The position numbers were made by a program, and so were the translations under genes. Source: Eledone cirrhosa (taxonomy: Eukaryota). From it: a DNA stretch of 64,000 nucleotides. Position 1 is the stretch's first letter, and each line of letters begins with the position of its first letter. The DNA is taken from the NCBI GenBank assembly GCA_964016885.1, contig OZ024743.1:128030001-128094000 (forward strand). Direction: 5' to 3'. Under the pieces are notes generated by a model. That model did no database searches. It was not told the DNA's origin and saw nothing but the letters and a program-made list of their open reading frames with translations. Positions 1 through 64,000 of this stretch are shown piece after piece.

Positions 1-297
1 TCAACTTCTTTTATCAACACAACACATCGCTTGATCGGGCAATTGAATTCGCAATATTATAATCGTGAAACCAACACCCTAATCACTAAGCTATGCACCT
101 TCGCGGACCATAAGTCTATAAAGGTGTATGCTGAATTAGAAGACGGTGTCTAGTGGAGTATCCATCTACTCACTAAAACATTTTTAACACTTCTAGTCCT
201 AGAACAGCTACAAACGTGGACAAGATACACATTGAATACTTCTAGTCCAATAATGGATACAAATGGGGACAAAATACACTTTGAACACTTCTAGAGT

Positions 298-485
298 AAT
301 AATTGTTTCTACTTTTGGCACAAGGCCAGCAATTATCTAAGTGTATTACTGGTACTTTATTTTATCGACCCCGTAAGGATGAAAGGCAAAGTTAACCTCG
401 GCGGGATTTGAACTCAGTCCGTAAAGGGACGTAACTGTGCTGCAAAGCATGGCGTCCGACCCTCTACCGATACTGCCAATCCACT
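298..485 (-). mobile_element. tRNA-derived SINE, family 1 (octopus-type); further diverged copies at about 486-667 and 729-940
   Basis: The reverse complement carries an A-box (TGGCAGTATCGG), a B-box (GAGTTCAAATCC), the central GCCTTTCATCCTTACGGGGTCGATAAAATAAAGTACCAG and an (ATT)n tail. The same approx. 190 bp unit recurs about 17 times in the window. Confidence 0.9.
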
Positions 486-2469
486 GGTTTCTGATTTAGG
501 CACAAGGACAACAGTTTTAGAAGGTAAAGTCGATTTTATCGACCATGTAAGGAAAAAAGGCAAAGTTAACCTTGGCAGGATTTGAACTCAGAACGTAGAA
601 AGTCGTTGCTAAATATCGCAAAGCATTTTGTCAGACACCCTACCAATACTGCCAGTCTACCGCCCTAATTCTAGTAATAATGGCTACAAATGCGAACAAA
701 ATACATTTTAAGCACTTCTAGTCCAATAATGATTTCTAATTTTGGCACAAGCTCAGCAGTTAGGGGGAGGAGAATGTCGATTATATCGTCCCCTTTATTT
801 GATTGGTACTTCATTTTATAGACCCCGAAAAGATGTCTGATAAAGTTGACCTCGGCGGTAGTTGAACACAGAATGTAAAGAGCTGAAGAAATACTGCAAC
901 GCAATTGTTCGACGCCCTAATGACTCTGCAAATCCAGCGACGACTACAAATATAGACAAAATACACTTTAAATACTTCTAATTCAACGATGGCTACAAAT
1001 GTAGACAAAAATCTTTTTCTTCTCTCTTAACATTCGACATGTTTTTATACACAATGAATACTAAGGAGGTCTTTGAAGCCGTCACTCAACCTGCTAGAAA
1101 TAGAAGCCGAATTTCTACGAAATAACATTACTCTCTTTAAAATGGAAGAACACCTTGTATAATGTTGTCCTAGATACACTATGTTTGAAAACGAAGACAG
1201 ATTAGTCACTAAAAATAATGCTAGAAACAGAAGTCAAATCGCCACAAAATCAAAGCTTCTCGTCTAAAAAAATGAAAGAACATATCGTATAATGTAATCC
1301 TAGATACACTATGTTTGAAATAGAAGACAGCAAAGTCGTGGTTGTGACGCTTTTGATGCTATATCTGCTTCCCCAGACCTAACAACACAACAATGGTGAC
1401 AACAATAGCAACGACGACGACAACATATTGCAGACTGACTGTGAGCTATGTTACGGTGTTTTTCATGTTCGTTGGTGGCCGTCAATTAATTTACACCAAT
1501 AGAATTGTTGAAATGAGCTTTATCAAATCTAAATATACCAAATGTTTCTGTGATCCAGGTGTTGAAATCCCGTAAGTCTGGGCCACACTCGTTTAATGTT
1601 GATGTAATTGAATAATAGATAGGGGTGCGTCGGGGTATGTAGGGATATGTTAAAATATGTTGGGGGTATGTGGAGATGTGTTGAGATAGGTGGAGGTGTC
1701 TTAGGGTATGTTTGGGATATGTTGGAGGTTGTTAGAGTATGTAGGAGTATGTTGAGACATGTTGAAGTGCTTTGGCGTATATTTGGGGTATGTTGGGGGT
1801 ATGTTGAAATATGGTGGGGTAGGCTGAGGGTATGTGGAGGTAGTGTGTATGGAATTATGTTGCACTGAAGGTTACTGACAACACGAAAATACATTGAATG
1901 TGTGAAACAGACGGTGTGGACTGATATCCTAGTTGCTATCATTCACACACAAATATATACACAGATAGAAACGCATACACACGAATACACATATACACAA
2001 ACATATACTGGTGCATACACTCACACACACTCATATATGTATATACATATATATACAAATACATACAAACACAATCATATACGCATACACACATACACAC
2101 GCATACACACACACACGCGCGCGCAAATGCACATATACAGAAATGTACACAAACACCACTACACACATTATACACACCACACATACGTATACCATGCACA
2201 AACTCACACAGACCCATACACATACACGTACACACACTCAAACACTCACACTCTCACAAAACACACACATATATAATTGGCTTTTATATTAACTAGATTT
2301 CCATAAAACTGTGATTCAAGCACTCTTAAGATTTTTGCGTGAAAAACAATACTAAATACTTATTTTCTCTCGCTCTTTCTCTCTCTTACTTTCTTTTTCT
2401 CCTCCCTCATCTTTCTTTATGCGTGTGCTTGTATTTATATACACATACAAATATACAGTATGTGTATGC

Positions 2470-2506
<37 letters not shown>

Positions 2507-2508
<2 letters not shown>

Positions 2509-2670
2509 AAAAAGTATGACCCCGACGGCAGAGCTGAAGCCGTTTCGACGGCTATTTCTGGAAACGGCTTGAGCTCTGCCGTCGGGGTCATACTTTTTCC
2601 TATTTCCCACTCTACTACCCTAAGTATTGAGTACTCTGGTGCGTTATGGTCCATTACCACAATTCCTTTG

Positions 2671-2671
<1 letters not shown>
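2507..2671. mobile_element. Hairpin-plus-tail short element in (TA)n, copy 1
   Basis: 40 bp inverted arms (2507-2600, one mismatch), then a tail CCCACTCTACTACCCTAAGTATTGAGTAC shared, with variation, with copies at 38784, 50193, 56707 and 62864. Confidence 0.85.
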
Positions 2672-2745
<74 letters not shown>

Positions 2746-2750
<5 letters not shown>

Positions 2751-3174
2751 GCACGTTTAAAGCAGCTCGGAGCATACGTGTGTATGCCCCGTCTAGCTTG
2801 TTCTCCAGTTTCGACGTTAGCGTCCAAGTGACAGAGCCATAAACAAGCCAGCTCTGAAGAAATTCCTTTTCAGTTTGGCAACAAATAAGGATCTCTATGG
2901 CAATATACCACCTATCAGCAGGTCAATACGTGGACAGAGACTCAGATTTGCTGACCACTGTTGGCGCAGCAAGGAAGAAATAGCAGCTGATGTGTTGTTA
3001 TGGAGTCCATCTCATGGAGCAAGAAACGCTGGTCGTCCCAAGAAGACATACGTCAAGCAACTTGAGGACGATACTGGATGCACTGTGGAAGAACTGGCAA
3101 ACGCTATGAGAGACAGAGATGGATGGAGGAAACGTGTCGTAGAAAGCCGAGCAAGCTCGACCTGATGATGATGA

Positions 3175-3176
<2 letters not shown>
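2746..3176 (+). mobile_element. RTE-clade LINE 3' fragment with 5' inversion
   Basis: ORF 2875-3165 (QRLRFADHCWR...GRPKKTY...AMRDRDGWR) ends in a (TGA)n tail. 2746-2870 reads LVYGSVTWTLTSKLENKLDGAYTRMLRAALNV on the minus strand. Confidence 0.9.
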
Positions 3177-3235
<59 letters not shown>

Positions 3236-3240
3236 CACCT

Positions 3241-3285
<45 letters not shown>

Positions 3286-3830
3286 TACGTATATATATCT
3301 CTATATATATACGCATACATTCACTCACTTGTATATATATGTATATACATATATATATGGGGGGGGTGCGTGTATGTGCTCTTAGAGTACAGCGTTCTTT
3401 TATACAATTTGGTTAACCAAAATACTGGAATGTTAGTTAACAAATCAGAAATATCCTCTAACAGTGCGGTTAGTTACTATAACTAGTAGGTGGAAGTAAA
3501 ACATTTCCTTTGCCAAGAAAGAAGAGATAGAAAGATTAACTAACTGAGTCTTTTGTTTTCTACATTTATTTATTTAATCAATTTAAATATCAGTGTAGAG
3601 CTGGTAAGCCGTGACAAACAGAAACATATCTAAATACCCCGATTAATTCAGGATCACAAACAAGGAAAAAGACAGTGAGAAAAATATACCAAAGAAGCAA
3701 AAATTTTAAAAAAAGATGGAAAACAGGGACGCGCTATAATGCGGTTAAATGTTTCTGTTATTGTATCTTTTCTTAGCCCCCATATATCGGAGGATTTTGT
3801 ACCTCCAATCGTAGTAGTTTTTATAAATAC

Positions 3831-4058
3831 CTGCTTTATAATATCCTCTCTGTGACTGGTAGTTTTACATTGGGACAAAGTGTCCCACAACGTTTCTGGA
3901 TAGTTTTCACTAGAACATAGAGGTGGTTCTATATATGTTCTTGATAAAATGTAGCCATCTTTTAATTGAAAGTGTTCAAGGTATGTAAGCGTGTTAATGA
4001 ATGAACAGAGGGCGCCATATTTTAATTCAACGCACATCTTTACAAATTTCTGATCAAT
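3831..4058 (-). CDS. Candidate 228 nt coding exon of an unidentified host gene
   Basis: Non-repetitive, stop-free 76 codons (IDQKFVKMCVELKYGAL...REDIIKQ) bounded by tactaattactgttatag| and CAG|gtattt, phase 0-0. No recognisable homology and no partner exons found. Confidence 0.3.
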
Positions 4059-4185
4059 CTATAACAGTAATTAGTAACTAGCTAGCTCCTAGGAAATTCC
4101 AGGATTTTTTAAAAATTAAGACGCAATAATTACTCTGACATATATTTGTATTTTCATCATCATATCATTTGAATCATAAGATCAT

Positions 4186-4375
4186 GTGGATTGGCAATAT
4201 CGGTAGAGGGTTGGACGTCATGCTTTGACGCATAGAGTTACGGCCCTTTCCATTCTGAGTTCAAATCCCGCTGAGGTCAACTTTGCCTTTCATCCTTACG
4301 GGGTCGATAAAATAAAGTACCAGTAATGTACTGGTGAATTGTTGGCCTTGTGCCAAAAGTAGAAACAACTAATTA
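4186..4375 (+). mobile_element. tRNA-derived SINE, family 1
   Basis: A-box, B-box, central domain and GGCCTTGTGCCAAAAGTAGAAACAA 3' end. Confidence 0.9.
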
Positions 4376-4489
4376 TCATTACCATAATTTATACAATTAG
4401 TTGTATAATTCTTTATATACAATGATTTTATTGATATTTTCCGCTATTGTTTACCTTGCTTATTGCTATTAACTATCCTAACAAACAGA

Positions 4490-4650
4490 TAGGTTAATTT
4501 CTTAGCCATAGTAAATGCGACATATAACTGACCCTGACTAGTATGCCCATCTCTATCTTTTAAAATATTTTATTAATTGTCATTGAATAAACCAATCTGA
4601 CTTTGTAGAAGGTTCTATTTAGCAGACGACAGTTAAAGGCACACGTAATA
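4490..4650 (-). pseudogene. Helitron PIF1-like helicase C-terminal remnant (second fragment)
   Basis: The minus strand gives VRLVYSMTINK and SQGQLYVAFTMAKK, matching the PIF1 motifs AMTINKSQG and HGQLYVA.SR. Confidence 0.65.
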
Positions 4651-4969
4651 ATTGATAATTAAAAACTATATTACTAAAAAAAAAAAAAAAAAAAAATCAA
4701 CAAATCTTCATCTTCGCCTCTTTGCCACCACCATCATAATCACCACTGCCATCTCCATTAACCAATAGCTCTACCGATAACGTAACCAGCTGCTATTCTC
4801 AATATATCATATACATGTATGTCAAAACTCTTCTCCCCCCCCCCCTCTCTCTCTCTCTCCCTCTCTCTCTCTGACCCTTTCGTTGATGTGATTTACTACC
4901 TTTACATGGATAAATATATTTTTCTTCAACACTGTAATCATTACACTGTTATATCAATTTATTGCATTA

Positions 4970-6660
4970 TTATTTCATTATACCATTAAATATTGTTATC
5001 AAAATTTTAATTAATTCAATTAATACTTCTTTATATACAATGTTTTTAGGAATAGGTTTTGTTTGTTTTCCTTGTTTATTAGTATTAAGTGCCTTAACAA
5101 AAACAGATAATTTCCTAGCCCTATAGAAAGAAACATCTAATTGTCCATGACTAAACGGTGGTAATGGTAAGTTAATCCCTATCTGATTAAATGTTTCATG
5201 TTGTGCTTTATTAATTGTCATTGCATAAGTTAATCTGACTAGAAACTAGAGTTCATTCTAAAATAAAAGGTAAATTTGAATCACTGAGTGTCAGTTTAAC
5301 TGTAGGTATTAACGCTCGCCTGCCTGCAAAAGTACCACTTATTAATAAGCTTCAGTGCAATTTCGATGCGGGTAATTTTTTGTTTAGCTCAATTACAAAG
5401 GACTTGCTGAATTGATATATTGCGTAATAACATTACTAAAGATCCAATTTGTATATCCAATTTATGTTGAGGCATTCCAGCTGGAGTAAATGGATTAAGA
5501 TTCTATTGTGTAACGTTCATTTTCTGCTTGATTCTCACTGACAATTAGACGTGTTCTCTAATATATGTTTGAAAATTTCCTGGCAGTTGTTTTAAAATCT
5601 CATTTAAAGAAAGTCAGTTCAGCGTTCTTGGGGGTACGCATTAAACATGATCGCCTCTCTTCCTTAGATGCTTCACTTAAAATAGAATTTATTAAAGAAT
5701 TTTCGATACATGAATAGGATGGTAGTTAAACATCATCTACTACTAATCCCGGCATAGTTGGAGTGGTTCCATTTCCAAGCAGGATCAACCAAATTGCAAA
5801 GTACCTTTGCTCTTCTGTGGTTCAGATAAGGTTCACATGAGTTAGGTGATATTATCTAAAATTCTGCTAGAGATGAGATCGTGTTAGACATATATGAATA
5901 ATAGCAGCATGTGCTGCTCGTAAAAAATAGGTAACACTTCTTTGTAATCCCCTCCCAATAAGACGATTTTTCCTCTCCAAAAATGCTATTGATATCAGTA
6001 ATATCTTGAAGACATTTATCAATGGCATCACTGACAAAAGTAGATATCGTAGATGCTTCGTCATTGAGGAATAAATGTTGATCTTTTAAGAAACGGGATT
6101 GCTCCAAAATAGAGATATATGACAAATGCTTATATCAATTAAAAGTACTGGTAATTTAAATACGTTTTTTAATGAAATGTCTTGCCACCTAACAGTAATG
6201 TGGCAGTAATACCTGTCCATGCAGCACATGATATCTTAAAATTGTTGTTCCTATTGATATGATAATTGTTTTTACTTTAGGCACAAGGCCAGCAATTACC
6301 CAGTGCATTACTGATACTTTATTTTATCGACCCCGTAAGGATGAAAGGCAAAGTCAACCTCGGCGGGATTTGAACTCAGATCGTAAAGGGACGTAACTAT
6401 GCTGGAAAGCATGGCGTCCGACCCTCTACCGATACTGCCAATCCACCGCCTTTGATATGATAATATTTATTAAATAGGTTTTAACGCATCTTCCTGAAGC
6501 ATCGATATAAATGCAACAACATTCTGGAATTTCTCTGCTGCTTCTCTTTTCAAATGCATCTATCACAGCATTGGCTATAATTCTATGTTTCTCATAAAGA
6601 TTATTTAAATTAACGGAAAACAATTTTAAGATCTATGTCCCTAAATTCTATCCGGAGTTC
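4970..6660 (-). pseudogene. Decayed Helitron RepHel, PIF1 helicase region (interrupted by a SINE)
   Basis: Motifs appear in the expected order: YIDASGRCVKTYLIN (Walker A-like), LFLNDEAS (motif II) and MTINKAQ...PPFSHGQLDVSFYRAR (motifs V-VI). Many stops and frameshifts. Confidence 0.85.
6262..6450 (-). mobile_element. tRNA-derived SINE, family 1, with TSD
   Basis: Full-length copy flanked by the duplication TTGATATGATAAT. Confidence 0.92.
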
Positions 6661-6744
6661 TGGAATCCCTATAATATGTTAATTTGTTTCATTTTCAATT
6701 AAAATTCGATCTATTACATAATAAGCAGAGTTTTCTTAGTCATA

Positions 6745-7230
6745 TCTTTCCTATCTTCTTTGCAAACATATTCCTGGGAATGTCCTGGGAGCAGGATCCT
6801 CAAACGTCTCTTCCAGACGGTCCCATTAGAAACAACTGTTTCCAATTGATCCGACTGAATCCTCAAATGAGACCAACGTTTGGGTCTTCTGTCGGTTGGC
6901 TTTGTCCATAATATCTGTCCGGTGATTCTTTCCTTAGATATTCTGAATATTTCCTGGCCATAGTATCTGAGCTGTGATGTTACAATTCGGAGAAGCAGCG
7001 TCTCTACCTGGAGCAACTCCCTGATCTCCAAGTTATGCACCCTATCGAGTAACGTTACTCCAAAGACCCTTCGAAAAAAAAAAAAACCATTTAGCCGTTT
7101 TCTTTTGCGATCGTATTCTTTGGGTCATTACCTTAGGTAAAGGTTGGCACGAATAGCGAATTGAATTCAGCCTCCTGCACTCCATCACTCGTCAGCACGG
7201 CCCCGAGATACTTGAACTTCTCCACTTATG
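6745..7230 (-). mobile_element. RTE-clade LINE 3' fragment
   Basis: VEKFKYLGAVLT and NLEIRELLQVETLLLRIVTSQLRYYGQ. Same family as 55391 and 57221. Confidence 0.85.
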
Positions 7231-8555
7231 TCCACTATGTAAATATTCTATCATTTTTTCGAAAAAAATTCCAATAGCAGAATTAGAGCTTAAGACAATA
7301 TGGATTGTGGTATTTGTTTCGGCTCTGTGTGCTCATAGTTCAAATCCCGCCGAGGTCGACTTTGCCTTTCATTTTTTTCTGTGTCGACAAAATAAAGTAC
7401 TAGTAGATTCACAACAAAATAAAGTACTGGTAGATTCACGGAATTGGATGAGTGTTGGATGAGATGTCTTGTGATATTGATTCCAACTCTTTTCATTTTC
7501 AATTCAAATCCTGCCAAAGCTTACTTCAATGGTAGGCTTAATCTATTGTCTGGCTTAAAACAATCACCTGGTCCTTGGATACCTTTTGTGATGTCCACTC
7601 TGTTACAAACCAGGATTCCGATTTCAGGATAACTAACTTCTTCCCCCCTCCCCCACCTGTCTCTGGAGGAGGTGTAGCTTCAGGTCTGCTTTAACTGAGA
7701 GGTGTTATAATCTGCCATTCCAGTGATGACCAGCCAATTTTTTCGGGAAATTGTGAAATCCAAACTACAGCATACATTGTATCCTTATTTTAGGATGGTG
7801 GGGTTGGATTTGAAAAGATAATGTTGTGATATGTGGTGGTTGTTATTGTTATCGGTGGTGGTGTATAGTCCCTCATCAGCCCCAGATCAGCAGACCAATG
7901 ATTAAAAGTTTTTTTTAGCTGTCTGTCTTGTATGTCGACATAGTATATCAATGACTGTATCATCTAACATGTTCTTCTTTTTTTTAAGACAGAAGGGTGT
8001 TATTTGAGGCAGATTTAACTGTTGTTTCTAGCTCTATCAGTGTCTGTTATGGAATCGTTAAAAAGGTAAGTAATTGTTAAGACTAAAATGTATCGCAGAT
8101 GCCGACCTATGGCCATGTTGAAAGATTGCTGTAAATTATGTTTGTTTGTTTTAATAGTTTCTCTTTTTAAACATGTTTATATTTTACTGCCACGAGATGC
8201 TTTAACAATGCTAACATTTCCTCCAATCTGGAACCTTCTACTTCCATTTCTTGATTTATTCATTTATTTCGTTCTTTTTCCGGTAATTTCTTCGTCATTC
8301 TCCAACGTGTTAATTTGTTTTCAAGCTTCTTAATATCAAAAACATTTACGCATTTTTAGGGGTTTGTTGGGTTTTATATATTTTTTGTTTCACCTTGTGA
8401 TGCTTTTTTACTTTTATTTATTTTTTTATTTTTTATTTTTTATTTTATTTTCAATTTGTTTTATCAGAAAAGTTTTATAATCAACAAATTAACTCCTGCA
8501 TGAACAGAGCTGACTTGGGGGCTAAACAACAACAACAAATAATAATCACTACTAC

Positions 8556-8604
<49 letters not shown>

Positions 8605-10233
8605 GCTGCTGCTACTGCTGTCACTCATAATGCCATGCTTTTACTAGGATTTTTAGGTGCCCATGTAGTCGGAGGCAGACGCGGACGCTCTCTCAACCCT
8701 TCTTCCCTTAATCCAGAGGCATATCCAGGATGTGACAGCTGGAAGAAGAGAGATGATTGCACCCTCATTAGATTGGCTTTTTTTATTGAAGGATGAAAAG
8801 CAACATGAACTTCAGCGAAATTTGAACTGAGAGTGTAGTGAGCCGGAACAACGCTCTAGCTACTCTGCTAAATTAACCCACTTATACAGAACGATTTGGG
8901 TTTTGGAAAATTTGAGCTATTTCTCGCAAAACGACCTACTACGTAGAGGTTTCCTAGTTAACTCGTTATCGTCTTATGTTTCTATGATGGCAGTAATAAG
9001 TACGTTAGCTCAGTGATAAACGGTCATTCAAAGAACTGATTAGAATCTACAACGAAGGAAGGAATATTTATAGCAGAAGTAATTCTAGCACAGTAATCAG
9101 TCATGGTTGTCTGCTTTCATTAAGCAGGCGTCTATCTACCTTTAAACACAAAAGAGTCGGGTTCAAGTTCTATCAGATCTATCAGTAGATGCCTCTATAT
9201 GAGATAAACAGACGATAAGACGTTCGTTAAATTTTTGGAAATGTGTCAATATATCTTTGTGTTCAGCAGACGTAGGCATGGATGGGTGGTTAAGAGATTT
9301 ATCTCACATTAGTGAAGTCCCACGTTCGATCCCACTGTGTATCGTTTAGCCAAGCAGTGAGTCAACCCTGACCTTGTGAGTGAAATTGGACTGGCTGAAA
9401 CAGTTTGGAAAACCGTCAGATGGACAGCATTTGTATTCATTTCAAAGATTCCAACCTTGTCACGTAATGCATCAGACTGATTCTGCCTGAGAATGAAATC
9501 AGTTGAATACTCAGCTACTTGCACATTGATTGAAGGAATAGATAGCTGAGGTGATCAAACAACTAAATGTCCCATCGAGTGTCTCAGTTAACATTTAACC
9601 TACTATAAACAGACCGAAAGTATCTAATAAATGAAAACATTAAGAAACGGAATTATATACAATAATTGTTTCTATATTAGGCACAAGGCCAGCAAATTAC
9701 CCAGTACATTACTGGTACTTTATTTTATCGACCCCGTAAGGATGAAAGGCAAAGTTAACCTCGGTGGGATTTGAACTCAGATAATGAAACTCTAAAAAAA
9801 ATCATTACATTTTTTTAATTTAATTTTATCATTCAAAGCAACGCTTTCTCCATTCTGTCAACTGGGACCACGAGGAGGCTTGCGCCTGGGGTTCTACACA
9901 CAAGAGAGCGTTTCTCACAATGTCTGTCTCATATCATTGGTGTAAAGATGACTTTGCATTCTTTCTTATACTTTACCTCCCACCTCAACTGTAAAATGTT
10001 CACCTTTTTACAAATTAAAAATATCGAAATCTATCATGGAAAACATATCGCTGCAAAATCTCGTTAAATTATATACAGTGTTAAGAAAGTTATGGCGACA
10101 CAAAGTCGGTGTGGTCAGTAAACTGTAGTTATGTCATTTTTATACACCATATAAATTCATGAAAAAGTCGATTTTCACATGGTAATAAGTAAGTCCAGAT
10201 GGACTCAAAATGAATTTTTAAAAAATAGTTACA

Positions 10234-10427
10234 ATAATAATTGTTTCTACTTTAGGCACAAGGCCAGCAATTACCCAGTGCATTACTGGTACTTTATTTT
10301 ATCGATCCCGTAAGGATGAAAGGCAAAGTCAACCTCGGCGGGATTTGAACTCAGATCGTAAAGGGACGTAACTATGCTGGAAAGCATGGCGTCCGACCCT
10401 CTACTGATACTGCCAATCCACCGCCCT
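10234..10427 (-). mobile_element. tRNA-derived SINE, family 1 (partial copy also at 9661-9780)
   Basis: Near-consensus copy; TAGTTACA is duplicated at the flanks. Confidence 0.92.
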
Positions 10428-11029
10428 AGTTACATTAATAATACCAATGATTCCACGCATAAGAATACATTTCCTGCTACCAAAATGCATGAATAAGGTT
10501 GCATAGCTCTTATAAATATTTTCACTTGCGTACATCAGAACTTAATATTGTACAACAATGTATTTCCTCATTGAAACACTTATTTTCAGGATATCTTCAT
10601 TCACAAATGTTTATCTGTTGTCCATGAAGAACTGGGACTGACCTTTACATGAGATACGTGGTACTATCAAAATGTTTTGGTAAAAGGTTAGAGGTTGATT
10701 TGCATAGGATCGACTTTTTCATGAGTATATTCGATAAATACTACTATTACAACCATTATCAATTCTCTTTATATCAGGTACAACACATCAACTACAATAA
10801 AACTCAATATACCGAGGTTTATTTCTGTTTTAGACATAATAATGTTGCTGATGAGTGATTCATATTCGTATGCCTTCATTGTTCTCGGTTATAACAATTT
10901 AAGTATCGGGGAAATGGGTTTCTGGCTCGTTAGACCTAGCTAAAGACTGCCATCGCATGGCATGAAGGAAATTTTAGCGGAAACTAACGACAATTTACGA
11001 GCAATAAATCGGATGTATATGTGCATAAA

Positions 11030-11085
<56 letters not shown>

Positions 11086-11319
11086 TGCGTGCGTGCGTGC
11101 ATGCGTGCGTGCGTGCGTGCGTGCGTGCTTGCGTGCGTGCGTGCGTGCGTGCGTGTATGCGTGTCTGTCTGTGAGTGTGTATATTCCGAAGAAGGGTGGA
11201 TTTCGTCAGAAGGTTTCGATAGCGAATGACGGTGCCCTTACGACCCCATCAATAACTGGAGGTACAAGAAAGGAAAAAATTATATTAGTTAGTCTTAGTC
11301 AGTTCATCTTTCCCCTTTG

Positions 11320-11620
11320 AAGGCGCATGGCTTAATAAATAGGGTCTTTGGCTCATGATCATAAGGTCGTGTGTTCGATTCTCAGCGGCTCGTTGTGTCA
11401 GTCAGCAAAGCACTTTATTTCATGTTGCTCCAGTAAATTCAGTAGGAAAAAAAACGAGTTGTACCTGCAATTCAAAGAGCCAGCCTTGTCATATACTGTG
11501 TCATGCTGAATATGCACAAGAACTACGTTCAGGGTATACGTGTGTGTGGAATCCTCAGCCACAAGCACGTAATTTCACGAGCAGACTGTGCTTACCTGCT
11601 GATGATCTAACTACCATAGA
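11320..11620 (+). mobile_element. Second tRNA-derived SINE family (diverged); other old SINE-like copies at about 9270-9560 and 19040-19250
   Basis: tRNA-like head GGCGCATGGCTTAA...GGTCGTGTGTTCGATTCTC, followed by a body partly shared with 9430-9560. Confidence 0.6.
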
Positions 11621-13069
11621 ACATTATCGTGTCTTCGAAATCTTTGCCACGATGATTTTCTTAAAACATTGTTTCATATAATCACACTATGACATACTCA
11701 AGAATTTTTCTCAAGCATCTTTGGTAAAAATTAAAAAAGAAACAACAACCAGGTTTTTGTGTAATTTGTCGCGGTATTCTTCTTCGTCCAGCTTACCTGT
11801 AGCGCCGTTGGAAGTACGATGATGGTATAGTATAAGTAGTGGATCTTGATGTTGGTGTGCAGTGCATTCATTTTGTATTTTACTGGCATAAATTTTACTG
11901 GACCCCCAGTGGGATGGAAGGCAAAGTCGACAACGGCGTTACTTAAACGTAGAACGTAAGGAGACAAAGCTAAACACAATTTAAGTGTATTTAATCTGGC
12001 ACCTGGAATACTATTATTTCAAGCAAACTTTCGTCTTTCACCATATACAAATAGTTGTTGTTCTTGCATCAGTAGCCGAGGAAGACCGTGGTTTTGGTTA
12101 CTTGAATAATAAGGTTTATATGTCAATAGAGGGCTGGAAAGTTCTTTTCTGACACAAAAATAACAACTACATGTTTTGTGCATGTATTTTGTGGCTACAT
12201 TCGGCTTTGTGGGTATCGCGTTTGGTTTCTCCTCTTTGGTTGTGTGTCTCTTCCAAAGATTTTTGCACTTTTGTTAACGAGCGTGAACCCTGCAGACTTG
12301 GTCCGACCAAGCGGTTATTTTCTTCAATGTTATTTTCTTCAATGGGATTATTAATGAATTCTAATTTTAGTCACAAAGTCAGCAATTTGGATATAAGGGG
12401 AAGTCGATTATACCGATTCCTGTACTTAACTGGTACTTTATTTTATCGACTCCGAAAAATGAAAAACAAAGATGAAAGGGATTTGAATTCAGAATGAAGA
12501 ATGTCGTAACTAAATACTGCAAAACATTTTGTCTGACGCTCTACGATACTCCCAATTCTGGTGCTTTTTCTAACTTTAAAATGATATCACAGCTATAGTA
12601 TATCATAACCAATATATATATAACAGACGAATATAACATTGACTTTTCTTCTATTGGCTGTCCGTTGGTGATGTGATGTGTAGTTTGTCCTATATATTTA
12701 GTCACATGATAGAACATGTTGAGGGCGATACTCATGGCTTTTAGTGTTACTTTTATACAGAATTACAGGATAGATGATACACACATAAAGAATGTGCACT
12801 GATATATTCAGAAATATCATATCATATCTATAAATCTATCTTTTTCGGTTTATTTTTTTCATCTGCTTCCAACGAAAAAATATATTCTAAGAAAACTTTT
12901 TCATTTCTTTGCCAATGCCATCGTCATCATCGTCGTCGCCTTCATCGTTGTTGTTACTGTTGTCGCTGTTGTCATTGTTATCGTTCTTGTTGTTACTGTT
13001 ATTGTTGACGTTGTTGTTGCTGCTCTTGTTGTTGTCATTATTATTGGCAGTATCGGTGGATATTATTAA

Positions 13070-13512
13070 GGGCGGTGGATTGGCAGTATCGGTAGAGGGT
13101 CGGACGCCATGCTTTCCAATATAGTTACGTCCCTTTACGATCTGAGTTCAAATCCCGCCAAGGTTGACTTTGCCTTTCATCCTTACGGGGTCGATAAAAT
13201 AAAGTACCAGTAATACACTGGGTAATTGCTGGCCTTGTGCCTAAAGTAGAAACAATTATTATTGGCAGTATCGGTAGAGGGTCGGACACCATGCTTTGCA
13301 GCATAAAGTTACGGCCCTTTATGATCTGAGTTCAAATCCCGCCGGGGTTAACTTTGCCTTTCACCCTTACGGGGTCGATAAAATAAAGTACCAGTAATGT
13401 ACTAGGGTCGATTTAATCAATTTTACCCCACCCCCAAAATTACTGGCCTTGTGCCTATACTAGAAATCATTATAATTGCTGGCCTTGTGCCAAACGTAGA
13501 AACAATTATTAT
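13070..13512 (+). mobile_element. Head-to-tail cluster of family 1 SINEs
   Basis: Two near-full copies (13070-13260, 13261-13470) and an extra 3' end (13474-13512). Confidence 0.92.
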
Positions 13513-13714
13513 TGCTGTTGTTATTACTGTTGTTGTTGTCGTCGATGTGATTGTTGTTACTGTTGTTTGTGTCGTTGTTGTTAGTTATTGTCGTTGTTGT
13601 TGCTATTGTTGTTAGTTATTGTCGTTGTTGTTAGTTATTGTCGTTGTTGTTGCTATTGTTGTTGCAGTTGCTACTGTTGATGTTGTTACTGTTGTTACTG
13701 CTATTATTAGTGTT

Positions 13715-13745
<31 letters not shown>

Positions 13746-14912
13746 TTGTTATTGTTGTTAGTGTTGTTGTTGTTGTTGCTACTGTTCTTACTGTTGTTAG
13801 TGTTGTTGTTGTTGTTGTTACTGTTGTTAGTGTTGTTGTTGTTACTGTTATTAGTGTTGTTGTTGTTGCTACTGTTCTTACTGTTGTTAGTGTTGTTGTT
13901 GTTACTGTTATTAGTGTTGTTGTTGTTGCTACTGTTCTTACTGTTGTTAGTGTTGTTGTTGTTGTTGTTACTGTTGTTAGTGTTGTTGTTGCTGTTGTTG
14001 TTGCTGTTGTTAGTGTTGTTGTTGCTGTTGTTACTGTTGTTGTTACTGTTGTTAGTGTTGTTGTTACTGTTGTTGTTGCTACTGTTGCAACTGTTGCTAC
14101 TGTTGTTACTGTTGTTACTGTTGTTGTTGCTACTGTTGCTACTGTTGCTACTGTTGTTACTGTTGTTACTGTTGTTGTTGTTGTTGCTACTGTTGTTACT
14201 GTTGTTGCTGTTGTTAGTGTTGTTGTTGTTGTTGCTACTGTTGCTACTGTTGTTAGTGTTGTTGTTGTTGTTGTTACTACTGTTGTTACTGTTGTTGCTG
14301 TTGTTAGTGTTGTTGTTGTTGTTGCTACTGTTGCTACTGTTGTTACTGTTGTTAGTGTTGTTGTTGTTGTTGCTACTGTTGCTACTGTTGCTACTGTTGT
14401 TACTGTTGTTGTCTTTGTTGCTGCTATTGGTGTTGCTGCTACTGTTGTTATTGTTGCTGTCCTTGCTGCTGCTGCTGCTGTTGTTGCTGCTACTGTTGAT
14501 GTTGCTGTTGTTACTGTTGATGTTGTTACTGTTGTTGTTATTGTTATTGTCGTTGCTGCTGCTACTGTTGTTACTGTTGCTAGTGTTGATGCTGCTGCTG
14601 CTGCTACTGTTACTGTTGCTACTGTTGATGCTGCTGCTGCTACTGTTGCTGTTGCTACTGTTGATGCTGCTGCTGCTACTGTTGCTGTTGCTACTGTTGA
14701 TGCTGCTGCTGCTACTGTTGCTGTTGCTACTGTTGATGTTGCTACTGTTGATGCTCCTGCTGTTGTTGCTGCTACTGTTACTGTTGTTGCTGCTAGTGTT
14801 GTTGCTGCTACTGTTACTGTTGATGCTGTTGCTGTTGATGCTGTTGCTGTTGAGTTGCTGCTGCTGCTACTGTTGCTGCTGCTAGTGTTGTTGCTGCTAC
14901 TGTTGTTGTTGC

Positions 14913-14970
<58 letters not shown>

Positions 14971-15065
14971 ACTGTTGCTGCTGCTGCTGCTGCTACTGTT
15001 GTTGCTGCTGCTACTGTTGCTGCTGTTACTGTTGTTGCTCCTACTGTTAATGTTGCTATTTCTAT
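13513..15065. repeat. 1.55 kb compound trinucleotide repeat (GTT/ACT/GCT/GAT)
   Basis: Read directly from the sequence. Composition drifts from GTT-rich to GCT-rich, with internal 60 bp and 33 bp higher-order periods. Confidence 0.95.
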
Positions 15066-15619
15066 GATTGTGTTTCCTCTATAGATTTCCCTATCATATT
15101 TTATATTTATTGTTCTAAACTATATCGTTTTCCTGTGTTATTGCACCTCCTCGGGATTCAGTTTCAACTAAATTACATTTTCTTTATTATTTGAATATTT
15201 TTCCTTTTTCTTTCTTTTTTCCCCTTTCTTATTTTTTTCTTCTGTCTTGTCTTCTATTTTCTTTTTCCTCTCTGTTTTTTCTTCTTTATTCTTCCCACCT
15301 CCTTCTCCTCACCGCCGTTCCTTTTGTTCTCTCTATCCACCCATTTCACCCAAACATTAATATCAGTTTTCATTGAGTAGATAGATCAAAGGTATATCAA
15401 TTCGTTGAACATTTGTTTTGACAATTTATCTTTTCATCCGCTCATCCTCTTTGATAAATAACCCCAACCTCACCTCACATCACACAGCACCCACCCCCCA
15501 CCCCACCCACCCCACACACACACACACAATGAACACAGTTCACAATTCCAGCTGTCTTTTTACTTTCAATTAATAATTCTTATTTGGTTAAGTTGATCCC
15601 CGAGTTAAATAAAGGTGTA

Positions 15620-15688
<69 letters not shown>

Positions 15689-15761
15689 GTATCTATGTAT
15701 GTATGTATGTATATATATGTATCTATGTATGTATGTATGTATATATATGTATATATATATG

Positions 15762-15815
<54 letters not shown>

Positions 15816-16017
15816 ATATTTGGGGAGGGTCATATTTGCGTAATATTGCCAGAATTAATAACAGAACACACTCACTGTTTGGTTGGTTTTCGCTTCTCGC
15901 TGTCTTTTATATATATATATCTGCGATCTAACTTACTCGGTCCTCAATGTTGCCATTGACTGACCGGCGGTCAAAAATAATACAGATACAATATAGACAA
16001 ACACATATATATATAGT

Positions 16018-16060
16018 TTACATAAATCTTTCGTTGCACATCTGCAACATCGTCAGTGGT
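16018..16060 (-). ncRNA. Minimal type I hammerhead-like motif in PLE 3' region
   Basis: Minus strand: ca CTGACGA t gttgca gatg tgcaac GAAA gatt TA tg. Core and helix II are good; helix I is only 2 bp. Confidence 0.6.
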
Positions 16061-16327
16061 GTTATATTCATTGTTCCTCCTGTTGTGTTGTATGTCTACG
16101 CCATTTTTTTTTGTTCAGTCTGTCTATATATTTATTTATTTATTTGCTTGTTTGTTTATCTTATTTTATTTTGTCTTCTTTGCGCATGCGTTTGCGTGTG
16201 TGTATAGTGTTATGTGTGATGTGTGACTAGTGTGTATAGTGTTGTCTGCTGGGTGACTAGTGTGTGTTTATGTGCTTGTGTATGTATTTATTTATCTTAT
16301 TTTATTTAATTTAATTTACTTATTTAT

Positions 16328-17890
16328 TTATACTTCTCTTAGGTCAGTGTTGTTTGTTTGGGTGTTGTTGTTGTTCCACTCATTCTTTCTGTTTAGCTTT
16401 GGTCTTCTAATTTCTATTTCACTGGCCTCTCTGATTTGCCTATCTGCTGGGTCATTCCTATGTTTAGATATTATTCTAATTTCTATGTTGTCTATGTTAC
16501 CGTCATGATGTTGTCTAGCATGTTCGTATAGTACTGACCCGTTTTTTCGTCCTTTTAGTTCCCCCCAGTGTTGGTCTATCCTTTCACCTATGCTACGAGC
16601 TGTCTCACCTATGTATGTTGTTGTCGTGTTTCTGCAAGTACCCTCTGTACATCTTATGCTATAGACTACGTTTCTAGTTTTACAGTTTATCCGGGGGTTC
16701 ACCTTACATATGATACATTTCCTATTGGTACAGTGGGTTTTCTTAAAAGGGTAGGTTTTGCTGATCAGGGATTTTATGGTGGTTCCTGGCTTTTCTACCA
16801 CCTTTATTTTTAAGTGGGTCTTTCTCAGGGCCTTTCTACACTGGTTAGCTAATTTCCCTCCAGGGGTGGCGTCCACAAACATGACACTCTGATATCTCTG
16901 GTTGTCGTACCATGATGTGGCCTTCCCTATCTTATGTCTAGCCCTATCTAAGCTATTCCATGATTTGCTCCTGTATAGTGGGCAAATTCCTTTCATGTCC
17001 AGTTCTATGAGGGTCTTATACTTTTCCATGGCTCCTTCGTATACTCTGACTCTGTCTCTTTGGTTGTAGCCAGAGAACTGCATGCGGTTGATGAAGTGTT
17101 GGATGTGTCCTTCCATTTCTGTTGGGTCGCACATGCTGGACACATTCTTCATCACTCGTACCAAATCTGCGATCAAAATATTAAACTTAGCACTACTGGA
17201 CATTGCTGAGTTTTTGAGTATCAGGTATTTGGAGGCCATGGGTTTAGCATAGTGTGAGTGGAGAATTTGGGCTCTCTCGTCTATAGTGTTAATCCAGAGT
17301 TCTGTGTCTAATACAGGTAGTCTATTGTTAGGGTGTTTGGAAGGGAAGTCTATAGTTACAGTTATACTCTGGTGTATGGAATTAGCTATCTGCTGGATGC
17401 TTTCCATCGTGCTACGTTCTAAATCAAACTTGTTAGTGCTCTCTAGTGGGGGTGTTCTTATAACTATATTGATATCGTCTACATAACGAGAGTACATGAT
17501 GAGGTCTATGGAGCTTTCATTAAGGAGATCTTTAAGTCTCCTTTCCCACCATACCATGAAAAGGTTGGCAACATCGCCAGCTATGCTGACGCCGATGGCT
17601 GCTCCCTCATTTTGGGTGTAGATTTTCTCATTGAACTTAAATATGTGGCCCTTTAGGGTAGTTTTGATACTAGCCCCTATTGCATGTGCGACCATTTTTC
17701 TTACCTGATCAGTGTTTTGGGGGGTCCGTATAGCTTTGGTCCACCCAATCCACCTTCCTATGGGAGTCTTTTTAGCCATTGAGGTTATGGTGGGGGGTCT
17801 ACCTCTTATAGGTCTACTAGGGCAGAAACATCTAAGGTCATGGCTGTCTAGGTAGTCAGTGTCGTAGGTAAGTCTAAGTAGGAGGCCCAG
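16328..17890 (-). CDS. Penelope-like reverse transcriptase plus C-terminal GIY-YIG endonuclease (uninterrupted, 5'-truncated)
   Basis: [22 protein letters not shown], Cys linker (CTNRKCIIC...C), NVVYSIRC...[33 protein letters not shown]. The frame stays open upstream of the listed Met to the (TA)n edge ([10 protein letters not shown]...[15 protein letters not shown]). Confidence 0.95.
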
Positions 17891-17900
17891 CTATATATAT

Positions 17901-17987
<87 letters not shown>

Positions 17988-17998
17988 AATATACATAT

Positions 17999-18037
<39 letters not shown>

Positions 18038-18040
18038 AAT

Positions 18041-18118
<78 letters not shown>

Positions 18119-18180
18119 GTATATATGTGTGTGTGTATATATATACATATATGTGTGTAAGTGCGTGCGTGCGTGTGTAT

Positions 18181-18251
<71 letters not shown>

Positions 18252-18341
18252 CCAATGATGGTTGGCAAAATCACTGATGAGGGACTAATTTTATAATATG
18301 TAATCCATGTGCAACCATGCAGTATTCTTCTTCCCCTTGTT

Positions 18342-18386
<45 letters not shown>

Positions 18387-18939
18387 TATTTGATGAACAT
18401 TTACATGTTTTAGTTGCAATTGACTAATAAGATCGCTAGAGTGAAAAATCTTAATTCAACAACATAAAGTCTGCCTGTACGATCTAAAAAAAATAATAAA
18501 TCAATACTCACAGACTCATATGGGCAAAAAGCCCGTAAATGACCCCATTGAGTCTAAACTCTAAGCTATTTATATATATATATATATATATATATTTATT
18601 TATTTTTCTTTTCTTATTTTTCTTAGGTTCTGCCGCACCTTTCAGCGTATCGAGCAGTGAGTTGTCGCCAACGATCACGATCAGCAGCGGCTTTTTCGCG
18701 TCCGTTGCCAAGTGATGTTGGCCGCCACCAGGTCTTTTCGGAACGTTCGTCGCCAGGTGATCCTGGGGCAACCCCGCCTCCGTTTGCTGCCAGGTGGAGT
18801 CCCGTTCATCGCTGTTTTCGAGTGTCGTTCATTGGACAGGCGCAGAATATGGCCATCCGGGCGGCACCGGTGGCACCGATGCTCAGGGACCTTCCTCTGC
18901 AGGGTCTACGACTCGACTCTCCGCAATATTTCCTCGTTC

Positions 18940-19022
<83 letters not shown>

Positions 19023-19303
19023 GAGATAGGGGGAGAGGGAGAGGCGTGGTTTAACAGTTACGGTGTTAGACTCGCAATAGTAAGGTTGAAAGTTCGGTTC
19101 CCAGACCTGGCGGCGCATGTACAAGACACCTGACTTTACGTGCCGCCAAATAATGAGTTCCGACGTTATTGATGCCAGTCTGCACTTGCCTTAGACAACA
19201 TTGGTAGCATGGAGAGGGCAGACTCGCATCTATGGGCGACTACTAGTCGTCTACAAAAAAAAAACTTTGCCTAGACTTGGAACATTCTAGGAACATTCTA
19301 GGC

Positions 19304-19406
<103 letters not shown>

Positions 19407-19490
19407 TAGATATATATAGATATTTATATAGGTACATAATTCGTTTTTGAATTTATTTTATAAATTTCTTATCTGAAAACGTGGGTTGAA

Positions 19491-20309
19491 ACAGATCTTG
19501 TTATACTTAGGGAGGGTCATGTTGCCAATAAAATCACACGCGCCTGTTGGTTTTCACTTGAATTTATTATAAGTTTCCATTGCATCTTTTCTGTGTGTGG
19601 ATATAATTTTTATCTCTATGTTCTCTAATGTGCCCCTATGTTTTGGCATGTTGGTGGAGTACTGATGAGTTTTTCCCATCCTGGAGTTCTCGATAGTGTT
19701 CACTTAGCCTTTCTCCTATGCTACGGGCTGTCTCACTTATGTATGTTATAGTCTTATTCCTACACTGCTCAGTACATCTTATGCTATATACTATGTGCCT
19801 AGTTATCAACACACAGAAAAGATGCAACGCTCAGACAAATCACAGAGGAGACAAATATAAACGAACTCCAACCAAAATTATACAGAACATATGAGTGGAA
19901 TAGCAACATCACAATTAGTAATTAAAGGCAAAATGAACATATACAGACACATACAAAAACCAAACTAACAAAACAAATCAGACACACACAGATAGAACAA
20001 ACAACCAACTAGTGACAAGTAAATAAACACATAAATAAATAAATAAAAACACACAACCGGATGTAACGCATACGCAAACTAAGCATACAACACACACATA
20101 CAAGATGGTGTAGGACAGAACAAAGGAGAGACACAAATAAAAATCTAATCACTGAGGATGTTACAGAATGCGTGACGAAAGAACTTTGACAATATATAAG
20201 CGACCTTCCGATTATCGAACCAACCAACCGCAAACTTATAATAAATTCAAGTGAAAAGCAACAGGTGCTTGTGTTTATATTGGCAGCATGACCCCCCCCC
20301 TCCAAAGTA

Positions 20310-20312
<3 letters not shown>
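19491..20312. mobile_element. Penelope-like 3' fragment with internal inversion (relative of the 15811 element); 75 bp scrap also at 22708-22785
   Basis: The minus part encodes HIVYSIRC...[16 protein letters not shown]. The plus part continues STHRKDATLRQITEE...EWN, then a 3' region with an HHR-like motif at 20149-20190 (tca CTGAGGA tgttac..gtgac GAAA gaac TT tga). The termini are mutually inverted. Confidence 0.88.
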
Positions 20313-20382
<70 letters not shown>

Positions 20383-20454
20383 CAGGAGGCTGGACTGGTG
20401 TAAATCCTTGAAGGGTTTATTATACTGAACTATTATATGAACCAACCAACCTAA

Positions 20455-20512
<58 letters not shown>

Positions 20513-20553
20513 GATATATTAACAAATGGAAACTATATTTATAAAACCATATT

Positions 20554-20618
20554 TATTTCATTATACATATTTCAAGGACACCAAGTTAAATTATGGTGTG
20601 CTTTCATCAGATAAAATA
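20554..20618 (-). ncRNA. Type I hammerhead, family A
   Basis: tattttat CTGATGA aagcacacca..tggtgtcctt GAAA tatgta TA atgaaata; 8 bp helix I. Confidence 0.8.
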
Positions 20619-21435
20619 TAATATAGATCAGTTTTATAAATAAATATTGACATACCCTTAAAGAATGCGACCATTTCTGTTGGAAGCTCCCGGATAGTGG
20701 GGTTATTAAATTTATTTAGTCTATTATGCAAATTATGTTTAAATCACAGTAGATTTAAAATAAGCCGTTGAAGTCTGGAAAAAAAGGGAACGAAAAGAAA
20801 AAGAGAAAAAAAGAGAATATATATATATATTTTAAAGTTTCTCTTAAGCTAACAATGCTTATATTTCAGGTGTCTATAAGATCGTTGGGGTCGGTCATGG
20901 TTGATGGATTGAAAGAAAAGGGGAATTCTTTAAAAGCTAATTCTTTAAAGTTCTACTGAGAGTGACAAAGGCCTAGAGAATTCTATAGACCAGTTCAAAA
21001 TATTGAGTGCCTATCATACCATTATCTTCAAGTTTCTCTTAAGCTATATTCCAGGTGTCAGCAGACACATTCACAAACACACACATACACGCGCACCCAC
21101 ACACACACACACACATATATATATTATATTATATAAATGAAAAGTATAGAAATTGTTGTAGCGAGAAGCTAACAGTATTCCATAACATATATGCGACGAT
21201 AGCGTCAAAATGGGAAAATAGTTAACATAAGATATGGGAAAAATAATTCAGACTCAATTCAAAAAGAATCAGGATATAGATTTATCCAACAGAATTTAGA
21301 GAAATCCAGGGAAAAATCAATAGAGCCTTAACTCATGATAAAACAAAGTCTAAAGTACTCAACCTTCAATTTGGGACAACTTCAAATGCTCTGTATAGTT
21401 TTGAAAAGACTATTTCACGAAAAGTATATTATATT

Positions 21436-21532
<97 letters not shown>

Positions 21533-21679
21533 GGAAAAATTTGAACAGGAACGAAACAGAGAGGCAGTACAACGAATGTTTATTAATTTCACGCTCTAGA
21601 GAGTGGGGTGATATATATATATATGTGTGTATATATATGTGTGTATATATATGTGTGTATATATGTATGTATATGTGTG

Positions 21680-21739
<60 letters not shown>

Positions 21740-21803
21740 CACACATATATATACACATATACATATATACACATATACATACATATATACACATATATAT
21801 ATA

Positions 21804-21880
<77 letters not shown>

Positions 21881-21884
<4 letters not shown>

Positions 21885-22465
21885 TAAAATAACAGATTAA
21901 AGTTTAAGCAAAGAATCGCTGCTTTCACCCTTAACGGGATCTTCTGAAACTAACAAAGTCAATCTGTTAGCGCAGAACTGGATATTTCAAAAAACGTTGC
22001 AACCGGAGGAAGACAGGAAGACGATACTTTGGTTCGTGGAAACTTTCGTGCAAAGAACGGGAAAAAACGAATATAATACGTCATTATTTGGAGCGGTGAA
22101 AAACAATTACACGCAAAGACAAAATCACGTTTATGGTATAAAAGAAGTCGTAAACTAATATTCTATTAGGTGGTTCATAGAGACGTTCTCTGGCAATGAA
22201 CGGAAAAAACGAAGATAATACGTCATATGTGGAGCGTGGAGAACAATTGCACGCAAAGACAAAACCACGTAAATGGTATAACTGAAGTCGTAGACTAAAA
22301 TTCTAACTAGGAAACCGAATGATTCTCGGCTTCAGCGATTCTTTGCTTAAACTTTAATCTGTTATTTTAATAAATATTTGCTCTACGGTTCTTATATATT
22401 TGATATATATTTATCCTTATCGAGTCCTCTTTGGATTTTAGTCTTCAAATTTATTATTATTACTA
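21881..22465. mobile_element. Family B short element in (TA)n with fold-back structure
   Basis: 21881-21920 is the inverse of 22333-22375; internal approx. 135 bp duplication; homologous to 22925-23372, 30581-30757, 35746-35990 and 38101-38156. Confidence 0.8.
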
Positions 22466-22530
22466 TATATATATGTAGAGGTTATATTTAAGGGTATGTC
22501 AATATTTATTTATAAAACTAACCTATATTA

Positions 22531-22596
22531 TATTTTATCTGATGAAAGTGCACCATAGTTTACCTTGGTGGCCCTTGAAATATGTATAATGAAATA
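22531..22596 (+). ncRNA. Type I hammerhead, family A (also 44483-44548, 46247-46311 and 58997-59058 on minus)
   Basis: tattttat CTGATGA aagtgcacca..tggtggccctt GAAA tatgta TA atgaaata. Helix II differs between copies but still pairs. Confidence 0.82.
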
Positions 22597-22636
22597 AATA
22601 TGGTTTTATAAATATAGTTTCCATGTATTAATATAT

Positions 22637-22711
<75 letters not shown>

Positions 22712-22781
22712 GTTATAGTCTTATTCCTACACTGCTCAATACATCTTATGCTATATACTATGTGCCTAGTTATCCACACAC

Positions 22782-22822
<41 letters not shown>

Positions 22823-22841
22823 CATATATATACATATATAT

Positions 22842-22923
<82 letters not shown>

Positions 22924-23305
22924 CTGATGTTGTCTGTGTGTGTGTGTCCTCATTTTTGCAAAGTTTATACAAATCCACATTTCTACGCCGATTGGCTTCA
23001 AACTCGCATTTATATATTCCTTGTGGTCTAAAGATATTAACTGCAGCTTTTAGTTTTCAATTTTCTGTTGTTAAAGCGGTGTTAGGCGCCGGTTATCCAT
23101 CTCCGTCTCGCTCTTATAATATATGTCTGTATGCCTGGCTGTCTGCATTACGATATTCTGACGAACGTTTGTGACGTATTATGTTCGCTATTATCCGTTC
23201 ATTGCCAGGGAACGTCTTCATGAACCAAAGTATCGTTTTCCTGTTTTCCTTCGGTTGCAACGTTTTTCGAAATATTTACTTCTGCGTTCACAGATTGATG
23301 TTTTT

Positions 23306-23356
23306 AGTTTCAGAAGATCCCGTAAAGGGCGAAAGCAACGATTCTTTGCTTAAACT
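23306..23356 (+). ncRNA. Variant hammerhead, family B (CAGAAGA core); also 21901-21951 (-), 30690-30740 (-) and 35799-35849 (+)
   Basis: agttt CAGAAGA t ccc gtaaa ggg c GAAA gca acgattctt tgc TT aaact. Three helices pair around a core with A at position 4. Confidence 0.65.
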
Positions 23357-23373
23357 TTAATCTGTTATTTTAA

Positions 23374-23407
23374 TCTATATATGTATATAAAACTGAGGAA
23401 GGATGTA

Positions 23408-23448
<41 letters not shown>

Positions 23449-23876
23449 AACCCGAGAAGTACCCAACCGATCTTTTTCAAACTGTACATGTGTTTTACTT
23501 ATATTTCAGGGAGTGTTATGCACATTAAAAAAATTCAACTTTTTGATCCCCTAGGGGCGCATTAGGTGAAAAACTGCGTTTTTTACAGCCATTTAGGGCT
23601 TTTTTGAGGCGTTACATCTATCCGATTTTCCTGAAATGTCAAGGCATATTGTGCACATAAAAAAAATTCATTTTCTTGATCCTCTAGGGCCCTCATTAGG
23701 TGAAAACCTGCCTTTTTCCTGCTTCATCGAGGAAAATCTTAGATTATCCAGCTATCAGAGTATTCGGTTTATTTTCTTTACATATTGTCCAGAAATGCAG
23801 TTTTTCCACGATTAGGTCTGTTGGCGGCCCGCGTTCCAAAATAACTTATCCCGTGCAACGCGGGGTACCACTGCTA

Positions 23877-23877
<1 letters not shown>
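23374..23877 (+). mobile_element. Non-autonomous Helitron
   Basis: 5' TCTATATAT..AAAACTGAGG, internal microsatellite, 3' hairpin CCCGTGCAACGCGGGG then CTAG; no TSD. Confidence 0.85.
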
Positions 23878-23973
<96 letters not shown>

Positions 23974-24768
23974 TAAAAATAGACCAAGAAGCAAGAATGT
24001 CCTTCATCAGTAGTCTGCTCATTATCGTTCGTATTTCTTCACATTAAAGACTAGATACCTAAAATCAGTGCGAGCGATAACTAAATTAAGTTATCGGGAT
24101 AGAGGAAAACAGAGGAAAGGAAACAAACAACATGGTAGTAATGCAACATATATATATATATATATATATAATACTTAAATGCAACCACACAGCTCGCCGT
24201 TTTATTCATATAAGCTTCCTTCGTCGGTGTGACCCGTCTTTTTCTCTCCCCTTGCTGCTATCCTCTCTCTCTCCCTTCTCTCTCATTCTCCCTTTTACTT
24301 TTCCTCACCCCCTCTGCTAGTCACCTCTCGGCCAGCCTCCCACTATAACTATCTCTTTCTCGCTTCCTCTTACTTTCACTCACTCCCTTTCTGCTAGTCA
24401 TCCTCTCCCCGCACTAGTTCACTTCCTCCCTCGTCCACCACTGTACGCAGCCTCTTTTCTCGCTAACACTGCTACGGCTATGACGTGTCTTTTCTCTCTT
24501 ATCAAAATTCGCCCGTTCTTATCTTCGAAATGAGTTGTTGACTTGATATTTTTCCTATTTTTCCTCTCTTTGCGTTGCTTCACCCTTCATGTCTGTTTTA
24601 ACCGCCCCCCCCCCCCCTCCCCTCTTTCTTTTATCCCAATAATCTATTGTAGTTATTGTTTCGCCCTAGGCTGAGGTATTTTGTCTCTAACGCGAAGAAA
24701 TACTAATGATCCCTAGCAGACAACTGATGACGGATACTCCGCTCTTTCGCCCGTAACTTTTATTTTTC

Positions 24769-24889
<121 letters not shown>

Positions 24890-25178
24890 ATTTATGTATA
24901 TATAAAACATTATACGAAGCCTAATTCTCGGTTTTTATGCGCTAAGAGTATATGCATAAGTATAAAGGATGATGTGCTCAAGCGCAGAAATGCTATGATA
25001 AAGCTTATAAAATAGGGTGAAGACCCTTAAAAGACAAGAAATGAAGTTACCATCGGCTGCATGTGTGTATATACATAATAGAGATGCACTATTAAACAAA
25101 CTGACCGATTAGTGATTATATATAATGCAATTATGTATTGTTTTATGAAAAACGTGTATTATAATTAATTGTAATATA

Positions 25179-25982
25179 TAATTGTTTCTACCTTTGGCAC
25201 AAGGCCAGCAATTACCCCAGTGCATTACTAGTGCTTTATTTTATCGATCCTGTAAGGATGAAAGGCAAAGTTTATCTCGACGGGATTTGAACTCAGAACG
25301 TAAAGGGCTATAACTCTATGCTGCAAAGCATGGTGTCTGACGCTCTACCGATACTTCCAATCCACCACGAGTTTGCAATATTTAATACTTCGCAATTAAT
25401 CAGATTTATGGAGCTAGTATTTGACACACTTGAAGATAATATTTGGCTATTTTGACATATGAGGTAATATATACGAACAAGCCTTCAAGAAATCAGTTAT
25501 GCTCTGAAAATTGAGAAGTGTTGATGTTTTTACATTGTAATTAAATCTTGCCATTAATTAAAAAATATTTTTTAGTAAAGTAATATGACAGGAATTGGCA
25601 GTATCGGTAGAGGGTCGGACGCCATGCTTTGACGCATAGAGTTACGACCCTTGCCATTTCTGAGTTCAAATCCCTCCGAGGTTAACTTTGCCTTTCATCC
25701 TTACGGGGTCGATAAAATAAAGTACCAGTAATGTACTGGGTAATTGCTGGCCTTGTGCCAATAGTAGAAACAATTATTACTGGAAAATAAGGGCGGTGGA
25801 TTGGCAGTATCGGTAGAGGGTCGGACGCCATGCTTTCCAGCATAGTTACGTCCCTTTACGATCTGAGTTCAAATCCCGCCGAGGTTGACTTTGCCTTTCA
25901 TCCTTACGGGGTCGATAAAATAAAGTACCAGTAATGCACTGGGTAATTGCTGGCCTTGTGCCTAAAGTAGAAACAATTATTA
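25179..25982. mobile_element. Three family 1 SINEs (25179-25368 minus; 25594-25780 and 25791-25982 plus)
   Basis: Consensus A/B boxes. The last copy sits at the tail of the previous one with ACTGGAAAAT duplicated. Confidence 0.92.
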
Positions 25983-26397
25983 CTGGAAAATTTTTCAATA
26001 CGTGTAGTAAATGTATAATCGAAATTGTTACAATTTTAAAATTTATTTATTTTAAAATCAACTAAACAAATTACCTCTTATGTATATAGAAGGTCTCTCT
26101 TCTACTTTGACGCACATTAACATACATGTAGGTTGCGCTTTCATAGCAGTCTCAAGTAATTTCCAGTTGCGTAGATCAGCGAGTTTAATCACTAGGAACA
26201 GGGTCATATTTCACTGGTTGGGTTGTGTTTCTTATTAAATAATATGTTTCTTATGTATTCTACATGGTGAAACCAATGAATTTTCCGAATTTCTTTGTCT
26301 CCCATATTTTTCTTGGTCCAAAATAATAATGGCCAATTAATCGATAAAATGGCCGATATAGTCGATGCCGAATAGCTGATGATTAACCGGAGCAACC

Positions 26398-26441
<44 letters not shown>

Positions 26442-26834
26442 AAGTATATAAATGTGGTTGGTGTTAGAAAGGGCATCTAGCTGTAAAATACTTGCCAGCG
26501 ACACGTCCATACAAGCGAGATACAGTCTCCCAACCATTCCCGCATCAAATGGAACAAAACCGTCTAACCCATGCTAGCGTGGAAGATGGACGTTAAACTA
26601 TGATGATGATGATGACAAGTAAGTATGTTTTTGAAAGAGCGAGTGAGTTTGAAATTAGAAATAGAAGATTTAGCCGTACTTTTTACTAAAATGGAAAAAG
26701 ATGAGTATTGACGTAGACGGGAGTCGACTGCCATGTACGTCAATACTCATCTTTTTCCATTTCTTAGAGGGTTCTAAACCCCACTATCAGTATAAATTTC
26801 TTTAGTCAAAAATACGGCGAAAGCTTCTAATATG

Positions 26835-27275
<441 letters not shown>

Positions 27276-27311
27276 TTGTATAAAGCTATGCTTGAAGCGA
27301 AATCCTATTTC

Positions 27312-27342
<31 letters not shown>

Positions 27343-28380
27343 GTGAAAAATTGAACGGGAACAAAACAGAGAGGCAGTACGAACAAAGGTTTATTAGTTT
27401 CACGCTCTTGAGAGTGGAATATATATATATATATATATATAAAGTGTTAAAACGATCAAATTTTAGTTTAGAACATTTATTTGCTGACAATAGGGAATGT
27501 CGAAACATGTTACTAAAATCCTAGTCATTTAGAACATTTAGGGTACATATTTGTTGTTGGTGTCATAGGTAACATGTGGATAGTCAGGAGTTAAAAAGAT
27601 GTTCTGCTTGAGAGAACACAATTACAGGCAGCACTGGTTGATGGTGTAAAAGGTATAAGTGAAAAGCACAAGCAAAAAAAGCCAAAAAAATACAGGCAAA
27701 AAGTTATAAGAAAGGAAAATTGGTGTACAATGCAGGAGTCAATACAGTAAATAAGGCATGTATGAGGAAAGAGTTATAATGCAGTTGAAATAAACATATT
27801 TTGTGTGGGGTGTTAAGGCATGTTATAATTGTTATAAATGTTTAAGATAGTGTGTAATTTGTTAGAGAGGCATGTGATGATAATGCAGGTATTTGTTATG
27901 TGAGGTGTAGTGCAAAGTACGTGATAGAGTTGGGTATGTGATTTTCATTTGAGTGTTTTTGTGTTGTAGTTCGTATGTATGTGTATATGTTGTTTGTAAC
28001 TCACAGCTATTAACCATGGGATTATTTTGAGTCGTTTATAGTCAATAGGTGTTTGTTTGTTATGGGTGTTTGTTTTTTATCTACAAATTATTTTTTCTAG
28101 GGTTTGTATTAACCGTTATTAAGCTGTTGGTAAACTGTTAGGTTTGTATTTTATCCGTTATTAAACTGTTCGTAAACCGTTGGGTAGCTTAATTTTATGA
28201 GTTTACATTGTACACGAAATTTCCTTGCTTATAACCTTTTTGCCTGTATTTTTTGCTTTTTTTTTTTGCTTGTGCTTTTCACTTATACCTCTTACACTTT
28301 CAACCAGTGCTGCCTGTAATTGTGTTTTCTCAAGCAGAACATCTTTTTAACTCCTGACTCTCCACATGATACCTATGACA

Positions 28381-28670
28381 CCAATTCTAATTTTCAATTT
28401 CTGCTGGACCGGCGACCGCTCTGTGTAATCAGTTCCTCATTATTACTGGAATTCTATAAGAATCCAACACGCATAATTTTCAGCAAACAGGAGGAGTAGT
28501 GAGCTTGGATAAGTACCAAAAAGTACGAAACAGAGCTCTGTCAGTTTATCTCCCCTGTTTGCTGAAAATTTAAATAAGTGACATTGTCACTATTTTAAAA
28601 CAATAGCGTATGGTCTTCAAAATGCTTTTAATTAAGCATACAGTGTATTGCAAGATACACTATATATACA

Positions 28671-28672
<2 letters not shown>
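28381..28672 (+). mobile_element. Single diverged monomer of the retrozyme-like family
   Basis: Collinear blocks shared with the 311 bp repeat: TTTCTGCYGGACCGGCRACCGCTCT, CAGTTCCT, ATTCTATAAG, ATAGCG, GGTCTTCAAAATG, CATACAG. Confidence 0.8.
28500..28548 (+). ncRNA. Variant hammerhead (UGGAUAA core, U3-A8), GUC site
   Basis: tgagct TGGATAA gtac caaaaa gtac GAAA caga gc tctg TC agttta, enclosed by a 17 bp stem (28475-28570). Confidence 0.75.
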
Positions 28673-28758
<86 letters not shown>

Positions 28759-28899
28759 TAGGAATCGTAGAGTAAGATATTTTAATGGTATTTCTATGAA
28801 TATATATATATATCTTTTACTCTTTTACTCTTTTACCTGTTCCAGCCATCCGGCTGAGGCCATGCTGGGGCACCGCTCTTTTTGCTACACATTTTATCT

Positions 28900-30150
28900 C
28901 CAGCCTGTATTGGTTAGCCACTGGTGTAAGAGGGAGTTTACTGCTGCTGCCCTTAGGTTTCCCTCGTGTCTTGCTGTGGGCTCATCCGGGATCCTGGATA
29001 GCAAGGTGTCTTCTTGAAGACATCCACCTCCACGCCATGCAGATCTCTCAGATCCCTCGGCAGCTTGTTAAAGAGTTGAGGGCCATTGAATCCCATGCTA
29101 TTGCAATATCTGCTCCTTATTTTAGATGTGGAAGACCACACAGTGACGTCCTGTTCGACGGTTGGTCCAGCTCCCAATGTCAAAGTTTGATGCTAGTCCC
29201 TCCAGGATTTTCACATGTAGATCACTGCGTATCTCTCCCGTCTTCGCTCCAAGGAGTAGAGGTTCAGTTCTTTTAGCCTCTCCCAGTAGCTTATCTCCTT
29301 CATCGTGGCAATCCTCTTGGTGTAGCTTCGCTGGATTGCCTCAAGCTCCGTGGTTAGTTTGACACTATGGGGTGACCACAACTGGGAGCAATAGTCCAGG
29401 CGGCTTAGTTAAATGTCCTCCATAATGCCAACATGGTGTCTCGGTCTCTTGGCCGGAAAGTCCTCAAGATCCAGCCAGCGAGTCGTCTGCACATTGTCGC
29501 CACTTTCATGATGTGTGAGGAAAAAGATGCATCATCGCTCATGTCTATACCCAGGTCTCATTGATTGTGACACAGGGATATCGGTCCCTCCTGTTCCTGT
29601 GTAATTGTGTTGTACTGTATTTGTGTTTGCAGGTTTGTATTGTAGGGCTTGGAATTTGCCAGCATTAAACTGCATGTTGTTTTCTTCGGCCATTTGTATA
29701 TGGCATCCAGATCTTGTTGTAAAAGGGCAGCGTCAGCCGGGTTTTTGATTGATTGTGCTACCTTAGTCTCATCAGCATAGCTAGTGAGGGATGTTGTTGT
29801 ATGTACTACAGAGGGCATGTCTGAGAGAGCCACCAAGAACAGTAGTGGTCCCAGGACTGTCCCTTGAGCACCCCTCTTGTTATTGATGTTTCATTTGAGA
29901 GGGCCCCGTTTGCTGCGACTGTCTGGCTTCTGTCCTTTAAGAAGTCATGCAGCCACTCACCTACTTTTCCAGTTATGACGAGTCCGTGTAGTTTGTGACA
30001 TATCATTCCGTGGTCGACCTTGTCAAAGGCCTTCGCAAAGTCAAGATATATCACGTCCACATGTGAGCTGTCTAGCATTTGTTTCAGTACCCAGTCGTAG
30101 TGATGTAGCAGCTGTGTAAGGCAGCTTCTTCCTGGGCGGAAGACATGCTG
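28900..30150 (-). mobile_element. CR1/L2-group LINE reverse transcriptase fragment
   Basis: QHVFRPGRSCLTQLL, DVIYLDFAKAFDKVDHG, QGTVLGPLLFL, YADETK, LQQDLD, LDYCSQLWSP; frameshifted. Confidence 0.92.
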
Positions 30151-30253
30151 CGTGAAGAGATGTCAACATGAATGGACCTGTTATTTTTATCTAAAGACAT
30201 TTTTTCCAATTCCATCCTACCCGTCCCCTCAATCTATCTTATTTCTCATTCTT

Positions 30254-30289
30254 TCTTCTGATGAAGGACTAGCGTCCGAAACGTTAAGA
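30254..30289 (+). ncRNA. Minimal type I hammerhead; decayed homologue at 45285-45320 (-)
   Basis: tctt CTGATGA a ggac tagc gtcc GAAA cg TT aaga. Helix III has no loop, so it could only fold as a dimer. Confidence 0.75.
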
Positions 30290-30509
30290 CCCTCTTCCTG
30301 CTATATCAAGCGTTAACCTAATATATCCCTTCCATATACTGTACCAATTGTATTGTTATTTCTGTTTACCTTGTCAATACTTATCTTTTTCCATTTCTCT
30401 GAGGGTTCTAAACCCCACTATCAGGCTAAAATTTCTTTCGTCAAAAAATACGGTGAAAGCTTCTATTTTCTAATTTCAAACTTGCTCGCTGTTTCAAAAC
30501 ATACTTACT

Positions 30510-30583
<74 letters not shown>

Positions 30584-30780
30584 ATAATAATAAAATTGAA
30601 GACTAAATTCCAAAGAGGGCTCGATAAGGAAAATATATATCAAATATATAAGAACCTAAGAGCAAATATTTATTAAAATAACAGATTAAAGTTTAAGCAA
30701 AGAATCACTGCTTTCACCCTTAACGGGATCTTCTGAAACTAACAAAGTCAATCTGTAATATATATATATATATATATATA

Positions 30781-31488
30781 TGGCACGCCAACCAGGCCTT
30801 GCTCTTCCTCTCAACCACATCATCTTCCGTATTCCCAATCTTTGCTCCCAAATACAGGAAGTCCTCAACCAATTCTAGCGGCTTCTCGCCTACATTAGTG
30901 ATCCCCTCTGACTTCTCAACATTCTCCACCAGATATTTTGTTTTAGTCTCATTCATTCTCAGCCCCACACTCATCGACACAGTCTCAACCTCCCGCATCA
31001 AATCACCTTGAGATCGGTGTGGAAGTCGGACCTTCGTAAAGAACTGAAAATCCGCCTCTTCATTGCTGTAGTGGAGTCTGTGCTGCTGTACGGGTCTGAG
31101 ACTTGGACACTGACCAAGAAACTCACTCAGATGGTGAATGGGTTCTACACGAGAACGCTGAGGATGGCTCTGAACATTAATCAGTATACACTGGGGATGA
31201 AAAACTCAGAGCTGTATGGGAGCCTCCCAAAAGTCAGCTCAAAAGTGACACAGAGGAGACTGAGGTTAGCTGGACATGCTCACCGACATCCAGAGTTGAC
31301 ATTGCACTCAATGCTCCTGTGGGAGCCCCTATATGGACACACTGGAAGAGGAAAACCAAGGTTAACGTATGTTGATGCCCTGAGGACAGATACTGGTCTG
31401 TTGGAGACGCAGGACATGGCAGCGATAATGAAGGACAGAGACCGCTGGAGAGCACTCGTCCATGGATCTCGGGAATTTTACCCGCCCT

Positions 31489-31490
<2 letters not shown>
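30781..31490 (+). mobile_element. RTE-clade LINE 3' fragment with 5' inversion, in (TA)n
   Basis: 30781-31007 minus: VGLRMNETKTKY..VEDFLYLGA..RKSKAWLAC. 31008-31490 plus continues LRSVWKS..VESVLLYGSETWTLT..RRLRLAGH..GRGKPRLTY..DRDRWR. Confidence 0.93.
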
Positions 31491-31518
<28 letters not shown>

Positions 31519-31519
<1 letters not shown>

Positions 31520-32212
31520 ACAAAGAGCTTTATCGCTCTACATGGCTGAATACAAGAAATGTAAATCTGAGCTTTTCAAATATTAATAATAATATTCGAT
31601 TCATTTGCAATTATGCAAACAGCCTCTTTAAGCCATGTAAGTAGAATGACCCGTCATTCTTACTCTTGTGTTGGCATATAAACAGAACTGAAGACACTAA
31701 TGTTTCTGGGTGATTACCCTTCATCAGGACCGTATACTGCTTCCCTGCCAACTGTCAGAGCTAACTATTTTTTAGTTGTTTAACTATGGCAAAGCCGGCC
31801 ATTAATCGCTCGTATACATGGAACTGACTGGCCTATCTGCTGATATGCAAATCTGGCTGATCAGTGGAGCTGCTAATATGCAGATCTGACTGAACAGCCA
31901 GTCTGCTAATATGCAAATCAGGTCGATCGGTCACTGTATATTCCATAAAATATCATATATTTTCACTAACTCTGACAGTTGGCACGTAAGCAGTATACGG
32001 TACTGATGAAGGGTAATCACCCAGAAACATTAGTGTCTTCAGTTCTGTTTATATGCCAACACAAGAACAAGAATTATGAGGTCATTCTATTTACATGGCG
32101 TAAAGAGGCTGTGTGCATAATTGTAAACGAATCGAATATCATTATAATTGCTGGCCTTGTGCCAAAAGTAGAAACAATTATTAATATTCGAAAAGCTCAA
32201 ATTTACATTTCT
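31519..32212. mobile_element. Fold-back element with HHR-like cores in both arms and a triple octamer spacer
   Basis: Arms about 31540-31772 and 31966-32212 each carry CTGATGA agggtaatcaccca GAAA ca ttag tg TC (helix I poor). The spacer has three approx. 33 bp repeats with ATGCAAAT/ATGCAGAT. Confidence 0.75.
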
Positions 32213-32378
32213 TATATATATATATATATATATCAAGTAAGAATATTTTCGAAACAGCGAGCGGGTTTGAAATTATAAATGTAAGCTATCGCCGTATTTT
32301 GACTAAAGAAATTAAAGAAAATTATTTAGCCTGATAGTGGGGTTAAGAACCCTCGGAGAAATGGAAAAAGATGAGTAT

Positions 32379-32449
32379 TGACGTACATGGGAGTCGAACC
32401 CACATCTTTGGTTATCCAGACCACTGTGCTACCATTACACCAACACATC
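32379..32449 (-). tRNA. tRNA-like cloverleaf (Gln-like D arm, GGA in the anticodon position) inside a repeat element; probably not a translating tRNA
   Basis: GATGTGT TG GTGT AATGGTA GCAC A GTGGT CTGGATA ACCAA AGAT GTGGG TTCGACT CCCAT GTACGTC A. 71 nt, four stems pair, TTTTT about 10 nt downstream. Confidence 0.7.
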
Positions 32450-32650
32450 ACCTGTCTTTTTCCATTCGAATTAGAAGCTATAATCTTAGAAACTGTAAAT
32501 GTCAAGTAAGAATATTTTCCATTTCTCCGAGGGTTCTTAACCCCACTATCAGGCTAAATAATTTTCTTTAATTTCTTTAGTCAAAATACGGCGATAGCTT
32601 ACATTTATAATATATATATATATAGAGAGAGAGAGAGAAGATATTTATAT

Positions 32651-33868
32651 ATGAATATAGACATAGAATATTCGAAAATATTCTGTATGTTTATAATAAA
32701 CATTTTGAAGACCTAATCGCTATAGAATAGAATACGTCACGTATTACAATTAGATTCTCGATAAAAGCAAGGGAAGTAAATCTACGCGTTTCATTCTCGT
32801 TAGAAATCGTCAGGACTACATATCCAGTGCTTTTATCGAGAATGACACAGCTAGAGACTTATAGAATACTTAGCTGTGTACAGGAACTGGTTTGAAAGAG
32901 CGGTTGCCGGTCCGGCAGAAATTAGAAATTGGAATAAATGCTCTGAAATAGCGATATATATGTGAATATAGACATAGAATATTCGAAAATATTCTGTATG
33001 TTTATAATAAACATTTTGAAGACCTAATCGCTATAGAATAGAATACGTCACGTATTACAATTAGATTCTCGATAAAAGCAAGGGAAGTAAATCTACGCGT
33101 TTCATTCTCGTTAGAAATCGTCAGGACTACATATCCAGTGCTTTTATCGAGAATGACACAGCTAGAGACTTATAGAATACTTAGCTGTGTACAGGAACTG
33201 GTTTGAAAGAGCGGTTGCCGGTCCGGCAGAAATTAGAAATTGGAATAAATGCTCTGAAATAGCGATATATATGTGAATATAGACATAGAATATTCGAAAA
33301 TATTCTGTATGTTTATAATAAACATTTTGAAGACCTAATCGCTATAGAATAGAATACGTCACGTATTACAATTAGATTCTCGATAAAAGCAAGGGAAGTA
33401 AATCTACGCGTTTCATTCTCGTTAGAAATCGTCAGGACTACATATCCAGTGCTTTTATCGAGAATGACACAGCTAGAGACTTATAGAATACTTAGCTGTG
33501 TACAGGAACTGGTTTGAAAGAGCGGTTGCCGGTCCGGCAGAAATTAGAAATTGGAATAAATGCTCTGAAATAGCGATATATATGTGAATATAGACATAGA
33601 ATATTCGAAAATATTCTGTATGTTTATAATAAACATTTTGAAGACCTAATCGCTATAGAATAGAATACGTCACGTATTACAATTAGATTCTCGATAAAAG
33701 CAAGGGAAGTAAATCTACGCGTTTCATTCTCGTTAGAAATCGTCAGGACTACATATCCAGTGCTTTTATCGAGAATGACACAGCTAGAGACTTATAGAAT
33801 ACTTAGCTGTGTACAGGAACTGGTTTGAAAGAGCGGTTGCCGGTCCGGCAGAAATTAGAAATTGGAAT
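32651..33868 (-). repeat. Tandem array of 3.9 x 311 bp hammerhead-containing units (retrozyme-like)
   Basis: Unit starts at 32653, 32964, 33275 and 33586; copies look identical. HHR at 32776-32819, 33087-33130, 33398-33441 and 33709-33752 (gtagtc CTGACGA tttctaacgagaat GAAA cgcg TA gatttac). Confidence 0.92.
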
Positions 33869-34010
33869 ATATACATATACATATACACACATATATACAT
33901 ATGTATACATGCATACACACACATACACGTATATATATGTGTGTGTGTGTGTGTATGCATATATACTTGAGAGGGATTCTTCTCTAAAGACCTTCTGCTG
34001 TCCAGCTCGC

Positions 34011-36030
34011 CTATATATATAAAACAGAGAATCTCTGTCTGTCTGTCCGATCACTAAAACTCGAGAACCACCCAATCGATTGTTTTCAAACTTTACACAT
34101 GTAATACTTATGGTCCTGTGAGTGTTTGAGCAAAAATTTCAAATTTTCAATGCCCTACGGACCGCATTAGGCGATTTAGCGATCTCTCTCTATAACTCTT
34201 AGTCTTTCTCTTTTTAGATAGATACATAGATATAACGTTGCACCCTTAGGTGACCCCCCAAAGAGGATGTCCTCATCCTCGGGTCACCGATCCACCCGCC
34301 GGCCATCCGCTCCACCATCAGGTCCAGGCTTCAAACGCTCCAGACTCTGACGAGCCGACTGGGCTTGATTGACGGCCACCCAGCTCTCTTTCTGCTGAGG
34401 AACTGCTTCGCCATGCCGAAGCTCCACTATACACTCCGCAGCGCTCCGTGCTACACCCAGACATCTCTCCTCGCTGACCTCGATACTTGTATCCGAGCAG
34501 AAGCCAAGGGGATATGCAACGTCAAGTTTGACGAAATAGGGTGGCAACAGGCCACTTTACCTGTCAGGTATGGCGGCCTTGGCCTCCGGTCCCCGATCTC
34601 ACTACTTTGCCGGCGTATCTTTCGTCGGTAACCTCGTGCCGCGTCCTCGTTAACAGGGTTCTTCAAAACACATTGAACCCTCTGTGTTCAGAGAACGTGA
34701 GGCCGCCTGTGAGACGTGGAACCGGCTGGGACTTAGCCCAGTAGACGTCCCTCCTCCTTCTCCCCTGTTGACGTTAAGTCCCCTCAACGCACTTGGGATG
34801 CCATCCAGTGCAGCCTGCCCTCAGACAGGCTCACGCGCCAACTCGACCAGCACCGCCTTGCTTGTTTCCGTGCGGCCTCCAAATCCCACAGTGGTGACTG
34901 GCTCCATGCTCTGCCCTCCTTCTCCACTGGCACGCAGCTAGACAACCATAGCCTGCGAATCGGCGTTTCCCTGAGGCTCGGCCTCCGGATTTGCCAGCAA
35001 CACCAATGTCGCTGCGGTGCCACCGTGGACTCTTTCGGCCTCCACCCGCTTTCCTGTCGCCACAGTGCCGGCCGCATTCCACGCCATGCTGCCCTCAACG
35101 AGGTCATTAAGCATGGCTTGGACGCTGCAGGCTTCCCTACCCAGCTCGAGCCGGTGGGGCTGGATCGAGGGGACGGCAAAAGGCCAGATGGCATGACCCT
35201 CTTCCCGTTCCGCGGTGGCAAACCCCTCGTCTGGGATGCCACTTGCACCGACACTTTCTGCAGCTGCAACCTGGTGCAGTCTGCGACTGACCTAGGTTCT
35301 GCTGCGCGCCGGGCTGAGGGGGCTAAACTCCTCAAATACCGGTCGCTGTCCGACAGGTTTGCGGTCGTACCCCTGGCAGACTTCTGGTGTCCTCGGCCTC
35401 AGGGCTACTTCCTTACTCACCACCATAGGCGCTGAGCTAGCCAGCCGCAGGTGTGAGCACCGCGATTTGGAGTGGCTTTTCCAGCACATCCCCCTTGCCG
35501 TCCTCCGAGGAAACACCTTCTCCATTCTGTCCGCCGGGGCTGTGGCCCCATCGCGTACCGTTGTAGTTGTTGTATACAGATATTAACTCATCAATCCCAT
35601 TGTCCTAATCCAGAACACAATTATATATCTCCCAAATAGAGAATATTTAATTATATCTGTCTGCATTACGACATTATGACGTAGCTGTGTGTGTGTGTGT
35701 GTGTACATATGTATATATAGTGTGTGTATATATATATATAGTGTGTAACGTTTTTCGAAATATTTACTTCTGCGTTCACAGATTGATTTTCTTATTCTAA
35801 TTTCAGAAGATCCCGTTAAGGGTGAAAGCAGCGATTCTTTGCTTAAACTTTAATCTGTTATTTTTATATATATATATACAATTATATATTCATGTACAGA
35901 TATATTTGCATACACAATAACAAAATATAAATAAACGTATTTATTTCACGAGGCTCAATAAGGATAAATATATATCAAATATATAAGAACCCTAGACCAA
36001 ATCCCGAGCAACGCCGGACCATTCTGCTGG
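34011..36030 (+). mobile_element. Non-autonomous Helitron with cargo
   Basis: The 5' 235 bp match the 5' end of the 59411-60959 element; 3' hairpin CCCGAGCAACGCCGG then CTGG. Confidence 0.75.
34245..35590 (+). pseudogene. CRE-clade-like non-LTR retrotransposon 3' part (RT thumb, CCHC knuckle, restriction-like endonuclease)
   Basis: ILGSPI, LLRNCFAMPKLHYTLRS, QATLPVRYGGLGLR, SGDWLHALP, CRCGA..H..SC, RHAALN, EPVGLDRGDGKRPDG, LVWDATC. GC-rich island with frameshifts. Confidence 0.88.
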
Positions 36031-36084
36031 TATATAATAAAATAAAACAAGGACGAGTGGTTACTCCTTCATTACGTTTATTGG

Positions 36085-36175
36085 CTGGTGACGCGTGTTT
36101 CGCCACCGATCAGTTCAAGGTTCGATCTGTATCGATCTAGCCCGACTCTGTAATCCACGGCTCGTCAGACACCTT
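36085..36175 (-). ncRNA. Hammerhead-like motif with long helix II insertion
   Basis: ggtgt CTGACGA gcc..(approx. 55 nt)..ggc GAAA cacgcg TC acc; helix I imperfect. Confidence 0.5.
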
Positions 36176-36218
36176 TTAGTGATAACTCCCTCTATATATA
36201 TATATTAGTGATAACTCC

Positions 36219-36268
<50 letters not shown>

Positions 36269-36397
36269 TCCATTATGGTGTGCGACTTATAGCCCTATTA
36301 GAATTCAATGTAGAGTAGATATATGTAATTATCCTATCAAACGAAGCAAAGCGAAATTTGATTTTGTGGAAAAGTAGTATCTTATTACAGATTTTTA

Positions 36398-36795
36398 ATA
36401 AACAACCCGTATATTATTCAATATACAATACATACATATATGAGTATACCGCTATGCTGAAGCACCAATACAATTTCTTTTAAAGCCTGGCCGGCTATCG
36501 CTCCGTATGAAAATGAGTTTCATCAGCTCATGAAAATAAGTAAAAATCTATAAGATTCTAGCTTATTTTAACCTCAGTCTAAGTGGGGAGATATGTAGTC
36601 TTGATAAACGCAAAAGAGCGAGAAACAACGTATTGATTACTTCGGCATGCTTTTGGTGAGGGCTGGTGTGTGACGTTCGTTACAACCTTAAAATATTTAT
36701 AGCGAAAGGCCCTCAAATGTTTTTCATAAACAATCCGTATATTCTTCAATATACAATACGTACATATATGAGTATACCGCTACGTTGGAGCCCCA

Positions 36796-36800
<5 letters not shown>
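36398..36800 (+). mobile_element. 1.2 copies of a 328 bp diverged retrozyme-like unit
   Basis: 75 bp direct repeat at 36398 and 36726, blocks collinear with the 311 bp unit, and an HHR-like motif at 36595-36640 (gtagtc TTGATAA acgc aaaaga gcga GAAA caacg TA tt gattac). Confidence 0.75.
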
Positions 36801-36835
<35 letters not shown>

Positions 36836-36838
<3 letters not shown>

Positions 36839-37983
36839 AATATAGACATAGAATATTCGAACATATTCTGTATGTTTATAATAAACATTTTGAAGACCTA
36901 ATCGCTATAGAATAGAATACGTCACGTATTACAATTAGATTCTCGACAAAAGCAAGGGAAGTAATCTACGCGTTTCATTCTTATTAGAAATCTTCAGGAC
37001 TACATATCCAGTGCTTTTATCGAGAATGACACAGCTAGAGACTTATAGAATACTTAGCTGTGTACAGGAACTGGTTTGAAAGAGCGGTTGCCGGTCCGGC
37101 AGAAATTAGAAATTGGAATAAATGCTCTGAAATAGCGATATATATGTGAATATAGACATAGAATATTCGAACATATTCTGTATGTTTATAATAAACATTT
37201 TGAAGACCTAATCGCTATAGAATAGAATACGTCACGTATTACAATTAGATTCTCGACAAAAGCAAGCGATTAGGTCTTCAAAATGTTTATTATAAACATA
37301 CAGAATATGTTCGAATATTCTATGTCTATATTCACATATATATCGCTATTTCAGAGCATTTATTCCAATTTCTAATTTCTGCCGGACCGGCAACCGCTCT
37401 TTCAAACCAGTTCCTGTACACAGCTAAGTATTCTATAAGTCTCTAGCTGTGTCATTCTCGATAAAAGCACTGGATATGTAGTCCTGAAGATTTCTAATAA
37501 GAATGAAACGCGTAGATTACTTCCCTTGCTTTTGTCGAGAATCTAATTGTAATACGTGACGTATTCTATTCTATAGCGATTAGGTCTTCAAAATGTTTAT
37601 TATAAACATACAGAATATGTTCGAATATTCTATGTCTATATTCACATATATATCGCTATTTCAGAGCATTTATTCCAATTTCTAATTTCTGCCGGACCGG
37701 CAACCGCTCTTTCAAACCAGTTCCTGTACACAGCTAAGTATTCTATAAGTCTCTAGCTGTGTCATTCTCGATAAAAGCACTGGATATGTAGTCCTGAAGA
37801 TTTCTAATAAGAATGAAACGCGTAGATTACTTCCCTTGCTTTTGTCGAGAATCTAATTGTAATACGTGACGTATTCTATTCTATAGCGATTAGGTCTTCA
37901 AAATGTTTATTATAAACATACAGAATATGTTCGAATATTCTATGTCTATATTCACATATATATCGCTATTTCAGAGCATTTAT

Positions 37984-37990
<7 letters not shown>
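36836..37990. repeat. Second retrozyme-like array, 310 bp units, 1.4 copies inverted against 2.3 copies
   Basis: Orientation switches at about 37266. HHR at 36961-37003 (-), 37478-37520 (+) and 37788-37830 (+): gtagtc CTGAAGA tttctaataagaat GAAA cgcg TA gattac. Confidence 0.92.
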
Positions 37991-38064
<74 letters not shown>

Positions 38065-38151
38065 TGTATATATACATATATGTTTATATATATATATATA
38101 TAGTAATAATAATAAAATTGAAGACTAAAATCCAAAGAGGGCTCGATAAGG

Positions 38152-38200
<49 letters not shown>

Positions 38201-38203
<3 letters not shown>

Positions 38204-38770
38204 AGGAGGATCGGAATTAGAGTATTCCGCAGTTCACAGTAATAATAATATTTGCTCAAAGAAGAACAGACAATTTTCAACTGAGCTCAAATACAAATAT
38301 ATTACACAGAGAGAAGTGTGTTACACAGTGAGATGTGTGTAAAGAATTATTACATGTGGGTTTAACCGTTACTGTATGGAAAACAACACCTAATTCATGA
38401 GAGCCGTTATTTGATGCAAATAACACGTGTTTTCGCCCTGCTCTGGGCAGCGTGTATATTTGTGTTCTCTCTTTCCATTAGGCTAGATGTGTGGCGGGCA
38501 ATTCCATGCTTGCTGACTGAGGAACCTGTGGTTTTGTACGCTACACATTTCAGTGGCGAAACGAAATAGATTCGTATCAGCAAGCTTATAGTTATAAGGT
38601 TAGTAATTTAAAACTCTACTTCGGAGATTTGATTCTGACTTAGGGTTCTTTCTATTTAATTGCTAACCTGTAGGTGTTGTTTTCCATACAGTAACGGTTA
38701 AACCCACATGTAATAATTCTTTACACACATCTCACTGTGCAACACACTTCTCTCTGTGTAATATATTTAT
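38201..38770 (+). mobile_element. Fold-back element in (TA)n with central hammerhead
   Basis: Approx. 98 bp inverted arms, 38296-38393 and 38670-38768. Confidence 0.85.
38508..38585 (+). ncRNA. Type I hammerhead with stable helix III, GUA site
   Basis: gcttgctga CTGAGGA acc..ggc GAAA cgaa ataga ttcg TA tcagcaagc; 9 bp helix I and 5 bp helix III. Confidence 0.88.
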
Positions 38771-38783
38771 ATATATATATATA

Positions 38784-38976
38784 GGAAGAGAGTCAGGACT
38801 CCGACGATTGAGCTCCGGCCGTTCGACAGCTAGATCCGAACCGGATCTAGCTGTCGAAACGGGTGGAGCTCAGCCGTCGGGGTCCTGACATTCTTCCTAT
38901 TACCCACTCTACTACCCTAAGTATTGAGTAGTCTACTGCGTTATTGTCCACTTGGTATCTTACCACACCCTCTTTG
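38784..38976. mobile_element. Hairpin-plus-tail short element, copy 2
   Basis: Imperfect approx. 55 bp arms (38784-38897) plus the conserved tail. Confidence 0.85.
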
Positions 38977-39095
38977 TATATATATATATATATGGAGAGA
39001 GAGGGAGAGAGAGAGAGTGAAAAGATTTAAATATCCACACAAATCACATCATATGAGAAAATATTTTTTAAATCGAAAATGTACGTATATTAAAT

Positions 39096-39567
39096 CGAGG
39101 GTTTCAACATATAGGACTCAAATGGGACATTACGTCCTGGGTGTGAAGCACAGCGGGCCAAATGTAATATGAGGGAGGGTTGTGTTATTTCCACTAGTTA
39201 TAATGCTAATCTGTTATACAGATGATAGGCTGCTATTTATTTATTTATTTATTTCACAGTGAATTAGTCAAAAATGTCGGGGGAGATTTTACGTTTTACA
39301 TTTTCATTAATTCTGTTTTTACTTTTAGTAAATAATTTTTATTTCGTTTTCACTTGTGGTAAATTTCATTTTCACTTTTGATGTATTACGTTTTTTCCCA
39401 TTTTATGGGTAAATCGCAATAACTTATACTATATATATATTATTAAAACAGGTAAAAATTTACCAAGTTTTAGGAAAATATTACTCAGGAACATTATTCT
39501 GTCACGGGCCATAGAAAAGTAATTTGCAGGCCATATGCAGCCTACGGATGCATCTTTGAGACCCCTG
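39096..39567. mobile_element. hAT-type MITE
   Basis: Ends CGAGGGTTTCAA and TTTGAGACCCCTG (CAGGGGTCTCAAA-type TIR), subterminal GGGCC motifs, 8 bp TSD tattaaat/cattaaat. Confidence 0.7.
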
Positions 39568-40138
39568 CATTAAATATTTTTACATACAGCTAATATTTTC
39601 ACATATAGTAAATACACGCTCATACGTTAAATGTATTTGCACTCACTAAATATATTCAAAGACACTAAATATTTTTAAATGCACTAAATGTAAATATTTT
39701 TAAATATAAACATCCAAAGAACAGAAATAGTGTAAGATATAAAAAGAAAAAGACATTTCTAGTTCTTCACACATCCACGAGTGTAAAATCATGGACACAT
39801 CAGTGTTGTATCATGAAGTCATTGGGTGTTTCGGAGTGTACGATATACACTCTCATAGAGTTGACCCAACTGAGATTGATCAAACTTCAGTCTGTGTCCA
39901 ATTGGCATACATACTAGTGACCTCACCCATCATTTCTATTCAGCCATAACCATCTAGATATGATCTTTACTGCTTAAATGCGGATGGAATTTTCAACCGA
40001 CTTTCCATGTTCTTTTATCACCCAGTCTCGTAATCTACAGTTCTTGAGTCTTCTATTCTGTCGTTCAACCTCCTTAACAAGCATGATATTTCTACCTCTA
40101 GCATACCTTTTTCATTATCCTTAAAAATGTTTACATAA

Positions 40139-41607
40139 TCTATATATATAAAACTGTGGTTGTCTGTCTGTCTATCGGTTTTTGGCACACATCTCCTCTT
40201 AGAATCTCTCACGGAATTGCACCGAAATTGCTATACTTGTACATTCAGCCCTAGCGAAGACATCGGGAAAAAAAAAATTTCAAATTGACCCACCCTATGT
40301 GACGAAATCGAATATAATGTATCGATTTTTGAGCGTAAGTGATCAGTTATTTCCCTTTGTTCTGTTTACATTGAGCGTCTGCGTGCAAAAATTTAAAAAA
40401 TTACGCTGGCTTTCTCAGCGTTTAAAATGACATTAACACAATAATTTTTACTTGAAAACAAGTCTATTTAAAGACTACGTAAAATAAGCAAATATTTCGT
40501 AAAAAAAAGCAAAAATTATATAAGTTTATTTAAAATATATGTATCTGTAAATTTCGTTAGGCGTGCAGTCAGTTTTATATATATAGATGATAAACAATAA
40601 TATCCTCTATGAGGTCACTAAACCTGCTAGAAACAGCAGCTAACTCTCCCTCATATCACACCACTCCCTACTGTCTTAAATTTAGAAAACACATATCCTC
40701 TATGAGGTTACTAAACCTGCTAGAAACAGCAGCTAACTCTCCCTCATATCACACCACTCCCTACTGTCTTAAATTTAGAAAACACATATCCTCTATGAGG
40801 TTACTAAACCTGCTAGAAACAGCAGCTAACTCTCCCCCATATCATACCCCTCCCTACTGTCTTAAATTTAGAAAACATATCTTCTATGAGGTCACTAAAC
40901 CTGCTAGAAACAGCAGCTAACTCTCCCTCATATCACACCCCTCCCTACTGTCTTAAATTTAGAAAACATATCCTCTATGAGGTCACTAAACCTGCTAGAA
41001 ACAGCAGCTAACTCTCCCCCATATCACACCCCTCTCTACTGTCTTAAATTTAGAAAACATATCTTCTATGAGGTCACTAAACCTGCTAGAAACAGCAGCT
41101 AACTCTCCCTCATATCACACCACTCCCTACTGTCTTAAATTTAGAAAACACATATCCTCTATGAGGTCACTAAACCTGCTAGAAACAGCAGCTAACTCTC
41201 CCTCATATCACACCACTCCCTACTGTCTTAAATTTAGAAAACACATATCCTCTATGAGGTCACTAAACCTGCTAGAAACAACAGCTAACTCTCCCTCATA
41301 TCACAACACTCCCTACTGTCTTAAATTTAGAAAACACACAGACAACCATGCAGAACAACTCCATCGCAGCTCTGTTGTTCGGCTGGCATCGTCTACTCGC
41401 GTGTTGCGCAAGTACTGTGAAACAATAAATTTCAACACTTTTTTGCACAGAGATAATATCCATAGGCGAAACTACAATTGTCACTGCTGGCGCAGCTCAT
41501 GCTTCTAGGTCTGCAATTCATTCACCCAGTGCCTGGCAGACAAAAAAGTGCTGCAACCTAACTTTGGTAACTTAATGACCCCGAGCAACGCCGGGCTTTA
41601 ATGCTAG
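40139..41607 (+). mobile_element. Non-autonomous Helitron containing a minisatellite
   Basis: 5' TCTATATATATAAAACTG..(GTCT)n; 3' CCCGAGCAACGCCGGG hairpin then CTAG. Confidence 0.85.
40601..41340. repeat. Minisatellite, 8 x 91/93 bp
   Basis: ATGAGG anchors at 40609, 40702, 40795, 40886, 40977, 41068, 41161 and 41254. Confidence 0.95.
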
Positions 41608-41713
41608 TTTTACATAAATCTATGAAACATTATAGAGCAAAATAATATAATGCATACTAAAGATCAATATGACATTTTACATGATTTATTTATAAGTTAT
41701 ATATACATACATA

Positions 41714-41816
<103 letters not shown>

Positions 41817-41955
41817 CGTGTAACATTTTACCAAACTACGTTGTTCCAACCTTTTCCCTTTCTTTCCGAACTCTCCATTTTCTGAAGAAGGACGTATGTC
41901 AGTCACGTTGAAATCCTCATTTACTTCTTCCCTAACAAATAAGACTTTGTGATTT

Positions 41956-42133
<178 letters not shown>

Positions 42134-42380
42134 CGTGTGTGCGTGTGTGTGCGTGTGTGTGTAGACCCGCAACACATGGTGGAGCCGTAGGGGTGCAGTA
42201 GTGACATGCGGCGTTTCTTCGGCGCTTTAAACCTGGTGAACCCACCCTCTATCCATGTCTGGACTAAGTCGAATTCTTCCAGAGAAAACTTTTCTTTATC
42301 GACCTCAAAAGGATGAAAGGCAAAGTTGACATCGATGGGTTTTGAACTCGGAGAGCGCAGACAGTTGGAACGAAAGTAGA

Positions 42381-44131
42381 CGGCTCATGAAACAAATGGT
42401 ACTACACCCAACAAGAGGAGAGAATGTCCTGGATTTCTGCTTCACAGATAACACAGTGCTGATTCACAACGTAAAGGGGATACTGACAATTTTCTTGGAT
42501 CATAACATAGTGTCACTAACAACATATAGTCTGAAGAAGGCCATAGATATGCAGCCAGCAGGACGCACCCGGTTTCTATTCAGCCTAAACTTTCCCAAAG
42601 CTAACTGGAAATAAATTCAGGAGGAGATCCTCTCAACGCAAGACCTCAACATACAGTTTGATCATTTTATGACAACAATAGAAGCCATATGTTTTAAGTT
42701 TACCCCGGAAAGAAAGGCTAACAACAAAAATATTATTCCCAAAGGCAGAAAAATTCTTATGGAACGGAGAAGGAAGATCTCAAACCGGATAAATATACAG
42801 CTACAGAATAAGAAGGAATCCCATTTGAAGCAGACACTGTTTTAAATTGAAACTGAAGTCAAACTTTACCATGAAAAGAAGAGGAAAGAAAGAGAAGCCA
42901 TGGCTATAGAAAATATAAGAACAAACCATGAAGTTGTTTTAAATTCGCAAAAGAAACCGTCCCGGTACACTACAGGGCCATAAAAATGTCTCACTGATCG
43001 CAGGGCCTCAATGGATAAGTGGGGTACTGATTGCGCAATCTAAGTGTTTTCACACCACTAATGGGGTACAAGCAAATAAATAAGCTACATTAGTTCTTTG
43101 ATACGACAGTGCTACACAGAGAAATGGCAACCATCAATCACATAGATATAAAAGAGGAAGATGTAATATCTACCATTAATGAAATTAGACCAATGCAACT
43201 GCTGGCCGGAGAGGATTACTAGCAATCATCCTAAATACATACAAACAAACGTTAGCGAAACCACTGTAGACTTTTTTCCGAAGTTCCCTTGCAAGTTGTA
43301 AACTATCCAGAAAGCTAAAAGAAAACATACGTACTAACCATAAGAGAGGAAGCAGAGCAGATGCTGGCCTTACATATCGGCAAAGTCATGGAACGAATCG
43401 CCTGGAGGAAACTGATCATGTTTCTAGAATAAAATGGCCTACTTACTGATACCCGGCAAGCTTTCGCGCATTCTTACAACATTGACATACCCTCCGCTGT
43501 TCAGACAGCCTCCTTCACAAGTTAGGCTGATGACACGGATGGAGCACAGACAATCAATCAAAAACCGGTTGATACTAATATTTTACAATAAGATTTGGAT
43601 GCCATATACAAATGGATTGAGGACAACAACATGCAATTTAATGCCGGAAGATTTCAAGCTACTTTCTATCAGTCAGGAAGCACATGGCTGAAGTCGAAAT
43701 CAATATGAGACCTGGTGTTGACATGAGTAATCATGTATCGTTTCATGCATACATCACCAAAATGGAAGCAATGTGCAGACGACTGGCTGGTTGGATTCTG
43801 AGGACTTTCCGGATAAGAGGCCGGGAAACCGTGCTGGTCCTCTGGAGACATTTGTTTTCAGCTGACTGGATTAGTGCTCTCAAATGTGATTGAAGTAATC
43901 CAATGAAGATAAACCAAGAGGGTTCCTTCAATGAAGGAGATTAGCTGCTTGTAGAGGCTAAAAGAACTAAGGTTCTACCCCCTGGAACGAAGACGGGAGA
44001 GATATACATATGGAAAATCCTAGGACTAGCACCAAACATTGACATTGAGAGATGGACCAGCCCTCGAACAGCATACCACTGTGAAGTGCTAAAGGTCCCA
44101 TTCTTCACTTCTAGAGTAAGGACCAGAATCT

Positions 44132-44135
<4 letters not shown>
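42381..44135 (+). mobile_element. Heavily decayed CR1/L2-group LINE (endonuclease end and RT pieces)
   Basis: PTRGENVLDFCFT, DHNIV, NFPKANW, CRRLAGWILRTFR. Related to the 28900 element. Confidence 0.8.
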
Positions 44136-44193
<58 letters not shown>

Positions 44194-44206
44194 AGTCTCT
44201 CTCACA

Positions 44207-44246
<40 letters not shown>

Positions 44247-44370
44247 GTTAAATTTTAATATGTTACCTACGTAACTATGTTGATTTACACTCTTTACAAA
44301 TTATCCCCTGTGATTGTTTGATGTGTTTATTTTATCTCTCTCTCTTTGACTCTGTCTGTCTCTCCCCCCC

Positions 44371-44442
<72 letters not shown>

Positions 44443-44869
44443 GATATTAAACAAATGGAAACTATATTTATAAAACCATATTTATTTCATTATACATATT
44501 TCGGGGATACCATATTAAAAATATGGCATGCCTTCTTCAGATAAAATACAATATATAAACAGTTTTATAAATAATTTTGACGTACCATAAATATTGAGCA
44601 ACCGTTATGTAGGAAGCCGGTTTGGTAGTGAGATGTTTATAAATATTTAGTGTTAAGCACAGTTAAAGAAAGACGGAGAAATATACAAATTGAGAGATTT
44701 GGGAGGGAGGGAGTACTGTAATTATTTAGTTATAGTGTTAAGGACAGTTAGGGAGATGAAGAGAAAACAGAGAGAGACATATATATATCTACTCCAAAAC
44801 TTGTCGAGTGCTTTATATCAGTTATAAAATATTTACTTGTTGTAACCCAACAATTTTAAATAAAACTTT

Positions 44870-44910
<41 letters not shown>

Positions 44911-45115
44911 CATTAAATTGATTGTTTGATGTGTTTATATATATATATATATATATGTCAAATCGATTTTTAATTTAATGCTAACAAATGCTCGGATTTA
45001 TCCCTTAGAATCTTTGAACTTATTCTACAGAGGGTATGGCGCATGTTTTTCAGACAAGACGTCCTTATTTTAATTTTGGTTATATATATATGTGTATCAA
45101 TGTATGTACATATAC

Positions 45116-45204
<89 letters not shown>

Positions 45205-45336
45205 CTGAACAGAAATAACAAAGCAAATGGCACAGTACAATGAAGAAATATATTAGTTTAACGCTTGATATAGTAGGAAAAGAGTCTTTACATTTCGAAG
45301 ACTAGTTCTTTGTCAGAGGATAGAATGAGAAATAAC

Positions 45337-45520
45337 TGTTTCTACTTTAGGCACAAGGCCAGCAATTACCCAGTGCATTACTGGTACTTTATTTTATCGA
45401 CCCCGTAAGGATGAAAGGCAAAGTCAACCTCGGCGGGATTTGAACTCAGACCGTAAAGGGACGTAACTATGCTGGAAAGCATGGCGTCCGACTCTCTACC
45501 GATACTGCCAATCCACCGCC
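45337..45520 (-). mobile_element. tRNA-derived SINE, family 1, with 18 bp TSD
   Basis: GATAGAATGAGAAATAAC at 45319-45336 and 45521-45538. Confidence 0.95.
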
Positions 45521-45642
45521 GATAGAATGAGAAATAACATGAAATAGAAAGATAAAGAGTGAGATGAGGAAGGAACGGAGACATTTTTTTAAAGAAAAAC
45601 ACGTGTATTCAGTCGGTCATTATATATATATAACTATATCTA

Positions 45643-45680
<38 letters not shown>

Positions 45681-45681
<1 letters not shown>

Positions 45682-46142
45682 ACGGTGGCTATGGTGAAAG
45701 AAGTTATATGGTGGACGAGGTTGAGAGGACTGAGGACAGATGCCTTTCTCTCCGGACAACAATAGATTCCCTTCTTTAAGTATCACTTTAGAAGGAGAAT
45801 CAGGGTGGAGAGAGAGGCACTGCACCCCAGTAAATTTACTGAAAGGTGGGTGAATGAAGCGAAAATGGCCCGAGTGATTGGGCCTTCTCTGTTTATAAGC
45901 CTGTAGGTTGAGGAAGAGAGCAAAAGGAAGAAAGGAGCACTTGCACAACACGCTCCTCGAGTTGAGGGTTGTTCTATCGACGGGGTATTAAACAACCCAT
46001 TTGTGGCGCCTCCCCCCTATTGGGGATTTCGATTGTTGAAATTGTTTGTTTTTATATTTTTTTACACGACTGTATGTAAAATCCCCGGCATGTCTTTGTA
46101 TTGTCCCCTTTTCTTGTTGCGCCCTTGTGGCTAATAAAGAAA
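45681..46142 (+). mobile_element. L1/Tx1-like LINE 3' end inserted in (ATCT)n
   Basis: AMVKEVIWWTR...RRIRVERE...KFTERW C-terminus, 3' UTR ending GCTAATAAAGAA, (ATCT)n on both sides. Confidence 0.7.
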
Positions 46143-46150
46143 TCTATCTA

Positions 46151-46208
<58 letters not shown>

Positions 46209-46397
46209 ATATTAACAAATGGAAACTATATTTATAAAACCATATTTATTTCATTATACATATTTCAAGGACACCAAAGCAAATTATGGTACGCTTTCAT
46301 CAGATAAAATATTGACATACCCTTAAAGAATGCGACCATGTCGGTTGGAAGCTCCGGATAGTGGGATAATATAACTTCTACATATATATATATATGT

Positions 46398-46715
46398 ATA
46401 TAATAAGAAGTTGACAGACCCAGCACAGTTATTAATGCTAGGACCGGTTGCATCTCAGCGTACTCAATGGGTAATGTAAAATACACTCCCAGAATATACA
46501 CAGTTATTCGCTTCAATACAACACACGTAAACGGGTACTTAATGCAGCAGGAGAGTACACTGCACCCTCTGTCTGTATATATTATGTAACAATGCATAAT
46601 CGGCGCATGTGGCTTCATCAACGGGTATCGCCTAATCAATAACCAATCGATCGACAGAATTCGACTCCAGTCCATGCCGGCTATGACTGCTTGTGACGGC
46701 CGTCACAGTAAAGTG
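46398..46715. repeat. Unclassified approx. 350 bp interspersed repeat (also 47220-47297 and 50409-50762)
   Basis: Shared CGGTTGCATCTCAGCGTACTCAAT in all three copies; CAATGCATAATCGGCGCATGTGGCTTCATCA and ATCGATCGACAGAATTCGA in the two long copies. Confidence 0.8.
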
Positions 46716-47297
46716 ATTAGCAACTGGAATCTGATACAATGCTCTCCCCCGATCGGCCACTGATTTATAAATTTACGTGATGGCAGGAGATTAGAAAACA
46801 AATATTTCCGCTCCCGTCAAAAGTCCTCAGCCAACGTGTCTCAAACACAAATTAATAAGATAGTGAAAAATTGGTTTTTAGAAAAAGCTGTCTCATATCG
46901 TTGCACAGTAGAATGGTAGCATTCAGCTCCAGTCTCCAAGTCTCATGTCGAGAGGATCGCGATAGTAACAGTGGTAGTGCCTAAAACCTTTATCTGGACA
47001 TTAAATGCCAACATCTATTAGACAGCGATATAGAGTAGCGTGCTGGTTAGCGACCAGCAACGTGCGTAAATCAGTCTATTTCACAACTTAAACTATTCAA
47101 TAAGTGAGTGAGAGAGAAAATTAATAGCAGGAATTAGAGCGCATATCAAAACAAAACACAATAAAAACTGTGAAAAATTGTTTAACTTACTCACATTAAT
47201 CTGCTAGCTGGGAGACAATAATAATAATAAGTTGACGGACCCAGCATAGTTATTAATGCTAGGAACGGTTGCATCTCAGCGTACTCAATAGATAATG

Positions 47298-47360
<63 letters not shown>

Positions 47361-47361
<1 letters not shown>

Positions 47362-48228
47362 TATTGAAGTTTCCGTTGGAATTGAAAAAGTCATAGGAGT
47401 GAAGAGTGCTCTATGTGAGTACCAGAGCAAAATTTAATGTATAATAAACAATACAATATAATTACCTCATTACCAAAGGTTTCCCGAATAAGACGAATAC
47501 GAAAGAAACGTCCTCATTCGTTCGTCGGACAAGGCAATATAAAACATAGTGAAATATTTGGAAAGTCTCCTCAAGAAATGCAAAAAATATATATATATAT
47601 AAATAAAGGTAATGCAATAGACATATAAAATATATAAAAAATATAAGGAAATATAGTTAGGTGTGTGTATATGTATGTATATACACTCACAAATGTACAT
47701 ATGTATGTATGTACAAATGCGTGTGTATGGTGAAAATGTGTGCGTAAGTACATATATGAGGGCAAGTATATTTGTGTATATGTAACCACAGATACGGATA
47801 TAATCTAGTTGACACGAATCCAGAAGCAGGTATTAGATGCACATATGAATATGAAAGCACGCGTATAAACACACACACACGCGCGATCACTTATATGCGG
47901 AAGATAAAGGGGGAAGGGAGTGTAATAGTTAAAAGAAAGTGTCATTCTCGATATATGTATAAAAATTAAACAATATGTGAGAAAGAAAAAAATTTTAAAT
48001 GAAAGAGAAAGTAGTCAATTAACACTAGAGAAAAAAAAGAAAAGAAAAGAAGCTACACGCGTACATACACATATATCTATAAAAACATATATCTATAAGA
48101 AAATATATATATATACACGCAATACGTACAGACAAAAGCATATGCATGCGTACATACTTACACAGGATGCATGTATACATATACATACATATCGCCCCAT
48201 GTATATCTAATCACACGTACATACGCGA

Positions 48229-48286
<58 letters not shown>

Positions 48287-50133
48287 GCACACATACACAT
48301 CCATACATACAATACATATATACACACATACACACAAACATATTCACGTACATTGACCCGCTTACACGCACACACATAAAAATAAAAATGTAAAAAACAT
48401 AGATATAAAAACACAGATATAAAAACACACATACATACACATATATATACACGCACGCACGCGCGCATACGGAGGCGTTCGTGTACATATACAGAACGTA
48501 TACACACATAAAGACGCTCAGACACATAGATACAGGGTGTAAAGCAGCCTTATGAATAAGTCAGTACAAATATAAAAATATAAAATTGACTGCGAAATAA
48601 CAGAAAATATCTGGAGTGGAAAACGCAAGTGACTTTCGTAATCAGGTAGTAAAGAAAATAGGGAAGTAAAAAGTGGAAAGTGAAGATATTAGGTAAGTGA
48701 ATTGAAGGATAAAGGGGGGGGGGGGTTACTGGTGGATGTGAAGTAAAAATAAAAATAAAAATAAAATTAATAATAAGGTTAAAAATGAAAGTAAATCAGA
48801 AAGAGTAGTCTTTAAAGAGAATAATTTAAGTGAAGAATAAGAGCTTATGGAGGATAAGTATCTGAAAGTGAGTTAAGTTTATATGAGCTGGAAAGCAAGT
48901 ATGATTTCATGTGTGGGCAACTGGTGAAAATTTCTGTCTTTGTATTTAGGCAGGTTTTTGGTGATTTAAGGTTTTGTAAAATCCAATATTTTTCATTTAT
49001 GCAGAGTGTGCATTTTCTTGTTCCTCTTGCATATTCTTTAGATTGGTTCAAAATTGACCAATCCAATTTATATTGGATACCTTGGTCTTTCAAATCCCAT
49101 ATTCTGCTAGCCAGAGCTGTTGTGAATCTTTTTTCTGGATGTCGAAAGGATGCGACATGTGAGTAATAACGCGTTTTGAACTTGTCTTGTGTCATACCCA
49201 CATATCGTTCACTGGTGGCTGGTTGGTTGTTGCTGATGGTTGTCACTTTAGCCGCATATACAATGGCTTTGGTGTTGCATTTACCTTGTAATGGGCATTC
49301 ACTTTTGACTCTACAGGAGCAATTTTGATGTTCTCTAGGTGATTTTTTGTTGATGATATAAGATTTAATAGGGGGACCGCAGGAGTAGCTAATTTTGACA
49401 CAGTTTCTATTAAAGATCTTATAGTATCTATGTGTTCTAGGGAAAATGTTTATCTAAGAGCTCTAGGAATTTTTTGCCTACATTAGTTTTAACTGCTAGA
49501 GAGTAGGGGGTGTGAACCAGATTATTTTTCTTTTCCTATTTTTATGTTTAAAAGAGTTAGTATAGTTGGGTATGTATTTAATCGGTTCGCTAAATCCGCT
49601 ATTTAGGAGGGCTTTATTATAGTAGAGGGATGCCTTATTGAAAATAGCTTCTGAGGAAGAGAGGGTGGAGATCCTACGGCTAATATTAGGGAATAAGGTT
49701 TTTAAAAACTATAGGCGGATGGCAAGAGGCTTTATTTATATATTTTAAATTTTCATTAGGTTTATGGTATGGTTTATAAGAAGCAGTAGGTAAATCTAGG
49801 TTTATATCTAGGAAATTAACATTAGAAAGGTTAGTGTCAATAGTAATTTTAAGATTAAAACTAGCAAAGGTTTTTATTAAGTCTTTCCTTAATCTATCTA
49901 AGTTATGGCCTATGGTGGTATGGGAAAGTATTAGACCATCGTCGCGATAAAGTCCAAAAATATGGTTAGGGAATGTTTCTTTAAGTGTGTGTAGGAGGAA
50001 TAGGCCGACTAAATCACAAACATCAGCACTATGAAAAGAGCCCATTGAGACATCGAATGGGCTCTCTGGGTTAGATATTTTTACCCAAGTGTCATTATCA
50101 GTAAAGAGTAGAGTGTTTCTAGCGTGCAAGATG

Positions 50134-50138
<5 letters not shown>
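47361..50138 (-). mobile_element. 5'-truncated Penelope-like element (Hydra-clade-like) in (TA)n, frameshifted
   Basis: RT: FDVSMGSFHSADVCDLVGLFLL, GLYRDDGL, VNFLDI, PYHKPN..YIN..SCHPP. Endonuclease: CSCR..CPLQGKC..IVYAAKV..YVGMT..FKTRYYSH..CTLCINEK..LN..E..SCPH. Approx. 1.4 kb 3' UTR. Clade assignment is from memory of motifs. Confidence 0.92.
47461..47538 (-). ncRNA. Type I hammerhead (CCGACGA core, U4C) at the PLE 3' end
   Basis: attgccttgt CCGACGA a cgaat..attcg g GAAA cc ttt gg TA atgaggtaat; 10 bp helix I with three G-U pairs. Confidence 0.78.
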
Positions 50139-50191
<53 letters not shown>

Positions 50192-50192
50192 A

Positions 50193-50392
50193 TATATTAA
50201 AAAGCGTCTGGGCCCAACGGCTGAGCTCTTGCCGTTACAACAGTTAGTTGCAGTCTGTAACTAGCTGTTGAAATGGCAAGAGCTCAGCCGTCGGGCCCTG
50301 ACCCTTTCTAATATAGTGACACTCTACTATCCCAAGTATCAAGTACCCTGTTGAATATTGGTCTTGCTAGTTTACTTGTTTAGTCCTGATAT
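50193..50392. mobile_element. Hairpin-plus-tail short element, copy 3 (one-armed copy at 56707-56810)
   Basis: Approx. 60 bp imperfect arms plus the diverged tail CACTCTACTATCCCAAGTATCAAGTAC. Confidence 0.8.
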
Positions 50393-50762
50393 CTATCTAT
50401 ATATATGTATAATAATAAGTTGACGGGACTAGCATGGGTTTCACTGCTAGTGCCGGTTGCATCTCAGCGTACTCAATAGGTAATGTTATGTAAAATCCCA
50501 GAGTAGACACATACTTATTCGCTTCAGTACATACACGTAGATGGGTACCTTCAATTTTTACTCGTACTCGAGTTTCGGCCACACTTAATGCAGCAATAGA
50601 TTGCACAGCATCTACTGTCTGCATTTATTATGCAACAATGCATAATCGGCGCATGTGGCTTCATCAGCGGGTTTCGCCTAATCAATAATCAATCGATCGA
50701 CAGAATTCGATTCCAGTCCGTGTCGGCTATGATAGTGAATTTGACGGTCAACACAGTAAAAC

Positions 50763-50857
<95 letters not shown>

Positions 50858-51215
50858 CGTGTGTGTGCGTGTGTGCGCGTGTGTGTGTGCGCGCGTGTGT
50901 TTGTGTGTGTGCGCGTGTGTGTGTGTTTGTGTGTGTGTGCGCGCGTGGCGGAGTATGTGTATTTTGTAGTATTTGGCAAAGAATGGTGTAATGATTTCCT
51001 TATGTTATCATTTAGACAATATGTGACGATGGTTTATATTCTTTTGCGAAGAAGGCACATATCCTAGTGGCTGTGTGTTGGACGACGTCTGATCATATGT
51101 GTGTGTGTGTATATACCTATGTTTATAGATGCGTGTGGTTGCATGTATGTATGTGCGGCAACAGGTGTTTATGAAGGGCTGCCAGTTACTCGATGATTGA
51201 TATATATGTGTGTAT

Positions 51216-51262
<47 letters not shown>

Positions 51263-51301
51263 ATATGTGTGTGTATGTATGTCTATATATATATATGTAA
51301 A

Positions 51302-51371
<70 letters not shown>

Positions 51372-51456
51372 GGAGGTAAGTTTTATTGTAGTACAATAAA
51401 GCAATGCAGATATCGGATAAGAAGCACTCTACAGTTTGTGGGACTGGAGTATGCAT

Positions 51457-53707
51457 AATATAAGATCAAAAGATGGTTAAAGGAGTTCAATATATTTTAT
51501 TATGCGCATTTCAAAAACAAACATCATCAAACAATAATATTTGTGTTTTCATCAGATAAAACAGGAGAACATGATATGAAGGCTAAAAAAAAACACTTGT
51601 TGATAGTGCAGTTTTAAATCAACATATGAAAAGTGGTTTTAGATTGATGTGTGATATTGGGAAAAATATTTTATTTAGAGAGGGGGGGAGAGAAAAGGAT
51701 GAAAAGGGAAGGAGATGAGAGGGAGAGATGGGTGATAGAGAGAAAGAGATAGTTTTTATAACAGAGAGGAGATATATTTTATATAGAGGGGTTGAAAACC
51801 GTTGGAAGATACTGTATAAATTAAAAATTTTGAAAATTAACGAAGGGAGGATATGTGCGAGGAAAAAATATATTATATTTAGGGAGGGGTGGGGGTGGAA
51901 AGGATGAAAAAAGGGGAGGAGATGAGAGTGAAGGTGGAAAGGGAGAGATGGGTGATAGAGAGAAAGAGATAGTTTTTATAACTGAGAAAAAGATATAATG
52001 TTTTAATATAGAGAGGTTGGGAACCGTTGGAAGATAATGTATAAATTAAAGGAATTTGAAAATTAACGAAGGGAAATTATGTATGGAGATAGAGAGAAAA
52101 AAATAACGAAGGGAGATTATGTATGGAGATAGAGAGAAAAAAATAATAATTGTGGGTGAATATTCAAAAGGAGAAATGTAGGAATCTTAAAATTAGCAAA
52201 GAGAAAATGTTTATGTATAGGATTTGAGAAAAATTTATATTGAATTCATATGTATTAATAATGAGTTCGTTGATGGGGAGAAAAAAATAATAATAATAAA
52301 TTAAGGATGAAATTGAGATTAAAAAGATTTATGATAGAGAGAAAAAATAATAATGATTGCGGATGAATACTCAAAATGTCAAAAACAAATGTTATTGTTT
52401 TACGAAGAGATATAATGAGGGTGATGAGTAAACGGGTATTATAGAGTGTATAATGCCCTTTAAAGTAAGGTAGATGGGTATATTTTAAAGAATATATGAG
52501 TATATATTAAAAAAAATATATATAATAATAAATTAATTTATTATTATATATATTTATTATAAAAATAATAATGATTGCGGATGAATACTCAAAATTAATT
52601 TATATAATAATAAATTAATTTATATAATAATAAATTAATTTATTATTATATATATTTTTTTTAATATATACTCATATATTCTTTAAAATATACCCATCTA
52701 CCTTACTTTAAAGGGCATTATACACTCTATAATACCCGTTTACTCATCACCCTCATTATATCTCTTCGTAAAACAATAACATTTGTTTTTGACATTTTGA
52801 GTATTCATCCGCAATCATTATTATTTTTTCTCTCTATCATAAATCTTTTTAATCTCAATTTCATCCTTAATTTATTATTATTATTTTTTTCTCCCCATCA
52901 ACGAACTCATTATTAATACATATGAATTCAATATAAATTTTTCTCAAATCCTATACATAAACATTTTCTCTTTGCTAATTTTAAGATTCCTACATTTCTC
53001 CTTTTGAATATTCACCCACAATTATTATTTTTTTCTCTCTATCTCCATACATAATCTCCCTTCGTTATTTTTTTCTCTCTATCTCCATACATAATTTCCC
53101 TTCGTTAATTTTCAAATTCCTTTAATTTATACATTATCTTCCAACGGTTCCCAACCTCTCTATATTAAAACATTATATCTTTTTCTCAGTTATAAAAACT
53201 ATCTCTTTCTCTCTATCACCCATCTCTCCCTTTCCACCTTCACTCTCATCTCCTCCCCTTTTTTCATCCTTTCCACCCCCACCCCTCCCTAAATATAATA
53301 TATTTTTTCCTCGCACATATCCTCCCTTCGTTAATTTTCAAAATTTTTAATTTATACAGTATCTTCCAACGGTTTTCAACCCCTCTATATAAAATATATC
53401 TCCTCTCTGTTATAAAAACTATCTCTTTCTCTCTATCACCCATCTCTCCCTCTCATCTCCTTCCCTTTTCATCCTTTTCTCTCCCCCCCTCTCTAAATAA
53501 AATATTTTTCCCAATATCACACATCAATCTAAAACCACTTTTCATATGTTGATTTAAAACTGCACTATCAACAAGTGTTTTTTTTAGCCTTCATATCATG
53601 TTCTCCTGTTTTATCTGATGAAAACACAAATATTATTGTTTGATGATGTTTGTTTTTGAAATGCGCATAATAAAATATATTGAACTCCTTTAACCATCTT
53701 TTGATCT

Positions 53708-53712
<5 letters not shown>
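51457..53712. repeat. Approx. 1.08 kb near-perfect inverted repeat with a hammerhead near each outer end
   Basis: Arms about 51457-52540 and 52630-53712. HHR at 53609-53675 (+) and 51495-51561 (-): ttttat CTGATGA aaac..gttttt GAAA tgcgca TA ataaaa. Confidence 0.9.
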
Positions 53713-53758
<46 letters not shown>

Positions 53759-53821
53759 TATATATATATATATAGTGAGGGAGAGAGGGAGAGAGAGAGA
53801 AGGGGGGAAAGAGAGAGAGAG

Positions 53822-53896
<75 letters not shown>

Positions 53897-54254
53897 AGCT
53901 TTTTGTTTCGTTGTTGGTAATCTCAGGGTTTAGTATTTCAACGTGCTCTATGTTTTTTTCTTTTTGCGTGTGAGTGTATTTGTGTGTGGGTGCGTGGTGT
54001 ATTTTCACTGTGTTTTGTGTCTAATGTTGCTGTTAATTTCTATTGGTTTACCTTTTTGTTTCTGTTGTGTATACTTCTGATCTAGGATTTCTTGAAACTT
54101 ATTTTTAAACAGCCTCTGTTACTTCTTTTATTGAAGGTGTTTTTCTATCTCAGTTGAGAGGTTTTGTTTTAAAAAGTGCATTTTTCCGTATATCAAGCAT
54201 ATGAGTGCTTATAGTGGATTGGTGGAAGAACTTTCTTCTCACGGCGATGAAAGT

Positions 54255-54585
54255 GCATTACTGGTGCTTTATTTTATCGACCCTGTAATGATGAAAGGCA
54301 AAGTTAATCTCGGCGGTATTTGAACTCAGAACCTAAAGGGCCACGATTCTATTTTGCAAAGCATGGTGTCTGACGCTCTACCGATACTGCCAAAAAATAA
54401 TAATTGTTTCTACTTTTGGCACAAGGCCAGTAATTATCCCAGTGTATGACTGGTACTTTATTTTATCGACCCCGTAAGGATGAAAGGCAAAGTTAACCTC
54501 GACAGGATTTGAACTCAGACCATAAAGGGCTGTAACTCTTTGCTGCAAAGCATGGCGTCCGACCCTCTACCGATATTGCCAATCC
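54255..54585 (-). mobile_element. Two adjacent family 1 SINEs
   Basis: Partial copy 54255-54392 and near-full copy 54396-54585. Confidence 0.9.
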
Positions 54586-55394
54586 CAAATACAGGGATGA
54601 GTGTAACTCCAGAAAATATATTTCAATCGTTGAAAGATTATTTAACTGTTGGTTACATGATACAAGGAGAGAAATTAAGATAAAGAGAGAGAAAAATGTG
54701 TTGTAAAAATATAATCTGTTCGAAAATCTATTTCATTGGGACAATAAGTAAAGATATATAATAAATCAAAGCTGGCAACATAGAAAGACTGCCTCTCCCT
54801 TTCTTCTGTGGCCCAAGAGTCCTTGCTTTTTCCCTCCTTTTCCTCTCATTTATAGTCCTTTCCTCTACTTTCCCATACAACCAGATCTGCCCTTCTGTAC
54901 CCCCTTCTCCCCTTTCTCTTTACTTAATGTTGCTTTTATCTTTCTTTTTCATATTTAAGTAATCATCAATGGTTTTTAAGCAAATTCCTGAATAAAATAA
55001 AGTACCGTTATGAAGCTAAAATATGACTGCTCTCATGAATGTGTCTACAATACGGAGTAAATTATTCAAGAGACAAACGAATGCTTACAAGGTGCAAAGC
55101 CGAAGTATTTCGTCGTTCATCTCCTGTACTGCAAAAATAAACTATAGAACGTTCGTTGCTAATATGGATTGAAGACTTATAATAAGAAACATAAATTGTT
55201 GTGGTTTCATCAGAGATTATCTACATCTCCATACAACCACAAGAAAACACGTAAATGAAGGTTTTATAACAACTGCTAAATATAGTAGTCACACTGATAT
55301 GGACGTATAAATGTTATAAGTGATCGACTTGATACATAAAGAAAACACTTTATAAAGTTGTAGTGATCGGTGAAAGTGTAACATGTTGGAGTTG

Positions 55395-55815
55395 AACCTT
55401 GGGTAATGAGCGAAAGAAATACGATCGCGAATACAAGCGGCCGAAATGGGGTTCCGCTGAAGAGTCTTTGGAGTAACGTTACTCGATAGAGTGCGTAGCT
55501 CGAAGATCAGAGAGTCACATCAAGGAAGAGCAGCTACTTCTCCGAATTGAGAGATCACAGTTCCGATACTATTGGCATGTGGTTAGAATGTCTCAAGAAA
55601 GAATCGATAGACAGATTTTCGGACCATACCAGCAGGTAGGAGACCCAGGGATAGACCCTGAGCAAGATGGTTGGATAACATCCATGAGCTTGGCTGGTCT
55701 CGCTTGGAAATCCAGTCGGCTCAGTTGGAGACGGTTGCTTCTGACAGGACCCGCTGGAAGGGGTGTTTGAGGACTCTGCCCCCACAACCCTCTCACCAAT
55801 AAGTGGACAAAGAAG
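55395..55815 (+). mobile_element. RTE-clade LINE 3' fragment
   Basis: WVMSERNTIA.., EMGFR.RVFGVTLLDRVRSSKIRE, SQFRYYWHVVRM, GRPR.R. Confidence 0.85.
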
Positions 55816-56473
55816 ACGAAGGAAAAGAAGAAGAATTACAAAAAATCTCTCTGTCTCATTCACTTTTGATATTAGATCTTCCATTCACCATGTCCCGCAG
55901 TCTTGCTTCGTCTTACAAAACTTCTGTTGCGGGTCCTAATATAAGCGAATATTTATTGTGGTGGAAACTAGATTGTTTTGGAAGATACCGTATAAAATTT
56001 ATTTAATCAAAAAAGGAAAAACCACAACAAATTATCAAATGATTGACTTAATTCTATTAGGAAGAAATTATTCAACTGATCGAAAATGTTAGTTTATGGA
56101 TCACAAAATTCTTCTATTCTTATAGATTTCATCCATCAATATTTACTAGTTTATTACCGCCCTAATAAGTTAACTTGGCTGGCCAAATTGCTTCTTGGAG
56201 ATTGGTTGAAGAAGTGTTTCTGTTCTGAAGAAGAAAAATATCTGTGGTCTCAGAATCAAGCTTTTATAGAGTTGTTTAGACAATACCATGAGTCACCCAA
56301 GAGCACTAAGTAACTTATGTGAGAATGTGTGAATGTTTGAGTGCGTATTTGATTTGTCAATGTTTTGGGATTTATTCCTTTTTTTTTTTAGTGTGTATGG
56401 TTTTGTGAGCATACGTTCGTGTGCATATATATATGTATATGTTTACTACGAGATGCAGTGACACGTGCTCTGA

Positions 56474-56527
<54 letters not shown>

Positions 56528-56670
56528 GTGTATATATATATATATATACACCTATATATATATGTGTGTGTGCGTGTGTATGTGCGTGTGTATGTGTGTG
56601 TGTGTGTGTATTCAGAGCACGTGTCACTGCATCTCGTAGTAAACATATATTCATATATATGCAGACGAAC

Positions 56671-56705
<35 letters not shown>

Positions 56706-57217
56706 AGAGTCAGGGTCCGACAGCTGAGCTCTTTTCGTCTCGACAGCTAGTTCCAGCCCATTATCCCAAGTATCGAGTACTCTTTTGAATAATGGTCTAA
56801 TTTAATACTGGTTTAATCCTTATCTACATATATCTCACATACACTCAATAAGTCTCCTTTGTTAGTTATATTGCTACAATAAGAAGTTTGTTTTCCAATC
56901 ACAAGGACCTTGGTTCTAACGCAACATTTGTCCTTGTAATTCGTTATTTCTCCAAATTTACTCTTACATTTAATACTGTACGTCGTTTGCTCATGCACGC
57001 TAAATATTTATGTAATTATATCCTCTAAATAAATTATATCATATCATCTAAATAAATTATTGAAACATTTTTAGATTTAATCAATTCCACCTGTCAGTAT
57101 TCAACACAAACTATAAGGTTTCTCTTATGCAAACCATAAGTTTATCAAAATGCAAATTCCCAGTTTTTATGATTGTTCATATATCTTGTAATCCTGGTTG
57201 GTATATAGGGCATCCCT

Positions 57218-57800
57218 CTTCTTCTTCTTCGCCCACTTATTCCTGAGAGGGTCGTGGGGGCAGTGTCCTCAAACACCCCTTCCAGCAAGTCCTGTCAGAA
57301 GTAACCGTCTCCAACTGATCCAAGTGGATCCCCAAGGAAGACCAGCCAAGTTCCTGGATGTTATCCATCCATCTTGTTCGGGGTCTACACATGGGTCTCC
57401 TACCTGCCGGTTGGTTTTGCTCGTAAAATCTTCCCATGGATTCTCTACTGAAAGTAGTATCGGAGCTGTGATCTCTCAATTCGGAGAAGTAGCAGCTCTA
57501 CCTGGGGTGACTCTCTGATCTCCGAACTATGCACTCTATCGAGTAAAGTTACTCCAAAGACCCTTCGGAGGAACCCCATTTCAACTGGTTGTATTCGCGA
57601 TCGTATTCTTTCGGTCATTACCCAAGATTAATGACCATAGGTAAAGGTTGGCACGAATACCGAATTGAAGATACCGAGCTTGGCTTTTACACCTACCTCC
57701 TTTCTTCTGATTACTGAATAGTGAAGCTGGCACATTACTGAAGCAGCTCCTGAAATTCTTGCACTTAATTCAGCCTCCTGCCTTTCATAACTTGTGGCAT
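57218..57800 (-). mobile_element. RTE-clade LINE 3' fragment with (GAA)n tail
   Basis: AKLGIFNSVFVPTFTYGH, MGFLRRVFGVTLLDRVHSSEIRE, RPRTRWMDNI. Confidence 0.88.
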
Positions 57801-58713
57801 TCTGGACTCTAAAAATTATGTACGTTCAACGTTATTGCTACTGACGGCACTGGTTCGCTAGTTCATAATATTTATTATTCATTATTCTGCTTGTTATGGT
57901 GTTGGCGTGTTCATGTGTTTCGCTTTTAACAACAATACTAACCTTGGAAAATAAAATCGGAATCTTTAACATAATGAAACAATGTTATGAAAGCTATAAT
58001 TTTATACATGAAAATAGAAAGAACCTTGTGTAGTACCCTGGAAGACACCGCGTGTAACACTCCCTCCCTAATCGACCCCAGTTGGCAACATTTAGTGAAA
58101 GAATGAAGACGATATACAGCTGTAGTAAAGTAAAAAAAAAAAGAAAAAAAGAACATTGATTTTCCACAGGTCTCGATAGGAATTATAACATCAGTGATGG
58201 TCTAATGTCTCACTTGTAATATCTTTCGTATATTCTGATATACAAAGACACGAAATAACGCTCTCTATCAACTCTGACAACCAAGGACAACCGACCGAAA
58301 TTTTGCAGGGTTGACACAAAACAGATTTCGTATCCCGCAAGTAAGTGCAGGGAGAGGGCTCTTATCAAAATTTCAGTGGAGGTTGGGGTACGTCATATAT
58401 TCACAGGACCATTCTGAACCCTCACACTCTTAATGGAGTCTACTACCGATCCACCGGTTTTCCTCGTAGTTACATCATCCAATTCGTCCTTCCTTTTCTA
58501 AGACAGTAGAGTGTGACTTGAGGAAAAACTGGCTGGTATTTCTAGCATGTCAAACGAGCGTGTAGACTGAGGAAGAGTAGTCGACTAAAATTACCCAAGT
58601 ATGTCACAAGTAACTATTCTATCGGCCAAGGATGTAAGGGAGAGGTAGCTAAACACCACAAGGCCTAATCTAAACAGTTGCAAGTCAATACAACCTTCAT
58701 GCTGCCTAATGAA

Positions 58714-58890
58714 AATAATTGTTTCTACTTTTGGCACAAGGCCAGCAATTACCCAGTGTATTACTGGTACTTTATTTTATCAACCCCATAAGGATGAAAG
58801 GCAAAGTTAACCTCGGCGGGATTTGAACTCAGAATGGCAAGGGCCGTAACTCTATACGTCAAAGCATGGCGTCCGACCCTCTACCGATAC
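58714..58890 (-). mobile_element. tRNA-derived SINE, family 1 (another at 63476-63668)
   Basis: Consensus body; TSDs TAATGAAAATAAT and GATTAATAATAAT respectively. Confidence 0.9.
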
Positions 58891-58954
58891 TAATGAAAAT
58901 AATGATATCTTTCTTTAGCCACAGGCATTACACAAATACAAAACATTAAAATAT

Positions 58955-61900
58955 ATAGTGAGGAATAAATGGAAACTATCTTTATAAAACCATATTTATT
59001 TTATTATATATATTTCAAGGGTACCAAAATTTTTAGTACGCTCTCATCAGATAAAATACAAAAGTTGTTTTACAGATATTGACATATTCAAAACTAGAAC
59101 TTAGCGTTTTGAATAGAGAAGAAGAACTTCGAATTATAGGATGAATATGCTAATGAGGATAACGTTAAAATTGAAAAAGATCGTTATGTTTAGACGCTAG
59201 GTAAATTAAAATAATTATTAGGATTATTTTTTAAAGGGAGAGGAAATAGAGGTTATGGTGGAAGAAATTTAAGGAAAGAATATAAGAAAAAAATATATTA
59301 GAGTTAATAATAGACTATTAATATTAATGTATGTATATAATTGTATGGAGCATATTTGTGAGGGTGTAGAGAAAGTGAAATAATTATATTTATTTTTATT
59401 TATTTTATTATTTAACACGCAGTGGTACCCGGCGTTGCACGGGATAAGGTATTTTTGGAACGTGGGCAGCCAACAGACCTAATCGTGGAAAAACTGTATG
59501 CCTGGACAATATGTAAAGAAAATAAACCGAATACTCTGATGGCTGGATAGTCTTTAAGATTTTCCTCGATGAAGCAGGAAAAGATGCAGGTTTTCACCTA
59601 ATGCGGGTCCTAGGGGATCAAGAAAATGAATTCATTTTATGTGCCTTGAAATTTCGGGAAAAATCGGCTAGACGTAACGCCTAAAAAAAGCCTTAAAAAG
59701 CTGAAAAAATGAAGTTTTTTACCTAATGCGGGCCCTAGGCCATAAAAAAGTTGGATTTTCTTTGCTTATGGTATGAAGAAGAGACTGACTAATACATAGT
59801 TACAATTTCAAGGAAATCGGTCTGACGTAACGCCTCAAAATACCCCTAAAAACCTGAAAAAAAGTAGTTTTTCACCTAATGGGGGCCAAAGAGTTGAATT
59901 TTTCATGTGCATAACACTCCCTGAAACATAACGCGGGCCGCCAACAGACCTAATCGTGGAAAAACTGCATGCCTGGACAATATGTAAAGAAAATAAACCG
60001 AATGCTCTGATGCAATTAGTATTAGGTATGCTTCTCCTTCCACGTGGAGAAAATTGGCTTGGTGCTTTTGTACTTTAATAAAGTGGCATGAGTCAGCAGG
60101 ACAGATGACACCACTTATGTCAGAGGGAAGTCTGCAATGCTTGAGCAAGGCATGAGTGCAATCGGACAGCATGTGGAGCCTTCTCGAAGGAGTCCACCGC
60201 ACCTTATTAAGTAAACGCAACTGGACAAACATTTACCAAACTGTGGGTATAATTTAACAAATTTAAAGAGGAATAGTGCAATAAAATGGGCTCCGAGGCG
60301 TGTGCGTGTTCACTGGCAGCCCTAAACGAAAGGGCCGCCATCAGTTATTTCAAGGGCCCTTAAAAGGGCCTTGTAAGCCGTTCACCGACACCCCAGTAAG
60401 GAGGGGTAACCATCAACAATTTCATGTGGTGGCCCTAAAAAGGGCCATGTGAGCGTTCACTTGTAGCCCTTAATAGTGACTTTGACTGCGTTCTCTGACA
60501 TTTGGAGGATGTTACGGTTGCTTCCACTGATAGCCTTTAGAATGAATCAGAATGCGTTCGCGGCCCGTTTAACAGCCATACATTGACGCGCCGAGTGCGA
60601 TGCAGACAGCCAGACATACAGACAGATATTATAAGGGCGTGTTCTGGACGAAGAGGGAATTGTGGGAAGTGGCGTAATGTAGGCAGCCAGATATACAGAC
60701 AGATATTATAAGGGCGCGACGTTATATCTATGTATCTATCTAAAAAGAGAAAGACTAAGAATTATGGAGAGAGATCGCTAAATCGCCTAATGCGGTCCCT
60801 AGGGCATTGAAAATTTGAAATTTATTTTTGCTCAGAACACTCCCTGAAACATAAGTATTACATGTGTAAAGTTTGAAAACAGTCGGTTGGGTGCTTCTTG
60901 AGTTTTGGGGATTCAAACTCACACACACAGACAGACATCCTCAGTTTTATATATAGAGATTATACATTTTGGGAGTATCTATAATATAATGTGAGAATTA
61001 TAAATGTGTTAAGGTGAGAGAATATTAATTTAAAATGTGAGATATATATTGTATTCATATATACGATTGGGTCTATTCTATTGGTGTGTTTTAATATTAT
61101 AAAGATAGTATTTATAAGTATATTTTATGTATATTAGAGTTGTAAGTATATTTTATTATATTACGACAGGTTTGTAATATATATATAAATAATTTTGGTG
61201 AGTATATATGTTGTTTATTTACTAGATAGATAATTTATATATTTTTTTTTATATATATGAAGAGTTACGATAAATTTTTGTTTACATTTTCAATATATGG
61301 TTTAAGAAAATGGAAGTAGTTCTATTTTAGTATAGAAGATGTACACTATTTTGTATATTCAATAGTTGCATCAAGATAGGAATAAATTTACGAAATTTTA
61401 ATAAATTATAATATTTATGTAAAGTTTAGCTGTTACTTAGAAAAAATGTGTAAGCGTGCTTCATTTCAAAGGAAAAGATGACTCTAATATTTCTTAGTTT
61501 AGAGAGTTAAGTTATATTTACCGTTTATTCTAGAATTTACTTCAAAATAATATTCTAATTATGATATGAGGGGAAATTATTTTATATATGATTTTATATT
61601 ATCATATATTACATATTTGCTAAGATAAAAATGTTGTATGTATTTTGATAACATTAGTTATATTTATGCATAAATTTAATGATATTAAGTATTTATATGT
61701 ATGGATTTACAATGCCTGTAGAGTCTATTAGGAAAAAATGTTCAACAGACATCCAAAGTATATTCGAAAATATCATCAAAAGCATCACAAAAAAATACAT
61801 TCAAAAATATCATTTAAAAACATCACAAAAAAAAAAACAAAGCACGGCGAAGACATATAAAATGTAAACAGGTGAGATATAGAGGCTATAAATAATATTT

Positions 61901-62760
61901 TCTATAGATTATAGATACTTCCAAAAAATTCTTTCTTTTTGTTTATAGCGTTCTTTCCTCAATACACAAATGACAAATTCTTGAGAGAGCCATATTTCGG
62001 TATGCGTGCGCTTTCGAAATCGTTCTCCAAGAGATTGAATAGTCAATATTATTGTCTTTTAAGTACCAAATTAGATATGAACGTGATGTTGAGAATTTTT
62101 TTGTCCGAACTATTAAATGTGTGTTTATGATTATACCAGCGTTCCTTAAATTTTATAGAAGTGGCTCCTATATAGTTAAATAATTTATCTCTAGTTTTTA
62201 CTGTGCATTTGTATACTAAGTTTTTATCTAGACAATTATTCTGTAAAGGGCAACTTAATTTGTTTCTACAGTTACATTTTCTAGAGTTGTTGTCTATAGG
62301 AACGGTTGGGTTATTATTAGTATTGTTATTAGTAATATTATTATTGCTATTATGGTTTATTTGGGTTGGGATTAATTTTAAGTTTCTATTATTAATTCTA
62401 TTAATATTTTGTGCTAATGTTCATAGTATTAGAGTAAGATAGTTTGATAGTATGCCTGTTAAAAATAGAGTGGTATCTATGGGATATAGGAAAACACTTA
62501 TCTAATGCTTTGAAACATAGGTTTGCTAAAGGTGTTTTCATTCCTAATGAGATTGGAGGAGAGTACAAAATTATATTTCTAGTTCTAGTTTTTTTGTTTG
62601 ATTTATTATTTAGGTTAATTTGCTTATTATTAATATTATAGTAAATTTTAGGATGATTTTGCATGCTATTATTATCTATGTTTCATTTTATTCATCTAAC
62701 CAGCTCTATGTAAAGCATCATTGTAATATTCTGCCTTATTATCAAATATATTTTTATTGA
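58955..62760 (-). mobile_element. Decayed Penelope-like element (Hydra-clade-like), probably with a long 3' UTR split by a Helitron
   Basis: 61900-62660 encodes RTRNIILYSPP..CFPISHRYHSIFNRHTIKLSYS and CNCRNKLSCPLQNNC..LVYKCTV..YIGAT..FKERWYNH. A family A HHR lies at 58997-59058 on the same strand. Continuity across the Helitron is inferred. Confidence 0.7.
59411..60959 (-). mobile_element. Non-autonomous Helitron with approx. 700 bp cargo
   Basis: Both ends match the 23374-23877 element (5' TCTATATATAAAACTGAGG, 3' CCCGTGCAACGCCGGG hairpin); internal duplications and a GC-richer insert at 60010-60720. Confidence 0.85.
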
Positions 62761-62792
62761 CATATATTATATATATATATATATATTATATA

Positions 62793-62863
<71 letters not shown>

Positions 62864-62865
<2 letters not shown>

Positions 62866-63049
62866 AACAAGTAAGACCCCGACGGCTGAGCTCAAGCCGT
62901 TTCGACGGCTAATTCTGGGAATTAGCCGTCGAAACGGCTTGAGCTCAGCCGTCGGGGTCTTACTTGTTCCTATTACCCACTCTACTACCCTAAGTATTGA
63001 GTACTTTGGTGCGTTATGGTCCACCTGGTTCCTTACCACATTTCCTTCG

Positions 63050-63050
<1 letters not shown>
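62864..63050. mobile_element. Hairpin-plus-tail short element, perfect copy
   Basis: Perfect 52 bp stem with a 3 nt loop (62864-62970) plus an 80 bp tail, between (TA)n tracts. Confidence 0.9.
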
Positions 63051-63112
<62 letters not shown>

Positions 63113-63906
63113 CAAGGTTTAGCAAATATAGAAAAAGTTTTAAAATAAATTTTAAAAAGTTTACTGTACTTACTATATTTACCCTTACCGCGCGGTTTCA
63201 AGTCTCAAAATAAATGGATAATCCTGTGGAACTCCATTGAGAAGAAGACTTTCGTCAGAGGGTTCTTCTCACTCGGAGAATATAAAATTCCCGAGTTCAA
63301 ATCACGAACTGGCGTCATACAGAACTGTTCCCGGATGAGAGTGTATGTTAAGGAAACAATCTTGTCTAGTGCCGTGTGTAAAGATAGAAGGGAAGGGCGG
63401 AAAGGTCAATGTCCTGCCACTAGAAATAGCAGCAGTAAAAACGACCAAAATTTTATCTCGACCTTAGGAGTGATTAATAATAATTGTTTCTACTTTTTGG
63501 CACCAGGCTAGCAATTATCCCAGGTACTGGTACTTTATTTTATCGACCCCATAAGGATGAAAGGCAAAGTTAACCTCGGCGGGATTTGAACTCAGATCGT
63601 AAAGGGAGGTAACTCTATGCTTCGAAGCATGGCGCCCGACCCTCTACCGATACTGCCAATCCACCGCCCCGGCGAGATTAATAATAATAAAGTATGTTTT
63701 CCTACGTGCAAAAAATGCATATAGGGACACATGTATTATCCAACCGTATGATATATATATATATACATGTGTCCCTATATGCATTTTATATATATATACA
63801 TACATACATACATACATACATACATACATACATACATACATACATACATACATACATACATACATACATACATACATACATACATACATACATGCACATA
63901 TAAATA

Positions 63907-63940
63907 TACATGGTGTCCAAAAAATGTATACACACTTTGT
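63907..63940 (+). mobile_element. Possible Tc1/mariner terminal inverted repeat
   Basis: TACATGGTGTCCAAAAAATGTATACACACTTT resembles TA-CAGGGTGTCC..-type ends. The partner end is not in the window. Confidence 0.35.
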
Positions 63941-64000
63941 TTACCTCTACAGGCATTATTTATTAGAATGCTGTTGAAATGTGAAAAGCTTTGTATGGGG

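Follow-up and report, generated by a model that had tools for sequence, protein, structure and literature searches.

Three diverged repeat units that lie close together in the genome of Eledone cirrhosa are, in our judgement probably, subfamilies (A, B, and C) of one retrozyme-like repeat, whose hammerhead ribozyme likely self-cleaves multimers and whose RNA likely returns to the genome through a Penelope-type reverse transcriptase. The core pair between ribozyme positions 3 and 8 is C3-G8 in some subfamilies and U3-A8 in others; the matched copies are in the hundreds, yet they represent only two to three independent evolutionary events. The stretch of DNA analyzed, here called the window, comprises 64,000 nt (assembly GCA_964016885.1, contig OZ024743.1, 128,030,001–128,094,000, forward strand), and all positions given are those of the window.

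Subfamily A (A1) is represented by the 28381 unit, B by the 311-bp repeat, and C by the 36398 unit (Table 1). A first-pass annotation of this DNA had proposed three diverged subfamilies, and A, B, and C are indeed forms, about 63–66% alike, of a single non-coding repeat. The unit of about 310–330 bp carries one type I hammerhead, occurs in both tandem and dispersed copies and has no ORF longer than 36 aa (longest per unit, 23–36 aa); the GC content of the ribozyme module is 0.36–0.43. The proposed collinearity stands for the inner blocks CGCTC, CTATAAG, GTGAC, and ATAGCG, which follow in the same order in A, B, and C, but not for the end blocks, since GGACCGGC and GGTCTTCAAAATG are exact in A and B only and C carries GGCCGGC and GGCCCTCAAATG instead. 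A four-seed profile matches A, B, and C as full units with E values of 5e-84 to 1e-69, these three being among its own seeds; the link between A and B is also recovered by BLAST alone, with an E value of 1e-10. For the A1 monomer at least 70 matches were obtained, mostly 94–98% identical (3,160 candidates at first look), and the 328 period of the 36398 unit shows 63/70 matches. With a pattern built for the C lineage, a further B subfamily made up 98 of the first 100 matches listed. One locus (L242) is a single array with 16 profile matches, and neighboring and spaced stretches totalling 400 kb (40 loci) contain only 6 profile matches, too few for a census.

Table 1. Repeat units of the window and ribozyme elements of the 28381 copy
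Feature	Position	Strand	Basis
Copy of distant lineage F (C3-G8), outgroup in trees	27018–27195	+	
A1 monomer (U3-A8), followed by (TA)n	28381–28672	+	genome matches
Long enclosing stem, 17 bp, arms 28475–28491 / 28554–28570	28475–28570	+	folding z, pair changes
Type I hammerhead	28499–28549	+	fold, subfamily alignment
Helix I (28381 copy)	28499–28505 with 28543–28549	+	
Core with U3, private G4, A8 (28381 copy)	28506–28512	+	
Helix II; G12–A14 (28381 copy)	28513–28526; 28527–28529	+	
Palindromic helix III; C17 (28381 copy)	28530–28541; 28542	+	
Subfamily B tandem array, 3.9 x 311 bp, C3-G8 core CTGACGA	32646–33869	−	
Old subfamily C copy, period 328, decayed stem	36398–36800	+	
B-variant array, head-to-head, CTGAAGA (C3-G8)	36831–37989	minus arm 36831–37269, plus arm 37265–37989	

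Both cores described earlier, TGGATAA in the 28381 copy and TTGATAA at 36601–36607, are present, and the B repeat has CTGACGA at 32807–32813 on the minus strand. In the 28381 copy helices I, II, and III and the enclosing stem are all paired, as had been claimed; the enclosing module folds with a z of −7.15 relative to shuffles, and both sides change in 8 of 13 counted pairs of the stem. Neither of the two U3-A8 copies of the window is, nevertheless, supported as an intact ribozyme. The G4 of the 28381 copy, which had been regarded as an additional unusual feature, is a private one-off mutation (5 copies vs 671 genome-wide), and this count rules it out as a family trait. In the 36398 copy a 3-nt deletion near 36634 removes the GUC triplet and with it the NUH cleavage site, so that the helix III/cleavage segment has 8 nt, compared with 10–12 nt in 31/31 other C copies that could be parsed (3 of 34 C copies did not parse). 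Folding of its module does not surpass that of shuffles (z = 0.03), and the ribozyme of this copy is likely dead. The ribozyme of the B array has a U10.1-U11.1 mismatch, and its helix III is a 6-nt palindrome.

Covariation of positions 3 and 8, as proposed in the first-pass annotation, holds at the level of subfamilies. Among the 671 genome-wide copies with Y3/R8 in the A/D sequence context, which is that of the 28381 unit, 663 are either U3-A8 or C3-G8; independent variation of the two positions, the pattern that would speak against covariation, is confined to the remaining 8 (4 C3-A8 and 4 U3-G8). This mismatch rate is about equal to the decay at position 4, where 8 copies have a nucleotide other than U. 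U3-A8 is fixed in A1–A5, E, E3, and C, and C3-G8 in B, D, and F; no amplified subfamily with a mismatched 3:8 pair was seen among those sampled. Across 14 subfamily representatives the pair is UA in 9, CG in 4, and UG in 1; 94.4% of all cells are paired, both sides have changed in 19 of 27 pairs (0/500 shuffles as high), and compensatory changes between subfamilies occur in all helices. At the fixed core positions A1, B, and C do not differ (9/9 identical, vs 142/285 columns overall; p about 0.002), positions 4–6, 9, 12–14, 15.1, and 16.1 being unchanged across deep lineages. Subfamily majorities carry a core of the form YUGANRA / GAA whose 3:8 pair is Watson-Crick, three helices surround this core with helix I open, and the family retains the A15.1-U16.1 pair and an NUH site, which is GUA in B and GUC in D, in the A clade, and in the majority form of C.

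As anticipated, about 3,200 U3-A8 motifs would escape a strict CUGANGA search (3,397 matches vs 187 in the control). An Rfam scan of the whole window at E values up to 1 reported no hammerhead, the canonical B copies included, and the failure of Rfam is therefore not specific to U3-A8. The hammerhead modules score below the gathering thresholds; Rfam HH9 aligns along the full length but reaches 21.6 bits, where the gathering score is 52. Of the segments that could make a loop 1–loop 2 tertiary contact, loop 2 agrees with CAAAAA, the consensus of HH9, and the bulge in helix I agrees with HH9 in part.

The closest comparison is provided by D, a C3-G8 sister subfamily that shares about 95% identity with A5, the nearest of its U3-A8 relatives. 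The two differ at 15 positions, including 3, 7, and 8. From the 13 changes in the 102 positions of the module, the chance that 3 and 8 changed together in the D event alone is estimated at about 0.07. The best trees need two to three coupled 3:8 swaps. A single switch was rejected with F as outgroup (p-AU 0.003 and 0.011); when F was left out, it was rejected for the flanks (p-AU 0.029) but not for the whole unit (0.09) or the module (0.24). D is probably a return to C3-G8, a direction that the AU tests do not settle, as a basal D, which needs no reversion, was never rejected (p-AU 0.51, 0.30, and 0.30). It is possible, though unlikely, that cores were replaced en bloc through recombination or template switching among hammerhead-bearing elements, in which case the repeat would still be a retrozyme and the swaps would be module exchanges. 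The concentration of A5–D changes in the module (13/102, vs 1/190 in the flanks) points that way, as do a D unit in tandem junction with an A1 unit at locus L003 and three hammerheads unmatched by the family profile (L231, L233, and L234) that closely resemble the core and helix II of B. However, the D module retains an A-type helix II and almost the same helix III, the groupings A1+D and B+C are common to module and flank trees, a graded U3-A8 series leads towards D (A5, and L302 with the 5-nt loop of D), and a donor was not found.

Helix II has 4 bp and helix III 4–6 bp; helix III is palindromic, or nearly so, in all lineages and spans 12 nt in subfamilies A, C, and D. For 9 of 12 representatives the predicted dimer minimum is a double-hammerhead fold, and for the other three this fold lies at most 1.4 kcal/mol off. 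Could position 3 have a second role? A doubtful model, based on folding, would have the 5' arm of helix III base-paired to the helix I 5' strand and positions 3–5 in an off state of the monomer or circle, dimerization through the 12-bp palindrome would turn cleavage on, and the 3:8 swap would be tied to position 15.4. Such a fold is predicted to be the most stable one for the monomer of 8 of 9 A-clade representatives (0.5–7.0 kcal/mol under the active fold) and for the circular A1 unit, a helix of at least this length arises with only 4–8 of the 256 possible palindromes, and 3:15.4 is paired in 12/12 rows (UA 6, UG 4, CG 2). Against this, the folding leaves out tertiary contacts, and the gap in D is negligible (0.5–0.7 kcal/mol, with null palindromes as large in 144/256 and 256/256 cases). 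Any transition in a U-G wobble yields a Watson-Crick pair, so that chance would be expected to produce 3:15.4 "repairs"; covariation over the helix as a whole is weak (291/500 shuffles as high for pairs), and B has just two such pairs. The monomer off-state via position 3 is a weak lead. We would give a similarly low chance to its fuller form, in which the 3:8 pair flipped both ways several times in module-confined bursts, enabled by an off-state that protects the monomeric circle and with the U-G wobble as a bridge.

The family is old and diversified, as the first-pass annotation had argued, but its further claim of selection does not extend to the genomic copies. Purifying selection on inserted copies was not seen, core and other sites decaying alike: changes number 6/360 vs 231/8,445 in A1 (p 0.32), 10/456 vs 302/10,388 in D (p 0.47), and 11/184 vs 351/4,335 in C (p 0.40), in copy sets that include a few picked as mutants and others biased by similarity or pattern. 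Inserted copies thus appear, on these sequence comparisons, to decay neutrally, which places selection on the source RNAs and accounts for both the G4 mutation at 28507 and the loss of the cleavage site at 36634. That the U3-A8 lineages instead have a weak or dead ribozyme, spread by a promoter and Penelope-recognition sequences, with U3 and A8 as ordinary transitions in an AT-rich genome, is very improbable: both changes are transitions towards A/T, the events are only two to three, and inserted copies lack core constraint, but the U3-A8 clade has four compensated forms of helix II (GUAC/GUAC, GCAC/GUGC, GCAU/AUGC, and GCUU/AAGC) and several helix III palindromes while subfamily majorities retain the core and GUC site, and in vitro activity of U3-A8 is reported in the part of PMC3088659 considered here.

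Returning to the retrozyme-like reading, head-to-head arms are present at 19/30 A1 and 21/30 D loci, and a microsatellite adjoins 46/53 (A1) and 42/52 (D) 3' ends. Both features are described for Penelope-like insertions in the relevant part of PMC8557442; no LTR layout was apparent in the unit loci inspected. Multimeric transcripts would be self-cleaved by the type I hammerhead, predicted to act best as a double hammerhead, and the unit RNA would likely be reinserted through a Penelope-type reverse transcriptase. Propagation would be limited to source RNAs still able to cut, so that the 3:8 pair would have flipped two to three times as a coupled change, with D probably back to C3-G8; the inserted copies would then decay neutrally.

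Metazoan non-LTR retrozymes, as described in the portions used of PMC7229834 (Cervera and de la Pena 2020) and bioRxiv 10.64898/2026.07.22.740005 (Li, Clavereau and Pollet 2026), are similarly non-coding and GC-poor units of 150–450 bp, each with a single type I hammerhead; they range from monomers to multimers and form several families per genome. Subfamily B shares with axolotl HHR_Amex2 a U-U mismatch where helix II begins at its base. Unlike those elements, so far as these portions describe them, the Eledone family has a large U3-A8 radiation, a palindromic helix III of 12 nt and, close to these, a C3-G8 sister; the same portions of the main texts make no mention of U3-A8 for metazoan retrozymes. 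Linear and circular unit-length RNAs are known for the class. According to the pertinent part of PMC4209133, Schistosoma mansoni has about 1,300 U3-A8 minimal hammerheads of the Penelope-like Cercyon, missed by the first descriptor, with the same core covariation, Penelope context and a dimer model through palindromic helix III. Those are minimal, with a long helix II, and lie in pLTRs, whereas the Eledone ones (4-bp helix II, 4–6 bp helix III) lie inside retrozyme units with a traceable subfamily tree. The 4-bp helix II, the 12-nt helix III (A, C, and D) and the absence of an ORF in the units rule out a minimal hammerhead of Penelope pLTRs, a type in which helix II is long, helix III is lacking or has 1–2 bp, and the hammerheads flank an RT/GIY-YIG ORF. 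U3-A8 is, as had been stated, a published natural variant, also in Penelope-linked metazoan hammerheads (PMC3088659, PMC4209133, in the parts cited); the former source describes C3-G8 covarying to U3-A8 in several natural hammerheads, which are scattered, whereas here thousands of copies and sister subfamilies occur in one animal genome. Our literature search, which covered main texts, listed no paper on this Eledone repeat family.

Since the U-A pair was already known from other hammerheads, the Eledone family is a well-resolved new example and not a new kind of element. Neither the core variant nor the class of element is new to the literature, and the advance is therefore incremental unless the off-switch model holds; if it does, the family would represent a natural evolution experiment with a ribozyme switch activated by dimer formation. 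In sister subfamilies about 95% alike that differ at 3:8, the family offers a traceable natural compensatory change inside a ribozyme active site. It also means that censuses based on CUGANGA only give too low a count of animal retrozymes, in the Eledone cirrhosa genome by thousands of copies.

Neither U3-A8 hammerhead in the window (the alternatives U3-A8 and C3-G8 being base pairs at core positions 3 and 8) appears to be a good ribozyme, one having G4 and the other being broken, and evidence on these pairs must therefore be drawn from the families. The first-pass annotation had described the 28381 unit (A; monomer A1, 28381-28672), the 311-bp repeat (B) and the 36398 unit (C, period 328) as collinear, and this is borne out, with 63-66% identity between subfamily majorities. 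Its two core motifs were also correctly located (Table). Each unit is a genomic repeat: a search of 3.0 Gb in 1,796 contigs gave at least 70 listed matches to A from 3,160 candidates, 55 matches to C from 696 candidates (about 77-86% identity), and 316 near-identical matches to B, in arrays.

Positions of features in the window
Feature	Position	Strand	Remarks
A core TGGATAA	28506-28512		U3-A8
B core CTGACGA	32807-32813	-	within 311-bp array
C core TTGATAA	36601-36607		U3-A8
F, a distant fourth lineage	27089-27191		GC-rich C3-G8 hammerhead; within palindromic insertion 26935-27265
Inverted pair of C3-G8 hammerheads	31664-31757; 31973-32066	-; +	another repeat family
Hammerhead-like motif, canonical core	30258-30282	+	adjoins reverse transcriptase fragment
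Broken non-LTR retrotransposon remnants	29806-30159; 30912-31487; 34254-35432	-; +; +	
tRNA match	32379-32449	-	49.7 bits, above gathering score; between duplicated flanks
CTATAAG, TATA-like	28454; 32864; 36548	; -; 	
ATGCAAAT	36506-36513 (C); 27027-27034 (F)		

G4, which had been singled out as an additional unusual feature, turned out to be private to the 28381 copy and is absent from the other aligned A copies. At 28507, T accounts for 16,040 of 16,055 depth units in run X1. Genome-wide, in the context common to A and subfamily D, U4 is found in 671 copies and another base in 8; five of these 8 are G, spread over at least two subfamily backgrounds. The C copy at 36398 has a helix III/cleavage segment of 8 nt versus 10-12 nt in 31 other parsed copies (3 were unparsed), so that the GUC triplet has been removed. 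Its module (hammerhead and enclosing stem) folds no differently from shuffled sequence, and its hammerhead is broken.

Subfamily D was discovered via a copy adjoining an A unit, and has the core CTGAGGA (C3-G8) with helices otherwise of A type. The proposed covariation of positions 3 and 8 holds across the genome: of 671 copies with Y3 and R8, only 4 are C3-A8 and 4 U3-G8, a count of the same order as the decay at position 4. The first 100 listed comprise 87 U-A, 12 C-G and 1 C-A, and 123 full-length copies in nine groups comprise 75 U-A, 41 C-G, 4 C-A, 2 A-A and 1 gapped. A general-pattern search of the genome yielded 3,397 U3-A8 motifs (control 187), whose helix III is 12 nt long, and 609 C3-G8 motifs (control 183). 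C3-G8 is still predominant in the young B lineage: a single pattern gave 3,978 matches (98 of the first 100 being a B variant). In 14 representative copies, the hammerhead and enclosing stem are paired in 94.4% of cells, slid controls falling to 34-42%, and 19 of 27 pairs have changed on both sides; a shuffle test on these copies is inflated by their relatedness, as the tool warned. Nine fixed core positions are the same in A1, B and C, as are only half of all columns.

Other helix variants were seen. The 10.1-11.1 pair is an A-A mismatch in C; another young B subfamily (L249-L268), in two-armed arrays, has A10.1-U11.1 replacing a U-U mismatch; and some copies of lineages E and E3 (L134, L188, L195) carry an additional A between helix II and G12.

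How many times has the pair been swapped, and in which direction? Genomic copies are not independent of one another; for the trees, 57, 38 and 43 rows were drawn out of some 150 distinct full-length copies. When positions 3, 7 and 8 are masked, A1 comes out as sister to D (100/99); once the U3-A8 subfamily A5 is added, D is nested among A5 copies (95/83), their majorities differing at 15 sites. The trees require two changes of the pair without F and three with it. When F is included, the AU test rejects a single switch (p-AU 0.003 and 0.011); without F it does so on the flanks only (0.029), and not on the whole unit (0.09) or module (0.24). The best trees with F, together with a graded series toward D (A5, then L302 with the 5-nt loop of D), favour a reversion of D to C3-G8; a basal D was rejected in none of the tree tests.

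Some swaps may instead have come by block exchange, as suggested by three observations: A5-D changes are concentrated in the module (13/102 versus 1/190 elsewhere), a D unit is followed directly by an A1 unit within a single tandem insertion (L003:1159-1781), two templates being joined there, and the core and helix II of B resemble those of a separate repeat with a U-U-based helix II (L231, L233, L234; G000:C1), which the family profile did not match. It is rather unlikely that position 3 is held by a predicted off-state of the monomer, in which it pairs with the helix III 5' arm: the predicted minimum pairs the helix I 5' strand and positions 3-5 with that arm in 8 of 9 A-clade representatives, just 4-8 of the 256 palindromes would produce an alternative helix of that length, and all 12 rows have position 3 paired with 15.4, but the energy gap disappears in D, any transition at a wobble pair gives a Watson-Crick pair, and covariation of the whole alternative helix is weak.

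The unit is non-coding, with a type I hammerhead within a long stem and a helix III that is palindromic or near-palindromic in every lineage. Arms lie head-to-head at 19/30 A1, 21/30 D and 5/30 C loci, and most 3' ends adjoin a microsatellite. Two copies together are predicted to form a double hammerhead, a fold that coincides with the minimum-energy dimer for 9 of the 12 representatives. F has 2,324 candidates, most of the listed matches being 97-99% identical. CTATAAG is kept in A, B and C, some 20 nt ahead of the enclosing stem; ATGCAAAT, which we take to be an octamer motif, is common to C and F and is without counterpart in A and B. Together they are a possible snRNA-type promoter. Among neighboring elements, the non-LTR remnants match RVT_1 (E 3e-6) and DUF6451 (E 1e-4) in Pfam, and their frames without a Pfam match presumably resemble a restriction-like-endonuclease element. 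The tRNA match is probably a SINE head.

On the features tested, all read from sequence, the family is an animal non-LTR retrozyme and would work like one. By analogy with published models (PMC4209133, PMC7229834, PMC8557442, bioRxiv 10.64898/2026.07.22.740005), we infer that tandem transcripts would self-cleave to unit length and circularise, and that a putative Penelope-type enzyme would reverse transcribe and insert the circles. Natural U3-A8 hammerheads were reported in 2011 (PMC3088659), and about 1,300 instances are on record among the Penelope-linked hammerheads of schistosomes (PMC4209133). A literature search confined to main texts found no publication on this E. cirrhosa family; new here are the genome-wide tally of 3:8 pairs, two very closely related sister subfamilies and the evidence of repeated swaps. 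Departures from the subfamily majority are equally frequent at core and other sites in A1 (p 0.32), D (0.47) and C (0.40). This suggests that inserted copies are neutral and that constraint would fall on those source RNAs from which copies are made.

Follow-up and report, generated by a model that had tools for sequence, protein, structure and literature searches.

The insertions of endonuclease-positive Penelope-like elements (PLEs) are characterized, in the part of Craig et al. (2021; PMC8557442) drawn on here, by partial tandems, an inverted and 5'-truncated copy and a tail of 30-40 bp, a shape which the corresponding part of Frangieh et al. (2024; PMC11167929) explains by two internal reverse transcriptase (RT) start sites together with the cutting of both strands. 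In the same portions of these two papers (PMC8557442; PMC11167929), octopus Naiad and Hydra PLEs are listed as inserters into (TA)n. The 64-kb stretch of DNA analysed here (the window) carries an insertion of comparable shape in a TA microsatellite, the unit of which contains a complete tRNA-like cloverleaf. Its features, together with two older relatives, are as follows.

32213..32233, unstranded: left target microsatellite, (TA)n (from the sequence and an unbiased sample of outer ends)
32234..32519, minus: long arm, comprising a full 269-bp unit (32234-32502) and the first ~17 nt of the next unit
32234..32271, minus: PLE-type tail of 38 nt separating the long from the short 3' end (from the clustering of arm ends)
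32359..32376, minus: trailer, positions 76-93, which pairs with the leader (fold z -2.8; duplex against shuffles)
32365..32369, minus: T5 run, a potential Pol III terminator, within the trailer helix
32379..32449, minus: complete tRNA-like cloverleaf of 71 nt (Rfam and ARAGORN)
32390..32400, minus: B box and T arm, with A58 at 32394 (from the sequence)
32415..32417, minus: GGA in the anticodon position (ARAGORN)
32431..32442, minus: A box and D arm (Rfam alignment)
32450..32467, minus: purine-rich leader, -1 to -18, complementary to the trailer
32515..32611, plus: short inverted arm, 5'-truncated at about trailer position 84 and ending at the short 3' end
32612..32624, unstranded: right target microsatellite, (AT)n (from the sequence)
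26616..26826, unstranded: older relative of the D type, with two arms both stopping in the T loop
30373..30512, plus: older relative with a single arm, which breaks off at tRNA position ~70 and whose long end adjoins (TA)n

Insertion footprint and extent of the family

The sense of the element lies on the minus strand with the 3' end at 32234. An earlier note on this DNA, made from the sequence alone, had described a repeat that restarts after 269 bp and then folds back, and both observations were confirmed: the first 18 nt of the unit recur at 32502-32519, and the inverted arm of 97 nt at 32515-32611 is perfect, being 100% complementary to the long arm, to which it is joined via a 5-nt microhomology. 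The relatives noticed at that time do exist, at 26616-26826 with a fold-back centred in the T loop and at 30373-30512, and show 81-95% identity.

The family falls into six subfamilies (A1, A2, B, C, D and F) whose median non-CpG divergence from their own consensus is 2.4-6.7%. In the whole genome of 3.0 Gb, exact matches numbered 7,492 and 6,213 for two 3' motifs, 3,404 for tRNA positions 61-79 and 856 for a 24-mer in the D and anticodon arms, the counted patterns differing in length and control patterns giving 0-6 matches; subfamily F accounted for at least 492 motif matches. The tRNA is missing from most arms, and no tRNA-less relative was found among 52 arms anchored on a shared 3' motif.

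The outer ends of the arms cluster at two positions of the unit, ~1-5 and ~37-41, the two 3' ends being spaced by 38 nt in A, B and D and by ~60 in C. Among 69 two-armed insertions, 62 combined a long with a short end, six had two long ends and one had two short ends; 83 loci had one arm. In the unbiased sample 67 of 75 outer ends were followed by (TA)≥3, as against 70 of 210 control windows. The extent of 5' truncation was variable, tandem and inverted arms both occurred, and tandem junctions were seamless, with arrays of up to ~10 units that share rare variants. Opposite arms also had rare variants in common (29 shared to 320 unshared, compared with 178 to 21,185 between loci, a ~10-fold difference) and thus both derive from one template or source. 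The element itself ends in neither an A-rich nor a simple-repeat tail, and ~55 nt of its upstream flank are conserved. This footprint identifies the tRNA strand as the sense of the element; furthermore, the PLE-type ends, the tandem and inverted arms and the (TA)n targets match the published PLE pattern and support the suggestion of a non-autonomous, possibly PLE-mobilised family. We regard mobilisation of the PLE type as highly probable.

No 3'-end match to an autonomous PLE was found in the window and the sampled loci or in the 52 arms, and a comparison by eye with two published octopus Naiad ends revealed no likeness at the 3' end; we therefore infer the partner PLE solely from the shape of the insertions. 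Clustering of the TA-adjacent ends collapsed to one 888-member cluster and was uninformative. Fragments of PLE open reading frames (ORFs), in which RT and C-terminal GIY-YIG-like motifs were recognized by eye, lie at 16328-17890, 48845-50138 and 62049-62420, all on the minus strand, and the piece at 49686-50138 resembles, again by eye, published Hydra-clade RTs. A Pfam search with the ORFs of the window returned no PLE family match. A 4-bp hairpin in the region 32468-32490, ~11 nt past the long end, is a candidate RT-start signal; its stem is shared by the consensus sequences of A1, A2, B and C, which differ in the 6-nt loop, and the copy in the window is mutated.

A hidden or rearranged hammerhead was not found either by Rfam, which gave no hammerhead match, or by searching the consensus sequences for the core CUGANGA, which was absent from both strands of A1, A2, B and C and, as judged by eye only, from D and F. 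Hammerhead-like cores were seen by eye in two neighbouring repeats. One is a fold-back element directly to the left (31520-32212), which has such a core in both arms, below the Rfam threshold, and also has a long and a short end, the latter sharing a few bases with the short end of the tRNA element. The other is a 311-bp tandem and inverted repeat family (32643-33875 and 36796-38013), inserted in the same TA tract, with the core on the minus strand. An abundant SINE-like repeat of 190-400 bp occurs at 25594-25998 and in about ten other places in the window.

The cloverleaf and the leader-trailer helix

Both programs agreed with the earlier description of a 71-nt cloverleaf with A and B boxes at 32379-32449 (minus strand): Rfam RF00005 matched with 49.7 bits over all 71 model positions, and ARAGORN called Ser(GGA), which is the sole tRNA call within the 64 kb. 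The cloverleaves of the other subfamilies score 38-54 bits, above the Rfam cut-off for tRNA. Three G-U pairs in the acceptor stem (U3:G70, G6:U67 and U7:G66) and a short variable loop of 4 nt are present as had been described, the loop being short despite the Ser anticodon. The D arm, which had been likened to that of tRNA-Gln, does match host tRNA-Gln except for one inserted base, but the D-loop of host tRNA-Trp is equally long and the likeness is therefore not decisive.

The anticodon, whose conservation had been proposed as a check, is not conserved: it is GGA in A-D and GGC in F, and C replaces U33 both in F and in one branch of A2 (11 of 129 loops). The cloverleaf is thus not a decoding tRNA. 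Position 37 is U, not a purine, in subfamilies A-D, and neither the anticodon loop nor the isotype body is that of a functional cytosolic tRNA gene. The fold itself is preserved between subfamilies, as the reading of the cloverleaf as a family trait supposes, for A1 and F are identical at 62 of 71 positions in the tRNA compared with 77 of 115 in the 3' flank, and all four of their differences in stems keep or gain a pair, the remaining five lying in loops. Formal covariation, the other check that had been proposed, did not reach significance (136 of 500 shuffles, with 14 real copies). The stem changes are one-sided, and in subfamily C the top of the acceptor stem is disrupted so that a canonical acceptor end is lacking. 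At the level of single copies the mutation rate is about equal in tRNA and flanks, as expected for dead copies. ADAR editing as a source of the G-U pairs was rejected for these copy-level changes, which showed no strand bias (A>G 18.3 versus T>C 17.3 per 1000).

The closest candidate donors among 59 distinct tRNAs were phage tRNA-Trp(CCA), identical at 49-55 of 71 positions and retrieved by a pattern derived from the query itself; of the same 71 positions, host tRNA-Gln shared 47-49, host tRNA-Trp 45 and the GGC tRNA of another repeat 45. Stricter patterns gave no match in metagenome, prokaryote and viral contigs, and blastn against phages gave weak Met/Trp matches only (E ≥0.02 among the 20 of 102 records listed). 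Because the stricter patterns were empty, the blastn matches weak and the phage candidates pattern-selected, we do not claim a bacterial or phage origin of the tRNA.

The repeat with the GGC tRNA is a second, unrelated non-coding repeat of ~1.7 kb that carries an internal whole tRNA (67 bits) with an F-like anticodon loop (e.g. locus L167, 774-2073; also L163 and L165-L173), followed by T4 and by eye with apparent leader-trailer pairing; it makes up 10 of the 16 tRNA matches in a genome-wide Rfam search. In a tandem cluster of host tRNA-Gln genes (~168.22 Mb), several copies have a CTA (amber) anticodon, which ARAGORN reports as 'Pyl', and are possibly suppressor-like or pseudo tRNAs.

Outside the cloverleaf, the purine-rich leader (-1 to -18) and the trailer (76-93) form a helix that prolongs the acceptor stem by ~18 bp past a 3-nt bulge. 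In A1, A2, B, C and F none of 500 shuffles gave as good a duplex, and for the poorly sampled leader of D 23 of 500 did. Where the leader differs between subfamilies, the change is mostly A/G opposite U, and F has lengthened both strands of the helix in a coordinated manner by one pair. The TTTTT that had been placed just downstream of the cloverleaf is indeed found at 32365-32369, but it starts 10 nt after the discriminator and sits inside the helix, which runs 6-7 nt beyond it; in F the run is T6, and F has two T6 runs. The supposition that transcription 'terminates immediately' was not sustained, as the T run is paired in a stem and every mobilised copy needs RNA reaching ~90-130 nt past T5. 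Expression of a small tRNA mimic likewise found no support, the T run being paired and the loci examined containing no CCA-tailed copy, no tRNA-excised copy and no tRNA-less join of leader to trailer.

Truncation at the T loop

In order to score truncation, arms were collected by means of a motif that lies downstream of the tRNA and were counted if they reached position 73. In the subfamilies with A58, 39 of 59 arms stop within tRNA positions 55-73 (A 14/26, B 12/15, C 8/12 and D 5/6), and the same holds for 21 of 24 further non-F arms obtained with another anchor motif. In subfamily F, which has U58, 3 of 58 arms stop there (Fisher p about 1e-12 against the A58 groups), in what is a single evolutionary comparison of one lineage, where F differs at G59 and in the flanks as well and paired arms of an insertion are not wholly independent of each other. 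On its upstream side the pile-up ends sharply, with 18 of 81 arms stopping at 55-60 and none at 48-54, in a set in which some F arms, namely the seven at 37 and one or more at 60, were scored against the A-D consensus.

Compared with A-D, F has identical bases at 61-79 and more Watson-Crick pairs, but carries U58-G59 in its T loop. As F shows no pile-up despite the same positions 61-79, neither palindromes nor plain secondary structure accounts for the truncation peak of the A58 groups, and the cause is something that requires A58; a palindrome-driven bias in the position of junctions was rejected on the same grounds. Stops peak at 63-64, where AT and CATG microhomologies lie, which is consistent with cDNAs that halted at the T loop and were then trimmed. 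A58 is retained in 144 of 150 read-through copies of A-D.

Recognition of the T loop is the likely basis of the truncation, and m1A58 specifically seems to us marginally favoured as its cause. In the part of PMC8599865 drawn on here, m1A58 brings a retroviral RT to a stop in vitro, and A58 itself, according to the relevant part of PMC10882958, helps to maintain the contact between D and T loops; methylation, the tertiary elbow and cleavage in the T loop are thus possible alternatives behind the dependence on A58. Against methylation, read-through copies show no excess of substitutions at position 58 (6 of 150), and several arms take in G57-A58 before they stop, one to two bases past the textbook m1A stop. 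Taken together, the stops suggest that the template RNA was folded and probably m1A58-methylated like a real tRNA. Stops at 10-22 were seen in 12 of 44 arms of F and 1 of 16 of A-D, which is not significant (p 0.15); their position fits the offset expected of an m1G9 block.

RNA start, competing readings and known systems

Among 82 D-arm-bearing arms, 19 end at -10 to +5, 11 at -11 to -48 and 43 run past -48. The pile-up at -10 to +5 has a p of 2e-4 for a window chosen post hoc; both arms end there in several insertions, and many 5' ends keep 3-10 nt of leader attached to the tRNA. On tRNA genes, Pol III starts ~10-14 nt upstream of the cloverleaf. The A and B boxes of the element are intact in A-D. 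We infer a candidate Pol III start around -10 to -14, and that the cloverleaf serves as promoter appears slightly better than an even chance. The contrast that had been drawn with SINEs is thereby reduced, as the pile-up of 5' ends agrees with a Pol III start of the SINE kind just upstream of the tRNA. Host tRNA genes are followed by T runs of comparable length, and the mobile RNA must therefore be either a read-through minority or the product of another polymerase. For F, whose B box is damaged (U58) and which bears two T6 runs, read-through by Pol III is an unlikely source of the template and another polymerase a likely one; as F spread nevertheless, promoter function cannot be the sole use of the tRNA.

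The explanation that we favour, and hold to be reasonably probable, is that of a protein-less mobile repeat of ~270-290 bp with PLE-type ends, a tRNA fold, an RT and endonuclease borrowed from a PLE and a SINE-like Pol III promoter. Pol III would start ~10-14 nt upstream of the cloverleaf in A-D, and a minority of transcripts would pass T5 and so carry both internal RT start sites. The PLE enzyme would cut both strands of a TA repeat and copy one RNA from both ends, whereupon the two cDNAs would join via microhomology. Most templates would be folded and modified as a tRNA, with m1A58 as the most likely modification, and would stall the RT at the T loop, while whole-tRNA copies and tandem units would come only from unmodified templates. 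The leader-trailer helix may protect the RNA against trimming by RNase P and RNase Z. More tentatively, and with a probability that we place somewhat short of even, this may be the first instance of a PLE enzyme moving a SINE-like element, with the tRNA mimic in place of the hammerhead, host tRNA modification acting as a restriction via m1A58, and F an escape variant that is stopped further up. If this is true, m1A58-halted copies would constitute a genome-wide fossil map of RNA modifications.

Alternatively, the tRNA fold might act as an RNA-level module in the hammerhead's stead: long transcripts of tandem units, made by Pol II or by read-through, would be cut or protected at each cloverleaf, and the helix would hold the ends of a monomer together in a circle, nicked or ligated, that is copied round by the PLE RT. 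MALAT1 mascRNA, with its RNase P-like cutting, offers a parallel. Such a module would fit the retention of fold and helix in F despite the damaged B box and the T6 runs, the lengthening of that helix by one pair, its reach past the T run, the entry of about half of the D-arm-bearing arms (43/82) into the preceding unit, and the seamless junctions, shared rare variants and ~10-unit length of the arrays. However, RNase P cleavage at +1 would not yield 5' ends with 3-10 nt of leader, the loci examined held neither a tRNA-less leader-trailer join nor a CCA-tailed copy, subfamily C has no canonical acceptor end, and the excess of 5' ends at 74-95, on the RNase Z side, is not significant (17/76 versus 7/65, p 0.08). 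We consider this reading unlikely.

The loss of the tRNA from most arms and the drift of the anticodon loop would also agree with a captured passenger in a non-autonomous PLE derivative, for which truncation at the T loop would be a functionless cost and whose leader could be a local inverted copy of the trailer. Yet a module that truncates about two-thirds of cDNAs should vanish unless needed, and all six subfamilies retain it; moreover, the tRNA is more conserved than its flanks with four of four stem changes pair-compatible, and the 52 arms on the shared 3' motif included no tRNA-less relative, so that a mere passenger is decidedly improbable. An ordinary LINE-mobilised SINE or a tRNA-gene satellite with palindromes made at the DNA level, for which the tRNA-derived head with A and B boxes and some long tandem arrays could be cited, is largely refuted by the two fixed 3' ends, 38 nt apart, of opposite arms, lacks agreement with the missing A-rich or simple-repeat tail, the ~55 nt of conserved upstream flank and the dependence of truncation on an RNA-level feature, and has hardly any probability left.

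On the explanation that we favour, a protein-less repeat moved by a PLE enzyme, the SINE/LINE model of parasitism would extend to PLEs, and small PLE-dependent elements would need no ribozyme. The A58/U58 pair of subfamilies is a ready test both of whether tRNA modification restricts retrotransposition and of cDNA joining by a PLE RT. In this genome, at least 856 exact D-arm copies, and cloverleafs estimated to number a few thousand, will appear in annotations as tRNA-Ser(GGA) genes. The open-licence literature yielded neither a PLE-mobilised, tRNA-bearing element, of which an entry could exist in Repbase, Dfam or SINEBase, nor a modification-dependent truncation of a retroelement.

With endonuclease-positive PLEs and with Chlamys elements that are themselves non-autonomous, MRC1 for example, as far as described in the portions of PMC8557442 and PMC11167929 drawn on, the element shares 5' truncation, partial tandems, the inverted arm, a tail of 30-40 nt at one end, (TA)n targets and two internal RT start sites, but it has no ORF, contains a whole tRNA-like gene and has no detected 3'-end homology to an autonomous element. 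Metazoan non-LTR retrozymes (Cervera and de la Pena, 2020, PMC7229834; Li et al., bioRxiv 10.64898/2026.07.22.740005), in the parts of these reports considered, resemble it in their non-coding tandem unit of 150-450 bp, size class, insertion shape and proposed PLE dependence; the element, in contrast, carries a tRNA fold, and no sense-strand hammerhead core was present in any consensus tested. The tRNA-derived SINEs, including molluscan ones, that are treated in the part of PMC4758252 used here likewise have A and B boxes, an unrelated 3' body and a start just upstream of the tRNA (a candidate one in the element), whereas they are LINE-mobilised with target site duplications and A-rich or repeat tails and the element has PLE-type ends, a conserved upstream flank and an intact cloverleaf. 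Closest among the described cases is a SINE-like repeat of schistosomes that combines a Pol III promoter with a hammerhead, for which the relevant part of PMC6765202 gives, in Schistosoma Sm-alpha and Sj-alpha, a tandem SINE-like unit and a need for read-through as in the element, although these carry a hammerhead and the element a full cloverleaf and leader-trailer helix and no ribozyme. The element stands outside the retrozymes, as it has no ribozyme, outside the classical SINEs, as it has PLE-type ends, and outside functional tRNA genes; it probably works as a retrozyme-sized, non-autonomous PLE derivative in which a tRNA mimic replaces the hammerhead and which is SINE-like in its probable promoter.

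What the first reader, a model, noticed from the sequence alone, without database searches (positions are those of the whole stretch)
32651..37990. Retrozyme-like tandem arrays: 310/311 bp units, each with a hammerhead, that look like rolling-circle products
Seen: two arrays (32651-33868 and 36836-37990) of a non-coding, hairpin-rich unit. Each monomer holds a type I HHR with a palindromic minimal helix III (GAAAC-GC-GUA) inside a 16 bp enclosing stem. Copies look identical within an array, but the arrays differ at about five fixed sites. One difference (A to G in the enclosing stem) leaves a G-U pair only on the ribozyme strand; others fall at N7 or in the helix II loop. Known: metazoan retrozymes and newt satellite 2 are short tandem HHR repeats that give monomeric circular RNAs, and minimal HHRs cleave as dimers. 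Inference: each array was reverse transcribed from one circular RNA, probably by PLE machinery. I do not know of a description in cephalopods.
Basis: partly seen in the sequence, partly recalled or inferred. Interest (0 to 1): 0.9.

Follow-up and report, generated by a model that had tools for sequence, protein, structure and literature searches.

The report
Two-armed hammerhead retrozyme, likely RNA-edited
A 310/311-base non-coding repeat carrying a predicted self-cutting 'hammerhead' RNA sits in about 17,000 copies as back-to-back tandem arrays inside TA microsatellites; it is likely pasted by a Penelope-type retrotransposon enzyme from a small RNA circle, and an excess of array-wide A-to-G changes suggests RNA edits are likely being written back into the genome.

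Summary
Observation confirmed, with one correction: array 2 is two inverted arms, not a plain tandem. The unit is a young non-LTR retrozyme with a type I hammerhead; 17,185 exact core copies genome-wide. Of 103 loci, 92 are head-to-head inverted with 3' ends in (TA)n; 84 of those 92 have one short end and one end about 26 nt longer. This is the Penelope-like (PLE) one-sided tail, also seen on an intact PLE family here. No pLTR homology identifies the partner. Sequence variants are array-wide across both arms (76 of 77 loci). Array-wide recent changes are A>G on the ribozyme strand in 16 of 31 events versus 9 of 146 single-unit changes (p about 1e-8; 8 of 22 sites, p 3e-4), mostly in stems, with a UAG hotspot. 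This fits A-to-I-edited monomers read repeatedly, i.e. circles. Three loci instead fit an ordered linear template. Cleavage, circles and editing are untested; Rfam gave no hammerhead hit. New variant of a known kind.

The parts
32652..33869 (-). Array 1: one-armed, 3.9 x 311-bp unit; 3' end at the short site (unit position ~140), 5' end near unit position 155-160 in TA/CA-rich DNA
33709..33752 (-). Type I hammerhead, array 1 (predicted cut between 33716 and 33715); same motif at 33398-33441, 33087-33130, 32776-32819
   Evidence: core starts 33746, 33435, 33124, 32813; spans derived from the unit numbering
36828..37266 (-). Array 2, short-ended arm, 1.4 x 310-bp unit, hammerhead at 36961-37003
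37265..37989 (+). Array 2, tailed arm, 2.3 x 310-bp unit, hammerheads at 37478-37520 and 37788-37830
37964..37989 (+). 26-nt one-sided tail (unit positions 141-166), PLE-like
   Evidence: tail described for PLEs
36796..36835 (.). (TA)n target, left of array 2
37988..38102 (.). (TA)n target, right of array 2
28379..28680 (+). One unit of an older sister retrozyme family (about 320-bp unit, U3:A8 hammerhead core), ending in (TA)n
   Evidence: (score 97, 0 of 200 shuffles)
16328..17890 (-). 5'-truncated copy of a very young autonomous PLE family (1217-aa ORF elsewhere); candidate, unproven, supplier of RT and endonuclease

Best explanation
The 310/311-bp unit is a non-coding repeat with a type I hammerhead motif that has recently spread as head-to-head tandem arrays into TA microsatellites; it is predicted to be transcribed, self-cut as a dimer and closed into a monomer circle, which is likely A-to-I edited and then likely reverse-transcribed by a Penelope-like enzyme from both cut DNA strands. 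Steps: (1) multimeric transcript, dimeric cleavage through the palindromic helix III, ligation (inferred from axolotl and mussel retrozymes). (2) A PLE endonuclease would nick both strands of (TA)n; one 3' end primes at the unit's AU-repeat (position ~133-140), the other about 26 nt further 3'. The ends are shown; the enzyme is inferred. (3) Each primer runs round the template for 0.1-27 units and the two 5'-truncated cDNAs join by microhomology or filler (anatomy shown, chemistry inferred). (4) Inosines on the template would be fixed as G in every unit of both arms (pattern shown, cause inferred).
For: Hammerhead anatomy. 8 of 15 tested pairs change on both sides between this family and its sister, including C3:G8 to U3:A8 (essentially two lineages). 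All 14 array-wide variants in the ribozyme and enclosing stem keep pairing or lie at N7/loop II (my reading); 3,763 units restore a Watson-Crick pair at the helix II base. A U.U there is known in an active axolotl retrozyme (PMC7229834). 92 of 103 loci minus/plus, none plus/minus; 84 of 92 one short plus one tailed end, never two alike; 182 of 190 outer ends run into TA. The intact PLE family shows the same short/tailed ends in TA. 40 haplotypes in 102 loci, both arms concordant in 76 of 77. Inner ends are not enriched at the cleavage site (5 of 182, 4.7 expected), and either arm can be far longer. A>G is 16 of 31 array-wide tip events vs 9 of 146 single-unit changes; A>G:T>C 16:2; 15 of 16 at A:U stem pairs; none of 8 sites has a 5' G. 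The UAG site recurs on 5 backbones and in 840 units.
Against: No cleavage, circle or editing data exist here. Rfam finds no hammerhead. No significant similarity between the unit and the 3' regions of four PLE families (64, 146, 7 and 94 of 200 shuffles reach the sense score); the tail is 26 nt here versus 45-60 nt in the youngest PLE. L310, L326 and L356 carry variants at the same index from the outer end in both arms, which a single circle cannot give. Absence of fixed changes from the 12 core bases is not significant (P=0.28). Template switching between haplotypes could inflate A>G event counts. 8 of 9 frog retrozyme dimers did not cleave in vitro (10.64898/2026.07.22.740005). The computed lowest-energy fold of the array-1 module mispairs the core.
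Confidence: 0.65

Rival explanations
1. Same element and PLE machinery, but the usual template is a linear multimeric transcript of a homogeneous source array, primed twice near its 3' end; circles are rare or absent.
For: Mirrored order from the outer ends in L326 (haplotype switch after two units in both arms), L310 and L356. A transcript reading into flanking (AU)n could hand on the exact tailed end (1,006 exact copies). Homogeneous sources give homogeneous daughters.
Against: New variants become fixed in every unit again and again (40 haplotypes), which needs a monomer bottleneck. A>G is enriched among array-wide but not single-unit changes, whereas editing of a multimer would be patchy. 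138 of 160 testable non-fixed placements are not mirrored, though many may post-date insertion. L303 is not mirrored.
Confidence: 0.22
2. The A>G excess reflects selection for stem-preserving G.U wobbles plus recombination of a few old changes, not ADAR editing.
For: A>G at A:U pairs keeps pairing only on the ribozyme strand; sites 277, 260 and 21 recur and could be shuffled by template switching (L326 shows switching).
Against: C>T at G:C pairs is equally tolerated and commoner among single-unit changes (20 vs 9), yet gives 1 site versus 7 (34 paired C, 56 paired A). The distinct-site test still gives p=3e-4.
Confidence: 0.3
3. A dispersed satellite amplified at the DNA level (slippage, unequal crossover, extrachromosomal DNA circles) or an assembly artefact; the hammerhead is a relic.
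For: Tandem homogeneity is typical of satellites; no RNA evidence.
Against: Fixed head-to-head polarity, paired short/tailed ends, shared haplotype across inverted arms, strand-specific A>G. Contigs of run X1 show 11 other arm-to-arm joints (X1 may be the source sample).
Confidence: 0.04
4. The inverted arm arises by self-priming fold-back copying of the first cDNA or of an antisense template, as proposed for rotifer PLEs (PMC3846280).
For: Mirrored variants in three loci; 13 of 91 junctions overlap by more than 10 nt at hairpins.
Against: Neither arm class bounds the other: short-ended 1.2 vs tailed 27.3 units (L294), 19.1 vs 3.3 (L295); Spearman 0.28. The A>G bias points to the ribozyme strand as template.
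Confidence: 0.09

Closest known systems
Metazoan non-LTR retrozymes (Cervera and de la Pena 2020, PMC7229834; parts 2-4 of 6 and passages read, supplement unreadable), especially axolotl Rtz_353 with HHR_Amex2
   Same: 150-450-bp low-GC tandem unit, type I hammerhead, two-pair helix III, U.U at the helix II base, no ORF, co-occurring PLEs; RNA editing was raised there as one explanation of mussel circle heterogeneity.
   Different: Main text has no 'inverted', 'microsatellite' or 'cephalopod'. Here: systematic two-armed insertions with one-sided tail, TA targeting, array-wide A>G bias; expression and cleavage not shown.
Vertebrate non-LTR retrozymes as PLE derivatives (Li, Clavereau, Pollet 2026, 10.64898/2026.07.22.740005; parts 1-3 of 5 read)
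   Same: Tandem hammerhead units proposed to use PLE enzymes.
   Different: Their link is pLTR homology and co-occurrence, with local tandem amplification; no mollusc class among the sampled taxa as described. Here no pLTR homology was found, and the link is insertion anatomy.
Penelope-like elements, EN+ (Craig et al. 2021, 10.1101/2021.04.23.441226; Arkhipova et al. 2013, PMC3846280; Cervera and de la Pena 2014, PMC4209133; passages read)
   Same: Inverted 5'-truncated copy, head-to-head, 30-40-bp tail on one end, microsatellite bias, palindromic-helix-III hammerheads.
   Different: No RT/GIY-YIG ORF; the whole element is a short unit repeated up to 27 times per arm.
Newt satellite 2 (via PMC7229834 passages); L1 twin priming and hepatitis delta amber/W editing (both recalled, no call)
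   Same: Dimeric hammerhead monomers; two primers giving an inversion; ADAR editing of a UAG in a paired circular RNA.
   Different: In L1 the two arms are different parts of the RNA; here both start within 26 nt of the same site. The edit here would be fixed in host DNA.

Membership tests
Non-LTR retrozyme | Type I hammerhead in each unit | tested here: met
   7 of 7 core-bearing units in the window by my descriptor; covariation. Rfam models did not match.
Non-LTR retrozyme | Short (150-450 bp) low-GC tandem unit, dispersed | tested here: met
   310/311 bp, 108 of 311 G+C; 17,185 cores; many chromosomes.
Non-LTR retrozyme | No coding capacity or LTR structure | tested here: met
   No ORF of 100 aa within the arrays other than frames running off into simple repeats; 103 loci consist of unit sequence bounded by TA. 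PBS/PPT not searched separately.
Non-LTR retrozyme | Target-site duplication | tested here: inconclusive
   Both flanks are (TA)n, so a duplication cannot be read.
Non-LTR retrozyme | Self-cleavage | not testable with these tools
   Needs in vitro transcription.
Non-LTR retrozyme | Expressed as monomeric circular RNA | not testable with these tools
   Only indirect genomic evidence.
PLE-mobilised element | Head-to-head inversion with tail on one end, microsatellite target | tested here: met
   92 of 103; 84 of 92; 182 of 190.
PLE-mobilised element | Homology to the pLTR of an autonomous PLE | tested here: not met
   Four PLE 3' regions tested, none convincing; 73 PLE-centred loci screened, hits were separate insertions. 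Many PLE families remain untested.
Autonomous PLE | RT plus GIY-YIG ORF | tested here: not met
   Unit is non-coding.
ADAR substrate | Strand-specific A>G in paired RNA, 5' G avoided | tested here: met
   Genomic footprint only; neighbour preference recalled; 8 sites are too few to test it alone.
ADAR substrate | A-to-G mismatch of RNA versus same-animal DNA | not testable with these tools
   Needs stranded RNA reads.

The most novel reading that the evidence does not exclude
A self-cleaving RNA circle is A-to-I edited by host ADAR and then rolled into the germline by a Penelope-type enzyme primed from both nicked strands 26 nt apart, so RNA edits become heritable, array-wide DNA alleles that drive the element's evolution; thousands of arrays form a genomic record of germline editing and of the unresolved PLE integration mechanism.
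Probability: 0.45. Interest if true: 0.78.

Novelty: new variant of a known kind. Interest (0 to 1): 0.6.

Why it matters
How PLEs make their tandem/inverted insertions and one-sided tails is stated to be unresolved, and rolling-circle reverse transcription of retrozymes by PLEs is a proposal without insertion-level evidence in the text I read. This young family gives well over 1,000 clean insertions of a 310-nt, synthesizable template with two defined priming sites, making both questions testable in vitro.

Tried and rejected
Rfam: only a tRNA at gathering score, no hammerhead at E<=10. RNA evidence: no RNA holder listed. Runs X4, X5, X6 (three other organism labels, kind unknown) each hold one 340-nt contig with 5 differences; they show the unit occurs there, not that it is an RNA circle. 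Partner search: pLTR homology to four PLE families not found. A 550-bp element sharing 25 of 28 nt with the hammerhead core (1 of 200 shuffles) was followed upstream in 60 search loci and 7 long stretches without reaching an ORF of its own. Pfam does not recognise the 1217-aa PLE ORF or the window fragments; its PLE identity rests on RT/GIY-YIG-like motifs and weak BLAST similarity to a Pfam-positive PLE (E 5e-10). Template jumping between linear monomers rejected: inner ends not enriched at the cut site and arrays not haplotype-mixed. The LINE-like piece between the arrays (34254-35435) was considered as partner and dropped: no shared anatomy was tested or seen. Core conservation test not significant. 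Lunse et al. 2017 is not held; seen only as cited in a review passage. Literature searches for prior description: (listings only) found no cephalopod retrozyme paper, no twin-primed retrozyme and no ADAR write-back in retrozymes; subscription papers and supplements (PMC7229834 file, bioRxiv files) were not visible and may bear on this.
Full report
Observation. Two arrays of one unit are present. Array 1 (32652-33869) has 3.9 units of 311 bp, identical but for one edge base. Array 2 (36828-37989, 310 bp) is two arms in opposite orientation whose 5' ends (ribozyme sense) meet at 37265/37266 and whose 3' ends run into (TA)n. Each core-bearing unit has a type I hammerhead: 6-bp helix I (one bulge in the 311 form), 4-bp helix II opened by U.U, a self-complementary helix III (duplex -7.5 kcal/mol) and a 16-bp enclosing stem. 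The arrays differ at six sites. The unit folds better than 100 of 100 shuffles. Rfam does not recognise the ribozyme. Unit positions below count from the base after the predicted cut.

Is the ribozyme real? An older sister family (window 28379-28680; 3,877 search candidates, about 95% identity; tandem spacing 318-322) keeps the layout with other letters. In an alignment of 18 selected haplotypes of this family and 6 sister copies, 8 of 15 in-register pairs change on both sides, including the core pair C3:G8 to U3:A8; this is two lineages, so the shuffle values are not probabilities, and helix I was left out because it was misaligned. Within the family all 14 array-wide variants in the ribozyme and enclosing stem keep pairing or fall at N7 or loop II (my reading). 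3,763 units have A-U in place of U.U. The axolotl HHR_Amex2, with U.U at this place and a two-pair helix III, cleaves 22% as a monomer and better as a dimer (PMC7229834). Against: no fixed change in 12 core bases is unremarkable (P=0.28); the lowest-energy fold of the array-1 module mispairs the core; 8 of 9 frog dimers did not cleave.

Genome-wide anatomy. An exact 19-nt core pattern has 17,185 matches, reversed control 0; exact short and tailed ends number 1,294 and 1,006, so roughly 1,500-2,700 loci (my estimate). I analysed 103 loci: 18 from the best hits, 16 consecutive loci, 7, 60 chosen for having a tailed end, and the 2 window arrays. 92 are minus/plus, none plus/minus, 11 one-armed (some cut by gaps or my fetch limits). 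Of the 92, 84 have one end at 136-141 and one at 155-174; none has two alike; the other 8 include five cut by a gap or fetch limit. In the samples not selected on ends the count is 32 short/tailed pairs and none alike. 182 of 190 outer ends continue in TA; junctions show 1-10-nt overlap in 49 of 91, more in 13, none in 7, filler in 22. Inner ends are spread evenly (p=0.15) and not enriched at the cut site. Contigs of run X1 hold 11 further arm-to-arm joints, but X1 may be the source sample.

Link to PLEs. An inverted 5'-truncated copy, a 30-40-bp tail on one end and microsatellite bias are described PLE features. The genome has a very young PLE family: 83 of 83 scored hits identical to the window fragment at 16331-17890, full ORF 1217 aa. 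Its copies end in TA either short or with a 45-60-nt tail, one of each in inverted pairs. Other intact PLE families carry hammerheads, one also with U.U. None of four 3' regions is convincingly homologous to the unit, so PLE mobilisation is inferred from anatomy and the partner is open.

Template. Leaving out one old locus (L270), 102 loci (931 units) give 40 haplotypes fixed across all units; both arms agree in 76 of 77 informative loci. Repeated fixation needs a one-unit bottleneck. After excluding 10 backbone positions of uncertain polarity, array-wide changes are A>G on the ribozyme strand in 16 of 31 site-by-backbone events (8 of 22 sites) versus 9 of 146 single-unit substitutions (Fisher 1e-8; 3e-4 by site); A>G:T>C is 16:2; 15 of 16 are at predicted A:U pairs, against 2 events at one site for the equally tolerated C>T. 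The top site, 277, is a UAG; it recurs on 5 backbones, in 840 units, as whole arrays. None of the 8 sites follows a G (ADAR preference recalled). In L303 the tailed arm switches from A to G at 277 after four units and the other arm is all G. Editing of a long multimer would leave patchy single-unit A>G, which is not seen; an edited monomer read many times gives this pattern. I therefore infer a circular monomer as the usual template. Against: L326, L310 and L356 show the same variant order from the outer ends in both arms, which needs an ordered linear or multimeric template or coordinated switching; 138 of 160 testable placements are not mirrored (two-armed short/tailed loci with an anchor only), but many may be later mutations. 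Simple fold-back is unlikely because either arm can be many times longer.

Comparison and novelty. It meets the testable features of metazoan non-LTR retrozymes and is not an autonomous PLE. The 2020 paper's main text has no mention of inversions, microsatellites or cephalopods and proposes PLE-driven copying of circles without insertion evidence in the parts read; the 2026 preprint links retrozymes to PLEs by pLTR homology in frogs. Ten searches listed nothing on this anatomy or on ADAR write-back in retrozymes; unseen supplements may. The scan's own notes, consulted after my analysis, already describe this family and its two-armed form in this genome and similar elements in others; look-ups by sequence and for fixed editing gave nothing. 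Verdict: real, new variant of a known kind, interest 0.6; the editing write-back is the most novel part and is unproven.

Noticed in passing
window 15800-17890 (-); L080-L109, L140-L146: Very young autonomous PLE family: 83 of 83 scored hits 100% identical, 44,827 candidates, 1217-aa ORF with an Asn-rich insert, partial tandems and inverted pairs in (TA)n; not recognised by Pfam.
   Followed up: partly
window 28379-28680 (+); L050-L079: Older sister retrozyme family, about 320-bp unit, U3:A8 core, 12-nt palindromic helix III, same inverted TA-targeted anatomy.
   Followed up: partly
L151:1-315; L153-L219: About 550-bp non-coding, non-tandem element whose hammerhead shares 25 of 28 nt with this family; also two-armed with a longer tail in (TA)n; no ORF linked.
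   Followed up: partly
window 31586-32145: Another head-to-head inverted, hammerhead-like element between TA tracts.
   Followed up: no
window 32272-32611: tRNA-derived element (Rfam tRNA 32379-32449, minus) within a 97-nt perfect inverted repeat, directly beside array 1.
   Followed up: no
window 38790-38900: About 110-nt near-perfect hairpin between TA tracts; similar hairpins seen in L143 and L181.
   Followed up: no
window 34254-35435 (+): GC-rich broken non-LTR retrotransposon piece with a restriction-like endonuclease motif (recalled), no Pfam hit.
   Followed up: partly
window 20610, 22539, 27126, 30258, 46303, 51555, 53615, 59050: Eight further hammerhead-like motifs from at least four other families; 51555/53615 form an inverted pair.
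   Followed up: no
window 48845-50138 (-), 62049-62420 (-): Fragments of other PLE-like ORFs (clade assignment recalled, untested).
   Followed up: no
L326, L303, L271: Rare chimeric or re-started arrays (haplotype switch in both arms; mid-arm A>G switch; doubled junction) that record template switching.
   Followed up: yes
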